This document shows, one piece after another, positions 1 through 64,000 of a stretch of DNA of 64,000 nucleotides. Under the pieces are notes generated by a model. That model saw only the letters and a list, made by a program, of their open reading frames with translations, was not told the DNA's origin and made no database searches. Origin of the DNA: Methanothermococcus sp. SCGC AD-155-E23 (lineage in GTDB: Archaea > AGJL01 > Methanococci > Methanococcales > Methanococcaceae). The stretch covers positions 27,335 to 91,334 of the forward strand of contig JAHEQA010000036.1 in assembly GCA_019561615.1 (NCBI GenBank). Reading direction: 5' to 3'. The translations under genes were made by a program, and so were the position numbers. Each line of letters starts with the position of its first letter. Within the stretch, counting starts at the first letter, position 1.

Positions 1-1129
1 CCACATTCTCCTCCTTACCCTTTACCACCCACTCTGCAATAGGTGTATCGTTGTGTTCTGGGTAGGTAATTGCCTTCATCCCATCTGTAGTTACTACCCC
101 AAGGTCCTTAACCTTCTCTCCAAACTCTGTCATCCAGTAGGTATCCTTGTTCTTTATAACCTCCCTCCTTATAAGCTCCTTGAACTCCAAGGTGTGGAGG
201 ATCTCTCCAAGATCTTCAATACCACTTCTCTTCCTTATCTCCTTGTATGTAGGGAGTACCTCTGGGTTGGTTTCATACTTCTCCTTGATGATCTCTATGG
301 TTTTTAAAACTGTGATCTCCTCCTCCAAGACGTAGATAGGTGTTATCTCTGCATAGGTCTTACCTATCTCACTGTAGGTGGTTAACATGGACTGTCCCAA
401 CTCTGTAATTTCCCCCTCTTTACAGAAACCACTGTCCACCATCTCCTCACTGAACTCCCCTCTCTTCATGGCGTCGAAATCCTCCTTCCTCAGGATCAAG
501 GCCCTACTTAGTTTAGGTACCATGGAGGCTATCTTCAATACCTCCTTCAGTGCAACCGTAGTGGCAAAGGCCTTACCAGCCTCAGTTGTAGGGGATATAC
601 TAAGTAACCTCATGGCCTGGAGGGCATTTAGTATATTGTCCCCCTGCTTCTTGGTATTCTTGTAGGTTACCAACTCATCGTAGAGGCCTATCTTTGGCAT
701 ACCCCTTACAAAGTCCAGTATATCTGGGGTTAGATACACAACTGGGTGGGATTCCCTGTAGATCTTAAGTATCTCCTTACCTACTTCAGTTAACCCCTGG
801 GAATCTGCCAGATGTCTCTCCACCAGTAAACTGTTCCATCTCTCTGGGACGTAACCTGTTTTATCCAGTAACTCCATGATCTTGATTATCTCGGAGTTGA
901 TATACACATCAGGTATGTCCTCTAGGGGTATCTTGTCTATTATCTCCAACATCCTCCTTCCAACATCTGTAAAGGTTATGTCCCCTCCAGATATCTCTAC
1001 AAACCCTAGGATAAACAGTTCTGCTATCCTTACCTCGAACTCTTCAGGTAGTTTGTCTTTTAACTCCTCCCTTTTACTGGTGTCCTTCATAAGTTTTAAA
1101 ATCTCCAGATGCCTCTTCTTTAGGAACAT
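1..1129 (-). CDS. DUF505-like protein, partial (runs off window start)
   Basis: Not in the ORF track. Manual translation from ATG at 1129 (RBS AGGTGGTG) gives MFLKKRHLEILKLMKD..., open to position 1, with repeated wHTH-like 'lTe.G' segments. Family name from recall. Confidence 0.65.
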   Translation of the reverse strand, partial: MFLKKRHLEILKLMKDTSKREELKDKLPEEFEVRIAELFILGFVEISGGDITFTDVGRRMLEIIDKIPLEDIPDVYINSEIIKIMELLDKTGYVPERWNSLLVERHLADSQGLTEVGKEILKIYRESHPVVYLTPDILDFVRGMPKIGLYDELVTYKNTKKQGDNILNALQAMRLLSISPTTEAGKAFATTVALKEVLKIASMVPKLSRALILRKEDFDAMKRGEFSEEMVDSGFCKEGEITELGQSMLTTYSEIGKTYAEITPIYVLEEEITVLKTIEIIKEKYETNPEVLPTYKEIRKRSGIEDLGEILHTLEFKELIRREVIKNKDTYWMTEFGEKVKDLGVVTTDGMKAITYPEHNDTPIAEWVVKGKEENV

Positions 1130-1213
1130 TTCACCACCTTTTAGATTTTTTAGAGTGCAAAAATGATTATTTGTTCACTTAAGGGTCTATAAATAACTTT
1201 ACCCTTCTAATCC

Positions 1214-2104
1214 TCAGGGTTTATAGGGGAACTTGGCAACAATGTCCATAAATTCCTCCTCACTGAGGTACTCCCTATTACCCACCCTAAGTACCTTCTT
1301 CTCAATAACCCTTCCAAAGGGGATAACTGGACATCTCTTCTCCACACATATCTCTAAGATATCCCTTAAATTCTCCTCCCTCGTACTTATAATGTAGGTG
1401 CCCAGGTATCTGGTAGAGCGGGGATAGGGTAGGGCAGTTATCTCCATACCTACCTTGGCCTTCACCATCATCTCAAGTACGTTACACAACCACCCTCCCC
1501 TGGAGGCATCCTTACAGGCGTTAACCTCAATTCCCCTCTCCACTATACTTAAAAAGGTGTCGTATTTATTTTTAGCCCTCTGAATCCTCTCCCCAATGTC
1601 ACCCTCTACAGGATGACCAAGCATAAGTACAATATCTCCAACCTGGGCACCTCCATCAGTTATTACCCTATCTCCTATCAACTCCCCAAACACCACCACA
1701 GATATACAGGGAGATAACCCCTCTTCACTCTGGGTGTTCCCTCCAACTATGGGGATGTTTAAACCTAGGGACTGTCTCCTTAATCCCTCTACAGCCATCT
1801 TTAACTCTTCCTCACTCTGGGCCTGGATTGCATTCAGGGCGTAGAGGGGTCTCGCCCCCATGGCCACAACATCACAGGAGGTATGTATAAGGGCAGTTTT
1901 TGAACCTAGCTTTAGAGGATATGGGCCCTCCATGTTTATTACATTCCTCCCTATTACTACGCTGTCATCCCCTGCCCTAATACCCCTTAAAAGATCCTTT
2001 ACCTTGAGATCCATGTCCCACAGCCTCTTCCTTGGGTAGTGTGTCTCCATCATGTGTTTTATAGCATGTTTTATCTCGTACTCCAAACGTTCCATATTAT
2101 CCAT
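1214..2104 (-). CDS. AIR synthase (PurM-like)-related protein
   Basis: GDDSVV, DVVAMGARP, IVGGNT and KDASRGG motifs. Lacks the HypE C-terminal PRIC. Confidence 0.8.
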   Translation of the reverse strand: MDNMERLEYEIKHAIKHMMETHYPRKRLWDMDLKVKDLLRGIRAGDDSVVIGRNVINMEGPYPLKLGSKTALIHTSCDVVAMGARPLYALNAIQAQSEEELKMAVEGLRRQSLGLNIPIVGGNTQSEEGLSPCISVVVFGELIGDRVITDGGAQVGDIVLMLGHPVEGDIGERIQRAKNKYDTFLSIVERGIEVNACKDASRGGWLCNVLEMMVKAKVGMEITALPYPRSTRYLGTYIISTREENLRDILEICVEKRCPVIPFGRVIEKKVLRVGNREYLSEEEFMDIVAKFPYKP

Positions 2105-4439
2105 GCTCCAATCTTTTATTGAGGATATAGCCTATACCCTGGCCGAAGCTTATACCTCCATCTCCATTTGGCACCCTACTGTGATAGAGGAATTTAAAGC
2201 CCTCCTCCTCAACCCTCCTCCTTATTAACTGAGAGATGATAGTGTTGTAGGATACCCCTCCAGTAAGACCTATGTACTCTACCCCCTCCCTCTCCCCAAA
2301 CTTTAGAGCCATGGTGGAGAGCCCCTCCCCTATAGCCAGGTGTATATAGAGCCCTATAAACTCCCTCTCATAACCCTCCAACAACATGTTGTAGGCCCTG
2401 TAGACCAGATCACTTGTAATAAGTCTATTACCCTTTATCCTAATATCCTCCCTGGCCATCTCTAGGCATCTCCTATACTCCCTCTCACTATAACCCCTAG
2501 ACCTTACAAACCCCTCCAATCTTATGGCAGGTTCTCCATCGTAGGTTTTCCTATGGCAGATGGAGAGCATGGCAGATAGGGCATCTAGCACCCTTCCACA
2601 GGATGTGGTCTCCTGGAGGTTTATCCCCCTCTCTAACTGGAAGAGTATAAGTTCCAAGGTTCTATCGTCGAAGACGTTATAGCCCCTTATAAACTCCAGT
2701 AACTCCTCCCTCTCCAACCTCTTGTAAAGTATAGCCATCAACATCCTAAGGGGATACTCTGTACATATATCCCCTCCAGGCATGTACTGTTCCTCAAGAT
2801 GTCCCATCCTCTCCATCCTCTTATCCCTATACCTCAGGATCTCGCCACCCCATATCTTACCGTCTTCTCCATAGCCTAGACCGTCAATGGCGACGATTAT
2901 TGAATCCTGGAATATGTCCTCATCCCCAAGGAGGGCGTAGGCGTGGGCCTTGTGATGTTGAATACTGTAGAGTTCTGCGTCAAACCTCTCTGCCAACTCC
3001 CTGGCCAGTCTAGTGGAGTTGTATCCTGGATGTAGGTCACATACCACCCCCTGGATATCCCTGGTGTTGGTGATCCTCAGCAACCTCTCTATCCCCTCAC
3101 TTAAATATTTAAATGTCTCATACTTTGAGGTGTTCCCAATATGTTGGGAGAGGTAGAATCTATTACCCTTTATTAAACATGCCGTTGAATTTATCTCAGG
3201 ACCTACTGCAATAATATTCTCCCTGTTTTCCCTAATATCCCTGTGATTTACTACAACAACAGGCTCTGGAACATACCCCCTGGACCTTCTAAGAAACACC
3301 ACCCTCTTGTCAACCCTCTTTACTACACTGTCATCACATCTGTTGACGATCTCCCTGTTGTGGATTAAAAAGTAGTCTGCAATACCCCTTAACTTATGGA
3401 GTATCTCATCGTTCTCTATAACCATGGGGTGCCCAGGAAGGTTTCCAGAGGTCATAACATAGGCCAGTGCCTCTGAACCCTCCAAGAGGAGGTAGTGTAA
3501 CCCAGAGTAAGGTAGCATAACCCCTATTGTATCTAAGTTGGAGATGTACTCCGAGAAGTAACTGTTGTAATCCCTACCCTTCTTCAACACTACTATAGGT
3601 CTCCTTGGAGACTTTAAAAGGGCCCACTCCTCCTCCCCCACCTCTGCAAAGAGTTCAAGGTTATCCTCCTTAGACATAACTGCAAAGGGCTGAGTAGGTC
3701 TACCTAGACGCTCCCTAAGTTCTAGAACAACATGGTCCATGTCACACCTACATGCAAGATGGGTGCCTCCAATACCCTTCACAGCCAGAATAGAACCCTC
3801 ATTTAGAAGTTTTACACCTTCAAGTATGGCCTTGTCACCTTCACCTAACACCTTACCTTCACTATCCACAAGGTAGACCTGTGGGCCACACCTTGGACAG
3901 CAGGTTGCCTGGGCGTGGAATCTCCTATCCCTGGGATCCCTATACTCCCTTAGACACTCCTCACATAGGGGGAAATCAGCCATGGAGGTATTCTCCCTGT
4001 CGTAAGGTAGTCTCTTAACTATGGTAAATCTTGGACCGCAGTTTGTACATGCTATAAAGGGGTATCTGTATCTCCTGTTCCTCCTATCCCACATCTCCCT
4101 TAGACACTCCTCACAGATGGACACATCTGGAGGTACTGTACCTCCATCTTCCTCTACCCTACCACCACTACCCTCTATAACGAAGTCCCTGTAGAGTAGT
4201 GGGAGACTGTAATCTAGCACCTCCATCTTCTCTATCTGAGCCAGAGGTGGCTTCTTATCCCTTATATCCCTTAGAAAGTTTCTTATATCTTCCTCCTCCC
4301 CAGATACCACTATTTCAACGTAGTTCCCCATATTTTTTACATAACCCTTTAAGTTGTTCTCCCTACCTATCCTGTAGATAAAGGGTCGAAATCCAACCCC
4401 CTGGACCACTCCCTTTACAATTATCTTCTTTGTCTCCAT
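2097..4439 (-). CDS. hypF: [NiFe]-hydrogenase maturation carbamoyltransferase HypF
   Basis: VQGVGFRPF acylphosphatase domain, paired CxxC zinc fingers, DLHP..HHKAH, GDGGISFGQ. Confidence 0.97.
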   Translation of the reverse strand: METKKIIVKGVVQGVGFRPFIYRIGRENNLKGYVKNMGNYVEIVVSGEEEDIRNFLRDIRDKKPPLAQIEKMEVLDYSLPLLYRDFVIEGSGGRVEEDGGTVPPDVSICEECLREMWDRRNRRYRYPFIACTNCGPRFTIVKRLPYDRENTSMADFPLCEECLREYRDPRDRRFHAQATCCPRCGPQVYLVDSEGKVLGEGDKAILEGVKLLNEGSILAVKGIGGTHLACRCDMDHVVLELRERLGRPTQPFAVMSKEDNLELFAEVGEEEWALLKSPRRPIVVLKKGRDYNSYFSEYISNLDTIGVMLPYSGLHYLLLEGSEALAYVMTSGNLPGHPMVIENDEILHKLRGIADYFLIHNREIVNRCDDSVVKRVDKRVVFLRRSRGYVPEPVVVVNHRDIRENRENIIAVGPEINSTACLIKGNRFYLSQHIGNTSKYETFKYLSEGIERLLRITNTRDIQGVVCDLHPGYNSTRLARELAERFDAELYSIQHHKAHAYALLGDEDIFQDSIIVAIDGLGYGEDGKIWGGEILRYRDKRMERMGHLEEQYMPGGDICTEYPLRMLMAILYKRLEREELLEFIRGYNVFDDRTLELILFQLERGINLQETTSCGRVLDALSAMLSICHRKTYDGEPAIRLEGFVRSRGYSEREYRRCLEMAREDIRIKGNRLITSDLVYRAYNMLLEGYEREFIGLYIHLAIGEGLSTMALKFGEREGVEYIGLTGGVSYNTIISQLIRRRVEEEGFKFLYHSRVPNGDGGISFGQGIGYILNKRLEHG

Positions 4440-4537
4440 ACCTATCCCCTTATAGGTTAAAAGAAAAGTATAAAAATAATTATTACTAAAGTCTTAATTC
4501 TTTTTTACCCTTTACACCAGAAGTTGGGGAAATTTAT

Positions 4538-5290
4538 ATGGAGGAGCTTATAGTAATCATTCCAACCTACAACGAGGAGAAGAATATTTTGAAGGTTTTA
4601 AAGGATTTGAACAACATTCCTGTAGATGTGCTCATTGTAGACGATGGAAGTACAGATAACACTAAAGAGGTTATCCAGGAGTACCTAGATAGAGGGGAGC
4701 ATAGAAACAGGATATACACCATATTTAAGGAGAGAAATGAGGGTAAATCAAAGGCCCTTCAAAGTGGAACAGAGTTGGCCTTGAAGTTAGGATATAGGTA
4801 CATTGTATTCATGGATGGTGACTACCAGCATAAACCTAAGGACATCCCAAAGATGTTTAAAAAGTTAAAGAAGTGTAAGGGAGATGCCGTCTTCGGTATA
4901 AGGAGGTACTCCTCCATCCCACTCCATAGACAGATATCCAACTTCCTAGCCAGTGTCTCCATGTCTCTCCTTATATCCCTATACCTAGGTAGGGTATACA
5001 TCTTCAGGGATATACAATGTGGATTCAGGATCATCAGGGGTGATCTCCTGAGGGATATATACTTTGGTGAGGGGTACAGTGTGGAACATTTAGTCGCTAT
5101 ACAGCTGGCTAAAAAGGGGGCAAAGATAGTGGAGGAGTATATAGATGTGGAGTACCATCCAGAGGCCCACTCCCACATCACAACTAGAAAGATACTTGAC
5201 GTTATGATGGAAGTTGCAAGGTATGTAATATCTGATATTAAGTCATCCCTTAGAGGAAGTAAGGGTCTTGTAAACCTCTATAGAAAGTGA
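4538..5290 (+). CDS. Family 2 glycosyltransferase (dolichol-phosphate sugar synthase-like)
   Basis: IIPTYNE, VDDGSTD, MDGDYQH, DIQCGFR. Confidence 0.9.
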   Translation: MEELIVIIPTYNEEKNILKVLKDLNNIPVDVLIVDDGSTDNTKEVIQEYLDRGEHRNRIYTIFKERNEGKSKALQSGTELALKLGYRYIVFMDGDYQHKPKDIPKMFKKLKKCKGDAVFGIRRYSSIPLHRQISNFLASVSMSLLISLYLGRVYIFRDIQCGFRIIRGDLLRDIYFGEGYSVEHLVAIQLAKKGAKIVEEYIDVEYHPEAHSHITTRKILDVMMEVARYVISDIKSSLRGSKGLVNLYRK

Positions 5291-5295
5291 GGGAA

Positions 5296-5796
5296 ATGAA
5301 ATACAGGGCGTTAAATAGAGAGGAGATAGAGAGTATAAAAAACATACTAAGTTACTACCTCAGTAAGGAGGACATAGAAAATTTTAAATTTAAGAATCTT
5401 TACCTCCTATACGACAGGGATAGATACGACGTTATCTACGCCACTGAGGAGGTTCTAAAAAATCTAAGGCTCTTTAAGAACATCTATGGAGCAGGTTTAA
5501 TATTTGGAAATTTTAAGAAGAAGAAGGATAAGATTAAATTTACACTGTCTCTAGAGGGGATGGATCTCATCTCTAAGGATATAGTCAAGAACTACGCCGT
5601 GGTAAATAGAAAGGGGGAGGTTCTCTTTCTATACGGGAGGGATATATTTCTCTCCTCTGTTTTGGAGTTAAAGGGTGGGGGGAGATTGGCTATCTTCAAC
5701 AGGGACAGGGAGTTTCTAGGTATCGGTAGCTATGGAGGGGGGGATATCATAAAGAACGTTATAGATAAGGGATGGTACCTAAGGGAAGGGGGATGA
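5296..5796 (+). CDS. Nip7-like PUA-domain ribosome biogenesis protein (UPF0113)
   Basis: LFLYGRDIF and C-terminal DKGWYLREGG. ATG at 5296 preferred. Confidence 0.85.
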   Translation: MKYRALNREEIESIKNILSYYLSKEDIENFKFKNLYLLYDRDRYDVIYATEEVLKNLRLFKNIYGAGLIFGNFKKKKDKIKFTLSLEGMDLISKDIVKNYAVVNRKGEVLFLYGRDIFLSSVLELKGGGRLAIFNRDREFLGIGSYGGGDIIKNVIDKGWYLREGG

Positions 5797-6605
5797 CTAT
5801 GGAATCCAAGACACTTATAAGACGTATACTGAAGGACATCTATAGAAATTTAGACGAGTACTCCAAGGATCTTATAAGGGCCTGTAATTACAAGGTAAAG
5901 TTCCAAGGCCTATTTTTAGTGGAGAGAGATACTGGAAAGAGGAGAAATATAAGGTCCCTGGAGGAGTGTGAATCTCTACCATCCTTTAAGGTGGAGGATA
6001 GGGAGTACACCCTCAAAGGTGTCAATCTAGAGGATGTCCACAGGGACACCTTGGAGATACTTCTATCTTCAAAGACCTCTAAGGGTTACTCCTTCAAGGT
6101 GGACAAGGACTACAGGGTCGTTGGACCTAAAAGGGATATCACCTATGAGCATAGGGAGAGGATACTAAGGTGGAATGAACTCTCCGAGGAGGAGTTGGAT
6201 AAAAAACTTGACAGGTTCTACGATATTGTTGAGAGAGTATGTGAGGACCTAAGGAAGGTAGAGGGTATGGAGAAGTACAACTTCATGGTATACACAGATA
6301 TATTCATGGATCTGGAGGTTGTAGAAAACATCGTTGAGAGAGAGGAAGATATAACTATCATCTGGATCCATCCCCTCTACCTCTTCTCCAGTGAGAGGGT
6401 CTTAAAGGGTGTTGTAGCCTACGAGTTGTCCACCTACAACAGAAGGATTCTGGAGGAGTTCTACAGGGATATCCTAGAGTACTGTAGGGAGTACAAGAAA
6501 CTCTTTGGCAAGAACTTGAAGGTACTCAAGGAGATAAAGGACATTGCCATAAAGAGAAAGGATAAAGAGGTTATGGATATTATTAGGGAGATAGAGGAGA
6601 TCTAA
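5793..6605 (+). CDS. Conserved hypothetical protein
   Basis: Long ORF with host-like codon usage, coupled to neighbours by an ATGA overlap. Confidence 0.75.
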   Translation: MTMESKTLIRRILKDIYRNLDEYSKDLIRACNYKVKFQGLFLVERDTGKRRNIRSLEECESLPSFKVEDREYTLKGVNLEDVHRDTLEILLSSKTSKGYSFKVDKDYRVVGPKRDITYEHRERILRWNELSEEELDKKLDRFYDIVERVCEDLRKVEGMEKYNFMVYTDIFMDLEVVENIVEREEDITIIWIHPLYLFSSERVLKGVVAYELSTYNRRILEEFYRDILEYCREYKKLFGKNLKVLKEIKDIAIKRKDKEVMDIIREIEEI

Positions 6606-6641
6606 TTTTTTTAATATTTAGAGGGTAGAGAGGGTGACTCC

Positions 6642-8597
6642 ATGTTCCAGATAAAGGCGAGAGATGGAATGGGAAGGATTGGAAAGTTGGAGATAAAGGG
6701 CAAGGTAATTGAAACACCAACGATAATGCCTGTTATACATCCCAATCCAGAGAAGCAACTTGTCCCCATGGAGAAGGTTAAGAAACTTGCAGATGTGGTG
6801 ATTACAAATGCCTATATTATATACTCCAATCCTGAGCTTAGAAAAATTGCAGAGGAGGAGGGTGTCCACAAGCTTATAGGGTTTGACAAGGTGGTAGTTA
6901 CAGACAGTGGCTCCTTCCAACTAAGTGTATATGGGGACATAGACGTGGAGCCCCTGGAGATAGTAGAGTTCCAGGAAAAGATAGGGGTAGACGTAGGTAC
7001 TATACTTGACATCCCCACACCACCCTATGCAGATAGGGAGGTTGCAGAGAGGGATATGGAGGAGACTATAAGGAGGGGTAGGGAGGCTCTAGAATTGAAG
7101 AGGAGTAAGAACTTCAGTATGCTCCTCAATGGGACTATACAGGGGTCAACTTACATGGATCTCAGGAGAAGGTGTGCAGAGATTATGGGCAGTATGGATT
7201 TTGACATATACCCCATAGGTGCAGTGGTACCTCTCCTGGAGAAGTACCACTATAAAACCCTTGTAGATGTTATCATCAACTCAAAGATGGGCCTACCTAC
7301 TAACAAACCTGTCCATCTCTTTGGATGTGGACATCCCACCCTCTTTGCCCTTGCAGTTCTCCTTGGATGTGATCTATTTGACAGTGCCGCCTACGCCCTC
7401 TATGCCAAGGATGACAGGTATCTAACAGAGTATGGAACCTACTATCTCGAGGATTTAAAGGATCTTAAACAGTTTCCATGCTCCTGCCCTGTATGTAGTG
7501 AGTACTCTCCAAAAGAGGTATACAACATGGAGAAGAGGGAGAGGGAGAGGTTACTGGCGGAGCATAACCTCTATGTTACCTTCGAGGAGATAAGTAGGGT
7601 GAAGGAGGCGATTAGGGAGGGTGCCCTCTGGGAGTTGGTGGAGCTAAGGTGTAGATGTCATCCAAGGTTGTTAGAGGCCTACAGGCAGGCTTTGAAGTAT
7701 GTGGAGTTTATAGAGAGGTTTGACCCAGTTACTAAGAAGTCAGGGTTCTTCTATGGAGGATACGAGAGCCTCTTTAGACCTGAGGTGATAAGGCATAAGG
7801 AGAGACTACACAGGATAAGGTATGAGAAGATATTTATTACCACTGTATCCAAGGATGTGGAGAAACCCTACAGTGAGAACCTTAACATCCCTCCAACTGA
7901 TGTAGATATCCTTGTAAAAGATGATGTATTTGGACTGATACCCCTAAATATAGACCTTATCTATCCACTGCTCCAAAGTGAGATACCTGAACTCTACGAC
8001 GTTGAGAAGGAGCACAACAAACAATTTGTAAAGGAGTTTATGGAGAGATACAAGGACAAGATAATGGATATCGTTACCTACAACTACTATCTCAGCTATT
8101 ACAGCTCCAAGAAAAAGAAGATCAACAGGGACGTTATAAGGATAGACAGGATGCTCCAGTACCAGTACGGATTCAAGATACTAGATGAGGAGATCATGGA
8201 GAGAATAATAGTAAGGAGGAGTAAGAGGACAGGTTGGATAAGGAATGTATTTTTAGTTGAGGGGGATGAGAAGAAACTCCTATTTACCTTAAGATCCTAT
8301 GACAACTTCCTTATCCCTACAGAGGAGGGGGCAAAGTTACTACATAGGAAGATACCCTATCCAAAGTACAGGGTTGTTGTAGATAAGTCTGTTGAGAGGT
8401 TTGCAAGGGAGGGGAGATCAGTATACGCCAAGTTTGTTGTAGACTGTGACAGGGATCTAAGACCCTACGAGGAGGTACTTGTTGTAAACGAGGATGATGA
8501 ACTCCTAGGGTATGGAACCACCATACTTAACGGTAGGGAGTTGATGGAGTTTAACTACGGTGTTGCTGTAGATATGAGAAAGGGTATTAGGGATTAG
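6642..8597 (+). CDS. tgtA: tRNA-guanine(15) transglycosylase (archaeosine synthesis)
   Basis: TDSGSFQ, HLFG, FDSAAY, CSCPVC zinc site, C-terminal PUA domain. Confidence 0.96.
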   Translation: MFQIKARDGMGRIGKLEIKGKVIETPTIMPVIHPNPEKQLVPMEKVKKLADVVITNAYIIYSNPELRKIAEEEGVHKLIGFDKVVVTDSGSFQLSVYGDIDVEPLEIVEFQEKIGVDVGTILDIPTPPYADREVAERDMEETIRRGREALELKRSKNFSMLLNGTIQGSTYMDLRRRCAEIMGSMDFDIYPIGAVVPLLEKYHYKTLVDVIINSKMGLPTNKPVHLFGCGHPTLFALAVLLGCDLFDSAAYALYAKDDRYLTEYGTYYLEDLKDLKQFPCSCPVCSEYSPKEVYNMEKRERERLLAEHNLYVTFEEISRVKEAIREGALWELVELRCRCHPRLLEAYRQALKYVEFIERFDPVTKKSGFFYGGYESLFRPEVIRHKERLHRIRYEKIFITTVSKDVEKPYSENLNIPPTDVDILVKDDVFGLIPLNIDLIYPLLQSEIPELYDVEKEHNKQFVKEFMERYKDKIMDIVTYNYYLSYYSSKKKKINRDVIRIDRMLQYQYGFKILDEEIMERIIVRRSKRTGWIRNVFLVEGDEKKLLFTLRSYDNFLIPTEEGAKLLHRKIPYPKYRVVVDKSVERFAREGRSVYAKFVVDCDRDLRPYEEVLVVNEDDELLGYGTTILNGRELMEFNYGVAVDMRKGIRD

Positions 8598-9615
8598 TCT
8601 TTAACCTAGACTTGATAGGTGGTGTGTAGATAGGTTCCTCCTTAAGTATACCCTCTGGTTTGTAGCAGAGTATGAGAAGTGCCAAGATCCCAAAGACTAT
8701 ATACTGTAGCCAGACTGCCTCAAAGGGTAGGTGAAGTAGATACTTGATATCGAACTTGTAGAAGTCTATCAGCATCTTAAGTAGCACAAATATAAAGGCA
8801 CCTAGAACTACCCCCTTGTTGTTCCCCTTACCTCCCAGAAGTACTATAAGGAAGGGGTAGAACGTCCATTCAACCCTGTTAAATGCATTTACTACAACAC
8901 TTGAGGAGTAGAATACAAAGATCACCCCTGCAATGGCAGCGATTGCAGAACCTAGGGCCATGGTTTTAACCCTTAACTTCATCACATCCCTACCAAAGGC
9001 CTTTATTAGATCCTCGTTCTCCCTGTGACCCCTAAGTATCCTACCGTAGGGACTGTTCAACAACCTCTCCAGGAAGAGGTAAACAAGTAGTGCAGATATC
9101 AAAGCCAGTACTGTATAGGCGTAAACCCTGTACTCCCCAGGTACAAAGGCCAGTATATCAGGTACTGATACCCCGTAGTATCCTCCTACTATCTCTGTGT
9201 TGTAAAATAAGATGAGATAAACCACCTCACTTATGGCCAAGAGGGTAACACCTAGGTAGTCCCCCTTAAGTTTTGCACTTGGGAGTATAGAGAGTGCCCC
9301 TGCTATAGCCCCTGCAACTACAGCCATTGTTACACAGAATAGAAAGATGCCCAATCCTATCAGTGGATTTTGACTTATTATCTCTGTCATCTTATAGGCT
9401 GCAAGGCTACTTGCAGAGATAAAGTCTCCCTCAATTCCAAAGTACCAGATTAAAAGTCTATTTAAAATCCCCCCAACTACAAGGGCACCTGTCAATACAG
9501 AGAGGGCCTTACCAAAGTTAGGTATCCCTCCATATCCAAACTCCAGGTTTAAACTAAGAGATACTATGGTGTAGAGAGCGAAGAAAAAGAGTATTAGGGT
9601 TATAAGTTCAACCAT
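8587..9615 (-). CDS. livM: Branched-chain amino acid ABC transporter permease (LivM-like)
   Basis: GYGGIPNFG, LKGDYLGV, SPYGRILR, LLGGKGN; hydrophobic. Confidence 0.88.
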   Translation of the reverse strand: MVELITLILFFFALYTIVSLSLNLEFGYGGIPNFGKALSVLTGALVVGGILNRLLIWYFGIEGDFISASSLAAYKMTEIISQNPLIGLGIFLFCVTMAVVAGAIAGALSILPSAKLKGDYLGVTLLAISEVVYLILFYNTEIVGGYYGVSVPDILAFVPGEYRVYAYTVLALISALLVYLFLERLLNSPYGRILRGHRENEDLIKAFGRDVMKLRVKTMALGSAIAAIAGVIFVFYSSSVVVNAFNRVEWTFYPFLIVLLGGKGNNKGVVLGAFIFVLLKMLIDFYKFDIKYLLHLPFEAVWLQYIVFGILALLILCYKPEGILKEEPIYTPPIKSRLKTNP

Positions 9616-10520
9616 CTTTCCACCCTCCTCCACATCTCAGTACCAGTTATACCCCTTGGATGTAGGAGTATGGTAACTATCATCATAAGTAGGGAGATCA
9701 CCTTGCTGTAAACCAGGACACCAGGTCCTAGGAGTATGGAGAGTATATATGTAAACAGGGACTCGGAGACCCCTATGATATAACCCCCTACCAGGGCACC
9801 TACTATATGGTAGAGTCCTCCCACTATACTAGCAGCAAATATGGAGACTACAATGAAGTATCCAGTTTGAGGGATTATCTCCTGAAGGTAGGGGAGTACA
9901 GAACCAGCCATACATGCAAGAGCTCCAGAGAGGAACCAGGAGAAGAGTCTAGTATTCTCCACATTTATACCCATAGCCTCTGCCAGGGAGGGGTTCTCCA
10001 TAGAGGCCCTAAGTGCAATACCAAATTTAGTTTTATAGAGTAACAGGTAAAGACCTAGGATAGTTAAAAGTACTAGAAGAGAGGATACTACAAGTCTTCC
10101 AGGTATACCGTAGATATTGAAGTCCAGGGAGGTAAATACGAAAAGTGTCTCGGTTTTCTTTGTTATGGCACTTAACACCTCAGAGTAGGCCCCTATTATA
10201 CCGAAGAGAATAAGATCCCAGGCCAAGGTAGCTATCATCAACATCTCTATAGAGGCCTTCCTCTTGATAAGTGGCTTCAAGGCTATGTAGTAGGTGGAGA
10301 TTCCCAGGATACCTCCTAGGATAAAGGTAACAGGTATGGAGAGATAGGGGTTTAAACCTATTAACCTCAACAGTGTTAACGCTATATAGGATCCCACTAT
10401 GGCGAAGGAGGCCTGGGCAAAGTTTGGCACCCCAGTGGTAATATAGGTCATGGTAAGTCCAAGGGCCAAAAGTACTAGAAGATTTGACCACACTATAGCA
10501 CCTATAAGTACATCTATCAT
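9600..10520 (-). CDS. livH: Branched-chain amino acid ABC transporter permease (LivH-like)
   Basis: LGLTM..GVPNFAQ, TKFGIALRA..ENP..A.AMGIN. Confidence 0.88.
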   Translation of the reverse strand: MIDVLIGAIVWSNLLVLLALGLTMTYITTGVPNFAQASFAIVGSYIALTLLRLIGLNPYLSIPVTFILGGILGISTYYIALKPLIKRKASIEMLMIATLAWDLILFGIIGAYSEVLSAITKKTETLFVFTSLDFNIYGIPGRLVVSSLLVLLTILGLYLLLYKTKFGIALRASMENPSLAEAMGINVENTRLFSWFLSGALACMAGSVLPYLQEIIPQTGYFIVVSIFAASIVGGLYHIVGALVGGYIIGVSESLFTYILSILLGPGVLVYSKVISLLMMIVTILLHPRGITGTEMWRRVERWLNL

Positions 10521-10550
10521 CCCTATCACCGTTAAAAAAATAAAAAATTT

Positions 10551-11273
10551 TTAACATTCCTCGATACCTACTACACCTAGGAAGTAACTTTGGAATTTCT
10601 CATGGTTTAGAAGAGACTTAGCTGAGCCTCCATAGGCCACCCTACCACTGACGAACATATAACCTACATCACTTATCTCCAGTGCCCTCTTTGCATTCTG
10701 TTCCACTAATATAGGGGTGATATCGTAGTTATCCCTCAACTCCACTATCTTGTCAAATATAACCTGGGCAAGTTTTGGAGACAGTTGTGCAGTAGGTTCA
10801 TCTAACATCAGTATCCTAGTCTTCCTTACAAGGGCTGTTGCCATTGCAAGCATCTGTCTCTGTCCTCCACTAAGGGATCCAGCCTTCCTATCCAGTATAC
10901 CCCTAAGTTCTGGGAACACCTCTAAGGCAAAGTTTATCCTCTCCTCTAACTCATCCCCGTTAAGTATATAGCCAGCTATCCTCAGGTTCTCCCTTACAGT
11001 GAGGTTTGTAAATACGTTGTTTGTCTGAGGTAGATAGGAGATACCCATCTTAGTCTTCTCATGAGGTGGTGTATAGGTTATATCCCTTCCCTCATAGGTT
11101 ACCCTACCTGAGTAGATATCTGTAAGTCCAAAGAGGGATTTGAGGAAGGTGGATTTACCACTACCATTTGGACCTACTATGGTGGTTATCTCTCCCTTGG
11201 GTACCTCTAGATCTATGTCAAAGAGGATCTGTAACTTTCCATATCCTGAGTTAAGTTTTTCCACCTTAATCAC
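10551..11273 (-). CDS. livF: Branched-chain amino acid ABC transporter ATPase (LivF-like)
   Basis: [26 protein letters not shown]. Confidence 0.92.
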
Positions 11274-12027
11274 CTATATACACCTCCGTAACTTTTGGAT
11301 CCTTTAATACCTTTTCAATCTCATCTCTACCCTTTCCATGGGCTATGACAGAACCGTTGAACATAACGTAGAGGTTGTCCACGTACTTTAATACAATATC
11401 TAAACGGTGTTCCACTATTAAAAAGGATATACCCCTATTCTTCAGCTCAACAACATGGGAGAAGATGTTATGGGCGAGACCGGGAGCTACCCCGGCGATA
11501 GGTTCATCCATTATGATAAGTTTTGGATCTGTTATAAGTGCCCTCCCTATCTCCAACAACTTCATCTGACCACCACTTAGAGATTTGGAGGGATGGTCCC
11601 ATCTGTGATCCAACTTTAAAAACTCCAGTATCTTAAAGGCCCTCTCCACCAACTCCTCCTCTTCCTTCATCCATCTACTGGGAAAGAGGGCATTTGTAAT
11701 TTCCTCACCACTGTGCTTTCTACCTATGAGGACGTTCTCAAGAACTGTCATGGACTTTAAAGGTTCAGGGTTCTGAAAGGTTCTCACTATACCGTAGTTG
11801 TAAATCTCGTGAGGTTCCCTGTTTGTTATATCCCTGTTTTCAAATAACACCCTACCAGAGTCTACCTTTATAAATCCAGATATGGCGTTGATAAGTGTAG
11901 ACTTACCACTTCCATTAGGTCCCATAACCAGTGTTAGTTTATTCCTCTCCACCTCGATACTTACGTTGTCAAGGGCCTTTACCCCATCGAAGGATTTACA
12001 TAGGTTCTTAGTCTCCAAAAGAATCAT
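11266..12027 (-). CDS. livG: Branched-chain amino acid ABC transporter ATPase (LivG-like)
   Basis: [32 protein letters not shown] at 12027 follows AGGTGG. Confidence 0.92.
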
Positions 12028-12120
12028 GATATCCACCTGAGAAAATAAGTACTGAAAAAATAGAACTATCATAATTTTTTATGATAATTGTTGTATAAAT
12101 AATTAATTAAAAAAAGAGGG

Positions 12121-13386
12121 TTATTTCAGCCACTCCACCCTCTTGGTCTCATACCTCCAGATACCTGCCTTTACCCATCCATCCTCTGTTACCATGTATA
12201 TTGCATAATCTCCACTGGCCCTGTCGTTGAATTCGTTAAGCACTATCTTTCCAGAGAGTGGCTTTACACCGTACTCTCCATTGTTGTACTTTTGGATTAC
12301 CTCCCTTATCTTCTCTGTCATAACATCTGCGTCGTACTTACCCTCTGACTCCAGGGTCTCTACGTAGCCCATGGTTAATACCCAGAGGGCGTCGTAGGAT
12401 ATAAGACCGTAGGATGTTGGTGTACCTCCAAACCTCTCCCTGTACCTGTTGATGTACTCCTCAGGACCCTCTGATTCAAAGATGGTACTGTACATTCCAA
12501 CCTTTGAGGTCTTCTCCTTCAACTCCAGGAGTTTGTCACTTTTCACTATACCATCTGATCCTATCCATACAACCTTCAATAGTATGGAGTCCTCTGGGAT
12601 CTGGGAGAAGAGGGTCGCCCCCTCCTCAAACCCTATGTATATAACCCCTACCTTATCCTTACCCTTGGAGTTAACAGCCTTCTTCACATCCTCCTCCACC
12701 TTGGTTATGTAGGGTGACCAGTCTGCAGGTGAGGGGTTACTTGGGTAGGCTATGTAATCTATAACATTTACTCCGTACTTTGGAAGGTTCTTTCTGGTCT
12801 CCTGTGAAAGTCCCTTACCCCAGGCATCGTCCCTGTAGAGTATTACCACGTCCTCTATACCTAAATCTGCCACTAAACTTGCTATGGCCTCACCTTGGAG
12901 GTCGTCACTGGCAACGAACCTGTAGAGGTACTTCTTCTGCTCAGGACTTGTTGCACCTATCAGTGCAGGTAGCGCCGTAGAGGAAGGGGAGATGACAATT
13001 ATCTTGTTGGAGAGTGTGTAGGGCAGTATGGTTTTAACCTCACTACTGGACAGTGGACCTATGAAGAGGTCTACACCTCTTCCCCTTAAAAGTTGAACCT
13101 TCTGAAGTGCCAAGTTAGGATCTAACCTTGTATCTTCTGGCAGGATCTCCACCCTATAGGGCATGTTGTGCTCCTTAAAGTACCTCTCTATGTCCTCCTT
13201 GGCCAACTCCAGGTTATTTTTAGTATCTATACCATGGGTGGACAGAGGACCTGAGAAGTCTACGAGGGCTCCTACCTTTATCACCTTCTCCGATGTGGCA
13301 CCTCCCTGTCCTGTACCGGTGCCAATACACCCTGCCATTAAAAGGGCTAGTATTACCACCCCTATTCCAAGTACTTTCTTCCACAT
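12121..13386 (-). CDS. Branched-chain amino acid ABC substrate-binding lipoprotein (LivK-like)
   Basis: Signal peptide with MAGC lipobox, IKVGALVDFSGPLS, ISPSSTA, YDA. ATG at 13386 follows GGTGG. Confidence 0.9.
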   Translation of the reverse strand: MWKKVLGIGVVILALLMAGCIGTGTGQGGATSEKVIKVGALVDFSGPLSTHGIDTKNNLELAKEDIERYFKEHNMPYRVEILPEDTRLDPNLALQKVQLLRGRGVDLFIGPLSSSEVKTILPYTLSNKIIVISPSSTALPALIGATSPEQKKYLYRFVASDDLQGEAIASLVADLGIEDVVILYRDDAWGKGLSQETRKNLPKYGVNVIDYIAYPSNPSPADWSPYITKVEEDVKKAVNSKGKDKVGVIYIGFEEGATLFSQIPEDSILLKVVWIGSDGIVKSDKLLELKEKTSKVGMYSTIFESEGPEEYINRYRERFGGTPTSYGLISYDALWVLTMGYVETLESEGKYDADVMTEKIREVIQKYNNGEYGVKPLSGKIVLNEFNDRASGDYAIYMVTEDGWVKAGIWRYETKRVEWLK

Positions 13387-13398
13387 TTCAACCACCCC

Positions 13399-13412
13399 GG
13401 AAATCATTTTCC
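13399..13412. promoter_or_regulatory. NrpR-type nitrogen operator upstream of the liv operon
   Basis: GGAA-ATCATT-TTCC matches GGAA-N6-TTCC. It lies between a minus-strand TTTATATT box (13441-13448) and the RBS. Confidence 0.75.
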
Positions 13413-13461
13413 TACTAAGATATATTAGAGGGGTATTGCAAATATAAAAATATTACGACAA

Positions 13462-13755
13462 CTACTCGTACAACTCACATTTCAGAGAGTAAACAATGGT
13501 ATCCTTGGGAAATAGATTTTTGATTTTCTCCCTTATCTCCCTAAGTTCCTCCTCTTCAGGTCTGTATTTTACCTCCTTGTCCAGTGTAAATCCACATCTG
13601 TAGTAGTAGGTGTCACCAACAACCATTCCAATCTCTGGGAACTCTAGAGATCTTACCACTACATCTTCCCCAAGGATCTCCAGTATCCCCTCAAGTATCC
13701 TCTTAAAGTCTATTTTTTCCCTGGTGTAGAACACCCCATCTATCATTATCTTCAT
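13462..13755 (-). CDS. Hypothetical protein
   Basis: About 97-aa ORF with GAGGTGG RBS filling the intergenic gap. Confidence 0.7.
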   Translation of the reverse strand: MKIMIDGVFYTREKIDFKRILEGILEILGEDVVVRSLEFPEIGMVVGDTYYYRCGFTLDKEVKYRPEEEELREIREKIKNLFPKDTIVYSLKCELYE

Positions 13756-13826
13756 CTCTACCACCTCAAATAGTAATAAAAAGAATGAGTCACAAGGTAA
13801 ATATTAAAGCATTTAAGGGGACCTCT

Positions 13827-14975
13827 ATGTTGAAATTTGGTGAGGCAGTACTTGGAAGGGATATTGTTGCCACTGTTAACCTAATAATAGGTAGGGGAGA
13901 GAGGATAGACACTGCATTCACCAATGCATTAACAAGGGTACCTACTCCTATACTGGCAAATCTAAGGGATAACCTTATAGTGAAACCCTTAACCTTGGTA
14001 GTGCCTAGGAACACCTTAACAAGTGATATCCAGTGTAACCTTCTCCACGGTCCTATACAGTACGGAGTGGCAAAGGCTGTTGCAGACTTGGAGCTAGAGG
14101 AGGATCTAAAGTTGATAGTTACAGTCTCTGTACCAGATATACCCTATACCCAACTTAACAAGAGGAAGCTCTTCCACTACTACTACGGTGCTACAAGGTT
14201 GGCTATAAAGAGGGCCCTAAATGACTACCCCTCAAGGGAGAAGGTTAAGGAGGAGAAGTACAGGGCTATTCATCCCCTTGTTGGCTTTAGGGATATTAGG
14301 TTGGAGAGGCCCCCCTATCTCCAGGTTGCATTGGATATACCCTCTATGGAAAATGTGGAGTACGTGCTAGAGTCCCTCCCACCAAGTGACAGGATAATAG
14401 TTGAGGCAGGTACCCCTCTTATTAAGAAGTACGGTATCAATGTTGTGGAGCGTATAAGGGAGATATACGACGGTTTCATCGTTGCAGATCTTAAGACCTT
14501 GGATACAGGGAGGGTGGAGGTGAGGATGGCCTTTGAATCCACGGCAAATGCAGTGATTTTAAGTGGTACAGCACCTAGGGAGACTATACTAAAAGGTATC
14601 CACGAGTGTGAGAGGTGTGGTATAATAAGTTACCTGGACACTATAAACGTAAGTGATCCCTTTGGCCTCTACGACTCCCTGGAGTTGAAACCTGACGTCC
14701 TACTTCTACACAGGGCCATAGATGAGGAGGGTAAGGTACCAATGAGGGAGTACAGGGAGGTTAAGGGAGAGAAGGGGCCCCTCCTAGGTATAGCAGGAGG
14801 TGTTACCCTGGATAAAATAGAGGAGTTAAAGGAGAAATACCACATAATCGTTGTAGGTAGGGGGATTACAAGATCCAGGGATCCTGGCAGAGTTGCAAGG
14901 GCCATAGTGGATAAGTTGGGAGAGGATATAGACCAGTACAGGTTAGAGGAGGATGAAGATGTCCCCCTCAGATGA
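13827..14975 (+). CDS. Bifunctional Fae-like domain / 3-hexulose-6-phosphate synthase
   Basis: N-terminal Fae-like domain (VKPLTLVVP, GPIQYGVAKAVAD) and C-terminal HPS barrel (YLQVALD, EAGTPLIK, DLKTLD, HRAIDEE). Start may be 13785. Confidence 0.9.
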   Translation: MLKFGEAVLGRDIVATVNLIIGRGERIDTAFTNALTRVPTPILANLRDNLIVKPLTLVVPRNTLTSDIQCNLLHGPIQYGVAKAVADLELEEDLKLIVTVSVPDIPYTQLNKRKLFHYYYGATRLAIKRALNDYPSREKVKEEKYRAIHPLVGFRDIRLERPPYLQVALDIPSMENVEYVLESLPPSDRIIVEAGTPLIKKYGINVVERIREIYDGFIVADLKTLDTGRVEVRMAFESTANAVILSGTAPRETILKGIHECERCGIISYLDTINVSDPFGLYDSLELKPDVLLLHRAIDEEGKVPMREYREVKGEKGPLLGIAGGVTLDKIEELKEKYHIIVVGRGITRSRDPGRVARAIVDKLGEDIDQYRLEEDEDVPLR

Positions 14976-16059
14976 TATCATCTCCGTAAGTGATAGCAAC
15001 TTCTTGGAATGTATTAGAGGTAAAAAACCCCTATTTATCTCTGTTATCTCCAGTATAGAGACTACCAGGTATCTCCCTATCTCCGGGGTTAACAGGGAGG
15101 TGATAGAGTATACCCCTGCTGCAGATATGGAGTTGGTAATAAGGGGGAGGAGCCTCTCCCTTCCCTCCCCTCCAGTAGATGCCACCATGTCCCCAAGTCC
15201 TGCAACTATCACCAGGGCAAATGTCCATCTAAAGAATGTCCCTGTTTTAACAGTAGATGCTGGAGCCCTGGTAAAGCCTAAGATACCCCCCTCTACCTAC
15301 ATCCCTGTAGATAGAAAGCCTACTGGAGATATCTCCAAGGGTCTTGCAATGGAGAACTCTAGAAAACTCTTTGAAATTGGCAGGGAGATTGGAAGGAGGT
15401 TAGGGGTTAAGGAGGATTTCCAGGTAGTAGTTATTGGAGAGTGTGTACCAGGAGGTACAACCTCTGCCCTAGGGGTGCTCCTGGGATTGGGTTACGATGC
15501 AGAGGATAAGGTAAGCTCCGGCTCCCTTAAGAACCCCAGGGAGTTAAAGTTAAAAGTTGTTAGAGAGGGTTTAAAGAGGGTAAAATCCAGGGATGTATTT
15601 GATATACTCAACGCCGTTGGAGACAAGATGATGCCTGTTGTTGCAGGGATGGTATTTTCACTGGTTAAATGTAAAAAGTATGTTATCCTAGGTGGAGGTA
15701 CCCAGATGGCCTCAGTACTTGCAGTTATAAAGGAGATAGAGGGGAAGTTAAAAGAGAGTATTTTAGACTCAGGTTACATCTCCCTAGGTACCACAGAGTT
15801 CCTCCTTAGGGATAGACACTCAGATATAAGGGGTTTAGTGGAGGAGATAGGGGAGGATATACCACTGTACGCCGCAAGGTTTCACTACGAGAGATCTAGG
15901 ATAGAGGGGTTGAGGGCCTACTGCAGGGGTGCTGTAAAGGAGGGGGTAGGTGCCGGAGGAATCTCCATATACTCCTATATCAATGGACTCTCCTCGGAAG
16001 ATATAAGGGGTTATGTGGAGGGTAACTATCATCAATGGTATGGAGATAGGAAACTATAA
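14953..16059 (+). CDS. cobT: Archaeal-type nicotinate-nucleotide phosphoribosyltransferase (CobT-like)
   Basis: YTPAADME, GECVPGGT, GGGTQM, VKEGVGAGG. Confidence 0.85.
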   Translation: MKMSPSDDIISVSDSNFLECIRGKKPLFISVISSIETTRYLPISGVNREVIEYTPAADMELVIRGRSLSLPSPPVDATMSPSPATITRANVHLKNVPVLTVDAGALVKPKIPPSTYIPVDRKPTGDISKGLAMENSRKLFEIGREIGRRLGVKEDFQVVVIGECVPGGTTSALGVLLGLGYDAEDKVSSGSLKNPRELKLKVVREGLKRVKSRDVFDILNAVGDKMMPVVAGMVFSLVKCKKYVILGGGTQMASVLAVIKEIEGKLKESILDSGYISLGTTEFLLRDRHSDIRGLVEEIGEDIPLYAARFHYERSRIEGLRAYCRGAVKEGVGAGGISIYSYINGLSSEDIRGYVEGNYHQWYGDRKL

Positions 16060-16112
16060 AAACATTAACATAACTTACTATTTTTATCTTTAATTAAAAA
16101 TAGAGGGAAAAG

Positions 16113-16748
16113 ATGGACATAAAAGATCTAATTCTAAATCCAGATAAATTTTTTAGAGAGCTCTCCACTAGAGAACCCTCCCTTCTACCCCCTTTCCTAA
16201 TTGTTCTAACCCTCTCAGTACTTAGTGCCATCCATGCATATTACAAATTTTCTGTAATAGCCAACATCTTTCCCCCAGATATGCAAGAACTTCTATCTAT
16301 GTTTCTAGTATTTACCCTGTTGACCTCCTTCCTAGGTGGGTTTATAGAATGGGTGCTGGTGGCAGGGATAATGCACCTGATTTCTGCACTGTTTAAGGGG
16401 GAAGGTCCTTTTAAGAGGACCTTGGAGTTTATAGGTTACGGTTTCTTTCCAAACATTGTAGGAGTGTTGCTCACCATATTCATAAGTTACTACTTCCTCT
16501 CAGGTGTAGAGTTACCTACACTAACAATGGAGCAGTTGAAGAACCCTGAAGTTGCAAGGGAGATCCTCGCCTCTATACTTCCAAAGACTATGAAATACAC
16601 CATGGCCTTAATTGAAATTGCAGTTCTCCTCTGGAACTTAGTTCTATGGACCTATGGAATAAAGTATGCCAGAAATTTGGATCTAAACAGGGCATTTATC
16701 GTTGCACTAATACCCACAGTGTTATACCTTATCCACAGATTATTATAG
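16113..16748 (+). CDS. Yip1-domain membrane protein
   Basis: LILNPDKFF start, about 5 hydrophobic segments, F.GEG.F..T..IGYG..P. Confidence 0.85.
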   Translation: MDIKDLILNPDKFFRELSTREPSLLPPFLIVLTLSVLSAIHAYYKFSVIANIFPPDMQELLSMFLVFTLLTSFLGGFIEWVLVAGIMHLISALFKGEGPFKRTLEFIGYGFFPNIVGVLLTIFISYYFLSGVELPTLTMEQLKNPEVAREILASILPKTMKYTMALIEIAVLLWNLVLWTYGIKYARNLDLNRAFIVALIPTVLYLIHRLL

Positions 16749-16776
16749 GGCATGACGTCTACCCTAAGGTGAAGTT

Positions 16777-18264
16777 ATGAGAGGGTTCTTTTTTCTATTT
16801 TTATTTCTTATTTTCAGTATTCCTGTATACGGGGTGGAATTTGTAAACTTTGACTATAAAAATGAGTACCTGGAGCCTGGAAAGACCTACGACCTGTGGG
16901 TTGTAATCCAGGCGGAGGAGGAGATGAACAACAGTGTTGTTGGTATTTACCCTTACGGAGTAGGTAGCCAGTATATTGAGATTCTCAAGGGGAAGGATTA
17001 CATTGGATATCTACCTGAGGGTGTAATAGATGTAGGGCACTTTTTCATACATATTAAGGAGGGCACCCCTTCAGGAGACTACAAGGTGGTAGTCTACTGT
17101 AACTATACAAGGGATGGGAAAAAGTACTCAAACAATAGAGTATTTGAGATTCCAGTGAGGGGAAAACCAGCTTTGACACTGGAGTACACACCTCTAATTG
17201 AGGAGGGGATGAATAGAATCTATATAGTGATAAAGAATGAGGGTACAGGGACAGCTCAGGATGTAAAGATAAGGTTTGAAGAGGGAGAGAATATATACGC
17301 CCTTTCCGAGGGGTACATCCCCTATATAAAACCTGGTGAGGGGAAGGCAATAGAGGTAAAGGTCTATGGGGTAGGTACTGGGATGGCAAAACTACCCTAC
17401 ATACTTCAATACAGCACTCCCTACAACAACCTCCAACTGGTGGAGAAAAGTGAAAGTGAAAGTATACATTCAAAGACTGTAACCTATACCTATAAAAATC
17501 AGAGAAAGGTGGAGGAGAGGGGAAATTTAGTATTCAAGATCATTCCAAGTGATGCCGTGGAGATAGAGGTGAAGAATCCCCTTCTTCCCCTTGGAGAGAT
17601 AACTAACTTTACACTTACCCTTAAAAACAACTACAGAGACACCAGATTCACTGTAATGGTGGGGAGGTACTACATAGGAAACAACAAGAAAAGTCTATTC
17701 CTTAGAAAGGGGGAGGTTAGGAATATAACATTTACCCTAAAGATGGAGGAGGGGGGTATTAAGGAGATCCCTGTGAAGGTGATCTTTGAGGGAAAGGAGA
17801 TAGAGAGAAATATAGCTGTGGATGTAATTGGAAAGGCAGAGTTGGTGTTAACAGGTGTAAATGTAGAGGGAACAGGTGACCTAATTATAACTGGGGACCT
17901 ATCCAACCTGGGAACAGGGAGGGCTAGAGGTGTGTTGATATCCCTTAAGAAAACAGAATATGTAATCCCAATGAAACCCTATGAGAATTACTTTATAGGT
18001 ACCTTGGAACCTAACGACTACGGAAGTTTTGAACTTCACGCCAAGGTGATAAATGAGACAGATGTTATACCAGTGGTTATACAGTACCGTGAGGAGAACA
18101 ACAGAGTGGTTAAGGTGGAGAGGAATATAAGTGTCAGGGGTATGGATATCTACATCTCTGGGAAGAGGGAGGGTGAATACATCCCCCTTATATTTGGGGG
18201 GCTATTCCTCCTTGGAGTTCTTTTTTTACTCTACAGGGTATTTTTAGGAAAGGGGTCTAAATGA
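16777..18264 (+). CDS. COG1361-type surface protein with Ig-like domains
   Basis: Signal peptide, repeated N.GTG.A motifs, C-terminal TM anchor. Confidence 0.75.
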   Translation: MRGFFFLFLFLIFSIPVYGVEFVNFDYKNEYLEPGKTYDLWVVIQAEEEMNNSVVGIYPYGVGSQYIEILKGKDYIGYLPEGVIDVGHFFIHIKEGTPSGDYKVVVYCNYTRDGKKYSNNRVFEIPVRGKPALTLEYTPLIEEGMNRIYIVIKNEGTGTAQDVKIRFEEGENIYALSEGYIPYIKPGEGKAIEVKVYGVGTGMAKLPYILQYSTPYNNLQLVEKSESESIHSKTVTYTYKNQRKVEERGNLVFKIIPSDAVEIEVKNPLLPLGEITNFTLTLKNNYRDTRFTVMVGRYYIGNNKKSLFLRKGEVRNITFTLKMEEGGIKEIPVKVIFEGKEIERNIAVDVIGKAELVLTGVNVEGTGDLIITGDLSNLGTGRARGVLISLKKTEYVIPMKPYENYFIGTLEPNDYGSFELHAKVINETDVIPVVIQYREENNRVVKVERNISVRGMDIYISGKREGEYIPLIFGGLFLLGVLFLLYRVFLGKGSK

Positions 18265-18938
18265 TAGAGCTTAGGGATGTGACAAAGACCTACAGGGTAG
18301 GAGGTGAGGTAATCTACGCCCTGAGGAGTATAAACTTAAAGATAGGGAGTGGGGAATTTGTGGCAGTTATGGGGCCTAGTGGAAGTGGGAAGTCTACACT
18401 GTTAAATATTATGGGATGTCTAGATAGGCCTGACAGTGGAGAGGTGTATATAGATGGTATAAAGACCAGCCATCTAGAGGAGGATAAGTTAACAGAGATT
18501 AGAAGGGATAAGATTGGATTTGTATTTCAACAGTTCAACCTTATACCCCTTTTAACTGCACTGGAGAACGTTGAACTCCCCCTGATATTCAAGTATAGAA
18601 ACAGGCTATCTGAGAGGGAGAGGAGGGAGAGGGCCCTGAGATGTTTAAGGATGGCGGAGTTAGATGAGAGATTTGCAAACCACTATCCCAATCAGTTAAG
18701 TGGAGGACAGCAGCAGAGGGTTGCCATAGCAAGGGCACTGGCAAACAACCCTCCAATTCTACTATGTGACGAACCTACAGGGAGTCTAGACTCAAAAACT
18801 GGAGAGAAGATATTGAAGTTGTTAAAGAGGTTGAACAGGGAGGGAAAAACTGTTGTAGTAGTTACCCACGACAGATCTGTGGCGGAGCACGCCCACAGGA
18901 TTATCTATCTGCGGGATGGGAGGATAGTGAGACAGTGA
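18261..18938 (+). CDS. ABC transporter ATPase (LolD/MacB type)
   Basis: [48 protein letters not shown]. Confidence 0.95.
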
Positions 18939-18942
18939 AACC

Positions 18943-20046
18943 ATGTACCTCAAGATGGCAGAGAGGAATCTAAGGAGACATATCTTAAGAAGTACCTTGG
19001 CCTTACTAGGTATTATTATAGGTGTTATGACCATCTCCTCCCTGGGCATTCTAGGAAGTGCCCTGAAGCATATAGTACTTGAGAACTTTGAAGGTTTGGC
19101 AGATTTTGTCCTGGTCTACCCCAACCCTGAAGAGGGATACCTGTACTTCACAAAGAGGGACGTGGACAAATTAAAGAAACTAAGGTATACTGTAATCCCC
19201 ATATCTTTAAAAACTGATTTAGTGTATATCAGGGGAGAAAATAAAAAGAGCTATACAAAGATATACGGTGTAAGGAAGGACCAGATAAGGTACTTGAATC
19301 TGGAAACCCAGGGCAAGTTGGGAGATACAAAGGTATACGTAGATAGTATCTTCGCCAGGAACCACCATCTAGAAGTTGGGGACAGGATAATCCTAAGGAA
19401 CACCTCCTTTAGAATAGCTGGTATTTACAACAGCTCCTTTTTTATAATATCCTCTAACTCCATCATCCTATCTCAGAAGACCCACAGGAGGTTCTACGGC
19501 GACAATTACTCCTTCCTTGTAATCTATGTGAAAGATAGAGGAGAGATAGAGAAAGTAAAAAGGGAAATAGAGAGGATAATGAATAAGAAGGAGAGAAAAG
19601 TCATAGTCCACTCTATGGATAAGATCCTTAAGTCTATGGAGAATATTATAGATAAACTCTCCCTCTTTTTAATGGGTATAGGAGGGATATCCCTTTTAGT
19701 TGCAGGGGTTGGAATTGGTAACATAATGTTAATGAGTACAGTTGAGAGGACCAGGGAGATTGGAATTATGAAAAGTATAGGGGCGTCTAAAAGGGATATT
19801 CTAATGCTCTTTCTATGTGAATCCCTGATCCTAGGTGTTATTGGCAGTGTTCTAGGGGTTTTATTAAGCTTAATATTAGGCTATCTAGTGGTTCACTACC
19901 TGCTAAACTCCTATATAACTTTGGAGGGTTTAGTCTATTCACTACTAGGGTTTTTATTTGGAGTTGGAATCTCTGTAGTTGCATCCCTATACCCTGCCTA
20001 CAAGGCTGCAAATTTAGACCCAGTCAAGGCCCTGAAAAGTGAGTAA
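18943..20046 (+). CDS. ABC transporter permease (MacB/FtsX type)
   Basis: RSTLALLGIIIGV, ERTREIGIMKSIGA, YPAYKAANLDPVKAL. Confidence 0.93.
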   Translation: MYLKMAERNLRRHILRSTLALLGIIIGVMTISSLGILGSALKHIVLENFEGLADFVLVYPNPEEGYLYFTKRDVDKLKKLRYTVIPISLKTDLVYIRGENKKSYTKIYGVRKDQIRYLNLETQGKLGDTKVYVDSIFARNHHLEVGDRIILRNTSFRIAGIYNSSFFIISSNSIILSQKTHRRFYGDNYSFLVIYVKDRGEIEKVKREIERIMNKKERKVIVHSMDKILKSMENIIDKLSLFLMGIGGISLLVAGVGIGNIMLMSTVERTREIGIMKSIGASKRDILMLFLCESLILGVIGSVLGVLLSLILGYLVVHYLLNSYITLEGLVYSLLGFLFGVGISVVASLYPAYKAANLDPVKALKSE

Positions 20047-20060
20047 GAATCTGGGATAGG

Positions 20061-21278
20061 ATGAAGGTACTACTTATAGATCCTAAGATATCAGGCATCT
20101 CTGGGGATATGCTACTCTCTGCACTTATAGATCTCACTGGAGATCTTGAGACGGTGTATAAAATAGCCCAGGTTATAGAGGAGTTGGACAACTGTGAAAG
20201 GTTTAAGGTGGAAATTAGGGAGGAGAGGATAAAGGGAATTAGGGCTAAAAGACTTTATATGGAGATAGTAGAGGATAGGTTGAAAAATCCCCAGGATCTG
20301 AAAGGGGCCATGGAGAAGGTGATAAATAGGTTGGAACTCTCAGGGAGGGTAAGGGATCTATCCCTGAACATCCTGGAGGATCTTATATCTGCAGAGATGA
20401 AGGTACATGGGAGTCATAATATTCATCTCCACGAGATCTCCTCCCTTGACACTATCTTCGATATTCTTGGATGTGTCACACTACTTGAGAGACATGGATA
20501 CCTAGATGGAAAGGTATACTCTACACCTCCAGTACTGGGAGGGGGGTATATTCAGGGGGAGCATGGTATACTCCCTGTACCAGCCCCAAGTACTCTGGAG
20601 ATACTCTGTAAATATAGAATTAAGTACACCAATACTCCTTACACCTCTAACTTTGAGCATACAACACCTACAGGTATAGCAATACTGGCCAACATCGTAG
20701 ATAAAATATTTGACAGCTACCCAGAGATGGTACCTTTAAAGGTGGGATATGGAGGGGGCTCTAAGAGTTTGGAGGATATTCCCAACATCCTCAGAGTAGT
20801 TGAGGGGGAGGTGGATGAGAAGGGGGAGGGAATTGTAGTCCTTGAAACAAATGTAGATGATATACCAGGTGAGGTTGTTGGACACCTATACGAGACACTG
20901 TTTAAGAGGGGTGCCAGGGAGGTCTTCGTTGTAAACGGTATAGGGAAGAAGAATAGACCTACCTATGTTATCACCGTGATTACAGACTATGGAAATCTAG
21001 AAAAGATGGTGGAAACACTTATGGAGGAAACTGGAACCTTGGGGGTGAGGATAAAAGAGGTGGAGAGGATAAAGGCGGAGCGTAGAATTGAGGTATGGAA
21101 CATCAGTATAGAGGGTAGATCCTACAGGTGTAGAGTCAAGGTATCCTACTATAAGGATAGATTAATAAATGTAAAGCCTGAGTACGAGGATGTGAAGAGG
21201 ATAGCAGAGGATCTTAACATGCCCCTTAGATTGGTCTTAAAAAAGATTGAGTGGGAGATATCTAAAAGATTGTCTTAA
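20061..21278 (+). CDS. larC: Nickel-pincer cofactor biosynthesis protein LarC
   Basis: GISGDM, HLHE, HGILPVPAP, TTPTG, LETNVDD, KKNRP, ETGTLG, KPEYED. Confidence 0.92.
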   Translation: MKVLLIDPKISGISGDMLLSALIDLTGDLETVYKIAQVIEELDNCERFKVEIREERIKGIRAKRLYMEIVEDRLKNPQDLKGAMEKVINRLELSGRVRDLSLNILEDLISAEMKVHGSHNIHLHEISSLDTIFDILGCVTLLERHGYLDGKVYSTPPVLGGGYIQGEHGILPVPAPSTLEILCKYRIKYTNTPYTSNFEHTTPTGIAILANIVDKIFDSYPEMVPLKVGYGGGSKSLEDIPNILRVVEGEVDEKGEGIVVLETNVDDIPGEVVGHLYETLFKRGAREVFVVNGIGKKNRPTYVITVITDYGNLEKMVETLMEETGTLGVRIKEVERIKAERRIEVWNISIEGRSYRCRVKVSYYKDRLINVKPEYEDVKRIAEDLNMPLRLVLKKIEWEISKRLS

Positions 21279-22813
21279 CTTACCACTACACCAGTTATGG
21301 ACCTTCTACCGTAATCTACCACCTTCACATCTACGAAGGTTCTAAGGTTTAGACCCTCCCCTTTTATACCTACCAGTATAGGGTAGGTGCCAAGTTGTCT
21401 GCCAAAGTATAGGTTTTTCTCCCTCACCTCTAACAGTACATCCCTTAAGATAGTACCCCTGGGAATTACCCTCTTCAACATAGGTTTATCTATCTCCTCC
21501 CTCACCTTCTCCTTAAAACTTAGAAATAGCTTCTTCCTCTTCATCGCCTTTTTAATATCTTTCATATCTATGTTGGTGCCGTAGTAGGGTACCACCTGTC
21601 TTATATTTATCCTTCGTAACATCAAACCCCTGTCGTATATCTCCTTCAGATACTGGTAGTTTATCTTGAAGGTCCTCTTGGACTCTCCCTTTAACCCAAA
21701 GAGTAGATTTATACCTGGAAGTAGATAGGGGAGGCCACTTGGACCCCTCCTACCTCCAATCTCGTTAAGTATCTCCACAGCCTTAAGGACATCCTCTGGG
21801 GTTGTTAAGAGGTTGTTCATCCTGATTACCTTCTCGTCGAAGCTTTCAACACCAAAGGCAGCCACATTTCCACTGGTACAGTACCTTACCAGTATCTTGG
21901 CAACCTCCCTACTCTTCTCTTCATGTCTTGCTATTACTGCGGGATTGGCGTTGTCTATATGGAGTACCTTTGGCCTAGTCCTACTCCAGATCCCCTTGAA
22001 TAATCTCTCTATAGCCTCAACGTTAGGTTTTGGCACCTCCTCCCTCTCACTCTCCAGGGACTTGTAGGAGAATATACAGGGTTGTCTACCTAGTCTGAAG
22101 TATCTAACACCTTGATTGTACAACGCCTCAATCTCCTCCACTATGTCCCTCTCCTCCCTGAACTTGGGAGCACCAAAACGTCTAGGCTCTGTACAGAAGG
22201 AACATCCTCCACTTAAATACCTTGAACATCCCCTGTAGGTCTCTATCTCTGCAACAACATAGGGATAATAGGGGTGCTCCCTCACTATCCTGGCCCCCTT
22301 TACTGCAAACTCCCTTATATCTCTGTAATCCCTAAGTTTACGGTACTCCCTGTCTACCTTCTCAAGGTTGAATCTGTTCTCTATAAGGTCAGAGAGGAGC
22401 ATCTCAAGGTCCCCTTCTGCAACGAGATGGAAAAATGATTTATACTTCTCCTCATCCTTTAAGGTACCCCCTTCCATGGAGGAACCAAATCTCGTCCCTG
22501 CAGGACCTCCCAGGATCTTAATACCCTGATAGTTGTAGAGTATGGAGACAATCTCCTTCAAGGTGGCAGGTGTGGCATTTAGATACTTTCCAGGTGTATG
22601 GGAGCCACATATAACTATTACAACATCGAACTTGTTTAAATTATATCCCTTTTTTAACTCCTCCCTTAACTTGTCTATTGTAATGTAGTGAACATCCCTG
22701 TATCCGTAGTGGTAGAGCACTCCGGCAGCGTATCTAGGGTATGTGCCTATATAGGGTGGCACCCCTAACCCTGCAGGTTCATCTGTGTATCCATCTAGAA
22801 TTAGAAATCTCAT
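21275..22813 (-). CDS. Radical SAM protein with C-terminal TRAM domain
   Basis: DGYTDEPAGLGVPPY, ETYRGC..CSFC, HIDNANP, TRAM-like C-terminus. Confidence 0.88.
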   Translation of the reverse strand: MRFLILDGYTDEPAGLGVPPYIGTYPRYAAGVLYHYGYRDVHYITIDKLREELKKGYNLNKFDVVIVICGSHTPGKYLNATPATLKEIVSILYNYQGIKILGGPAGTRFGSSMEGGTLKDEEKYKSFFHLVAEGDLEMLLSDLIENRFNLEKVDREYRKLRDYRDIREFAVKGARIVREHPYYPYVVAEIETYRGCSRYLSGGCSFCTEPRRFGAPKFREERDIVEEIEALYNQGVRYFRLGRQPCIFSYKSLESEREEVPKPNVEAIERLFKGIWSRTRPKVLHIDNANPAVIARHEEKSREVAKILVRYCTSGNVAAFGVESFDEKVIRMNNLLTTPEDVLKAVEILNEIGGRRGPSGLPYLLPGINLLFGLKGESKRTFKINYQYLKEIYDRGLMLRRINIRQVVPYYGTNIDMKDIKKAMKRKKLFLSFKEKVREEIDKPMLKRVIPRGTILRDVLLEVREKNLYFGRQLGTYPILVGIKGEGLNLRTFVDVKVVDYGRRSITGVVVS

Positions 22814-22826
22814 AATCCCACCTTAC

Positions 22827-22865
22827 CGTAAATTATTTATAGACATAGGGGGGAAAGATATTTCC
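22827..22865 (+). promoter_or_regulatory. glnA promoter with NrpR operator
   Basis: TTTATAGA at 22836-22843, then GGAA-AGATAT-TTCC at 22852-22865. NrpR control of glnA is established in Methanococcus. Confidence 0.85.
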
Positions 22866-22888
22866 GACAAAGAGGAGGGGTGTAGATA

Positions 22889-24238
22889 ATGGATCTACTT
22901 GAAAAGGCCCTTGAATACATAAAAACTAACGACGTTAAGTTTATAAGGTTCCAGTTTGTGGACATCCTAGGTGCCCCCAAGAACGTGGCCTATCCTGTAA
23001 AGGCTGGGGAGAAGGGTCTTGAGGAGTTAAGGGAGATATTTACAGAGGGTGTATACTTCGACGGTTCCTCAATTAAAGGTTTCGTTCCAATAGAGCACTC
23101 AGATATGCTGTTAAAACCTGATCTATCTACACTCTCTGTTCTACCCTGGAGACCTACAGAGAAGTCTGTTGCAAGGGTTATCTGTGACGTCTATACACCA
23201 GAGGGGAAACCCTTTGAGGGAGATCCAAGGGGTTGCCTCAAGAGGATATTGAACCAGTTGAAGGAGGATCTAAATGGGGAGTACTTCGTAGGTCCTGAAC
23301 CAGAGTTCTTCCTGGTAAAACCTGATCCCCACAACCCACATAGGATGATCCCTGCAGACATTGGAGGATACTTCGATATGGAGCCCCTGGACGAGGCCCC
23401 AGATATTAGAAGGGATATAGTACTAGCCCTTGAGAACCTAGGCTTCCACGTAGAGGCCTCCCACCACGAGGTAGCCCCTGGACAACATGAGGTAGATTTC
23501 AAGTTTGACAACGCCCTGAAAACTGCAGACAGTGTAATTACCTTTAAAACCACTGTAAAGATGATTGCAAAGAAACATGGGTTGATAGCAACCTTCATGC
23601 CAAAACCCTTCTACGGTATGAACGGTAACGGTATGCACTGCCACCAGAGTCTATGGTTAGATGGGAAGCCCTCCTTCTACGATGAAAATGGGCCATATCA
23701 GTTAAGTGAAACCTGTTTAAGTTATATAGCAGGTATCCTGGAGCATGCCAGGGCCATAGTTGCAGTAACAAACCCAACAGTTAACTCCTACAAGAGGTTG
23801 GTCCCAGGTTACGAGGCCCCTGTAAACATAGCCTGGGCAAACAAGAACAGAAGTGCCATAATAAGGGTACCTGCCATAAGGGGTAAAGGTACAAGGATCG
23901 AGTTCAGGGCACCAGATCCATCCTGTAACCCATACCTGGCATTTACAGTGATGCTGGCAGCTGGTCTAGATGGAATAAAGAAGAAGTTAACACCACCAGA
24001 GCCTGTGGAGAGGAATATATTCAAGATGAGTGAGAAGGAGAAGAAGGAGTTAGGTATTGAGGCTGTACCCTCTAACTTAAAGGAGGCACTTGACGAGCTG
24101 GAAAATGATACAGTGCTGAAGAAGGCACTGGGAGACCACATATACGAGAACTTCATGGAGATTAAAACTGCCGAGTGGGACAGTTTCAGAACTGCAGTTA
24201 CAGACTGGGAGACAAAGATGTACCTTGGAATACTCTAA
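22889..24238 (+). CDS. glnA: Glutamine synthetase type I
   Basis: FDGSSI, GPEPEF, HHEVAPGQHE, FMPKP..G.NGNGMH, NSYKRLVPGYEAP, RIEFR.PDP..NPYL. Confidence 0.98.
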   Translation: MDLLEKALEYIKTNDVKFIRFQFVDILGAPKNVAYPVKAGEKGLEELREIFTEGVYFDGSSIKGFVPIEHSDMLLKPDLSTLSVLPWRPTEKSVARVICDVYTPEGKPFEGDPRGCLKRILNQLKEDLNGEYFVGPEPEFFLVKPDPHNPHRMIPADIGGYFDMEPLDEAPDIRRDIVLALENLGFHVEASHHEVAPGQHEVDFKFDNALKTADSVITFKTTVKMIAKKHGLIATFMPKPFYGMNGNGMHCHQSLWLDGKPSFYDENGPYQLSETCLSYIAGILEHARAIVAVTNPTVNSYKRLVPGYEAPVNIAWANKNRSAIIRVPAIRGKGTRIEFRAPDPSCNPYLAFTVMLAAGLDGIKKKLTPPEPVERNIFKMSEKEKKELGIEAVPSNLKEALDELENDTVLKKALGDHIYENFMEIKTAEWDSFRTAVTDWETKMYLGIL

Positions 24239-24290
24239 TTACTTTTTTATTTTTTTAATTTTAATTTTCACACTTTTTTACTAATTTTTA
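24239..24290 (+). terminator. Probable oligo-T terminator of glnA
   Basis: Several T6-T7 runs right after the stop codon. Confidence 0.5.
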
Positions 24291-24300
24291 AGGTGGAAAG

Positions 24301-24828
24301 TTGAGGGGGTATATCGTTGACAACTTAGCTGGTATATTCCCCCGTGAGAAAAGTGTTTTAGACCTTTTCAAGGAGAGGATCAACAGGGCTATTGAGAAAG
24401 ATCAGGAGATCTCCTTTAAAATCGCTGTTGGATTTTTCTTTTTTGAGGGTTTTCAGAAGTTATATCCAGAACTTAAAAAGTTATATGAGAGAGGACTTCT
24501 TAAGGAGTTTAAACTTGTAATGGGGCCAGAAACTAGAAGGACTACCAAGGAAGTTTTGGAGGCCTTGAAAAGTGATGGAGCAGTGCTTAACAGTGAGGCC
24601 TTTAACTTTCTAAGGGAGTTGTACAACAGTGGGAGGTTTGACTTCAGAGTGTTCCTAGATAGAAACTTCCATATAAAATTATACCTCTTTGAGATTGGAG
24701 ATGAAATAGAGATATGGGCAGGTTCTGCAAATTTAACTAGAGGTGGGTTGGAGAGAAATATCGAGTTGATAGTCCCTGTATCTGCATTAACCTTTGAGGA
24801 TAGGGATCTCTATAGGGAGTTTTTTTGA
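24301..24828 (+). CDS. Phospholipase D-family nuclease domain (5' part of a frameshifted PLD-helicase)
   Basis: IAVGFF, FHIKLYLFE (HxK), GSANLT..GL..NIEL. Stops at a T7 tract. Confidence 0.85.
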   Translation: MRGYIVDNLAGIFPREKSVLDLFKERINRAIEKDQEISFKIAVGFFFFEGFQKLYPELKKLYERGLLKEFKLVMGPETRRTTKEVLEALKSDGAVLNSEAFNFLRELYNSGRFDFRVFLDRNFHIKLYLFEIGDEIEIWAGSANLTRGGLERNIELIVPVSALTFEDRDLYREFF

Positions 24829-27310
24829 GGAGATATGGAAGAGATCCACAGATAGAGTGGAGGATTTAGAGGTAATAGATGTAATTGGAAAGGCCTCCAC
24901 CTCTGAGGCTATCTACCTACATCCAAGGGATTTTATAGCAAACCTAATAAGGATCCTCAATAAAGGCTACCTTGTTAAGAATATAAGTGCAGACCTCTCC
25001 TATCTGGCAGAGTTTCAGTATATGAGTTACTACCTCTGTATAGACAAGTTAAATAGATACGGTGGATGTATCCTGGCCAACTCCTTTGGCTTAGGTAAAA
25101 CTGACGTTGGGTGTATGGTAGCAAAGTACTACAAGGAGTTGGGTAAGAGGGTTTTGATTATCCATCCTCCAGTATTAAGGGAGCACTGGAAGAAAACCCT
25201 GGAGAAGGTTGGACTAAAAGAGGGGGATGTTGAACTACTGTCAAGGGGTAAACTTCAGAAGGGGGATTTCGACTACGAGAGATATACAGGTGTTGATCTA
25301 ATTGTGGTAGATGAGGCCCACCACTTCAGGGTTTCAAGACCAAAGTCCAATAGAAGGGGGAACTTAGAAAACATAGTAAAGGTCAACCCAGAGTCCCATG
25401 TACTTCTCATCACCGCCACACCGATAAATATCTCCCTTCTCGATTTCATAGATCTAGTAAAACTTTTTGTTAAGGGGAGATACAAGGAGAGGTTTGAATC
25501 GGAAGGTATCCTTGCCAAAATGAAGGAGGTGGAAAGGGATATTAAAAAAGGAAGTATAACCCAGGAGACCATTAAGAAGTTAAATGAATTGATAAAGGTG
25601 TTTTCCGTAAGGATAGAGTGGCCAGACCTCCCACTTTACTTCAAGGAGGATCTTAAAAAAATTGCAGGTGTCGAGGATATAGAGGAGCCAGATGTAGTCC
25701 CTGTTAACTACAGGTACGACGAGGAAATTGCAAGTAAGATCTTCGATGAAGTTATACCCTTTCTAAGCCAGGTTAACTATGAGTATACGAAGCTGTGGGA
25801 GGGAGTATATAGGGAGGACAAGAACCTGATATGGTGGTATAAGTGGAGACTTTACAAGAGGCTTGAAAGTAGTATAATGGCATTTAAGGTAAGCTTGGAA
25901 AATTTTTACAGGAGAAATAGATTCCTTCTGGCATTCCTCAGGAAGGTTGCTGTTAATCCGGGATACTGGGAAGACACCACATTATTCAGCAAGAGTAGGC
26001 TGGAGAATATAAAAAATACATTTCTCTCCCTTCCAGATTCAAAGAGGGAAGAAGTCCTGAAGAGGATTGAGGAGGATATAGATACCAGTAGGAGGATGTT
26101 AGACAGTATTGAGGGTATTGAAAATCTTGAGGAGAGAGATGAGAAGATAAATAAACTCCTTGAGATCCTTGAAAGGGAGAAGAAGCCAACGATTGTATTC
26201 TCTGAGTCAAAGGATACAGTGATCTACATAGGGAAGAGACTTGAAAGGCATGGGAAGTTTAAGTTCAAAGTTATCTACGGTGGAGAGGATTCCTCCAATA
26301 AGAAAGAAAGGGTAGAGAGGGAGTTTAACGAGGGTAAATTTGACATCCTCGTTACTACAGACGTGTTAAGTGAAGGTGTCAATCTACCTAGGGCCGATGT
26401 AGTTATAAATTTCGACCTCCCTTACAACCCTGTCCGACTTATCCAAAGGGCTGGAAGGGCTATAAGGATAAACAACCCTAAGAAGATTACAATATACAAC
26501 TTTGTACCTGATGAAAGGATTGATAAGGAGTTGGAACTCTGTGAGAGACTTGCCGAAAGGATAGAGATTATAATCTCAACTATTGGTCTGGACTTCCTTA
26601 TCTGGGCTATGGAGAGAGGTAAGTTAGAAGAGATATCTGAAAAGAATAGAAGGAGAACTGTGGAGCTGATAAGGGAGTACAAGTGTATGCTGGCAAGTAA
26701 GGACCCTCTAGAACTTGGTATGAGATTACCTCCTACACTCTCAAAGGAGGACAGGGCACTGAGAGATTTTATAAAGTTCTGGAACATCTCGGAGGAAACT
26801 GTTGAATCCCGGGCCAGGACATATGGAAAACCCATATTCACCTCCCTGAAGAGGGTGGGGAGGGAGAGATACTTTGTTGTTTTTAAGTATAGAGGATCCA
26901 TCTATACCCTGGGTGATTTGACCTTTTCTGATAAGGTGGCGGAGGGGAAAATAAGTAGGGAGGAGTTGGAGGAGATAAAGAGTTTAGTAGCGGAAAAGTG
27001 TTTAGAGATGGACAGGGAGTTTCTGAAGATAAGTTATAGAGATAGGGACAGGATCACCAGGGAGATAGAGAGGATACTAGAGGGAATGGAGAGGTTGAAG
27101 AAGATATTTAGAGATGTTGATATATCCACCCTCCCAAGGAGGGAGAAGGAGGACATTTTAAAAGCCCTGAAAAAGATTGAGAAAACTCCACCTTGGAGGA
27201 GGGAGGGGGAGATAAGGAAGTTAGAGAGTAAAGTAGAGCAGTTAAAGAGTAGAGGACATCAAAGAGTTCTAGATGAACCTGAGATTTTGGCCATACTGAA
27301 ATACACATAA
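24794..27310 (+). CDS. SNF2/SF2 helicase (3' part of a frameshifted PLD-helicase)
   Basis: GLGKT, VVDEAH, ITATP, TTDVLSEGVNL, DLPYNP, QRAGR. It is in the +1 frame relative to the PLD ORF. Confidence 0.88.
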   Translation: MRIGISIGSFFEEIWKRSTDRVEDLEVIDVIGKASTSEAIYLHPRDFIANLIRILNKGYLVKNISADLSYLAEFQYMSYYLCIDKLNRYGGCILANSFGLGKTDVGCMVAKYYKELGKRVLIIHPPVLREHWKKTLEKVGLKEGDVELLSRGKLQKGDFDYERYTGVDLIVVDEAHHFRVSRPKSNRRGNLENIVKVNPESHVLLITATPINISLLDFIDLVKLFVKGRYKERFESEGILAKMKEVERDIKKGSITQETIKKLNELIKVFSVRIEWPDLPLYFKEDLKKIAGVEDIEEPDVVPVNYRYDEEIASKIFDEVIPFLSQVNYEYTKLWEGVYREDKNLIWWYKWRLYKRLESSIMAFKVSLENFYRRNRFLLAFLRKVAVNPGYWEDTTLFSKSRLENIKNTFLSLPDSKREEVLKRIEEDIDTSRRMLDSIEGIENLEERDEKINKLLEILEREKKPTIVFSESKDTVIYIGKRLERHGKFKFKVIYGGEDSSNKKERVEREFNEGKFDILVTTDVLSEGVNLPRADVVINFDLPYNPVRLIQRAGRAIRINNPKKITIYNFVPDERIDKELELCERLAERIEIIISTIGLDFLIWAMERGKLEEISEKNRRRTVELIREYKCMLASKDPLELGMRLPPTLSKEDRALRDFIKFWNISEETVESRARTYGKPIFTSLKRVGRERYFVVFKYRGSIYTLGDLTFSDKVAEGKISREELEEIKSLVAEKCLEMDREFLKISYRDRDRITREIERILEGMERLKKIFRDVDISTLPRREKEDILKALKKIEKTPPWRREGEIRKLESKVEQLKSRGHQRVLDEPEILAILKYT

Positions 27311-27320
27311 GGGTGATAAT

Positions 27321-30300
27321 TTGGTAAAGTATAACCTGGATTATTTGAAGAGAAAGGGATTCTTTAAAAGGGCCATCCCGCTGGAGGATGTTGAGGGGGT
27401 GCTAGTTGACCAGGAGAATATGCTGGCCTATGTGGAGGTTTCCTCCAGGGAGGAGGTTGAGAGGATAAGGAAGAAGTTACTACCCTTAAAGGTTAACTAT
27501 ATCTGGTTTTACTTTCCATCTACAGGGAAGTTAAAAGTCTTTAGAAGGATAGGTGAGATTAAGTGGTTCTACTACTCGCCCAACATGAGGAAAGACTACA
27601 GGAAAAGTAGAGAGGATAAGCTAAGGAAATTCTCCCCTGACAACATGAATATCCTCTTTGATATCAGGGATATTGTAGAGAAGTTCTACTGGGAGTTGTG
27701 GGAGCATAGGATCCTAATGGCCAAAAGTATAAGGGAGTTGAAGGAGGATAGAAACAAACTTCTCGTTGTTCAACGTTTTATCGACAGACTTATCTTCTTC
27801 TACTTCCTGGCCCAGTTGAAGCTTATAAAGATAAAGAGCGGGGGGATGGAGTGGGTCCTAGACAGGAGGAATACAAGGGAGTTCTTCCAGTGGATCTGTA
27901 ATCAACTTAATGATAAGGAGCTACAGGATTTTCTCAACAGGATATTTTTCGACGTTCTAGGAAAGACTAACGAGAGGGGTTTTATCTCAGAGGAGTTTGA
28001 GGTTGGAGGGGAGAGGTTCTCCATCCTTTCACCCTGTTTAAATGGAGGGTTGTTCATCGAGGAGAAGTTTGAAGGTATCCCAGAGAGAAAGATCAGAATC
28101 TCTGGGATAAAAGAGTTGATCCTCAATGTCCTTAACAACTACAACTGGATAATTGGAGAGGAGCTTCCAGAGGAGGAGGATGTTGTTGGAGATTTAACAC
28201 CTGAGGTTATTGGACATATCTACGAGAAGTTTGTAGTCTCCCTGGAACAGATAGGACTGGGAAAGATAAAGTTGGAGGATATTCAGACTGTGAGGAGAGA
28301 GCTAAGATATGGTAGGAAGAAAATAGGCGCCTACTACACCCCTGAGGAGATCACCAACTACATCTCCATGAATACCATCTACCCCTATATCAGAGACAAA
28401 TTAGGGGAGAGGTTTGGTAGTAAAGGGGAGGCCCTATTTGACAACCTCTTTAATAAGGAGGATTTTAGCAGGGAGGAACTGGAGATATTAAAGTACCTCT
28501 ACTTTGAAGTGTTAACAAAGTTAAGGATCTGTGATAACGCCTGTGGTTCAGGGAGTTTTTTAATCGCCGCCGGAGATATCCTACTTGGGCTGTACACTAG
28601 GGTTTTGAAAATTTTGGAGGAGCATCTAGGTGAAGATAGAGATGTTAAAAAGATTCTAGAAGAGATGGAAAAATCTCCAACAAGGAATTACTACATAGTT
28701 AGGCAGATAATTATAAACAACCTCTACGGAGTAGACTTAATGGAGGGGGCAGTTGAGATCGCCAAGTTAAGGTTTTGGCTCTGGCTGATATCCCAGGTTG
28801 ACCCTAAAAGTATTGAGGGTAAAAGGATTGAAACACTGCCAAATCTAGACTACAACTTAATGGTAGGTAACAGCCTCATTGGATATGTGGACATTGAGGA
28901 TGTGGATTTGGACTTTATAGCTCATAAAACTTTAGACTCCTGGTTGGGAATTAGTAAGGTGGAATGGCTTAAAAACCTGGCTAAAAAGATAAGGGAGTTT
29001 AAGACCCTACCATCTCACGAGGCTGTAAAATTAAAGGAGAAATTAAATAGAGAGTTGGAGAAAGGGAGGGAGTTCTTAAATGAGAAGTTCTACAATATGT
29101 TGAAGGCTAAGGGGGTTAAGATCTCCAAGGAGGAGTTTTTAAATTTGAAACCCTTCCACTGGGGCTTTGAGTTCTATGAAGTTTTTGATTTGGAAAAACC
29201 TAAGGAGGAAAGGGGTTTTGATATTATAATAGGGAATCCACCTTATGTAAGACAGGAGAAAATCAAAGAGATTAAGCCAATTCTGTCATGTCTTTATGAA
29301 ACTTTTGAAGGTAGAGCAGATATTTTTGTCTATTTCATCGAGAGATCTATTCAAACACTTCATAACAACGGGTATTTTAGTTATATAGTATCCAACAAAT
29401 GGTTAAGAGCCAAATATGCAAAGAAATTAAGAAAATTCTTAATAAACAATACCGTTATTAACCAAATAGTTGATTTTAGAGGAGTGAAGGTATTTTCCGA
29501 TCCGACGGTTGATGTATGTATTTTAGTCTGTAAGAAGTCTCCAGTAGCTGATAATTACAAGATATTTGTTGCCCAGCCTCATTCTGTAGAGGATCTGATA
29601 AATAACATAAAAAAGATTGGATTCTATTTGGATGTGAACACCCTAAAAGATGCTGAGATATGGAGTCTTTATAGGCCAGAAATTTTGGAAATAAAAGAGT
29701 GGATAGAGGATGTTGGAGTGCCTTTAAAGGATTTAGATGTTAAAATATACCGTGGTATAACTACTGGTTTTAATAAAGCGTTTATTATTGATGAAGAAAC
29801 AAGGAAAAAATTAATTGAAGAAGACCCAAAAAGTGAGGAATTAATTAAACCTGTCCTTAGAGGAAGGGACATTGGAAGGTATTATGTGAAGTGGGACAGA
29901 AAATGGATAATTTGTACCTTTCCAGCATTAAAAATAGATATAGAAAAATACCCTGCTATTAAAGAATATTTAAGTAGCTTTGGAGAGAGGTTACTTCAAG
30001 ATGGAAAACCTGGTCATAGAAAAAAAACATCTAATAAGTGGTTTGAAACCCAAGACCAGATAGCCTATTATCCAGAATTTAAAAAACCTAAAATAATATG
30101 GCAGGAAATTGTTAGAAAGCCAGGTTTTTATTTTGATAATGGGTATTTCTACCAAGAGGCTACATGCTTTTTAATGACAGGAAAAGATGTAAATAAAAAT
30201 TTATTGCTACTATTGAATTCTAAACCTTTGGGGTTTATATTTAAAGCTTTTTATAGTGGAGGAGGTCTAGGAGATAAAACCTATAGGTACAAGAAGTATT

Positions 30301-30773
30301 ATTTAGAAAAATTGCCTATCCGACTCCCACCAACCCAACAACCCTTCATCACCCTAGCCAATTACATGCTCTTCCTAAATGCAACAGAGGAGAGAAGAAA
30401 GAAAGAGAGGGAACTTATAGAGTTTATAGATAGGGAAATAATCGACTCCCTAGTCTATGAGCTATACTTCAAAGAAAAATTCCATGAGGATAAATTATAT
30501 CCAGAACCAAAGGAGTACCTTCTATATTCCATCTCCAAATACTTAAAACCCATTGACTACGATCTCTGGGCTGAGCTCTACTGGAAAAAGGAGTTAGAAG
30601 GAGAATTAGATAAAGAGGAAGAAAATAAGATGAAAGAACTGGAAGAGAAGAATCTAGAGACAATCAGGGAAGTTGTTGAAAATATCAAAAAAGACAGGGA
30701 GATCTTAAGGCAGATAGATAGGATAAAATCCCACCCCTGGGTTAAAACTGTTGAGGAAGAGGATTCCAGTTAA
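27321..30773 (+). CDS. Eco57I/TaqI-like N6-adenine DNA methyltransferase with C-terminal specificity domain
   Basis: GAYYTP, DNACGSGSFL (motif I), YGVD, LPNLD.N..GNSL, PFHW..EF, GNPPY (motif IV), TaqI_C-like region. Confidence 0.92.
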   Translation: MVKYNLDYLKRKGFFKRAIPLEDVEGVLVDQENMLAYVEVSSREEVERIRKKLLPLKVNYIWFYFPSTGKLKVFRRIGEIKWFYYSPNMRKDYRKSREDKLRKFSPDNMNILFDIRDIVEKFYWELWEHRILMAKSIRELKEDRNKLLVVQRFIDRLIFFYFLAQLKLIKIKSGGMEWVLDRRNTREFFQWICNQLNDKELQDFLNRIFFDVLGKTNERGFISEEFEVGGERFSILSPCLNGGLFIEEKFEGIPERKIRISGIKELILNVLNNYNWIIGEELPEEEDVVGDLTPEVIGHIYEKFVVSLEQIGLGKIKLEDIQTVRRELRYGRKKIGAYYTPEEITNYISMNTIYPYIRDKLGERFGSKGEALFDNLFNKEDFSREELEILKYLYFEVLTKLRICDNACGSGSFLIAAGDILLGLYTRVLKILEEHLGEDRDVKKILEEMEKSPTRNYYIVRQIIINNLYGVDLMEGAVEIAKLRFWLWLISQVDPKSIEGKRIETLPNLDYNLMVGNSLIGYVDIEDVDLDFIAHKTLDSWLGISKVEWLKNLAKKIREFKTLPSHEAVKLKEKLNRELEKGREFLNEKFYNMLKAKGVKISKEEFLNLKPFHWGFEFYEVFDLEKPKEERGFDIIIGNPPYVRQEKIKEIKPILSCLYETFEGRADIFVYFIERSIQTLHNNGYFSYIVSNKWLRAKYAKKLRKFLINNTVINQIVDFRGVKVFSDPTVDVCILVCKKSPVADNYKIFVAQPHSVEDLINNIKKIGFYLDVNTLKDAEIWSLYRPEILEIKEWIEDVGVPLKDLDVKIYRGITTGFNKAFIIDEETRKKLIEEDPKSEELIKPVLRGRDIGRYYVKWDRKWIICTFPALKIDIEKYPAIKEYLSSFGERLLQDGKPGHRKKTSNKWFETQDQIAYYPEFKKPKIIWQEIVRKPGFYFDNGYFYQEATCFLMTGKDVNKNLLLLLNSKPLGFIFKAFYSGGGLGDKTYRYKKYYLEKLPIRLPPTQQPFITLANYMLFLNATEERRKKERELIEFIDREIIDSLVYELYFKEKFHEDKLYPEPKEYLLYSISKYLKPIDYDLWAELYWKKELEGELDKEEENKMKELEEKNLETIREVVENIKKDREILRQIDRIKSHPWVKTVEEEDSS

Positions 30774-31117
30774 ATATTAAATTTTTTAAGTAACTCCTCT
30801 GCAATGTCTCCAAAGATTGGGAACTTATATCTCTCACCCTGATACGCTTTACAGATACCTAGTATCCACAGGGCTATTTCTATAAGGGTTATCATTAAAG
30901 TTATTGGGCCCCCAATAAATGGTATATGTACCGTTACTACTTTTACTATCCTTAAAGTTAGGAAGGTCACAATAGATTGCATTGCATGAAATTTAATAAA
31001 GTCATTTTCCCTCTCCAACACTAGAAACAAGATACCAGTAATCTCTTCTAGTAAATAGCAGAGTACACCTTCAATATTTTCTTCTAGGCCAAGTCTAGTT
31101 TTTGACATTAAAGACAC
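30770..31117 (-). CDS. DUF4870-family membrane protein
   Basis: GLEENIEG.LCY, FHAMQS, KAYQGERYKFPIFG. Confidence 0.8.
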   Translation of the reverse strand: MSLMSKTRLGLEENIEGVLCYLLEEITGILFLVLERENDFIKFHAMQSIVTFLTLRIVKVVTVHIPFIGGPITLMITLIEIALWILGICKAYQGERYKFPIFGDIAEELLKKFNI

Positions 31118-31177
31118 CTCTATTTTTTAATTTTAAATATCATTAAGGTAATAGTTCTATAAAAAACCTCGATCCCT

Positions 31178-33034
<1,857 letters not shown>

Positions 33035-33037
33035 AAC

Positions 33038-34066
33038 TTACTCCCCTCCAAAGAATTGATCCTTCCTAGATCTCAGGAGATATATAAGGTAGGGTGTTCC
33101 CAGGAGGGAGGTTACAATACCCAGTGGGATCTCTCCAGTGGTGAGAGTCCTTGCAATGGTGTCACAGAGTATGAGAAAGATACCACCCATAATTGCAGAG
33201 AGGGGGATGAGGAACCTGTGATCAGGACCTATAATAAGACGGGCTGCATGGGGAATCATCAAACCTACCCAGCCTATAATCCCTGCAACTGAAACGGAGA
33301 TAGAGGTTATAAAGGTGGCCACTGTAATCAGTAAAATCTTAAGTCTTTCAGTATTTATTCCAAGGGACCTGGCCTCCTCCTCTCCCAGGGAGAGTATATT
33401 CAACTTCCAGGAGTAGGCCATAAGTAGAAGAATTCCCAGGGGTATGGAGAAGGCAAGGATCTGGAGATGGGACCAGTCAATATGGTACAATCCTCCCATC
33501 AACCAAAATACTATGGCCTTTAACTGGGCCTCGGTAGCTATATACTGAAATATTGAGACTAGGGCGTCAAAGAAGGATCCCAGGACTACCCCTGCCAGCA
33601 GTAGGGTTACAAGAGGTGTTTTACCCCTTATCTTGGCTATGGAGTAGGCACAGAAAACTGCCACCATTCCAAATATAAAGGCTGATAACTGTGCCGAGTA
33701 AGGGATTGGAAATACAATAGACAGGGCAGCTCCAAAGGCAGCTCCTGAGGAGACCCCCAGTATAAAGGGACTTACAAGGGGATTTCTAAATACACCTTGA
33801 TAGGCAGCTCCAGAAGTGGCCAGAGCCATACCTATAAGCATCCCTGCCAACACCCTAGGAATCCTTATATCCCATACTATGGCGTTGTAGATCTCGGGAG
33901 GTACTTCCCCACCTAAGAGGTGATATCTTATAACGTTAAATACTTCAAAAAATGGGATCTCATAAACCCCTACAGAGATGGAAAAGATTACAGTAGAAAA
34001 TAGGAGGATCCCCGCAAAGATCACAGTGAAAATTTTATTCCTGTAGTTAAAATCCACTCTTTCCAT
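33038..34066 (-). CDS. FecCD/BtuC-family ABC permease
   Basis: IRIPR, FRNPLVSP.ILGVSSGA, LGEEEA.SLG, IGWVGL.IPH. Confidence 0.93.
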   Translation of the reverse strand: MERVDFNYRNKIFTVIFAGILLFSTVIFSISVGVYEIPFFEVFNVIRYHLLGGEVPPEIYNAIVWDIRIPRVLAGMLIGMALATSGAAYQGVFRNPLVSPFILGVSSGAAFGAALSIVFPIPYSAQLSAFIFGMVAVFCAYSIAKIRGKTPLVTLLLAGVVLGSFFDALVSIFQYIATEAQLKAIVFWLMGGLYHIDWSHLQILAFSIPLGILLLMAYSWKLNILSLGEEEARSLGINTERLKILLITVATFITSISVSVAGIIGWVGLMIPHAARLIIGPDHRFLIPLSAIMGGIFLILCDTIARTLTTGEIPLGIVTSLLGTPYLIYLLRSRKDQFFGGE

Positions 34067-34087
34067 AGATATCACCAAAAAAAGAAA

Positions 34088-35236
34088 TTAATGGGTTTCC
34101 CCCCTATACCTCTGGGCCTTCACCGCCTCCTTAACACCTTCCTCATCCAACCTATACAACTCCCTGTAAAGTTTAACCTCCTCCTTATCAGGATCTATAT
34201 CTGTAAATTTCTCGGGATAGAGAGTCTTGGCCTCCCTAAGTAACCCTATTGGAAACTCCACTGTAGCCCTCCACTCTGTTATTCCCAAACTTCCAACCTT
34301 CCTCTCCTTTATAGCTTTAACATTCTGTAACAACTTCCAATTTAGGAAGATATTCTTTCCAGCGTATATCTCCTCTGGACTTATATACCCCTCATGTCCA
34401 AGTGCTATTATGGCATCTGGATTCAACCTTAAGATCTCCTCTGGAGAGGTTTTAATCCACCTACCACTTTCAAGGACGTTCTTCCCATGGACTATATCCT
34501 CTAAGAAGTAGGACTGGATGGTCTGGGCACCTAACATATAGTCAGGAGTTGCATAGAGTAGAACCCTAGGTCTCTTATCCTCTGGAATATCTTTTGTCCT
34601 ATTTCTGATCAACTCTACATACCTGTTGAGATAGTTTATTAGATCCTCTGCCTCCTTCTCCCTGTTAAATATCTTTCCCAGTATCTCTATCTCCTGCCAT
34701 ACAGTCTTTACATTGGGCTTGTCGTAGGATGTTGGGTGCAAAAGTACCACCACTGGAATGCCCATCTCACTTAACCTATCTACTATCTCCCCATATCTCT
34801 GCTCCCTCTCCCTGTTAGTTGAAAAGGCTCTTATTATTACAACATCTGGCTTCATTGCCATGATGGCCTCGTAGTTCAAGCCCTTGGATGTACTTCCAAC
34901 ATCTGGTATACTCTCTATCCTTGGACATACAACCTTTAGAAATACATTCTTCTTTTGGGAGTTGTCCACTCCAACTACCTTGTCATCTATGCCCCAGATT
35001 CTCATTACCTTCAAATAGGTTCCAGTGAAGTCAAGTAAGACAACTTTGTTAATAACATCTCTTCTGATTTTAACATCCCTGCCCCACATGTCTTTAACAG
35101 TGATGTACTCCTCCTTCTCACCACTTGATGGGAGGGTATTTTTACCAGACGTCTGTTCTGAGAGGCAGCCACTGAGGGTTATCGTAAGTACTAACATAGT
35201 GGAGAGTAATAATATTCCCAGCTTTTTTAAATCCAA
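34088..35236 (-). CDS. Iron/cobalamin-type ABC substrate-binding lipoprotein
   Basis: LSGC lipobox, ITVKDMWGR.V, NYEAI..KPD. TTG at 35236 follows GGTGA. Confidence 0.88.
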   Translation of the reverse strand: MDLKKLGILLLSTMLVLTITLSGCLSEQTSGKNTLPSSGEKEEYITVKDMWGRDVKIRRDVINKVVLLDFTGTYLKVMRIWGIDDKVVGVDNSQKKNVFLKVVCPRIESIPDVGSTSKGLNYEAIMAMKPDVVIIRAFSTNREREQRYGEIVDRLSEMGIPVVVLLHPTSYDKPNVKTVWQEIEILGKIFNREKEAEDLINYLNRYVELIRNRTKDIPEDKRPRVLLYATPDYMLGAQTIQSYFLEDIVHGKNVLESGRWIKTSPEEILRLNPDAIIALGHEGYISPEEIYAGKNIFLNWKLLQNVKAIKERKVGSLGITEWRATVEFPIGLLREAKTLYPEKFTDIDPDKEEVKLYRELYRLDEEGVKEAVKAQRYRGETH

Positions 35237-35359
35237 AGTATCACCTTTTACCAATTTTTTATGCTTTTTTTAATACTAATGGAGAAATTTGTAATACTAT
35301 ACAAAAATATAAACTTTTCTACTTTTAATAAGAAATGGAAAAATTAAAAAAGGGATCCT

Positions 35360-36055
35360 ATGGAACCAGTGGTAATTCTGGTAAACCCCAAGTACAGTGG
35401 GAACGTTGGAGCAATTGCCAGATGTATGAAGAACTTCGAAGTAAGGGAGTTAAGAATAGTGGGGGACAAAAGTATATTGGATAAGGAGGCCTATATAAGG
35501 GCGGTACATGCCAAGGATATACTGGACAGGGCACTGTTCTACAACTCCCTGGAGGAGGCTATTGAGGATATAGACCTGGTGGTAGGTACCTCGGGGGTTG
35601 TGTCTGGAGATAGAAATCTAAAAAGAGTCCCTATTACACCTAGGGAGTTGGCAGAGAAACACCTAGATCTAAGGGGTAAGATGGGGTTGGTATTTGGGAG
35701 GGAGGACGATGGATTAAGTAACAGGGAACTTGACCTCTGCGATATCTTCCTCTCCATCCCCACCTCTCCAGAGTACCCTGTAATGAACCTCTCCCATGCA
35801 GTGGCCATAATACTCTACGAGTTGTACCTCTCAAAACTTGAAAAACCCTTCCCTGTAAAGATGAGGGAGGCCTCAAAACTTGAGAAGGATATACTTATAA
35901 AGTTATTTGAAGAGTTTGTAGACGCCAATAAAAATATCCCAGAGTATAGAAAAGAGCTCTGTAAAATAGTCTTTAGGAGGATTGTAAGTAGGGCCTTTAT
36001 CAGTGGTAAGGAGGCAAATACCCTCATGTGCGCCTTTAGAGTTAAAAAAGAATAA
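35360..36055 (+). CDS. trmJ: TrmJ-family SPOUT tRNA methyltransferase
   Basis: P..GNVGAIAR.MKNF, VFGRED.GL, IPT...YP.MNLSHAV. Confidence 0.88.
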   Translation: MEPVVILVNPKYSGNVGAIARCMKNFEVRELRIVGDKSILDKEAYIRAVHAKDILDRALFYNSLEEAIEDIDLVVGTSGVVSGDRNLKRVPITPRELAEKHLDLRGKMGLVFGREDDGLSNRELDLCDIFLSIPTSPEYPVMNLSHAVAIILYELYLSKLEKPFPVKMREASKLEKDILIKLFEEFVDANKNIPEYRKELCKIVFRRIVSRAFISGKEANTLMCAFRVKKE

Positions 36056-36058
36056 AAA

Positions 36059-36454
36059 TTACTTACCAATAACCCTAGTTATCTTGTATCTCCCAACTGC
36101 CTCTATGTACTCCACCTCTACACCACTCTCAAGTCCCTCTACATCCTCAGGAATTGGGAGTTCCAAGGTTTCATAGGTCTCCAGATCCATTATCTGTACT
36201 GTATCTCCCATTACCGCCAGAACCTGTCCCTTCCTCCTGTCTATAATAGGTACCTCTACCTTTGAAGATGTTGGACCTACCAACTCCTTCTTAATGGGCT
36301 CGAAGATACCTATTGCAGTGACCCTTGCCTTGGCCCCTCCATGTTTCCCTGGTTTTGACTTTGTAATACTTACTATCTTACAGGGAACGTCGTCTATCAT
36401 TATGTACTGCCCCTCCTTTAGAGAACCTAACTCCACAGGTTTTGTCCCTGGCAC
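36059..36454 (-). CDS. eif5a: Translation factor aIF5A
   Basis: SKPGKHGGAK hypusine motif. Confidence 0.96.
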   Translation of the reverse strand: MPGTKPVELGSLKEGQYIMIDDVPCKIVSITKSKPGKHGGAKARVTAIGIFEPIKKELVGPTSSKVEVPIIDRRKGQVLAVMGDTVQIMDLETYETLELPIPEDVEGLESGVEVEYIEAVGRYKITRVIGK

Positions 36455-36583
36455 TCTCTCACCTTTTTTACTTGGTAATAAATACTCATAGTTAAAAGGG
36501 GTGTAGTATAAAAACCTTTGCCCATATTAGATTTATAGGAGTATTGCTAATTCCAGTCTTAAAGTAATTATAGATGGGATAGG

Positions 36584-36937
36584 ATGAATAAGGAGCAACT
36601 TATGGAACTTCACCAGTTCTTTGTTCACGTCTATAAGGAGTTAGTACCTGAGGATTACAACTGTCCCTATCTAGAACTTTACAGGAAGTTAGATGTGAAA
36701 CCCCACCATATCCACAGATTGAAAACGGAACAGTGTGCAGCTATATTTCTCCTGGCCGCCTGTATAGCCCACTATATAGCAGATAACGACGACATGGTCC
36801 CCAAGTCCCTCTCTCTAAAGTTACTGGAGAATGCCCTTAGATATCTCAATGTCAGATCTAAGAATTTTGAGGATATTGAGAAGTACAAGGAGTTGATCGA
36901 GAGAGTTAGAAATAAGAAAAGGAGGAATAGAGGGTAG
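36584..36937 (+). CDS. UPF0058-family protein
   Basis: MNKEQLMELH..Y..L.V.PHHIHRLK.E. Confidence 0.8.
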   Translation: MNKEQLMELHQFFVHVYKELVPEDYNCPYLELYRKLDVKPHHIHRLKTEQCAAIFLLAACIAHYIADNDDMVPKSLSLKLLENALRYLNVRSKNFEDIEKYKELIERVRNKKRRNRG

Positions 36938-36939
36938 AT

Positions 36940-38295
36940 ATGGAGGATATCAACAGTATACTGAAGGAAGTACTGGAGGACATAGTACCTAGGGAGTGGG
37001 AGAAGGAGGAGTTGAAGAGACTCTCCAGGAGGATTATAGAGGAGCTATACTCTCTCATTCAGGAGGAGGGGCTGGAGGACTTAGTGGAAGATATAGTACA
37101 GGTGGGATCTACAGCTAGAGATACCCATCTAAGGAACGACTACGATATAGATATCTTTGTGAGATTTAAAAAGGGTGTGGAGAGGGAGGTGTTGAAGGAG
37201 TCTATCTTGAAGGTAGGTAGGAGAGCCATAGAAAATTTAGGGGGCAACTCCTGGGTGGAGTACGCCGAGCACCCCTACGTCTCAGGGAGGATAGGGAGAT
37301 ACGAGATAGACATAGTACCCTGCTACAAGATAGGGTGGAACGAGGGGATAATCTCCGCCGTAGATAGGACACCTCTTCACAACGAGTTTGTGAAGAGGGT
37401 CCTTAAGTCCAAGCCCCTCCACAACGATATAAGACTCCTGAAGAAGTTCTTAAAGGGTATTGGGATATACGGCTCAGATCTAAAGACCAAGGGTTTCTCT
37501 GGCTATCTATGTGAGTTGCTGGTTATACACTACGGCAGCTTTATAAACACTTTGAAAAATGCCCAGAGATGGAAGATTGGGGAAAAGATAGTACTAGATG
37601 AGATCTTTGAGATATACGGGATAGACAGGGGCTACAAGTTTCCAGAGTTTGACCACCCCCTTGTAGTATACGACCCTGTGGATCTCAAGAGAAACGTGGC
37701 AGCTGCCCTAAGTAGGGAGAACTTCTGTAAATTTATATTCTACTCCAGGCAATTCCTGGAGAACCCCTCTAAGGAGTACTTCTACAACTACCATAGAAAA
37801 GTGGCAGAGAGGTTAAGCCACAGAGGCAGGGGTGCCCTGCTCACCTTGAGAATAGATAGGGACAGTAGTATAGTGGATGACATTATCTACCCCCAGATGG
37901 AGAAGTTGCAGAGGAGTATAAACAAGTTGTTAATTGAAAACGACTTCCAGATATTGAACTGTGAAGTTTACGCCAATGAAGAGGCCTGTTATCTCTCCTG
38001 GGAATTCCTGGTCTGGGAACTTCCAAATGTCAAGGTGAAGGTTGGGCCACCAGTATTCAACAGGAGGACTGGAGACTTTGTAAAGAAACATCCCAGGTAT
38101 TTTATAAGGGACTGTAGGGTATGCGCCTACGTGGAGAGGAAGTACAGGGATGTGTATCAACTCTTTGAGGACATAGTATCTGGAAAGTTGAAGAACAGGA
38201 TTAAACATCCTAAGTATGTCTCCCCTATAAATGGTAGGATTTACAGGGATATATTTGTAGATAGATATATGTCCATAGTAAAAGTATCAAAATAA
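36940..38295 (+). CDS. cca: Class I CCA-adding enzyme
   Basis: GSTAR.T.L..D.DIDIF, YAEHPY, SAVDRTPLH, GFSGYLCEL, DPVD..RNVAAA. Confidence 0.96.
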   Translation: MEDINSILKEVLEDIVPREWEKEELKRLSRRIIEELYSLIQEEGLEDLVEDIVQVGSTARDTHLRNDYDIDIFVRFKKGVEREVLKESILKVGRRAIENLGGNSWVEYAEHPYVSGRIGRYEIDIVPCYKIGWNEGIISAVDRTPLHNEFVKRVLKSKPLHNDIRLLKKFLKGIGIYGSDLKTKGFSGYLCELLVIHYGSFINTLKNAQRWKIGEKIVLDEIFEIYGIDRGYKFPEFDHPLVVYDPVDLKRNVAAALSRENFCKFIFYSRQFLENPSKEYFYNYHRKVAERLSHRGRGALLTLRIDRDSSIVDDIIYPQMEKLQRSINKLLIENDFQILNCEVYANEEACYLSWEFLVWELPNVKVKVGPPVFNRRTGDFVKKHPRYFIRDCRVCAYVERKYRDVYQLFEDIVSGKLKNRIKHPKYVSPINGRIYRDIFVDRYMSIVKVSK

Positions 38296-38297
38296 AG

Positions 38298-39230
38298 GTG
38301 TATGAATTGATATCCAAGGTCTTTAGAATTTTCAAAAAGAAGAGTAAGGATAAGACAGTGGAAAAATGGCTCAGTGAAGGAGATATCCTCTACGAGCAGG
38401 GGAGGTATGAGGAGGCCCTGGAGTACTTTGACAAAGTATTGGAAATCAATCCCAACTGTGCAGATGCCTGGAGTAGAAAGGGATTAACTCTGGCCAGGTT
38501 GGGAAGGTATGAGGAGGCAATTAGGTGTTTTGATAAATCCCTGAGTATAAGGAACGACTTTGAGATAATATGGGCCAAAAAGAAAGTTGAATGGAAAATA
38601 GAGGAAAAGAATATTGAAAAAATAATAGAGGATACCAAAAAAGAGATTGCCGCGGTAAAATCCAGGTACAATGTTGAAGAGGCGGAAGATATAATATCTA
38701 TGGCTGAGGAGGCTTTCAAAAGGGGATATCGATATAAAGCTAAAACGTTAGCCTTGGAGGCTAAGGAAAGAGTGAAGAGAATTAGCAAGTTAGCTAAAGA
38801 AGTGGAAGAGATAATGAAAGATGTTAGAGATATAATCTTTCACATAAAATCTAGATATAACATTAAAGAGGCTGAGGATATACTTAATCAAGCTGAGGAG
38901 GCGTTTAAAGATGGAGGGTATTCTAAAGCAGGGGAGTTAGCTCTAAAGGCCAGGGAAAAGGCAGTTGAAGTAAGAAAACAGGCTGAAAAAGCTGAAAAAT
39001 TGATTAATGAGATTAAAGAAACAATTTCACAGATAAAATCTCAGTATGATGTGAAAGAGATGGAGGATATACTTAATCAGGCTGAGGAGGCATTTAAGAG
39101 GGGGGAATATTACAGGGCGGAGAAGTTAGCTCTAAAGGTTAAGAAAAATATGGCAGAAATAGACAAACAGGCTGAAAATGTAGAAGGATTAATAGAAAGA
39201 TCTGAAAAGCAGTCACAATGTAAAATTTGA
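38298..39230 (+). CDS. TPR protein with three 63-aa helical repeats, possibly truncated
   Basis: Two TPRs (GRYEEALEYFDKVLEINP; AW..KG..L..LGRYEEAI..FDK), then KS.Y...E.EDI...AEEAFK.G repeats 189 nt apart. Confidence 0.75.
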   Translation: MYELISKVFRIFKKKSKDKTVEKWLSEGDILYEQGRYEEALEYFDKVLEINPNCADAWSRKGLTLARLGRYEEAIRCFDKSLSIRNDFEIIWAKKKVEWKIEEKNIEKIIEDTKKEIAAVKSRYNVEEAEDIISMAEEAFKRGYRYKAKTLALEAKERVKRISKLAKEVEEIMKDVRDIIFHIKSRYNIKEAEDILNQAEEAFKDGGYSKAGELALKAREKAVEVRKQAEKAEKLINEIKETISQIKSQYDVKEMEDILNQAEEAFKRGEYYRAEKLALKVKKNMAEIDKQAENVEGLIERSEKQSQCKI

Positions 39231-39324
39231 ATTCATGTCAATAAAAAAAATCCCTCTCTTTTTTTATAAATCCTCTAAAAAATAGACACCAACTCTAGAT
39301 TTAGTAACAATAAAAAAAAAGAAA

Positions 39325-39403
39325 TGGTAGCGGGGCGAAGATTTGAACTTCGGATCTCCGGGTTATGAGCCCGGCGGGATCGGCCTGGCTACCCCACCCC
39401 GCT
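39325..39403 (-). tRNA. Initiator tRNA-Met (CAT)
   Basis: AGCGGGG...CCGGG-CTCATAA-CCCGG...TTCAAAT...CCCCGCT-ACCA. A1-U72 pair and three G-C anticodon-stem pairs. BRE/TATA upstream at about 39436-39450. Confidence 0.95.
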
Positions 39404-39478
39404 TCACAGGCATTAATTATAGAATTAACATCTCATATATAAACCTTTTGGTTCTGTGCAAAACCCAACACAACAAAT

Positions 39479-40702
39479 CTATAACTTTTTCACCCTCTTC
39501 TCCTCTATCTTGTAGACAAAGGTGTTTGACTCCACATCCCTATCTACAAGTAAGTTGGCACCTATCCAGGAGTTACTTCCAACCTTTACCCCAGGCATAA
39601 AGGATACCTGAACACCTGTCTTCACGTTATCCCCCATTATCACCCCAAGCTTCCTAACACTCTCCACAACCTTGCCCTTTATATTCACCTTTACAGGTCT
39701 ATCGTCAAATCTGAGATTTGCAGTTATGGTGTTACAGCCCAAGTTGCAATTCTCACCTATTATACTGTCTCCCACGTAGGATAGATGGGGTATCTTTGTA
39801 CCTCTCATTACAATACTGTTCTTTATCTCTGAGGAGTTCCCTACAAAGGTATCCTCCATAAGGACAGTATAGGGCCTGATATAGGCCAGAGGACCTACCA
39901 CAGCGCCAGACTTTATAAGGGCAGGACCCTCAATTACAGTGTTGTGCCTTATCACAGCCCCCTCCTCCACCACAACATTCCCCTCGATTACAACATTTCT
40001 ACCTACCTCCCCTTTAATCTCCCTCTTTATACCCCTAAGAATATACCTGTTACCCTCCAGTAGATCCCAAGGTCTACCTATGTCCTTCCAGTACCCCTTT
40101 AACCTTATTCCCTTTACCCTCCTCTTCCCAATAAGTATCCTTATGGCATCTGTAAGTTCAATCTCCCCCCTCTCCGAGGGCTCTAGATCCTCAAGTATAT
40201 CCAGGATATCACTTTGGAATTTGTACACCCCCCCATTTATCAGGTTGGACCTGGGATTCCTAGGTTTCTCCTCTATCTCCACCACGTAACCCTCATCATC
40301 TAGTAGAACCACCCCAAAGTCTTCAGGGTTTCCTACCTCCACTAAACCTATGGCATTTTCATAGGGTAGAAAACCCCTTAGATCATCCTCAAAAAGGATA
40401 TCCCCGTTTATCACTAAAAACTCATCCCCCAGGTAATTCCCTGCACTTAGAAGTGCATATCCAGTTCCCTCTAACTCCCCCTGCTCCACAAACTTTACCT
40501 TGGGGTGATCCCTGAAGTAATCTATAATCACATCCTTCCTGTACTTTACAACAAGGTAGATATTATCCACTAGATCTTCCACCTTCTTCACAATGTACTC
40601 CAGTATAGGTTTCCCACCCACTGGAAGCATAGGTTTAGGTCTATTTTCTGTTAGGGGTAGTAACCTTGTACCTCTCCCAGCACAAAGTATAACTGCATCC
40701 AT
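39479..40702 (-). CDS. glmU: Bifunctional sugar-1-phosphate nucleotidyltransferase/acetyltransferase (archaeal GlmU)
   Basis: ILCAGRGTRLLPLT..RPKPML, SERGEIELTD, hexapeptide repeats, PHLSYVGDS. Confidence 0.9.
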   Translation of the reverse strand: MDAVILCAGRGTRLLPLTENRPKPMLPVGGKPILEYIVKKVEDLVDNIYLVVKYRKDVIIDYFRDHPKVKFVEQGELEGTGYALLSAGNYLGDEFLVINGDILFEDDLRGFLPYENAIGLVEVGNPEDFGVVLLDDEGYVVEIEEKPRNPRSNLINGGVYKFQSDILDILEDLEPSERGEIELTDAIRILIGKRRVKGIRLKGYWKDIGRPWDLLEGNRYILRGIKREIKGEVGRNVVIEGNVVVEEGAVIRHNTVIEGPALIKSGAVVGPLAYIRPYTVLMEDTFVGNSSEIKNSIVMRGTKIPHLSYVGDSIIGENCNLGCNTITANLRFDDRPVKVNIKGKVVESVRKLGVIMGDNVKTGVQVSFMPGVKVGSNSWIGANLLVDRDVESNTFVYKIEEKRVKKL

Positions 40703-40777
40703 GATCTCCCATCTCAACATTAAATACTAATCATTATTTTTATCACAAGTTTTTATAATTCTAATTTTGGGGATAAC

Positions 40778-41527
40778 ATGCTAATAATACTGGTAGGTCT
40801 CCCCTCTGTGGGAAAGAGCACCTTTGCAAGGAGACTCTCCAAGGAACTCTACCTTAGAGGTGTGGATAACTTAGTAATAGGGAGTGATGTTATAAGGGAG
40901 TGTTTTCCAGTGTGGAAGAGTGAGTACGAGGGTTACATAAGGGATGCCACCTACTACCTTATAGACAGTGCCCTAAAGGAGTTCTCGGTAATAGTGGACG
41001 ATACAAACTACTACAACTCAAGGAGGAGGGATCTGATAAACATTGCCAGGAGAAGAGAGAAAGATTATATAATCATCTATCTAAGGGCACCACTGGAGGT
41101 TGTACTTCAGAGGAATATAGAGAGGGGGGAGAAGGTTCCAAATGAGTTGATACTGGAGATGTACAGGAAATTTGATGAACCTGGAAAGAAGTACGCCTGG
41201 GATAGACCTGACATAGTGGTGGACACCCATAGGGAGATGGATTTTGAGAAGATAGTTGACACCATACTCAATAAAGGTAGTAAAAAGTTCAAGACAGGGA
41301 AAAAGAGGGATCCTAAAAAGGAGGTATGGGATAGGGTTGATAAGGTAACAAGGGAGGTTGTTGGGGAGTACATCAGGAGGGGTGTGGTTAAGGGGGAGAA
41401 TATTAAAGTGATCTTAAAACTTAGAAGGGAGTTCCTCAAGGAGTTGAAATCCAGGGGTTTAAAGGGGTTAGAAGAGATAAGATCTGATTTTAAGAGATTT
41501 CTAGAGGAGAGATTGAACAAAAAATAA
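40778..41527 (+). CDS. pstK: O-phosphoseryl-tRNA(Sec) kinase
   Basis: GLPSVGKST, VDDTNYYNSRRRDL, KFDEPG.KY.WD, short helical C-terminal domain. Confidence 0.9.
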   Translation: MLIILVGLPSVGKSTFARRLSKELYLRGVDNLVIGSDVIRECFPVWKSEYEGYIRDATYYLIDSALKEFSVIVDDTNYYNSRRRDLINIARRREKDYIIIYLRAPLEVVLQRNIERGEKVPNELILEMYRKFDEPGKKYAWDRPDIVVDTHREMDFEKIVDTILNKGSKKFKTGKKRDPKKEVWDRVDKVTREVVGEYIRRGVVKGENIKVILKLRREFLKELKSRGLKGLEEIRSDFKRFLEERLNKK

Positions 41528-41595
41528 TTTATAACAAAAATACCTATAGCTAGATCCAACATCATCGATATTTTGATTACTCAGGGGTGAAGTTT

Positions 41596-42189
41596 ATGAA
41601 GGATGTTAAACCTGTTAACGTGATGGACTGTCCAATATGTGGTGGAAAGAACACCTTGAAGGTGTTTAGTAATCAGTTGGACATCCCCTACTTTGGTAAG
41701 GTGATGGAGACCACCCTTATCTGTGAGAAGTGTAAGTATAGAAAAAGTGATATCATCCCCCTGGAGGTTAAAGAACCTAAGAGGTATACTCTCAAAGTAT
41801 CTAGTGAGGAGGATCTGAATAAGAGGGTTGTTAGAAGTGCTACAGGTCATGTAAGGATACCTGAACTAGGATTTGAAGTTAGACCTGGACCTGCCTCCGA
41901 GGGTTACATATCCAATGTAGAGGGGGTTCTAAATCGTCTTGAAGACGCTGTTAGGATGCTTATAAGGTGGGGTGATGAGGAGGAGAGGAGAAAGGGGGAG
42001 GAGGTTCTAAAGAGGATAGAGGATGTGAAGAGGGGGAAGGAGGATATAACCCTCATTATAGAGGACCCCATGGGACACAGTGCCATTATAGGGGATGGTG
42101 TAAAGGAGGAGAAGCTTAGTGAGGAGGAGGTTAAAAAACTAAGTGAGGGTAACATACTGATAATGGAAAAGGATAAAAATAAATCCTAA
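41596..42189 (+). CDS. ZPR1 zinc-finger protein
   Basis: CPICG..IPYFG..CEKC, IPELG..PG..SEG.ISNVEG, EDP.G.S. Confidence 0.92.
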   Translation: MKDVKPVNVMDCPICGGKNTLKVFSNQLDIPYFGKVMETTLICEKCKYRKSDIIPLEVKEPKRYTLKVSSEEDLNKRVVRSATGHVRIPELGFEVRPGPASEGYISNVEGVLNRLEDAVRMLIRWGDEEERRKGEEVLKRIEDVKRGKEDITLIIEDPMGHSAIIGDGVKEEKLSEEEVKKLSEGNILIMEKDKNKS

Positions 42190-42230
42190 TTATCTTTTTA
42201 AATCATTAGAGATTCATAGGGAGGGAAAGG

Positions 42231-43013
42231 ATGCAGATAGTTCCAGCAGCAGGGTATGACAGGGCAATAACGGTCTTCAGCCCAGAGGGTAGGTTGTATC
42301 AGGTGGAGTACGCCAGAGAGGCTGTTAGAAGGGGTACAACTGCCATAGGTATTAAGTGTAAGGATGGTGTAGTACTGGCTGTGGATAGAAGGGTTACAAG
42401 TAAGTTGATAGAGGTATGCTCTGTGGAGAAGATATTCCAGATAGACGATCACATAATGGCTGCAACCTCTGGACTTGTTGCAGATGCAAGGGTGTTGATA
42501 GAGAGGGCTAGGTTGGAGGCCCAGATAAACAGGATAACCTACGGTGAGCCTATAACAGTTGAGGCCCTTGCAAAGAGGATCTGTGATATAAAGCAGGTCT
42601 ATACCCAGCATGGAGGTGTAAGACCCTTTGGAGTATCCCTACTTATTGCAGGTATAGATAGGCACAGTTCCAGGCTCTTTGAAACAGATCCCAGTGGTGC
42701 CTTGATAGAGTACAAGGCCTCTGCAATAGGTGCAGGTAGATCTCTTGCAATGGATATCTTGGAGGAGAGGTACAGGGAGGACATGTCCCTGGAGGAGGCT
42801 ATGGAGTTGGCCATCTATACACTATCCAAGGTCTCCAAGGAGGAGTTAAATCCAAAGAATGTTGACATGGCGGTGATTAGAACAGATACCAAGATGATGG
42901 AGAAGATAGACTGTGAAAAGATAGAGGAGCTTGTGAAGAAGGCCAGGGAGATTATCGAGGCTGAGGAGGAGGAAAAGGAGGAGGGTGAGAAGGAGGAGAA
43001 GGAGGGGGAGTAA
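42231..43013 (+). CDS. psmA: Proteasome alpha subunit
   Basis: YDRAITVFSPEGRLYQVEYA, RPFGVSLL, TDPSG. Confidence 0.97.
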   Translation: MQIVPAAGYDRAITVFSPEGRLYQVEYAREAVRRGTTAIGIKCKDGVVLAVDRRVTSKLIEVCSVEKIFQIDDHIMAATSGLVADARVLIERARLEAQINRITYGEPITVEALAKRICDIKQVYTQHGGVRPFGVSLLIAGIDRHSSRLFETDPSGALIEYKASAIGAGRSLAMDILEERYREDMSLEEAMELAIYTLSKVSKEELNPKNVDMAVIRTDTKMMEKIDCEKIEELVKKAREIIEAEEEEKEEGEKEEKEGE

Positions 43014-43025
43014 CCTATCTTTAAT

Positions 43026-43040
43026 CGAAAGGTATATAAA
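43026..43040 (+). promoter_or_regulatory. BRE/TATA promoter before the SBDS gene
   Basis: CGAAAGG-TATATAAA. Confidence 0.55.
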
Positions 43041-43057
43041 TTAAAAGGGGATGAGTT

Positions 43058-43759
43058 ATGGTGTCCTTAGATAAGGCTGTAGTTGCCAGGTTTCAGTCCC
43101 ACGGGGAGAGGTTTGAAATACTAGTTGACCCCTACCTGGCAGCTAAGTTGAAGGAAGGCCAACCTGTGGACATGTCCGAGGTACTTGCCTCTGAGACTGT
43201 CTTCCGAGATGCCAGTAAGGGGGAGAAGGCCCCAGAGAGTCTTTTAAAAAAGGTTTTTGGAACTACAGATGTATATGAAATTGCCAGGAAGATAATAACC
43301 AAGGGTACTGTCCAACTTACCGCCCAACAGAGAAGGGAGATGAAGGAGAAGAAGAAGAAACAGATCATCTCCATAATTGCCAGGAACACCATAAATCCTC
43401 AAACTGGTACCCCTCACCCTCCAAAGAGGATTGAGAAGGCCCTGGAGGAGGCCAGGGTTAACATAGATATCTACAAGTCTGCAGAGGAGCAGATCCCCTA
43501 CATTATGAAGGAACTTAAGAAGATAATACCTATTAAGTTTGAGAGGAGGGAGATTGCAGTTAAGGTTCCACCTGAGTACGCCTCCTCTGTATACTACTCC
43601 CTCCGTGACTTTGGAACTGTAAAGGAGGAGGAGTGGCAGGGAGACGGCTCCCTTATATTTATAATAGAGATTCCCAGTGGGATAGAGGAGGAGTTCTACG
43701 CCCACTTAAACAAGCTTACAAAGGGTAACGTCCAAACTAAACTTCTAAGGAAGTTGTAA
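43058..43759 (+). CDS. Ribosome maturation factor SBDS
   Basis: [27 protein letters not shown]. Confidence 0.95.
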
Positions 43760-43771
43760 AAGGTGGGAGGT

Positions 43772-44062
43772 ATGGCAAGGTTCAGTCACACAAAGAAGGT
43801 AGGGCCAGCAGGGAGATTTGGACCAAGATACGGTAGAAAGATTAGGGTAAGAGTAAGGGATGTGGAGATAAAACAGAAGAGAAGTTACAAATGTCCAGTA
43901 TGTGGATTCCAGAAGTTGAGAAGGGTAGGTACCTCCATATGGGTATGTAAGAAGTGTGGTGCCAAGATGGCAGGAGGTGCCTACACCCCAGAAACTGGTG
44001 CAGGTAGGATTGTAACTAAGGCAATTAGAAGGGTTATAGAGAAGAAGAGCAAGGAGAGCTAA
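43772..44062 (+). CDS. rpl37ae: 50S ribosomal protein L37Ae
   Basis: [22 protein letters not shown]. Confidence 0.96.
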
Positions 44063-44090
44063 TACCCTATAATTTTTTTAAAGTGGGATT

Positions 44091-44231
44091 ATGGCAGAGT
44101 ATAAGTGCCTTAACTGTGGCAAGGTTATTCCAGCAAGTGAGTTAAATCTAAAGGCCAAATGTCCCTACTGTAGTTACAAGATCCTTGTAAAGGTTAGACC
44201 TAAGATAGTTAAGAGGGTTATTGCAAGATAA
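44091..44231 (+). CDS. rpoP: RNA polymerase subunit P (Rpo12)
   Basis: Not in the ORF track. Manual translation: MAEYKCLNCGKVIPASELNLKAKCPYCSYKILVKVRPKIVKRVIAR. Conserved position after rpl37ae. Confidence 0.95.
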   Translation: MAEYKCLNCGKVIPASELNLKAKCPYCSYKILVKVRPKIVKRVIAR

Positions 44232-44244
44232 GATGTGATGGGAG

Positions 44245-44754
44245 ATGGAGGTGGTTGTAACCACATCGAGGAAACCCTCCCAGAGAACTAGAAGTTTTGT
44301 AAAGGATCTAGCCAGGGTTTTGGGGGGGAAGACCTTGACAAGGGGTAAGACCCCCCTTAGGGAGATACTTGCTAACTATCCCAAGGTAATTATAGTGGAG
44401 GAGTACAGGGGGAATCCAGGGAAGTTAAAATTTTACGACATAGAAAAGAATAAATTGATACTTCTCTTTATCTCTGTAAAGCTTCAGAGGGAGGTATGTG
44501 GAAGAAACGTGGAAAATAGGGAGGGGAAAATAAAGATGGAGTTTTACGGCGACACTCTAAATTACAAAGATCTCTTTTATGATTTCTTCAAGGATTTCAA
44601 CATCCTCTCTGAGGATTCCTCCTTCAGGATGTGTTTCGAGGATAACCCCAAGGGCGAGGAACCTCTCTTCTACATCCAGTTCTATAGAGGGGATAGAAAG
44701 ATAGGACCTCTTATAACTGTAAAGGGTCTAAGGGTTTTGGAAATCTCTAGCTAG
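44245..44754 (+). CDS. Brix/Imp4-domain rRNA maturation protein
   Basis: TTSRKPSQRTRSF, RGK, GNPG.L.F. Confidence 0.9.
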   Translation: MEVVVTTSRKPSQRTRSFVKDLARVLGGKTLTRGKTPLREILANYPKVIIVEEYRGNPGKLKFYDIEKNKLILLFISVKLQREVCGRNVENREGKIKMEFYGDTLNYKDLFYDFFKDFNILSEDSSFRMCFEDNPKGEEPLFYIQFYRGDRKIGPLITVKGLRVLEISS

Positions 44755-44764
44755 GTTGGATAAT

Positions 44765-45016
44765 ATGGAGGACCTTTCCTTTTCCCTGGAGATAGAGTTT
44801 GACTCCCAGGAGGAGGCAGAGATAATATACAAAAGTATTCTATTGGAACATCTAGATACACAGATAAAGTCCAGGAGTAGGATGGAGGTTAGGGGGAGGA
44901 CTCTCAAGGTGGAAACCTACGCCAGAGACCTTAGTATACTAAAGGCCTCCCTCTACTCCTATCTAAGGTGGATAAAGGTATCGGAAAGTATATATAAAAT
45001 AATCAGAAAAGAGTAA
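44765..45016 (+). CDS. pcc1: KEOPS complex subunit Pcc1
   Basis: A..IYKS..E, A.D...LKASL.SYLRWI; superoperon position. Confidence 0.88.
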   Translation: MEDLSFSLEIEFDSQEEAEIIYKSILLEHLDTQIKSRSRMEVRGRTLKVETYARDLSILKASLYSYLRWIKVSESIYKIIRKE

Positions 45017-45047
45017 TCTGTAAAAAAATACAGAAAAGGTGAATATT

Positions 45048-45398
45048 ATGGAGTTACCTGCTAATGTACAGAACCAGATTATCCAGCTACAGCAGCTACA
45101 GCAGCAACTCCAGATAATTGTTCTACAGAAGCAGCAGGTAGAGACCCAGATAAAGGAGATAAAGAAGGCCCTAGAGGAGATGGAGAAATCTCCATCAGAT
45201 GAGGTTTACAAGATGACTGGAGCAATCCTTGTAAAGAGAAAGAAGGAGGAAGTTGAAAAGGAGTTGAAGGAGTTACTTGAAACCTTGGAACTAAGACTGA
45301 AAACCTTGGAGAACCAGGAGAAGAAGATGCAGGAGAGATTGAATGAGTTACAGCAGACACTACAGAAGATAATCCAGGAACACCCTAACGTCTCCTAA
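45048..45398 (+). CDS. pfdB: Prefoldin beta subunit
   Basis: Q-rich coiled coil and VYK..G.ILV. Confidence 0.93.
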
Positions 45399-45483
45399 TT
45401 GCTATTTTTCTCATTTTTTACTTTTTTATTAAACCCTATTTTTCCTATTTTTTGACAAATATCTCTGGAGGTGTAATTAGTAG

Positions 45484-47136
<1,653 letters not shown>

Positions 47137-47140
47137 TTAG

Positions 47141-48073
47141 GTGTTTGATGCAAGGAGGTTTATAGAGGAGACTGTCTCTAAGTTGAAGGAGGAGTTAAAG
47201 GATAAGAAGGCTATTATAGCCCTTAGTGGAGGGGTGGATAGCTCTGTAGCAGCGGTACTTACAGCTAAGGCCATAGGTGATAGACTTCTAGCGGTATTTG
47301 TAGATACTGGACTTATGAGGAAGGGGGAGGCCCAGGAGATATACAAGGTATTCAAGGAGGACCTTGGATTAAACCTAAAGATCGTAGATAAAAAAGATCT
47401 CTTTTTAAAGGCGTTGAGAGGTGTAAGGGATCCAGAGGAGAAGAGGAGAATTATTGGTAGGTTGTTTATAGAGGTCTTCGAGGAGATCGCCAGGAAGGAC
47501 AATAGGGAGGTCTTAATTCAAGGTACCATTGCCCCAGATTGGATAGAGAGTGAGGGGAAGATTAAAACCCATCATAACATAGCCCTGCCAAGGGGTATGG
47601 TCTTAAAGGTTGTGGAACCCCTTAGGGACCTCTACAAGGATGAGGTTAGGTTAGTTGCAAAGGAGTTAGGCCTCCCAGACAGGATAGTATACAGGCAGCC
47701 CTTCCCAGGTCCAGGTCTTGCAGTAAGGGTACTGGGAGAGGTTACCCCAGAGAAGTTGGAGATATGTAGGGAGGCAAACGCCATAGTTGAGGAGGAGGTG
47801 GAGAGGGAGGGGTTAAACAGGAGACTGTGGCAGTACTTTGCAGCGGTACTTGACAGTAAGGCTACAGGGGTTAAGGGGGATATAAGGGAGTACAACTGGA
47901 TAGTTGCAGTGAGGATGGTGGAATCCCTGGATGCCATGACTGCAAGTGTCCCTGAGATCCCCTTCACTCTCCTCAAGAGGATAAGTAAGAGGATAACCTC
48001 AGAGGTTCCCAACGTGGCAAGGGTGGTATTTGATATTACAGATAAGCCTCCAGCCACTATAGAATTTGAATAA
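47141..48073 (+). CDS. guaAB: GMP synthase subunit B
   Basis: [36 protein letters not shown]. Confidence 0.96.
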
Positions 48074-48081
48074 TTGGGAAA

Positions 48082-49350
48082 ATGATGATAAAAATTCTTT
48101 TAAAGTTAAGAGGGGATCATCTTCTCAGGGACAGTATCTACATGGTGATCTCCAACATCTACTCCAAGGGTATGGCCTATCTCTTCTACTTTCTCACAGC
48201 CCTTATACTAGGTACAGAGAGTTTTGGTATTTTAAGGGGAATCATGCCCCTTATAGACACTGTGGTTATACTCTTCTCCTCTGGCATACCTCCCTCCATG
48301 GCCAGGTATATCTCCCAGTACTCAGGGGAGGACTACTCCTGGATCTTCTTCATCTTCTTTGTAATGATAGTACTCTCCACCCTAGGTGCCCTCTCCCTCT
48401 TTCTTCTGAGGTATATACTGGGAGGGGGTTATGAAAGTATAGATACTTCACTTTATCTGGTAGCTGGTTTTACAGTGATATCCTCCTCCTTTATATCCTG
48501 GGGTAGAGGGGTACTTCAGGGACTTCTAAAGATAAAGGATCTCTCAAAGACCTGGATAGTGGAGTACCTCTTTAAAATACCCCTGGCGGTGGTACTCTCC
48601 CTCTACCTAGGTGTTCTAGGTGCCCTACTCTCCCTACCACTCTCCTATATCTTTGGAGGTCTCTTTGGATTCCACCTTTTAAGAAGATATATAGATGTGG
48701 GGAGGTTGGAGGTAATTAAAACACTCCTGGAAAAGAGGGATTTAATTAAGGAGGTAATCCTCTACTCCATACCTATAGCCCTGGGAACAGCTTCCTACCG
48801 TCTCTTAAATGATTTAGATAGTGTAGTTATAATGTCCCTCCTGGGACCCCAGGATAACGGTATATACGGATACGCCTCCCTACTCTCTCGAGGGGTTTTT
48901 CTCTTCGCCTCTGCAGTGGGAATACCCCTACTACCTAGGGTGGCTAGAAGTAGAGACTTCAACAGTATAAAAAAGGCACTTCTTATAAACCTAGCTCTAA
49001 TAACTCCAGTAATCCTACTTATGTTTCTCTTTCCAGGGGAGATGTTAAGGATCTTCTTTGGGGTGGAGGATGAGAGGGCAGCTATCTCTTTAAAGATACT
49101 CTCAGTTTCAGCAGGTTTTATGAGCTCCTATACCGTATGTGCCTCTGCACTTCAAGGTCTAGGTCATGGAAAGATACCCCTCTACATCCTCCTAGTTGGA
49201 ATTGTACTAAACGGTATCTTGAATTATCTACTTGTTAAAAAAATAGGGGTTGTAGGAGGTGCCTATGGGACCCTGATATCCTCTATACTTATCTTCATCC
49301 TGGTGTTAACATACCTAAAAAAGTGCGGGGGAGGGGATTTGAACCCCTGA
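48082..49350 (+). CDS. Oligosaccharide flippase (MOP/Wzx family)
   Basis: About 12 hydrophobic segments, LG.E.FG, D.V.I..LLG...G.Y. 3' end overlaps tRNA-Leu on the other strand. Confidence 0.85.
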   Translation: MMIKILLKLRGDHLLRDSIYMVISNIYSKGMAYLFYFLTALILGTESFGILRGIMPLIDTVVILFSSGIPPSMARYISQYSGEDYSWIFFIFFVMIVLSTLGALSLFLLRYILGGGYESIDTSLYLVAGFTVISSSFISWGRGVLQGLLKIKDLSKTWIVEYLFKIPLAVVLSLYLGVLGALLSLPLSYIFGGLFGFHLLRRYIDVGRLEVIKTLLEKRDLIKEVILYSIPIALGTASYRLLNDLDSVVIMSLLGPQDNGIYGYASLLSRGVFLFASAVGIPLLPRVARSRDFNSIKKALLINLALITPVILLMFLFPGEMLRIFFGVEDERAAISLKILSVSAGFMSSYTVCASALQGLGHGKIPLYILLVGIVLNGILNYLLVKKIGVVGGAYGTLISSILIFILVLTYLKKCGGGDLNP

Positions 49351-49408
49351 ACCCCTACGGGACTAGGCCCTCAACCTAGCGCCTTTGGCCAGGCTCGGCA
49401 ACCCCCGC
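49324..49408 (-). tRNA. tRNA-Leu (GAG)
   Basis: GCGGGGG...CTAGG-TTGAGGG-CCTAG, long variable arm, TTCAAAT, discriminator A, no encoded CCA. Confidence 0.95.
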
Positions 49409-49440
49409 TTAAAATAGGCACTATCTAATATTAAGTAGTG

Positions 49441-49476
49441 GTATATAAACCTTTCGGCGAAAAGTATTTATATAAG
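49441..49476. promoter_or_regulatory. Back-to-back BRE/TATA promoters for tRNA-Leu and tRNA-Met
   Basis: Minus strand CCGAAAGGTTTATATAC; plus strand CGAAAAGTATTTATATAA. Confidence 0.7.
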
Positions 49477-49503
49477 ATACCATATCTAAGAAGTGTGGGG
49501 TGT

Positions 49504-49618
49504 GCCGAGGTGGCTTAGTCTGGTTATAGCGCTCGGCTCATACGGATTATTCCCAAGGTCTCTCCTTGGGTCCGGGGAAACCGAGAGGTCGAGGGTTCAA
49601 ATCCCTCCCTCGGCACCA
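49504..49618 (+). tRNA. Elongator tRNA-Met (CAT) with a 37-nt intron at position 37/38 (49543-49579)
   Basis: GCCGAGG...CTCGG-CT-CAT-A-[intron with CCCAAGG/CCTTGGG hairpin]-A-CCGAG...TTCAAAT...CCTCGGC-ACCA. Confidence 0.92.
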
Positions 49619-49619
49619 C

Positions 49620-50525
49620 TTATTCCTTTTTTCCTCCAGAGGATGTCTCTTCTCTGAGTTCCTCTTTCCTTTCCTCCTCTTTTTCCCTTACACACTCCTC
49701 AGGTTTTACCCTGGCTACTACTATATATCCAGTATGTCCTATCATCCTTGGGGAGGGTCTGGCACCTTTTTCCGATATCTCTATATCCCTTACTAGACAT
49801 TCCACAGTTCTAATCTCCATAAATCCATGCTTTTTTAAGGCCTCAACACTTTTCTTCGCCTGTTCAATATAGGGTACGTATATTGCAATCCTACCCTTGG
49901 CCTTGTTAAGGGCTTTTTTTGCATGTTCTACAACGTTCCAGGGATCTGGGAGATCTAGTACCACCACATCTACATTCCTCTCCTCTATACCCTGGGTAAC
50001 ATCCCCTATCTTCTGAATAACGTTGTAAAGTCCATCCTCCTCTTCCTCTCCTTCCTCTACAGTATCCTCCTCATCTAGTCCTATTATCTTCTGCCCCCTC
50101 CTTACCAGTCCAAGGGCTGCTAAATTCTCCCTTGCCACCTTTGCAAATTCAGGTCTCTTCTCGTAGGTGATAACCTTACCTCTCTTTCCAACGGCATTTG
50201 CAAGATAGATAGTTAGGGCTCCAGATCCTGTACCTGCCTCCACAACTGTCTCCCCATCTGCAATTCCACAGTAGGTAAGTATAATACCTATGTCCTTAGG
50301 TAGTAGTGTAGTTACCCTTCTCTTCATCTTTTTAACTACGTCGTATAGGGTAGGTTCCAGGAGATAGAAGGTATGGCCCTTATGGGATTTTAATACACTA
50401 CCCTCTTTTACACCCTTTAGATCAACTACACCTAGGTCGTTACCAAACCTTTCAACATCTTTTTTCAGCAGATACTTCTTCCCCCTCTCATCTACCAGAA
50501 GTTTCTTCCTCAAGGCTTTCACCAC
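49620..50525 (-). CDS. trmI: tRNA (adenine-57/58-N1)-methyltransferase TrmI
   Basis: PKDIG, VEAGTGSGALT, LDLPDPW, RP..MIGHTGY. Confidence 0.93.
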   Translation of the reverse strand: MVKALRKKLLVDERGKKYLLKKDVERFGNDLGVVDLKGVKEGSVLKSHKGHTFYLLEPTLYDVVKKMKRRVTTLLPKDIGIILTYCGIADGETVVEAGTGSGALTIYLANAVGKRGKVITYEKRPEFAKVARENLAALGLVRRGQKIIGLDEEDTVEEGEEEEDGLYNVIQKIGDVTQGIEERNVDVVVLDLPDPWNVVEHAKKALNKAKGRIAIYVPYIEQAKKSVEALKKHGFMEIRTVECLVRDIEISEKGARPSPRMIGHTGYIVVARVKPEECVREKEEERKEELREETSSGGKKE

Positions 50526-50534
50526 CCCAGCTTT

Positions 50535-51287
50535 TTATATCAACCTCTTCTGGATATAACTCTCGTTTTTAGACACCTTTCCATTTTTCAACATACTTCT
50601 CAACATATTCTGGGAGGTTTTCCAACACTTCCTGGCAATCTCTGGCAACTCCCCATGTTCCTTTATGTAATTCCTCAGGTAGTTTATAGTGACCCTGTCA
50701 CTGGGATATCCACTTCCAATCTCCCCGTATATCTTCTTGTAGTTGTCTATTATCCTATCCCTAGTAACCTTTGCCACAATGGAGGCAGCTGAGACAATCT
50801 TGTACTTGTCGTCAGCCTTGTGCTCAGCAATTATCTCGATATTGTTGTTGTAGGTTATCAACCTAGATTTGATCTTATTTGAAAAGGCCCTCCTGTTACT
50901 ACAGCATGCATCTATATATATCTTGAACCTCTTGTTGTAGTAGGCAGAGATCTCCCCCTCCTCGTCTATCCTGTACTCCTCCCTGAGAACACTGTTTATA
51001 AGTTTTGAGAACATCCCGATCTCTATGTTGTCTAGATTGCTCCTCTTTATCATCTCATCTATATCCTTTGCCTCAAGGACGATGGTCTTAACCTCGTATC
51101 TACTAACTATCAAGTTGTACAATTCATTTCTCTTTCTCTTGTTTAACCTTTTACTGTCCCTTATGCCCCACCTGTTAAACTCCTCTAGATCTCCTTCCCT
51201 GGCCTTTACAAGTGCTATTACCAGGGGACCTAGAACAGGTCCTCTACCAGCCTCATCTAATCCAAGTATTACTGTCTCCTCCTCCAT
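50535..51287 (-). CDS. rnhB: Ribonuclease HII
   Basis: GLDEAGRGPVLGP, DSK.L, HKAD, SAASIVAKV.RD, GSGYPSD. Confidence 0.96.
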   Translation of the reverse strand: MEEETVILGLDEAGRGPVLGPLVIALVKAREGDLEEFNRWGIRDSKRLNKRKRNELYNLIVSRYEVKTIVLEAKDIDEMIKRSNLDNIEIGMFSKLINSVLREEYRIDEEGEISAYYNKRFKIYIDACCSNRRAFSNKIKSRLITYNNNIEIIAEHKADDKYKIVSAASIVAKVTRDRIIDNYKKIYGEIGSGYPSDRVTINYLRNYIKEHGELPEIARKCWKTSQNMLRSMLKNGKVSKNESYIQKRLI

Positions 51288-51362
51288 TCTAGACCTCTTA
51301 TTTTTTATATAGGTTTTCAACACTATTATAACAGTGATTATTTATAAAATTGGTGGTTTCTA

Positions 51363-51557
51363 ATGATGATAAAGAAGCTCCTCTCCAAGAGGGGACAGCT
51401 AAGTTTAGAGTTCAGTATACTCATGATGACAGTTGTCCTTGCAGCTGTAGTGGTGGGATACTACATGATAGAAACTTCCCTCTACATTCAAAATACCTCT
51501 ATAGAGACGATAGATAATGTCTCCAGTGCTACCCTAAGAGTACTAAGTAGGGTATAG
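51363..51557 (+). CDS. Class III signal peptide protein (type IV pilin-like)
   Basis: SKRG|QLSLEF followed by a hydrophobic stretch. Confidence 0.85.
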
Positions 51558-51564
51558 GGAAAAT

Positions 51565-52155
51565 ATGAAGAAGTTAATAGGCATTGCAGGGATGCCAGGA
51601 TCTGGTAAAAGTGCAGTGTTTCAAGTGGCACCTAAGTTAAAGGTTCCAGTAGTCTCCATGGGAGATATTGTCCGTCAGGAGACCTTGAAGAGAGGTTTGG
51701 AGTTAACACCTGAAAATGTAGGGAATACCGCTGTAGAGTTGAGGAAAAAATATGGAGAGGATGCCATAGCGGTATTCTGCCTTAAGCATATAGAGGAGAA
51801 GTACAGGGATGAGGACATAGTGATTATAGAGGGTATAAGGAGTATGTATGAGGTGGACTACTTCAGAAAACACTACCCCCTTACCATCGTTGCAATTCAC
51901 TCCTCTCCTAAAACAAGATTTAAAAGGTTAAAAAAGAGAAAGAGGGAAGACGACACCTCTGAGTGGAAGGCCTTCGTTGAGAGGGATATGAGGGAGTTAG
52001 GCTTTACCCTTGGTAACGTTATAGCCCTGGCTGACTACATGATCGTCAACGAGACAGATTACAACACCTACCTGAAGAACTTGGAGGATGTGCTGAGGAA
52101 AATAATACTCTCCTGGAGGAAGGGGGATAAAAGTGGCGAGCCCGGAGGGATTTGA
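51565..52155 (+). CDS. UPF0200 P-loop kinase (dephospho-CoA kinase-like)
   Basis: [30 protein letters not shown]. Confidence 0.88.
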
Positions 52156-52211
52156 ACCCTCGACCACGGGGTCCGAAGCCCCGCATTCTATCCAGGCTAA
52201 ACTACGGGCCC
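52134..52211 (-). tRNA. tRNA-Arg (TCG)
   Basis: GGGCCCG...CGGGG-CTTCGGA-CCCCG...TTCAAAT...CGGGCTC-GCCA. Confidence 0.95.
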
Positions 52212-52268
52212 ATACTTTAGGGGATATATTTTTTACCTTCCTTTCTATATATTTTTAACGGTGAAATC

Positions 52269-54092
52269 GTGTGTGGGATAATAGGATACCTTGGAGATAA
52301 AAAGGCCTCGGAAATTCTACTTAGGGGTTTAAAGAGGTTGGAGTACAGGGGGTATGACAGCTGTGGTATCGGGGTTGTTGAGGGGGATAGGTTAATAGTG
52401 AAAAAAGGTGTTGGCAAGATAGATGAGGTCTCCAAAAGTGAGAACTTCCTGGAGGTAGATGGGAAGGTAGGTATTGGACATTCAAGATGGGCAACCCATG
52501 GAGGTATAACGAAGGAGAATGCCCATCCCCATACAGACTGTAAAGAAGAGTTGGCTGTTGTCCATAATGGAATAATCTCCAACTACAGGGAGTTAAAGGA
52601 GGAACTTATTAAGAGGGGACATATCTTTAGGTCCCAGACAGATACTGAAGTTATACCCCATCTCATCGAGGAGGAGATAAGGAGGTTGAATAAATCCCAC
52701 ATCTCCCAGGAGGAGTATATCGAGGCTGTAAAGAGGGCTATAAAGAGACTGGAAGGTACCTATGCACTACTTATCCTGAATAAAAACTTTCCAGATCTAC
52801 TCCTTGGAGTGAGAAATGAGAACCCTCTACTTCTAGGTGTGAAAGGGGAGGAGTGCTTCCTAGGCAGTGATATATCTGCCTTTTTGGAGTGGACAAAAGA
52901 TGCTATCCTCCTAGAAGAGGGGGACATGGTTATCCTCCAGAAGGGAGGAAATGGGGTAGATTACTCCATATACAATTTAAGGGAGGAGAGGGATGTTAGC
53001 AGTGAGAGGGAGAAGATAAAGGTGGACTGGGATATAGAGACTGCGGAAAAGGGAGGATATGAGCACTTCATGCTCAAGGAGATCATGGAGGAGCCTGAGG
53101 TTATAAAGAACTCTGCAAGGGTGTCCAAGGAGGAGATAGAGGAGTTGGCAAGGTGTATAAGGGACTACAGTAGGGTCTATATCGTAGGTATGGGTACCTC
53201 CCTCCATGCAGGGATGGTTGGGGAGTACTGGTTCTCAAAGTTAAACAAGTTAGTAATACCCTGTGATGCCTCTGAGTTCTTGGTAAAGGGTATAGTAGAT
53301 GAAGATACCCTAGTTATAGGGATCACCCAAAGTGGGGAGACCTACGACACCATAAAGGCCATAAGGTATGCCAAGAGTAAGGGGGCAAAAACTGCCACTG
53401 TGGTAAATGTTCTAGGTTCCACTGCAACGAGGATAAGTGATATTACAGTTATGATGGGAGCAGGTATTGAGATATCTGTATGTGCCACAAAGACCTACCT
53501 CTCCCAACTTATGATACTCTACAGGCTCTTCATAGAGTACGGTAAGATAGTTGGTAGGGATATGGAGATATTTGAGAGGGAGATAGAGAGGATTCCAGGG
53601 TATATCCAGGAGGTTATTGAAAAGAGGGAGAGTATAAAGAAGGTGGCAGAGAGTTTAAAGGCCAAAAACTACCTCTTTATCTCCAAGGGTATAAATCTAC
53701 CAAATGCCTTGGAGGGGGCTCTAAAGTTCAAGGAGATTACATACCTACATGCAGAGGGTATGAGTAGTGGGTTTCTGAAACATGGTACCATCTCCCTTAT
53801 AGACGAGAACATGGATACTGTAGCCCTTGTACCACCCTCCACCAGTGAACTCTTCAGATCTGTGGTATCCAACATAGAGGAGATAAAAGCTAGAAATGGT
53901 AAGGTAGTTGCCATCTCCCCTGTAGAGATAGAGGTTGTAGATCATCTGATAAAGATACCTGAGGTGTTGGAGGAGGTAAGCCCCTTCCTCTACGCACCAG
54001 CTTGTCAGTTACTAGCCTACTACAAGGCTGTGGAACTTGGTAGGGATGTGGATAAACCAAGGGGACTTGCTAAAAGTGTCACCGTGGAGTAA
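52269..54092 (+). CDS. glmS: Glutamine--fructose-6-phosphate transaminase
   Basis: MCGI, LEYRGYDS, GHSRWATHG, QSGET.DT, ATKT, KHG, PRGLAKSVTVE. No intein at 607 aa. Confidence 0.98.
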   Translation: MCGIIGYLGDKKASEILLRGLKRLEYRGYDSCGIGVVEGDRLIVKKGVGKIDEVSKSENFLEVDGKVGIGHSRWATHGGITKENAHPHTDCKEELAVVHNGIISNYRELKEELIKRGHIFRSQTDTEVIPHLIEEEIRRLNKSHISQEEYIEAVKRAIKRLEGTYALLILNKNFPDLLLGVRNENPLLLGVKGEECFLGSDISAFLEWTKDAILLEEGDMVILQKGGNGVDYSIYNLREERDVSSEREKIKVDWDIETAEKGGYEHFMLKEIMEEPEVIKNSARVSKEEIEELARCIRDYSRVYIVGMGTSLHAGMVGEYWFSKLNKLVIPCDASEFLVKGIVDEDTLVIGITQSGETYDTIKAIRYAKSKGAKTATVVNVLGSTATRISDITVMMGAGIEISVCATKTYLSQLMILYRLFIEYGKIVGRDMEIFEREIERIPGYIQEVIEKRESIKKVAESLKAKNYLFISKGINLPNALEGALKFKEITYLHAEGMSSGFLKHGTISLIDENMDTVALVPPSTSELFRSVVSNIEEIKARNGKVVAISPVEIEVVDHLIKIPEVLEEVSPFLYAPACQLLAYYKAVELGRDVDKPRGLAKSVTVE

Positions 54093-54926
54093 CTATTCCA
54101 AATTCTCATACTCCTTTTTTAGAATAAGGGCGTCGTACTCCAACCTTGGACTTTCACAGATGACGGTGCCCTTTACACCGTAGTCCTTCAACGCCTTAAG
54201 AAGTTCTCTGTAGTTAAATTTAGACTCCTGAAGTGGCAGGTGATTCTTCTCACCTCCTTTTCCGTACTGGATCCCTGAGATATGGATATGCATATCGTAT
54301 ATACCCTCCTTCCCAAGGGTATCCTCCACCTTCTCCAGTATCTTGTAGAAGGAGTTGTAGTCGTTTATCCTCCCCATGCTCCTTGCATAGATATGGGCGA
54401 AGTCTATACAGGGTAGTATTCCCAGCTCCTGGGAGAGGGAGAGGGTTTCATCTAGATCTCCAAACTGGGTAATCCTTCCAGTGGTTTCCGGCCTCAACAT
54501 TACATTTATCCTGTTGTCCTTTAAATAGTCCAGTATCCTCCCTATGTTCTTTACCATAACCTTGTATACCTCTTTCTTATCCATCTTCAGGTAGTACCCT
54601 GGATGGAATACAACGTTCTTGTTGATCTCGGAGTACCTGTTAAAAATGTTGATTATTTTTGCAGTTTTTATTATATGGTTTATACTTCTCTCAACCTTCT
54701 CCTCCTCCTTTGCATTGAGATTTATGTAGTAGGGGGCATGGGCACTTACTACAATCTTCCTAGAATGTTCCACAAGATCCTTGGCACCTTTCTCCTTTAT
54801 ATTGACTCCATGTACAAACTCCAACTCCAGGGCATTTAGATCCATCTTCCTCAGGAGGTAAAAGGCATTTTTAGTGGTTCTTGGCTTTGTACTTAGAGGT
54901 ATACCTGCAGTTCCAAAGCTCAACAT
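54093..54926 (-). CDS. nfo: Endonuclease IV-like AP endonuclease (TIM barrel)
   Basis: SAHAPYYINL, FHPG, PETTG, DFAH, H.HISGI, HLPL, ICESP. Confidence 0.85.
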   Translation of the reverse strand: MLSFGTAGIPLSTKPRTTKNAFYLLRKMDLNALELEFVHGVNIKEKGAKDLVEHSRKIVVSAHAPYYINLNAKEEEKVERSINHIIKTAKIINIFNRYSEINKNVVFHPGYYLKMDKKEVYKVMVKNIGRILDYLKDNRINVMLRPETTGRITQFGDLDETLSLSQELGILPCIDFAHIYARSMGRINDYNSFYKILEKVEDTLGKEGIYDMHIHISGIQYGKGGEKNHLPLQESKFNYRELLKALKDYGVKGTVICESPRLEYDALILKKEYENLE

Positions 54927-54947
54927 ATCTATCCCAGGTTTATTTTT

Positions 54948-55661
54948 TTAGAGATACACTATCCCCTCCTTGGATCTAACAACAACGTTAGGTATGTACT
55001 CCTTGGCAATCCTTCCCAACTCTAAAAGTTCCTCCAAGGTAGGCTCCCTTAACCTCCTGTACTCCTCCTTCCAGGCATGTTCACTGTCAAACTGCTGTAG
55101 GGCGTAGAGATTACAACCCTTCACAGTCTTAACAATGGTGTAGATATCTCCCTTATCCATCTTCCCAGGTACGTAGGTTGTTCTACATTCGAGGAAGATA
55201 CCCTCCCTCTTACATATCTTTACAAGTTTCCTCACGTTACCCTCTATCTTACTACCGTCGTACTGGGCAATATCCCAGTACTTCTCAAAGGCACATTTAA
55301 CATCTAGGGCTAGGTAGTCTATAAGACCCTCCTGGATCAGCTCCTTTACAGTATCCACGTTGGACCCGTTGGTATCTAACTTTATTGGAAGGTTCCCCTC
55401 CCTCTTAACTATCCTACAGAACTCCTTGAGATCCTGAGGTTGCACAGTAGGTTCCCCGCCACTTACCACTATAGCCTCTGAGAAGGTTAAATCTATACTC
55501 TTGTATACCTTGTAGGGTGGAAGGTCGTAGGTGTTTTTCTTCATCTGGAGGTAGTTGTGACAGTATCCACACCTCATATTACAACCACTCATAAATACAA
55601 CAGAGGAGCACTTCTTTGGATAGTCCAGGGTGGAGAGATCTAATATTCCAAATATCTTCAT
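54948..55661 (-). CDS. Anaerobic ribonucleotide reductase-activating radical SAM protein
   Basis: STLDYP, GCNMRCGYCHN, SGGEPT, KLDTNG, LDVK, E.RTT. Confidence 0.85.
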   Translation of the reverse strand: MKIFGILDLSTLDYPKKCSSVVFMSGCNMRCGYCHNYLQMKKNTYDLPPYKVYKSIDLTFSEAIVVSGGEPTVQPQDLKEFCRIVKREGNLPIKLDTNGSNVDTVKELIQEGLIDYLALDVKCAFEKYWDIAQYDGSKIEGNVRKLVKICKREGIFLECRTTYVPGKMDKGDIYTIVKTVKGCNLYALQQFDSEHAWKEEYRRLREPTLEELLELGRIAKEYIPNVVVRSKEGIVYL

Positions 55662-55723
55662 AGTATCCCTTTTTATAATCTTTACAATAACTCTTATCCC
55701 AAGACCTTAAAAGGTGGATCCCT

Positions 55724-56500
55724 ATGGAGATCCTAGTTCTCGTTGATAACATCGCAAGTAAACCCTACATAGCTAAACATGGTCTATCAGTAATTGTAAA
55801 AACTGAGGATAAAAGGATACTCTTTGACGCCGGTCCAGATCCTAACACCTTAAGTAGGAATTTAAGATTGATGGGGGAGGATGACTACTTCGACTACATA
55901 GTTATAAGTCATGGCCACTACGACCACACAGATGGATTGAAGTATATTGTAGAGAGGAGACCTGAGACTCCCATCTATATCCATCCAGAGGCCTTTGTAG
56001 ATAGGTACAGGGAGGGGAGGTATATTGGAATAGACAGGGAACTTAAGAAGGAGTTAAAGAAAAGGAACTTGATACTTGTAGATGACAAACCCCACTTTGA
56101 GGGGGATATAGTAATATCTGGAAAGGTTGAGAGGCCCTTTCCCTACGAGAGGGATCTATTTTACAAGGTATTGGAGGATGGTAGTTATAAGATAGACTAT
56201 GTAGAGGATGACATGTTTATGATTGTGGAGGATGTGGTATTTACAGGATGTGCCCACAGTGGGATAGTCAACGTTGTAGAATACGCCAAGAGGATAAGGG
56301 GGAGGATTAGAGGGGTTGTAGGAGGTTTCCATCTTATGCACGCCTCCAGGGAGTATATAAAGAAGATATACGACTACTTCTCCACCCAGGACTTTGAATT
56401 TATAATGCCCCTTCACTGTACAGGTCTATACGCCACCAGGTTCCTAAGTAAGTTGAACAACTTTATATATGGACATGTTGGCAAGAAGTTGATAGTTTAG
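55724..56500 (+). CDS. Metallo-beta-lactamase-fold hydrolase
   Basis: HGLS, SHGHYDHTDG, GCAHSG, GGFHL, HCTG. Confidence 0.9.
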   Translation: MEILVLVDNIASKPYIAKHGLSVIVKTEDKRILFDAGPDPNTLSRNLRLMGEDDYFDYIVISHGHYDHTDGLKYIVERRPETPIYIHPEAFVDRYREGRYIGIDRELKKELKKRNLILVDDKPHFEGDIVISGKVERPFPYERDLFYKVLEDGSYKIDYVEDDMFMIVEDVVFTGCAHSGIVNVVEYAKRIRGRIRGVVGGFHLMHASREYIKKIYDYFSTQDFEFIMPLHCTGLYATRFLSKLNNFIYGHVGKKLIV

Positions 56501-56504
56501 AATT

Positions 56505-57686
56505 TTACTTTAACCAGTTATCCAAGGTGGTGACAGGTTTATACCATCTGATCTTTGGAGGGGTTTTCAATATCCTGCCGTACTCCCCTCCTCCTCCAGG
56601 GTAGTAGTATATCCTGTTCTTCCGAAACATCTCGATAGTTCTACCAACCTTCTCATTTATCTTCATCAAGTTGGAGATATCCTCCTTGATAAGGACCTCT
56701 ATCTCGTTACCAAAGTGTTCAATGTACTTCCTCCAGAGGTTCTCAACGACCTTTGTATCTATCCCCCTCCCAATGGAGAGGGAGATGATCTGGGAGAGGG
56801 GAACTATCCTGTAGTAGGGAGGTCTAAACTCTGGATGGATAACCTTCTTATCCCTGGACAACTCCAAGGTCCTATCGTAGACTCCTTTTTTTATAACACC
56901 TCCACACCTGGCACATCTAAAGTTCAACTTTATGGCGTCCTCTATACGGTATCTTAGATAGCACTTTGAACAGGCTGTTAGGTGGTACTTTCCAAGGGCT
57001 GGAGCTAGTCCGTAGTTTGCAAGTATCTTCTTATGCTTTATAGCCCTCCTTATCTCCTCGAAGTTCTCCTCAAGACCTCCAATACCCCTAACTTCAAATT
57101 GATTGAACTCCCTACCTAACCTGTAGGGATGATAGGAGTGGGCATCGGAGTTACTTAGAAAGGGTATGTCCCTAAGTTCCTCTACCATATCTCCCATATC
57201 ACTATCTGCGGACAACCCCAATTCCACAAAGTCAGGTTTCCTCCCGTAACACTGGTATATGGAGTCGAAGGACTTGTAGAGACTGGTGTAGGGGGTGAAG
57301 GCATGGGCAGGTCCTATTAACCCTCCAGCCTCCCTAACTATCTCCATTAGCTCCCCTCCTCCAAGGGTAACCTTAGGTCTCCCTTCAACGTCTATGTTGT
57401 TGGAGTACCTTTTCAACCTCTCCCTAAGTTCATAGGCCTTGGATATGGAGGGTAGAAGTACAAGGTGGTGGACACGATCCCTATCCTCTATCTCTACAGT
57501 TAGGATTAAATTACTGTCTCTGTACTCCTGGATCTCCTGAAGGTATCTGGGATGGAGGCAGTCTCCAGTACCTATTATATGCAGACCCTTTAACTTCCCG
57601 TATCTCAGTACGTGCTCTACGTCCATATGTTTTGAGGTCCCACCTGCAAATCTAGAGTGTATATGCAAGTCACAGTTTACTATCAA
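56505..57686 (-). CDS. Endonuclease Q-like PHP-domain DNA repair endonuclease
   Basis: DLHIHS, GPAHAFTP, ELGLSAD, SNSDAHS, LGREFN, GKYH..AC..C..C..CGG, PGGGG.YG. Confidence 0.88.
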   Translation of the reverse strand: MIVNCDLHIHSRFAGGTSKHMDVEHVLRYGKLKGLHIIGTGDCLHPRYLQEIQEYRDSNLILTVEIEDRDRVHHLVLLPSISKAYELRERLKRYSNNIDVEGRPKVTLGGGELMEIVREAGGLIGPAHAFTPYTSLYKSFDSIYQCYGRKPDFVELGLSADSDMGDMVEELRDIPFLSNSDAHSYHPYRLGREFNQFEVRGIGGLEENFEEIRRAIKHKKILANYGLAPALGKYHLTACSKCYLRYRIEDAIKLNFRCARCGGVIKKGVYDRTLELSRDKKVIHPEFRPPYYRIVPLSQIISLSIGRGIDTKVVENLWRKYIEHFGNEIEVLIKEDISNLMKINEKVGRTIEMFRKNRIYYYPGGGGEYGRILKTPPKIRWYKPVTTLDNWLK

Positions 57687-57761
57687 ATTATCCCTCCTAA
57701 GGTTGAAATTTATTAAAAAAAGAGAGGTAGAATTAACACAACCATAATTAAAAAAAGAGAT

Positions 57762-58199
57762 TTACTCCAACTCCTTAAGGAATTTGGCTATCTTTTGAAC
57801 TACAACTTTTGCCTCCTCCTCGTTTTTAGGATAGATAAGATCTAACCTTGGTATCTTCCTCTTTCTTACCAGGTACTTTATAAGTTCGTTGGTCCTGGCA
57901 CAACCTATACATCCAAAGGCCATAGGAGCCTCATCCATGATAATGGCAGCCTCTGCCTCCTCAATTAGAGGCCCTATTAGTGCCATCCTCCCCCTTATTC
58001 CAGAGGGTACCTCTATAGCCGCATAACGTAATCCCTTCTTAGGATCCTCATCTGTTATATTCATAGGGGGGCTGTCTATCTCTGGAGTTCTAACCTTCTT
58101 ACCTATGACGTTGTTGAGCATTAGGGGTTTGTGACCAAACCTCTCAACAAGATCTCCAAGTATTAGACTGTTAGGTGGAAAGATAAACACCTTCTTCAT
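57762..58199 (-). CDS. Methanogenesis marker protein 5
   Basis: [40 protein letters not shown]. Confidence 0.92.
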
Positions 58200-58217
58200 A
58201 CTTTCACCTTTCCTCTC

Positions 58218-58607
58218 TTACTTGGGGAAGACGTCCTCAGGTAGGAACTTCATCAACTCCGGTCTCCTTGCCAGGAGTAGTACCTCCTCAAATATACCTG
58301 CAGTGATATCTACCACCCCAACTGCTCCAAGCACCTCGTCGTTGTCCATTATAGGTACCACTATTACTGGAAGTCCTGCATAGGGCCCCTTTATAACACT
58401 TACCCTCAAGGTCCTCTTTAACTCCATGGCTAACTTTAAGACGTATCCCTCGTAGTTGGTATCTACTATTTTACCCTTTTCAACCCTTACCCCAGGCTTC
58501 TCCTTGGATCTCATGGCCACAGGTAGCTTATTTACGAGGATGTGTATGGCATATGCCAGAGGTGCAATCTCCCTGGCATCTGCACCTTTTAGGGCCTCTT
58601 TTAGCAC
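58218..58607 (-). CDS. DUF2111-family protein
   Basis: LPV.MRS...PGVR.E.G...D.NY.G.VL, GPY.G.PV.V.P, GVVD. Confidence 0.8.
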   Translation of the reverse strand: MLKEALKGADAREIAPLAYAIHILVNKLPVAMRSKEKPGVRVEKGKIVDTNYEGYVLKLAMELKRTLRVSVIKGPYAGLPVIVVPIMDNDEVLGAVGVVDITAGIFEEVLLLARRPELMKFLPEDVFPK

Positions 58608-58674
58608 TTTCTCACCCTATAAGGTATTTATCTTATAAAGTGTTAATACCTAATATAAAAAACCTGGTGATAGG

Positions 58675-60012
58675 ATGAAAGTGCTGCTAATAGGCGGTGG
58701 GGCGAGGGAACACGCCATTGCAGAGGCCCTAAAGAAGAGCCCCTCTGTAAAACTCTATACACTGATGAAGAACAGGAATCCAGGGATATACAGACTCTCA
58801 GAGAAGGTCTCCTTAAAACCTGAGACAGATCTAGAGGCTATAAAGTCCTTTGCAGAAGAGGTAAAACCAGACATTGCAGTTATCGGTCCCGAGGCACCTT
58901 TGGAGGTAGGGGCGGCAGATGTACTCTGGGATATGGGAGTACCTACTGTAGGTCCAAGGAAAGAAGCTGCCCAGATTGAAACCAGTAAGGAATTTATGAG
59001 GGAGTTGATGAAGAAGTACAGTATAAGGGGGTCTGTGGAATACGCCTCCTTTGACACCTACGAGGGTGTGGAGGAGTACATAGACAGTTTAAGTGAGAGG
59101 GGAATAGATGTTGTTGTGAAACCTGTGGGATTAACTGGAGGTAAAGGGGTAAAGGTGGTGGGAGAACAACTGAAGGATAACCAGGAGGCCAAGGAGTATG
59201 CAAGGGAGATACTGGAGAAGAAGATAGGTGGGGGGAAGGTATTAATAGAGGAGAAACTTGTAGGAGTTGAATTTACACTTCATGGATTTGTAGACGGGAG
59301 GAATATCGCCTTCACCCCAGCAGTCCAGGATCACCCCCACGCCTACGAGGGGGATAAGGGGCCTATCACTGGAGGTATGGGATCCTACTCCTGTCCAGAT
59401 CATAAGTTACCATTCTTAACTGACAGGGATCTAGAGGAGGCCAAAGAAATCATGAGGGAGACAGTTGAGGCCATAAGAAAGGAGGTTGGTCCATACCAGG
59501 GTATCCTCTACGGCCAATTTATGTTAACAGCCGATGGTCCAAAGGTGGTGGAGTACAACGCAAGGTTTGGAGATCCTGAGGCCATGAATATACTACCCCT
59601 GTTGAAGAACCACTTCCTGGAGATCTGTGAGGCCATAGTTAATGGTACCTTAGATAGGATAAATGTGGAGTTTGAGAGGAAGGCAAGTGTATGTAAGTAC
59701 GTGGCACCAAAGGGATATCCAACAAATCCTGTAAAGGGTAAGGTTATAAAGGTAGAGGAGGAGAAGATAAGAGAGACTGGGGCACTTCTCTACTACGCCT
59801 CAGTAGATGAGAGGGATGGTAAGTTGTACCTAACAGGTTCAAGAAGTGTTGCCCTAGTTGGTATATCAGAAAATATTGAGGAGTGTGAGAGGATTGTTGA
59901 GGAGGCCATGAAGTATATAGAGGGGGAGGTATTCCACAGGAGGGACATAGGTAAGATAGAGTTAATTAAAAAGAGAATTGAGATAATGAAAAGACTTAGA
60001 AGAAACTCTTAA
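58675..60012 (+). CDS. purD: Phosphoribosylamine--glycine ligase
   Basis: [35 protein letters not shown]. Confidence 0.97.
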
Positions 60013-60033
60013 AATAAAAAAAAGAGGGAGAGG

Positions 60034-61206
60034 ATGAAGAAGATAGAATATGAGAAACTTCTCATGATCCCAGGACCTACCATGGTATCAAGTGAGGTAT
60101 TGAATACAATGGCCTATCCTGTTATAGGTCATAGAACTGAGGAGTTCAGGATACTGTTGGAGGATACTATAGAGAAGATGAAAAAGGTATTTATTACCCA
60201 GGGGGATGTTTACATCATCACAGGATCTGGAACTGCAGCTATGGATATGGCTATTGCCAACACTGTAGAGAAGGGGGATAAGGTACTTACTATATGTAAC
60301 GGTAACTTTGGAGAGAGGTTCTCCAAGATTGTGGAGGTGTACAAGGGAGATGTTGTTAAATTGGAGTATCCATGGGGAAGGGGTGCAAGACCTGAGGATG
60401 TAAAGAGAATCTTGGAGGAGAATCCAGATATCAAGGCTGTCACCGTAGTTCACAACGAGACATCCACAGGTGTAAGGAATCCAATTAAGGAGATTGGAGA
60501 GATAGTTAAGGACTACAACGCCCTCTATATAGTTGATACCATCTCCTCCCTAGGTGGTGACTACGTAGATGTGGATAGATTCCATATAGACATATGTGTT
60601 ACAGGCTCTCAGAAGTGTCTAGGGGCACCTCCAGGGGTCTCAGCCATATCCATAAGTGAGAAGGCCTGGGATGTTATAAACTCCAGGGAGAGTAAGTCCT
60701 TCTACCTGGATATAAAGGCCTATAGAGATAGGTTTGAGAGTAAAAGGGAGTCACCCTATACACCTGCAGTACCCCTGATCTATGCATTAAATAAGGCACT
60801 GGATAGGGTACTTGAGGAGGGTTTGGAAAATAGGGTTAAGAGACATGAGAGGATGGCAAGGGCAACAGTTGCAGGGTTGGAGGCCATGGGTATAGAGTTA
60901 TTTGCAGAGGAGTGGGCAAGATCTATAACTGTAACCTCTGCCAAGTATCCAGAGGGTATAGAGGATAAGAAGTTTAGAGGGATCCTATCTAACAAGTACA
61001 AGGTGGTCATTGCAGGAGGACAGGGACAGGTCAGCGGTAAGATATTCAGGATAGGACATATGGGAGAGGTAAGGGAGATCCATATACTGGGAACCTTGGC
61101 CGCCATAGAGATGGCATTCAAGGAGTTAGGCTATGAAGCCAGTGGAGGGGTAGATGCTGCCAAGGATATACTGGGTACGGGCTGTACTATAGATAGCAAC
61201 ATTTAG
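60034..61206 (+). CDS. Class V PLP aminotransferase
   Basis: LMIPGPT, GSGTAAM, VHNETSTG, VDTISS, GSQKCL, FRIGHMG. Confidence 0.93.
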   Translation: MKKIEYEKLLMIPGPTMVSSEVLNTMAYPVIGHRTEEFRILLEDTIEKMKKVFITQGDVYIITGSGTAAMDMAIANTVEKGDKVLTICNGNFGERFSKIVEVYKGDVVKLEYPWGRGARPEDVKRILEENPDIKAVTVVHNETSTGVRNPIKEIGEIVKDYNALYIVDTISSLGGDYVDVDRFHIDICVTGSQKCLGAPPGVSAISISEKAWDVINSRESKSFYLDIKAYRDRFESKRESPYTPAVPLIYALNKALDRVLEEGLENRVKRHERMARATVAGLEAMGIELFAEEWARSITVTSAKYPEGIEDKKFRGILSNKYKVVIAGGQGQVSGKIFRIGHMGEVREIHILGTLAAIEMAFKELGYEASGGVDAAKDILGTGCTIDSNI

Positions 61207-61294
61207 ATATTATTCTTCTTGAGTATGGGGAGACGTTGAGAGGTTAAGTAGGTTGTTGGACATGGGGAGTTTGGTTACCTTGTCTTAAATTTTT

Positions 61295-61935
61295 GACGAA
61301 ATTCGTACCCCCTAAATTTTTTCACTATAATACAAAATCAACCCCCTCTGTTTTCTTATAATAAAAAGTTGAACCCCCGGTGCGAAATCCGCACCCCCTC
61401 AAAGATTTTCCCCGGGTTTTTTCTCACCCACCTTCCCAAAATCCCAATTCCATATATATACCTGCGTCCCAGGGTATATATACCCCGGGACGCATTCCGC
61501 ACCCCCTCTCCCATTTTCTTATAGTGAATACCTGAACCCCGGTGCGGAATGCGTCACAAAATCCCTCTTAAGGTGCGGATTTCGTCCACCTACGAAGGTC
61601 AACCTCGAGATTTTCCCGGGACTCTTCCTTGACAACTGCCGCATTTCGCACCCCCCTCCAAGACCCCACAATTTTTTCTTATAATATAAACCTCATTTCT
61701 TATAGTGAAACCTCCTTTGAGGGCTAGTAACCCCTGGGTAATACCCCTAACTGTGCCGAAGTTCGGATCAGAGATTCTAATACCCCCTCTTAGGGTTTCT
61801 GATACCCCGGTGCGAAATTCGTCCCAATTCGACATCTCCCTATACTGGTTTTTCCAGAAAACCACGACGAATTTCGCACCTAAAACAGTACAACCCCCTG
61901 ACTAAAACCCAAAATAAGGACGAGATCTGTACCCC
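61295..61935. repeat. Non-coding cluster of 15-bp pseudo-palindromic motifs in both orientations, with TTATAGTGAA motifs and a 32-bp palindrome
   Basis: GACGNAWTYCGCACC-like copies at 61295, 61379, 61489, 61541, 61572, 61638, 61809, 61866 and 61919. Perfect 15-bp inverted pairs at 61489/61541 and 61809/61866. Confidence 0.85.
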
Positions 61936-61973
61936 ATAAAAAATAGTGACTTAACCTTCAGTGGGATATACGC

Positions 61974-62130
61974 CATACTTCCCCTATGCCCGCTATATGG
62001 GTACTTAAGCCCTAATGGTTACAGGTATTCCCCTGAAGATGTGGGGAGTTCCTCTTCCCTTGAAAGCCCTCAGATAAGAGGGAAGGTTATCCACTACCGA
62101 TGTTTCAAATGTGATAGATAATCAGAACGG
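61974..62130 (+). mobile_element. Internally deleted tnpB 3' remnant (IS200/IS605 or IS607 type)
   Basis: Broken-frame peptides HTS / LCPLYGYLSPNGYR / LKMWGVPLPLESPQ resemble, from recall, the Thermococcales/Methanococcales TnpB C-terminus TSSLCPICG.KLSPNG.R...LKMWGV..PPESP. Ends CAGAACGG. Confidence 0.65.
62033..62130 (+). ncRNA. HgcC/omega-RNA-like structured RNA
   Basis: Three stems: 62043-48/62054-59, 62067-71/62078-82 and 62085-91/62117-23. GATGTGGGGAG...GAAAGCCC...GGGAAGG...CAGAACGG matches my recollection of the HgcC family. Confidence 0.55.
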
Positions 62131-62133
62131 TAA

Positions 62134-62505
62134 TCACTCCTCCTCAAACTCTACAGTTATATTTTTTATGTTGAACTCCTTACCCCCATCTATTTTTAGT
62201 GATAGGTTGCCACATTTTGGACAACTTATAATAAGATCATCTACAGAGTCTAGCTCCCCCCTGTAACCACAGTTGTTACATGTGATATAGGGTTTTATAA
62301 TCTCCACCTCTATCTCTGCCCCCTCACATATAGTGGATTTGGAGATCACCTCGAAGGCGAACTTCAACTGCTCTACATTTATAAATGTTAACTCCCCAAT
62401 TTCCAGCTTTATCTTACTTACTCTTTTCACATTTTTGAGATTCTGGTTTTTTACAGTATCTAATATGGTGTTTAACATGAAGGTTGCATAGGATAACTCG
62501 TGCAT
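62134..62505 (-). CDS. hypA: Hydrogenase nickel metallochaperone HypA
   Basis: MHELS, IGELT..N.EQL.FAF, CNNC..CPKC, GG.E. Confidence 0.95.
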   Translation of the reverse strand: MHELSYATFMLNTILDTVKNQNLKNVKRVSKIKLEIGELTFINVEQLKFAFEVISKSTICEGAEIEVEIIKPYITCNNCGYRGELDSVDDLIISCPKCGNLSLKIDGGKEFNIKNITVEFEEE

Positions 62506-62574
62506 ACTCTACACCTTCAATTAAAATAATAAGGTTTAAAATGATTGTTTTTTATATTACTGCTAGGTGATAGG

Positions 62575-63453
62575 ATGAGTATTATAATAGGTTATTACGG
62601 CCATAACGGTGCTGTAATTGGTGGGGACAGGAGGAATATCATCTTCAGGGGTGATCCTAAGAAGAGGGAGGAATTAGAGAGAAAGTTATACTCTGGAGAG
62701 ATCAAGGATGAGGAGGAGTTAAAGAGGGTGGCAGAGGAGTTGGGGGTTAAGGTATACATAGAGGATGAGAGAGTCAAGGTGAAGAAGATAAACAACACTT
62801 TAGTTGGGGAGGTTAGGTCCATAGGTGCAGATTCCCGTCGGAGGAGGATGTACTTAACTAAGGGGATGTGTGCCATTGTGGATATACTAAATGACGATAT
62901 TGTAAATAAGTCTGTAAAAAAAGGTAGTGGTATTATCATCTTTGGAAATAAGTATCTGAAGGAGATAGCTAGTAGGGAACTTAAGAAGTACATGTACGAC
63001 TTCAACAGGATGAGTATTGAGGAGGTTAAGAAGGTTATAGAGGATGTACTGAGGAAATGTTGTGGGGGTCCAACATCCTCCAAGGATTTTGACATACTCT
63101 ATACAGATAAGAGGGAGAGGGATCTGGAGAAGGTTATTAAAGAGGATTTAGAGGAGTTAAGGAGGTACAGGCAGGAGTTAAGACAGAAGATGGAGGATTT
63201 CCAAAAGGTTATGGCCATAGTGAATAAGATAGAGACCAACGGGGAGGTTGGTGTTATCAAGGATGGAAAACTTGTACTAAATGAGGACCATTTAGCCATA
63301 GATAAGATATGTCCAAATCCAAGACAATTTAAAGAGATAGAGGTTGAAGGGGATTTTGAGGAGGGGGATATAGTGGTAATAGAGAACGGTGCCTTGAAGG
63401 TAAAGGGTAAGGATGTGATACTTAAGACCAACTACATCATATGTAAGAAGTGA
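62575..63453 (+). CDS. DUF2121 Ntn-fold protein (Connectase, MJ0548-like) with C-terminal extension
   Basis: MSIIIGYYG.NGAVIGGDRR.I.F.G, LE..LYSG.I, RRRMY.T.G. ATG at 62575 after GGTGA leaves an N-terminal Ser. Confidence 0.85.
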   Translation: MSIIIGYYGHNGAVIGGDRRNIIFRGDPKKREELERKLYSGEIKDEEELKRVAEELGVKVYIEDERVKVKKINNTLVGEVRSIGADSRRRRMYLTKGMCAIVDILNDDIVNKSVKKGSGIIIFGNKYLKEIASRELKKYMYDFNRMSIEEVKKVIEDVLRKCCGGPTSSKDFDILYTDKRERDLEKVIKEDLEELRRYRQELRQKMEDFQKVMAIVNKIETNGEVGVIKDGKLVLNEDHLAIDKICPNPRQFKEIEVEGDFEEGDIVVIENGALKVKGKDVILKTNYIICKK

Positions 63454-63455
63454 CC

Positions 63456-64000
63456 TCAGTATTCCGTGAGTTTCTTCTGTCTCCTGATATCCTCCACCTC
63501 ACTTATTAGTTTATCTATGCTGCTTAGGAAGCCGTCAAGGAGCTTCTTCTCCGTACTCTCTGTAGGCAGGGTTTCTGAGATGGCCTGAGCAACCTGGTAG
63601 AATACCCCCCTGTTTACGTATCTACTGTTCTCCAGGAGTTCCAGGAGCTCTTCTTTTCTATTATTTTTCCAGAGTAATAGGGCTTTGTGTATCTCATCTA
63701 CGAGGTCCCTTACCCTTATCTCCTCTAACTTTCTATCTTGTGGCCCTAGAACCCTTATGTACTCCTTCTCCCTCTTTATGAATCCCTTATTCCATTCCTT
63801 CTCTAGAGAAAGTCCCACTGACTGTGCCAGTTTCCGGGCATCGTCGTAGTGCACCTTGGCCTCTCCATAGCTCCATCTCCAGAGGATGTAGAATCTGGTG
63901 AGGGGTGTTAGCTCCTGGGAGATACCGTTATGCAGTATTCTTCTGACGGCGTAATCAGTTACTATATTTCGGAGGATCTCCAGCATCTGGGATATCTCTA
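63456..64000 (-). CDS. C-terminal part of a DUF1156-type adenine DNA methyltransferase (continues past window end)
   Basis: Frame is open to 64000. TRFYILWRW.YG...V.YDDARKLAQ.VG, L.D..H..L.LW, F..VAQA....LP...EK.LL.G. Family call from recall of this C-terminal pattern. Confidence 0.7.
   Translation of the reverse strand, partial: EISQMLEILRNIVTDYAVRRILHNGISQELTPLTRFYILWRWSYGEAKVHYDDARKLAQSVGLSLEKEWNKGFIKREKEYIRVLGPQDRKLEEIRVRDLVDEIHKALLLWKNNRKEELLELLENSRYVNRGVFYQVAQAISETLPTESTEKKLLDGFLSSIDKLISEVEDIRRQKKLTEY

Follow-up and report, generated by a model that had tools for sequence, protein, structure and literature searches.

Several described systems share features with the repeat array reported here. 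BIMEs are known as protein-binding sites (PMC2817692). The dyads recognised by archaeal FFRP (Lrp/AsnC) regulators are 13 bp long and have the form abcde[AAT/ATT]e'd'c'b'a', as shown by Yokoyama et al. (PMC2715240). The optima or consensus sites listed there include TACGA[AAT/ATT]TCGTA for TvFL3, TACGC[AAT/ATT]GCGTA for Ptr1 of M. jannaschii, and GGACGA[AAA/TTT]TCGTCC for Ptr2 of the same species; the contact residues are located at positions 24, 34-37 and 39, and the published rule pairs Ser37 of Ptr2 with G at position a (PMC2715240). According to a review, the archaeal Lrp targets are typically clusters of imperfect, helically aligned sites, and the known spacings are two or three helical turns (PMC2995911). 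Replication origins of the Methanococcales are known only from prediction in the reports cited here (PMC5333045, PMC4009838), which favours an origin reading of repeat clusters in this order; the predicted origins adjoin an MJ0774-type initiator gene (PMC4009838).

The window, which is the whole 64-kb stretch of Methanothermococcus sp. SCGC AD-155-E23 analysed here, contains 9-10 dyads of 15-17 bp each at 61293-61933, in its ORF-free gap. Like the BIMEs, the arrays of this type are dispersed intergenic clusters, often between converging genes, with short imperfect palindromes in both orientations, conserved linkers and mosaic combinations. Unlike the BIMEs, the family is archaeal, and a cognate RAYT/Y1 transposase was not found by its profile (PF01797). 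Moreover, the palindrome follows the Lrp/FFRP code and not the REP form as far as the cited sources describe them, the spacing is regular (53-56 bp), and the relative G011 contains 434-bp higher-order tandem units. The dyads also resemble the operators of Lrp/FFRP regulators (Ptr2, Ptr1, TvFL3, Ss-LrpB and FL11) as given in these sources, including the 5 bp + [AAT/ATT] + 5 bp form with C-G at positions c and d, the clustering of imperfect sites, for which a helical alignment in the arrays is suggestive, and the site just upstream of BRE/TATA in activated promoters. In the known Lrp targets described there, a single promoter carries two to four sites at intervals of two or three turns; whereas the predicted sites of the arrays number up to about 18 per locus, are about five turns apart, and occur at many loci, often between gene 3' ends.

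The arrays are also similar to MITEs and to IS200/IS605-derived palindrome-associated elements, being small, non-coding and intergenic, present in several copies, and inserted at some sites that are empty in relatives; at several loci they are physically linked to a tnpB remnant. They differ from both in that there are no terminal inverted repeats, no target-site duplication and no cognate transposase found in the array-bearing genomes, that the relative G005 has an array without tnpB, and that many positions are orthologous across species. Archaeal oriC regions (ORB/DUE/ORB plus an initiator gene) likewise have repeated dyads, a G/C-rich flank, AT-rich segments and a long intergenic region; however, the arrays are multi-copy, non-syntenic and not beside an initiator gene, in a comparison made without family-specific ORB motifs. 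No description of such repeats was found in the literature on miniature inverted repeats of Methanothermococcus or the Methanococcales, or on Lrp-linked repeats. The family is a new, lineage-restricted group of dispersed mosaic repeats. With a probability of about 0.5, we read it as lineage-specific, BIME-like repeats built of ~54-bp modules, in which the phased 17-bp dyads are predicted Ptr2-type operators, and which do not represent a replication origin.

An earlier note on this DNA had listed nine sites at 61295-61935, and all of them are present. With up to two mismatches, GGTGCGRAWTYCGTC gave 9 matches in the 64-kb window, every one within 61295-61880, and two of the nine are both readings of one palindromic site. 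The shuffled window is expected to give 0.16 matches, and none of 100 shuffles reached 9. The site at 61919 has a GAT centre and is more degenerate, so that at least 3 mismatches are needed for an GGTGCGRAWTYCGTC match; a weight matrix added one extra degenerate site with its centre at 61761. The pairs 61489/61541 and 61809/61866, which were described as exact inverted repeats, are indeed exact over 15 nt, with inserts of 37 and 42 nt. The same is true for the claim of the largest gene-free gap (61207-62133, 927 bp without an ORF of at least 100 aa; the runner-up is 485 bp) and for the CpG-rich character of the locus, with an observed/expected ratio of 1.00 in 61295-61935 vs 0.24 elsewhere in the window. 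The C runs noticed beside many copies correspond to dyad positions ±7 and ±8, which are G/C in 63-68% of the unique sites. ARAGORN predicted no tRNA in the neighbourhood of the gap.

Relative to the empty allele, the whole inserted block covers 61178..62137 (960 bp); the features within it have no assigned strand unless one is given. The aminotransferase ORF ends at 61206, and a repeat-derived segment (61178..61210, plus strand) contains its last nine codons and stop, which are predicted to be read from inserted, repeat-derived DNA. A ~30-bp segment like this one is also present beside the tnpB-remnant copies on contigs C29 and C46, at C13:419-450, and at locus L041 of G011. The idea that 61178-61210 is the 3' end of tnpB was dropped. 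The left module (61211..61350) contains dyad 1 (61293..61309, core GACGA-AAT-TCGTA) and a TATA-like T-rich box, and is shared with C13 at 95% identity (BLAST, 61211-61394 vs C13:346-162, 95.1%). A relative of this module is located after nrdD in G009 and G011.

The core repeat unit (61351..61715, 365 bp) is bounded by direct copies of TTTCTTATA[A/G]T[A/G]AAA, and includes five dyads and TATA-like boxes at 61353, 61516, 61676 and 61697. Dyad 2 (61379..61395) is the fully palindromic GGTGCG-AAATC-CGCACC. Dyad 3 (61487..61503, GACGC-ATT-CCGCA) and dyad 4 (61541..61557), 54 bp apart, are the left and right arms of the inverted pair 61489/61541. Dyad 5 (61572..61588, TGCGG-ATT-TCGTC) follows dyad 4 by 31 bp, and dyad 6 (61636..61652, GCCGC-ATT-TCGCA) follows dyad 5 by 64 bp. 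Within the core there is also an AT-rich palindrome with a perfect core at 61463..61494 (TATATATACC / GGTATATATA), for which Rfam gave spurious miRNA-like hairpin matches only. The next module block (61716..61978) occurs once in the source genome; its homologues are repeated units in G011 and the only cluster in G005. For example, 61728-61908 is 86% identical to positions 395-575 of G011 locus L041. Its dyads are located at 61753-61769 (degenerate), 61809-61825, 61864-61880 and 61917-61933 (degenerate), and the last three are 55 and 53 bp apart. The array ends with a hairpin-capable junction AGTGA..TCACT (61939..61965, 27 nt, 96% match in G011), which also closes arrays in G011 (C113 and C40).

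A fixed site between the aminotransferase and hypA, as an origin or a centromere-like element would require synteny to show, was not borne out. In the close relative L023, the aminotransferase is 93% identical in protein (the match covers query residues 1-381 only), and its stop directly abuts the hypA stop. In a vent-metagenome contig of run X4, position 61177 is joined to 62138, with 960 bp skipped and 11 other letters between. The aminotransferase is directly joined to hypA in L023 and in the X4 contig, and therefore the whole gap is a 960-bp insertion; this speaks against origins, centromeres and other elements with a fixed place in the chromosome. Two other close relatives (L025 and L026) have different DNA at this position. 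The source genome itself is empty at three array sites of G011 (C32:~43670, C8:26363 and C6:15407).

The window is located on contig C36 of the source genome G000, a draft of 1.04 Mb in 51 contigs that is 86% complete. A genome-wide motif scan had been proposed to tell a unique cluster from a dispersed motif, and the second of these was found. The 15-mer has 56 matches in G000 compared with 3 for a reversed control, and 54 of the 56 are in nine loci on contigs C4, C9, C13, C17, C23, C29, C36, C45 and C47. The 365-bp core recurs in full on C4, C17, C29, C45 and C47 with 96-98% identity (BLAST), giving six full copies; partial copies are present at the contig ends of C9, C23 and C13. C29 and C45 carry composite tandems that include a variant ~77% identical to the core. 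Among the vent-metagenome contigs, several different flanks begin exactly at 61351 and at 61713/61715. In run X3, the summed depth over 61371-61736 was 6-20 times that of the flanks, where summed contig depth does not equal copy number. The array is very probably a multi-copy, insertion-type repeat, a reading that is well supported.

Among 40 genomes of the order, CGRAATYCRYACC has 18 matches in G000, 26 in G011, 7 in G009 and 5 in G005, and 0-2 matches in each of the other 36. In the closed genome G005, the sites form one cluster in a 960-bp gap between hisC and the shikimate kinase gene (aroK), whereas the same gap is ~60 bp in G000. For 12 of 20 array loci taken from G009 and G011, an array of G000 abuts the orthologous flank (82-93% nucleotide identity). 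Among these shared sites are those that follow the genes for nrdD, a pyridine-nucleotide-disulphide oxidoreductase, NAD kinase, an aminotransferase, an amidohydrolase, a RimK-like ligase and a helicase. At the nrdD site, arrays are present in all three species (G000, G009 and G011) with different module content. The cores of G000 are 96-98% identical among themselves; whereas the best array match between G000 and G009 is 79%. The shared positions and the within-genome likeness fit a long residence plus turnover and homogenisation, and gene conversion or repeated replacement could have produced this pattern. A pattern scan of metagenome contigs gave 8 loci, all of them unrelated tandem repeats of higher GC (48-76%) in other contexts. 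The arrays also explain the assembly breaks at these loci in vent Methanothermococcus-like genomes.

A symmetrised matrix of 52 unique sites from four genomes gave the consensus GG-T[A/G]CGA-[AAT/ATT]-TCG[T/C]A-CC. The centre is AAT or ATT in all 52 unique sites, though any A/T triplet was admitted; the C-G at positions c and d was part of the site selection pattern. A GAT centre occurs in a few array sites. Among the half-sites, TGCGA, TACGA, TGCGG and GACGA are the most frequent, and position a is T in 69% and G in 30% of the half-sites. Such cores are concentrated in the arrays: 50 of the 62 CGNWWWNCG cores in the 1.04-Mb G000 belong to them, and 3 of the 12 outside have an AAT/ATT centre, one alone being promoter-proximal.

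The adjacent centre-to-centre distances (n=100) are 53-56 bp in 57 cases and 108 bp in 12. Others include 31 bp (6), 64 bp (6), 86-87 bp (7) and 96 bp (3), and distances of 20, 35, 105, 117, 144, 151 and 160-161 bp were counted once or twice. The spacers of these 57 steps of 53-56 bp represent ~21 sequence classes over the four genomes, and therefore the length is kept while the sequence is not. The 434-bp higher-order tandem of G011 consists of eight ~54-bp monomers. The site and distance counts overstate independence because the copies share descent. In a general period test on 13 non-redundant distance classes, the best period was 10.75 bp (R 0.62), and 6% of random sets were equal (p ~0.06); a general phasing in multiples of 10.75 bp is no more than suggestive.

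Judged from their sequences, the array dyads fit the FFRP site code as published (PMC2715240). Each of G000, G005, G009, G011 and G010 encodes one PF01037 protein (Lrp ligand-binding domain). The G000 protein, encoded at C46:29576-29998, shares 75% identity with a Methanocaldococcus protein named Ptr2 by NCBI, and this orthologue keeps Tyr..Ser-Glu-Ser-Ser-x-Arg, which are the contact residues tabulated for Ptr2 (PMC2715240); the residues were mapped with a constant offset of 4, from sequence rather than structure. A search for KRCGAAWTTCGYM in five complete relatives showed no enrichment over the control, and led to an operator pair at fprA. Apart from the arrays, the dyad GACGAAATACG[C/G]A is located a few bp upstream of the TATA-like box of fprA in G000, G010 and G006, and a second dyad is found 30 bp further upstream in G010 and G006. 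This predicted layout of dyad and TATA-like box is the one that the review describes for Ptr2-activated promoters (PMC2995911). The fprA gene is F420H2-oxidase-like, and its promoter in G000 is ~2 kb from ptr2. The ptr2 gene of G000 is divergent from a ferredoxin gene, and no such dyad was found in the intergenic region between the two. Several array modules share a layout of dyad, ~10 nt and T-rich TATA-like box, which suggests that the family arose by promoter-module amplification.

Some features do not match the published Ptr2 sites. Position a of the array half-sites is mostly T, and the G predicted for Ptr2 fits 30% of them; the array centre is AAT/ATT vs AAA/TTT in the listed Ptr2 site (PMC2715240); and the array spacing is about five helical turns vs the two or three reported for Lrp (PMC2995911). 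Several relatives that share this Ptr2, G010 among them, lack arrays, and the arrays are therefore not needed for Ptr2 function. Binding of the array dyads by the Ptr2 orthologue is put forward tentatively, at slightly below even odds.

The dyads would be operator-type sites for the only Lrp/AsnC (FFRP) regulator of G000, the Ptr2 orthologue. Dimers of this protein may occupy one face of the DNA at intervals of about five helical turns, and might then build a higher-order nucleoprotein array. Such an array could act as a regulator sink, as a roadblock between converging genes, or as a portable upstream activating module. The modules probably derive from an amplified Ptr2-type 'operator plus TATA box' promoter unit, and might have spread via gene conversion or recombination between copies, or via an unrecognised enzyme. 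The earlier proposal of a multi-site protein-binding locus thus survives in part: the sites are dyad-symmetric, phased and consistent with the Lrp/FFRP code, and the origin, centromere and iteron specifics are not supported. Should the Ptr2 orthologue bind the dyads, repetitive DNA would have spread transcription-factor sites, for which archaeal cases are rare, and ~50 strong sites would compete against the few promoter sites of a 1.2-Mb genome. It would also bear on the rewiring and buffering of regulons in small archaeal genomes, and on Lrp proteins as architectural factors. A more far-reaching version, which we regard as doubtful, is that these are self-homogenising, genome-wide phased Ptr2 operator arrays that came from an amplified promoter module and are loaded by regulator oligomers into Lrp-based filaments. 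If this is true, the arrays might buffer free regulator, shield converging genes from one another or recruit new genes to the Ptr2 redox regulon. Vent methanogens would then have a mobile regulon, and the arrays would be a type of archaeal genome feature that has not been described before.

The right-hand part of the insertion bears on a different explanation. The segment 61979..62130 (plus strand) is a member of a second repeat family, with four other copies on C27, C29, C4 and C46 (88-94%). The C4 copy overlaps a match to PF07282 (TnpB zinc ribbon, E 4.7e-10) with an internal stop, and the window copy has a CPxxG...CxxC pattern in frame; a Pfam search with the window tnpB remnant and the aminotransferase tail gave no match. 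From these patterns, the segment is a decayed 3' remnant (zinc-ribbon region) of an IS200/IS605-type tnpB, which forms the right terminus of the 960-bp insertion. The order of array end, hairpin junction and tnpB remnant recurs on C40 and C113 of G011, and its mirror image is found on C88 and C101 of G011, where the tnpB-remnant terminus is at the gene-proximal edge of the insert. The arrays and the tnpB remnant have thus moved or been kept together more than once.

The family might accordingly be a selfish, non-autonomous mobile element (MITE-, REP/BIME- or IS200/IS605-PATE-like), in which the palindromes would be transposase or recombinase sites or hairpins, and the likeness to Lrp sites would be coincidental. 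The repeats are multi-copy and intergenic with sharp boundaries, differ in presence and absence between relatives, break the G009 and G011 assemblies, and adjoin the decayed tnpB remnant at the insert terminus in the window and at four G011 loci. Both strands also fold far better than shuffles (z -8.4 and -6.7). However, the six full copies have no terminal inverted repeats, their ends being direct repeats, and no target-site duplication was seen in them by eye. The Y1 transposase (PF01797) was not found in G000 (86% complete), G005, G009 or G011, and tnpB was not found in the array-bearing G005. The only relative with intact tnpA and tnpB, G010, has 0 motif matches; the dyads were accordingly not found as ends of intact IS200/IS605 members in this tnpA/tnpB genome. 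The flanks of 25 array loci are housekeeping genes, and no transposase or integrase was found among the 35 ORFs scanned. It would be unusual for an active transposon to have orthologous positions across species at 12 of 20 loci, and no role in transposition is known for the conserved 53-56-bp spacing. On this evidence the mobile-element explanation is unlikely. A known MITE or a decayed gene, which the earlier note had named as grounds against its own reading, applies in part: the array is a dispersed repeat, and of the gap only the right-hand 150 bp is a decayed gene, the tnpB remnant; whereas the array is not a known repeat and lacks the MITE hallmarks.

Transcription from the arrays was also considered. 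TATA-like boxes might start transcripts at the dyads and the inverted pairs might form RNA hairpins, so that the locus would be a small structured-RNA or promoter-unit array. For example, the TTCTTATA[A/G]T boxes at 61353 and 61516 are followed by dyads 17-25 nt downstream, and the G005 units contain similar boxes; whereas most spacers of G011 and G000 have no TATA-like box. The idea that the 54-bp units are promoters throughout was dropped for this reason. The 61809/61866 stem is 92% paired over 7 homologous sequences with 2 double-sided changes, and 20 of 500 shuffles were equal; however, in G005 7 of its 15 pairs do not form, and the two sites have a direct instead of an inverted orientation. 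Similarly, the 61489/61541 stem is perfect in 3 of the 6 core copies, one of them through a compensated change, and is broken in the other 3. Complementarity is built into any two near-palindromic sites that share one consensus, and both strands fold equally well, as expected from symmetry at the DNA level. Rfam (E <=10, 60900-62600) gave chance-level matches only, far from any gathering score. We therefore consider a structured-RNA or promoter-unit array improbable.

It is very improbable that the dyads are iterons or a centromere from a plasmid or virus since lost, or that they derive from a degenerate CRISPR array or leader. The phased repeats are iteron-like, and the insertion gap also holds a mobile-element remnant. 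However, the iterons suggested earlier found no match among PLSDB plasmids, among INPHARED phages (blastn) or in IMG/VR (one two-dyad pattern), and the insertion status argues against a centromere-like site. No rep, partition or cas genes were found flanking the 25 loci scanned. At 13-17 bp the sites do not reach the length of CRISPR repeats (23 nt or more), and their spacers do not vary from copy to copy. The earlier statement that the locus is not CRISPR agrees with this, as a k-mer scan of G000 found no CRISPR array and the flanks have no cas genes. Rfam gave a CRISPR-DR49 match inside the tnpB remnant at chance level.

The proposed chromosomal replication origin, an ORB cluster with unwinding elements, is scarcely credible: G/C runs adjoin the dyads, some stretches are AT-rich, the gap is the largest non-coding one of the window, and the G005 cluster is unique in G005 with AT-rich flanks; whereas there are nine loci with near-identical cores in a 1-Mb genome, the site is empty in L023 and in the metagenome contig, synteny is missing as the G005 locus has no G000 counterpart, and the window and G005 loci have no Orc1/Cdc6-like neighbour. 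The TIGR02928 (Orc1/Cdc6) model gave weak P-loop/AAA+ matches only, none beside the loci, and the divergent Methanococcales initiator was not located; the nearest weak AAA+ match in G005 is ~42 kb away. A tempting false candidate is thereby removed in a clade whose origins are only predicted. The neighbours of the window locus are purD, the aminotransferase, hypA and unknown genes, and those of the G005 locus are hisC and shikimate kinase.

A gene cluster outside the window, on contig C46 of the same draft genome (positions 27675-30300), comprises an fprA-like gene, the gene for the Ptr2 orthologue, and a divergent ferredoxin gene. A dyad and a TATA-like box are found about 70 bp upstream of fprA, and are also kept in the relative G010, which has no arrays, and in the comparison genome G006. 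In both of these genomes, a second dyad is located 30 bp further upstream of the fprA-proximal one. The dyad upstream of fprA is likely to be a native Ptr2 operator.

The inserted repeat DNA supplies the end of the class-V aminotransferase ORF, namely its stop codon and the nine residues before it (window 61178-61206). The empty allele has a different aminotransferase protein end, with 11 other letters in both the related locus L023 and the contig from the vent-metagenome run X4. In the relative G011, the array (C40:1-1250) has grown to a 434-bp higher-order tandem, made up of eight monomers that are each about 54 bp long. In G009 and G011, the majority of array loci are located at contig ends, and therefore the array repeats break short-read assemblies.

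Besides the arrays there is a second repeat family, which is the decayed zinc-ribbon (3') part of an IS200/IS605-type tnpB. Its copies, in the window (61979-62130) and on the contigs C4 (6100-6301), C27 (30375-30524), C29 (28888-29008) and C46 (59415-59476) of the same genome, share 88-94% identity. Neither intact tnpB nor Y1 tnpA was found in a search of this genome, G009 and G011; intact copies of both are present in G010. Past the neighbours of the gap, an ORF on the reverse strand (63456-63998), predicted to encode a helical protein, extends off the window end.

The G+C content of the genome is 43%, and CpG is strongly depleted in the window (observed/expected 0.24). The closed genome G005, from the same genus, appears far more AT-rich, as judged by eye on one stretch. 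An AT-rich segment with 'ctaaaaaggataaaacagaa' occurs both in the aminotransferase-hypA gap of the related locus L025 (700-1100) and, in G005, in the gap between hisC and the shikimate kinase gene (L032 9690-9760), which hints at a further dispersed AT-rich repeat in that lineage.

Follow-up and report, generated by a model that had tools for sequence, protein, structure and literature searches.

The window analysed here is a stretch of 64,000 nucleotides from the genome of Methanothermococcus sp. SCGC AD-155-E23 (G000 in the following; 1.04 Mb in 51 contigs, 86% complete). Towards its right-hand side, an aminotransferase-like ORF ending at position 61206 is separated from hypA by an intergenic spacer of 927 nt. 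hypA (62134..62505, minus strand; PF01155, E 3.8e-30) is the host gene beside the element described below and not a part of it. The final ~165 nt of the spacer are taken up by this element, which lies on the plus strand at ~61965-62130 and originated from a tnpB gene, namely from its 3' end. Its left border is a zone at 61965..61982 (plus strand), where homology with the closest copy, G011:C104, begins approximately in an alignment of 30 copies with their flanks. The right end is formed by the single-stranded tail AGAACGG at 62124..62130 (plus strand), beyond which every copy diverges, and the element was inserted 3 nt beyond the hypA stop codon (62134-62136). No ORF of at least 30 aa is present on the plus strand within 61965-62110, and no promoter was identified for the window copy. 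In another part of the window, positions 49504-49615 (plus strand) gave a tRNA match of 112 nt with a model of 71 positions; presumably this is an archaeal tRNA with an intron.

A DNA search of G000 returned five further matches to the element with 88-94% identity on contigs C27, C29, C4 (two matches) and C46. In the aligned copies a common core extends up to ...GATAACCAGAACGG(A), and directly after it the copies have nothing in common. To share the end of a core and then to diverge at once is the mark of a mobile-element end. A different flank follows ...CAGAACGG(A) in every copy, and in the window CAGAACGG occupies 62123-62130, directly after the stems described below. A left end beginning GGGCTGTTT is shared by both intact elements and by 20 out of 30 gene-less copies. 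The same motif search over the 30 copies gave no recognisable left end for the window copy. Thus, it cannot strictly be called a 'PATE with both ends'. Where the left end meets the retained 3' part, the junction varies among the copies, and some of them are without the first stem, suggesting that the family either arose by several deletions or kept shrinking. On the 5' side of the left end, which was searched for a TAM, A or T appeared by eye to be preferred before GGG in ~20 copies.

Membership of the window copy in this family was assessed with covariance models. Since the training set of the first model, R1, included the window copy, a second model, R2, was built as an independent test from 11 copies of other genomes only. 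Against the 64-kb window R2 gave a single match at 61978-62136 (plus strand), which spans the full model length and scores 93.1 bits (E 2.7e-24). On a panel of 32 loci, R2 matched all three loci with a cognate tnpB (L075, 123.6 bits; L023, 72.1 bits; L069, 46.6 bits), only one of 19 loci with other tnpB genes, weakly (16.6 bits), and none of ten HgcC loci. With R1 the window copy scored 138.7 bits as compared to 140 bits for the best copy, and it is among the better-kept copies of G000. Scanning the whole window with Rfam at the gathering threshold, and positions 61150-62250 at E up to 10, yielded only tRNAs and chance-level matches such as CRISPR-DR49 (20 bits against a gathering score of 41).

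Across the order, R1 found 62 matches in 14 of 40 genomes, six of them in G000. Three of these 62 abut a tnpB gene and the remaining 59 are not next to one. Six genomes in which no TnpB model matched at E up to 1e-5 together contain 35 of the 62 copies, namely G000 (leaving aside a fragment on C4), G001, G004, G005, G009 and G011. The congeners among these genomes, which are 96-99% complete, carry seven (G004), one (G005), eight (G009) and ten (G011) copies. G017, G024, G033 and G039 carry three to eight copies each, and their best matches to the cognate TnpB have an identity of 30-37%. G017 contains five near-identical copies that coexist only with TnpBs 30-33% identical to the cognate one. 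In one genome without a detected cognate nuclease the family seems to have amplified recently. So many copies without a cognate TnpB are odd for an RNA that is useful only together with its own TnpB.

The origin of the element from tnpB can be read from its former coding sequence. In a single frame the window copy translates into ..LCPLYGYLSPNGYRYSPEDVGSSSSLESPQIRGKVIHYRCFKCDR*, in which a degenerate CP..G is followed by SPNG, then by PEDVGSS...KVIHYRCFKC and a stop, a remnant of the TnpB C-terminus. The intact TnpB of G015 reads ..CPICGGRMSPNGHRVLKCECCGCIADRDVVGSLNIMIRGFKAIKPKDVGSSVPPES..KVIRYACFNCFKISG*. About 32 codons, which contain the second zinc-ribbon Cys pair and the RuvC-III DRD motif, are absent from the window copy and from most gene-less copies. 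In three relatives the same DNA is located at the 3' end of tnpB; the gene is full-length in G015 (404 aa) and in G032 (408 aa), and split in G031. Both R1 and R2 match the 3' ends of these three genes on the strand of the gene, and the intact ORFs of G015 and G032 read through the scaffold almost to the right end. At L075, which carries the intact G015 element, the R2 match spans this additional segment and measures 264 nt as compared to 159 nt in the window. In a genome-wide tblastn search the peptide of the window copy did not reach significance (E 0.42), and the homology therefore rests on the DNA and covariance-model matches.

The intact elements of G015 and G032 encode tnpB only. Among the copies, TnpB models still recognise only the one on C4 (PF07282 with 40 bits and E 4.7e-10; NF040570 with 53.8 bits over positions 313-373, TGA stops included), and its translation contains a typical TnpB stretch ending CPICGG. 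Directly upstream of this piece, 35 aa match the C-terminus of the IS607-type serine recombinase TnpA of G017 (E 0.003). We take the GG at both element ends to fit IS607 as well. Y1 transposases were absent from the five genomes searched and a recombinase remnant is present in the C4 relic, and the parent looks like an element of the IS1341/IS607 type. On C4 of G000, the recombinase C-terminus, a TnpB stretch of ~40 aa and the scaffold follow one another at ~6075-6480 (locus L004 ~1476-1880, minus strand), and this relic of the parent element is broken by stops and a frame change. At L075 (G015:C119), positions 1270-1300, the upstream host ORF (415-430 aa) runs into the left end of the intact element and takes its final codons and its stop from it. 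Thus, the insertion remodelled the C-terminus of that gene.

The structure of the scaffold was examined by comparison. Single-sequence folding of the window copy was not better than that of shuffled sequences (z -0.06 for the plus and +0.97 for the minus strand), and any claim for a structure must therefore come from the comparison of copies. As RNAalifold returned only 16 pairs on the alignment of 21 copies, a structure drawn by hand was tested instead. It comprises five helices with 36 pairs, and the MAFFT alignment on which it was drawn contains 21 gene-less copies of full length from nine genomes. In the window all of its parts are on the plus strand. Helix P1 (61983-61991 with 62017-62025) retains seven of nine pairs in the window copy and encloses the hairpin P1b (61999-62001 with 62010-62012). 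This P1/P1b region (61983..62025) consists of what were once the CP.CG and SPNG codons of tnpB. It is followed by the deletion junction (62026..62036), at which, according to the comparison with the intact TnpBs of G015 and G032, ~32 codons between SPNG and PEDVG are gone. Helix P2 (62043..62059; 62043-62048 with 62054-62059) pairs GGGGAG with CTTCCC, helix P3 (62067..62082; 62067-62071 with 62078-62082) pairs CCCTC with GAGGG, and helix P4 forms the terminal 13-bp stem (62085-62097 with 62111-62123) with 11 of 13 pairs and two C-A mismatches. The base of P4 is GGTTATC/GATAATC (62085-62091 with 62117-62123). Overall, the window copy keeps 30 of the 36 pairs in the register of the alignment.

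Standard pairs occupy 91.0% of the 697 cells of this alignment, as compared to 34-50% after the 3' partners had been slid along by 1-3 columns. Changes on both sides of a pair occur in 11 of the 36 pairs (46 cells), and the covariation score amounts to 0.215 versus 0.04-0.09 for the slid partners. None of 500 shuffles reached the observed paired percentage or the observed score. The copies are related and the structure was derived from one of them, which makes these pairing figures somewhat generous. The changes on both sides are found in four pairs of P1, two pairs of P3 (97% of cells paired) and four pairs of P4. By eye, P1 switches between GUCUCC/GGAGAC and GUGCCC/GGGCAC and P3 between CCACCC/GGGUGG and CCAGCC/GGCUGG; P4 switches too, and the intact G032 copy has a fully re-paired P4. 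These clear compensatory switches in P1, P3 and P4 are hard to explain otherwise. The G-U pairs make the structure specific for one strand, the sense strand of tnpB, and the scaffold probably served as an RNA. In addition, CCGTTC in the loop of P2 is complementary to GAACGG before the right end. All six pairs can form in 11 of the 21 copies and also in both intact elements. In the window copy four of six are left, and the match is broken likewise in the two other copies from G000 in the alignment. We found no covariation for this complementarity, and it may represent a pseudoknot.

These results bear on the first-pass annotation of the locus, which had been made from the letters and their open reading frames. 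It had noticed three stems, which are indeed present and turn out to be the inner parts of the family-wide helices P2, P3 and P4 supported by covariation in the 21 copies. The deletion that it had proposed for the segment with the second Cys pair and the DRD motif was confirmed by comparison with the intact G015 TnpB, as was its description of the flank after 62130 as antisense to the 3' end of hypA. It had placed the TnpB peptides in three broken frames, whereas all peptides of the window copy are in one frame and two frames are seen only in the C4 copy. The flank in question (62131..62150, plus strand) covers the hypA stop codon and last codons in antisense orientation and is in the position of a guide, and by analogy with the TnpB literature it may once have acted as one. 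The layout of the element as a whole is that of a TnpB guide (omega) RNA.

A partner protein was sought in G000 and its relatives. No intact tnpB was found in the 86% complete assembly of G000. PF01385 had no match in this genome, PF07282 and NF040570 matched only the fragment on C4 (~60 codons), and tblastn with the two cognate TnpBs also returned only C4 (E 1.5e-14). The congeners G004, G005, G009 and G011 (96-99% complete) gave no TnpB match at all. The Y1 transposase model PF01797 had no match in any of five genomes, and the serine recombinase model PF00239 matched only in G017 among these five. The assembly of G000 is incomplete and split into 51 contigs, and repeated tnpB genes often remain unassembled; thus, a partner could be missing from it.

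Related copies have lost parts of the scaffold. The copy at G011:C88 (L038 ~1495-1560) is 98% identical to the window copy over 47 nt and keeps only the last third of the scaffold. At G011:C35, which is the ortholog of the C27 copy by both flanks, the 3' strand of P4 and the right end are lost. The losses in the window, C88 and C35 copies fit neutral decay. The C88 copy adjoins the same kind of repeat array as the window copy and has a different downstream gene. The last codons of a 198-aa ORF beside it run antisense through the terminal stem of the element.

The repeat array next to the window copy is a discrete dispersed repeat of 363 nt at 61351-61713 (61290-61940 with looser limits). Further copies with 96-98% identity are present on C4, C17, C29, C45 and C47, and partial ones at the ends of C9, C13 and C23. 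The repeat is rich in a 15-bp palindrome that precedes a C run and has 45 matches in the genome as compared to one for the reversed control. A role of the array as a replication origin was considered and rejected: the palindrome clusters at nine contigs and the 363-nt unit recurs with 96-98% identity; the GC-skew profile was uninformative for this reading. The repeat rather resembles a gene-less element that has recently been active. In metagenome contigs the depth climbs sharply over it. The link between scaffold and array that the earlier annotation had thought possible did not hold, as the array is an unrelated repeat and only one of the six element copies of G000 adjoins a repeat of this type. 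The TnpB-derived element and the 363-nt repeat are separate elements sharing an intergenic dumping ground.

An empty site was searched for by placing the DNA contigs of four runs on the locus. In one X11 metagenome contig (depth 4.1; likeness threshold 85; shorter side of 30 letters) position 61177 is followed by 11 other letters and then by 62138. The contig connects the ends of the aminotransferase-like gene and hypA; thus, a related population may lack the whole 960-nt spacer. We regard this contig as a weak hint at an empty site.

Taken together, we consider the stretch to be a gene-less guide-RNA element of the PATE/MITE-like kind and most likely an inert relic, a reading to which we assign a probability of roughly 0.7. 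Two deletions would have taken out nearly the whole nuclease gene of a tnpB insertion sequence of the IS1341/IS607 type. The part retained would be the one that overlaps the end of tnpB in an intact element and encodes its guide (omega) RNA, a putative scaffold of a 5' stem with an inner hairpin, three more stems and a short tail ending exactly at the right end. In an intact system transcription would continue past this end, the last 16-20 nt of the RNA coming from the flank, and TnpB would use this RNA to cut the empty site, which would restore the element. The window copy would have landed 3 nt past the hypA stop codon. Such a cycle is in print for TnpB, whose RNA spans the right end of the transposon and directs the cutting of the vacated site, and the same logic is described for elements of the IS607 family (bioRxiv 10.1101/2023.11.20.567912). 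No TnpB or matching transposase was detected in this genome and its closest relatives, two stems contain mismatches, the match between loop and tail is lost and sister copies carry deletions; the window copy is therefore most likely an immobile and unused fossil, probably inactive at present.

It is unlikely, in our view, that the window copy is a working orphan guide RNA, which would be transcribed, loaded in trans by a TnpB encoded elsewhere and used to cut the empty site beside hypA. The nuclease would then have to come from the unassembled part of the genome, a plasmid or a virus, and the cleavage would help the element to persist. The earlier annotation had favoured such a guide usable by a TnpB in trans, and the searches lend it no support, as no partner was found beyond the C4 fragment and none in the four congeners. 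The scaffold with its 30 of 36 pairs is largely intact, right end and flank are correctly laid out and the assembly is only 86% complete. Moreover, the trans use of gene-less omega RNA elements has been described: PATE-like elements without a protein gene 'often encode omega RNAs' for which TnpB has to be supplied in trans (PMC10055086), and standalone omega RNAs can act in trans with compatible effectors (PMC10691335). However, tnpB is missing not only from the incomplete assembly, its one fragment aside, but also from four congeners that are 96-99% complete and carry the same elements. Furthermore, none of the three aligned copies of G000, the window copy included, has kept the complementarity of the candidate pseudoknot, the left end of the window copy is missing and sister copies are decaying. 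The persistence of 35 of the 62 family copies in six genomes without a TnpB match, together with a structure supported by covariation, would suit a small RNA that was domesticated and works without TnpB, and a transcript reading through the right end would pair with the end of the hypA mRNA. It might act as an antisense regulator of the hypA 3' end or as a structured RNA that is bound by a different protein and retained for its benefit to the host. An archaeal precedent comes from Halobacterium, where a PATE-derived and a tnpB-overlapping RNA improved growth when overexpressed (PMC4615843). Nevertheless, we regard domestication as decidedly improbable. The covariation may date from a time with TnpB, neither the loci nor the flanks of the copies are related to one another, large parts have disappeared from orthologous or sister copies, and in the one metagenome contig of low depth the flanking genes are joined with the entire intergenic block left out. 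We are similarly sceptical of the broader idea of a scaffold with a life of its own, trimmed to its helices and recruited by hosts as a flank-specific antisense RNA or as a guide for an unrelated protein, for which one could point to a family that is more common without TnpB than with it.

Membership in the Rfam family HgcC, finally, has hardly any likelihood left. The first-pass annotation had described the locus as a collapsed tnpB element that keeps an omega-RNA/HgcC-like scaffold, of which the guide-RNA-type scaffold at the right end stands and the assignment to HgcC has to be given up. HgcC is common in the same order, with 10 of 41 related genomes over the cut-off, and it has been linked to the right-end-like tetraloops of IS1341-type elements; the passages of PMC4615843 on HgcC mention the tetraloop in common and state no more. 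As the element, HgcC is a GC-rich, multi-copy, structured intergenic element. However, its model RF00062 (50-bit threshold) had no match in the window at the gathering threshold, none within 61150-62250 at E up to 10 and none in G000 at E up to 1. There was no covariance-model match in the opposite direction either, R2 finding none of the ten HgcC loci, and in G017 HgcC matches and element copies are in different places. A covariance-model or TnpB match, by which the annotation had proposed to judge the element, was obtained with R2, not with the HgcC model, and by tblastn only on C4. Of 26 HgcC matches over the cut-off, 21 are not next to tnpB, and the other five lie on the 5' side of tnpB at a distance of 30-350 nt and on the opposite strand, not at the 3' end. 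Rather than being a 3'-end guide RNA, HgcC may mark the ends of tnpB elements from another family. HgcC loci were noted at L044, L048, L051, L063, L064 and L067 (relatives G015, G017, G026, G037 and G039), and in G029 strong and weak HgcC matches form tandem pairs ~200 nt apart.

Read as a gene-less relic of a tnpB element, the window locus is an ordinary one, neither HgcC nor tied to the adjacent repeat array. The family to which it belongs adds a well-delimited guide-RNA family, supported by covariation and without a match in our Rfam scans, from archaea of hydrothermal vents, with the intact form in two genomes and many gene-less derivatives in others. Its gene-less form is a natural 'minimal scaffold', in which an in-frame deletion has brought the first stem ~100 nt closer to the other three. 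This natural deletion may be helpful when guides for the cognate TnpB are to be shortened. The persistence of the family where no cognate nuclease was found raises a small question about the mobility and survival of such elements.

A structural counterpart among characterised guide RNAs is the omega RNA of ISDra2 TnpB (Nakagawa et al. 2023, PMC10097598). It has ~116-150 nt and four stems, overlaps the 3' end of tnpB and carries the guide directly after the right end; the likeness is one of layout. In the ISDra2 RNA a pseudoknot is formed between an upstream segment and the nucleotides that immediately precede the guide (PMC10097598), whereas the corresponding complementarity here is without covariation and broken in the window copy. 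As mobilised guide-RNA loci without an effector or transposase, the elements resemble the standalone omega RNAs of the OMEGA systems (Altae-Tran et al. 2023, PMC10691335). In Halobacterium salinarum, the sotRNAs and the PATE-derived RNA VNG_R0052 (Gomes-Filho et al. 2015, PMC4615843) are likewise archaeal and come from the 3' ends of IS1341-type tnpB genes, VNG_R0052 being similar also as an RNA from fused left and right ends. They belong to a different archaeal lineage and sequence family. Compatible effectors are described for the standalone omega RNAs and transcription for the H. salinarum RNAs, whereas no effector was found here and the RNA of the element is a predicted one. The PATE-like elements of the IS200/IS605 type in Geobacillus stearothermophilus (Meers et al., preprint PMC10055086) share with it the lack of an ORF, the derivation from tnpB, a guide-RNA scaffold at the right end, the occurrence in multiple copies with different flanks and the presumed need for TnpB in trans. 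Unlike these, the parent here looks like an IS1341/IS607-type element, no TnpB was found in the genome or in four congeners, and the window copy is without a recognisable left end. In every feature visible in the sequence our element nevertheless fits this kind, and it would appear to represent a new family of a kind already described.
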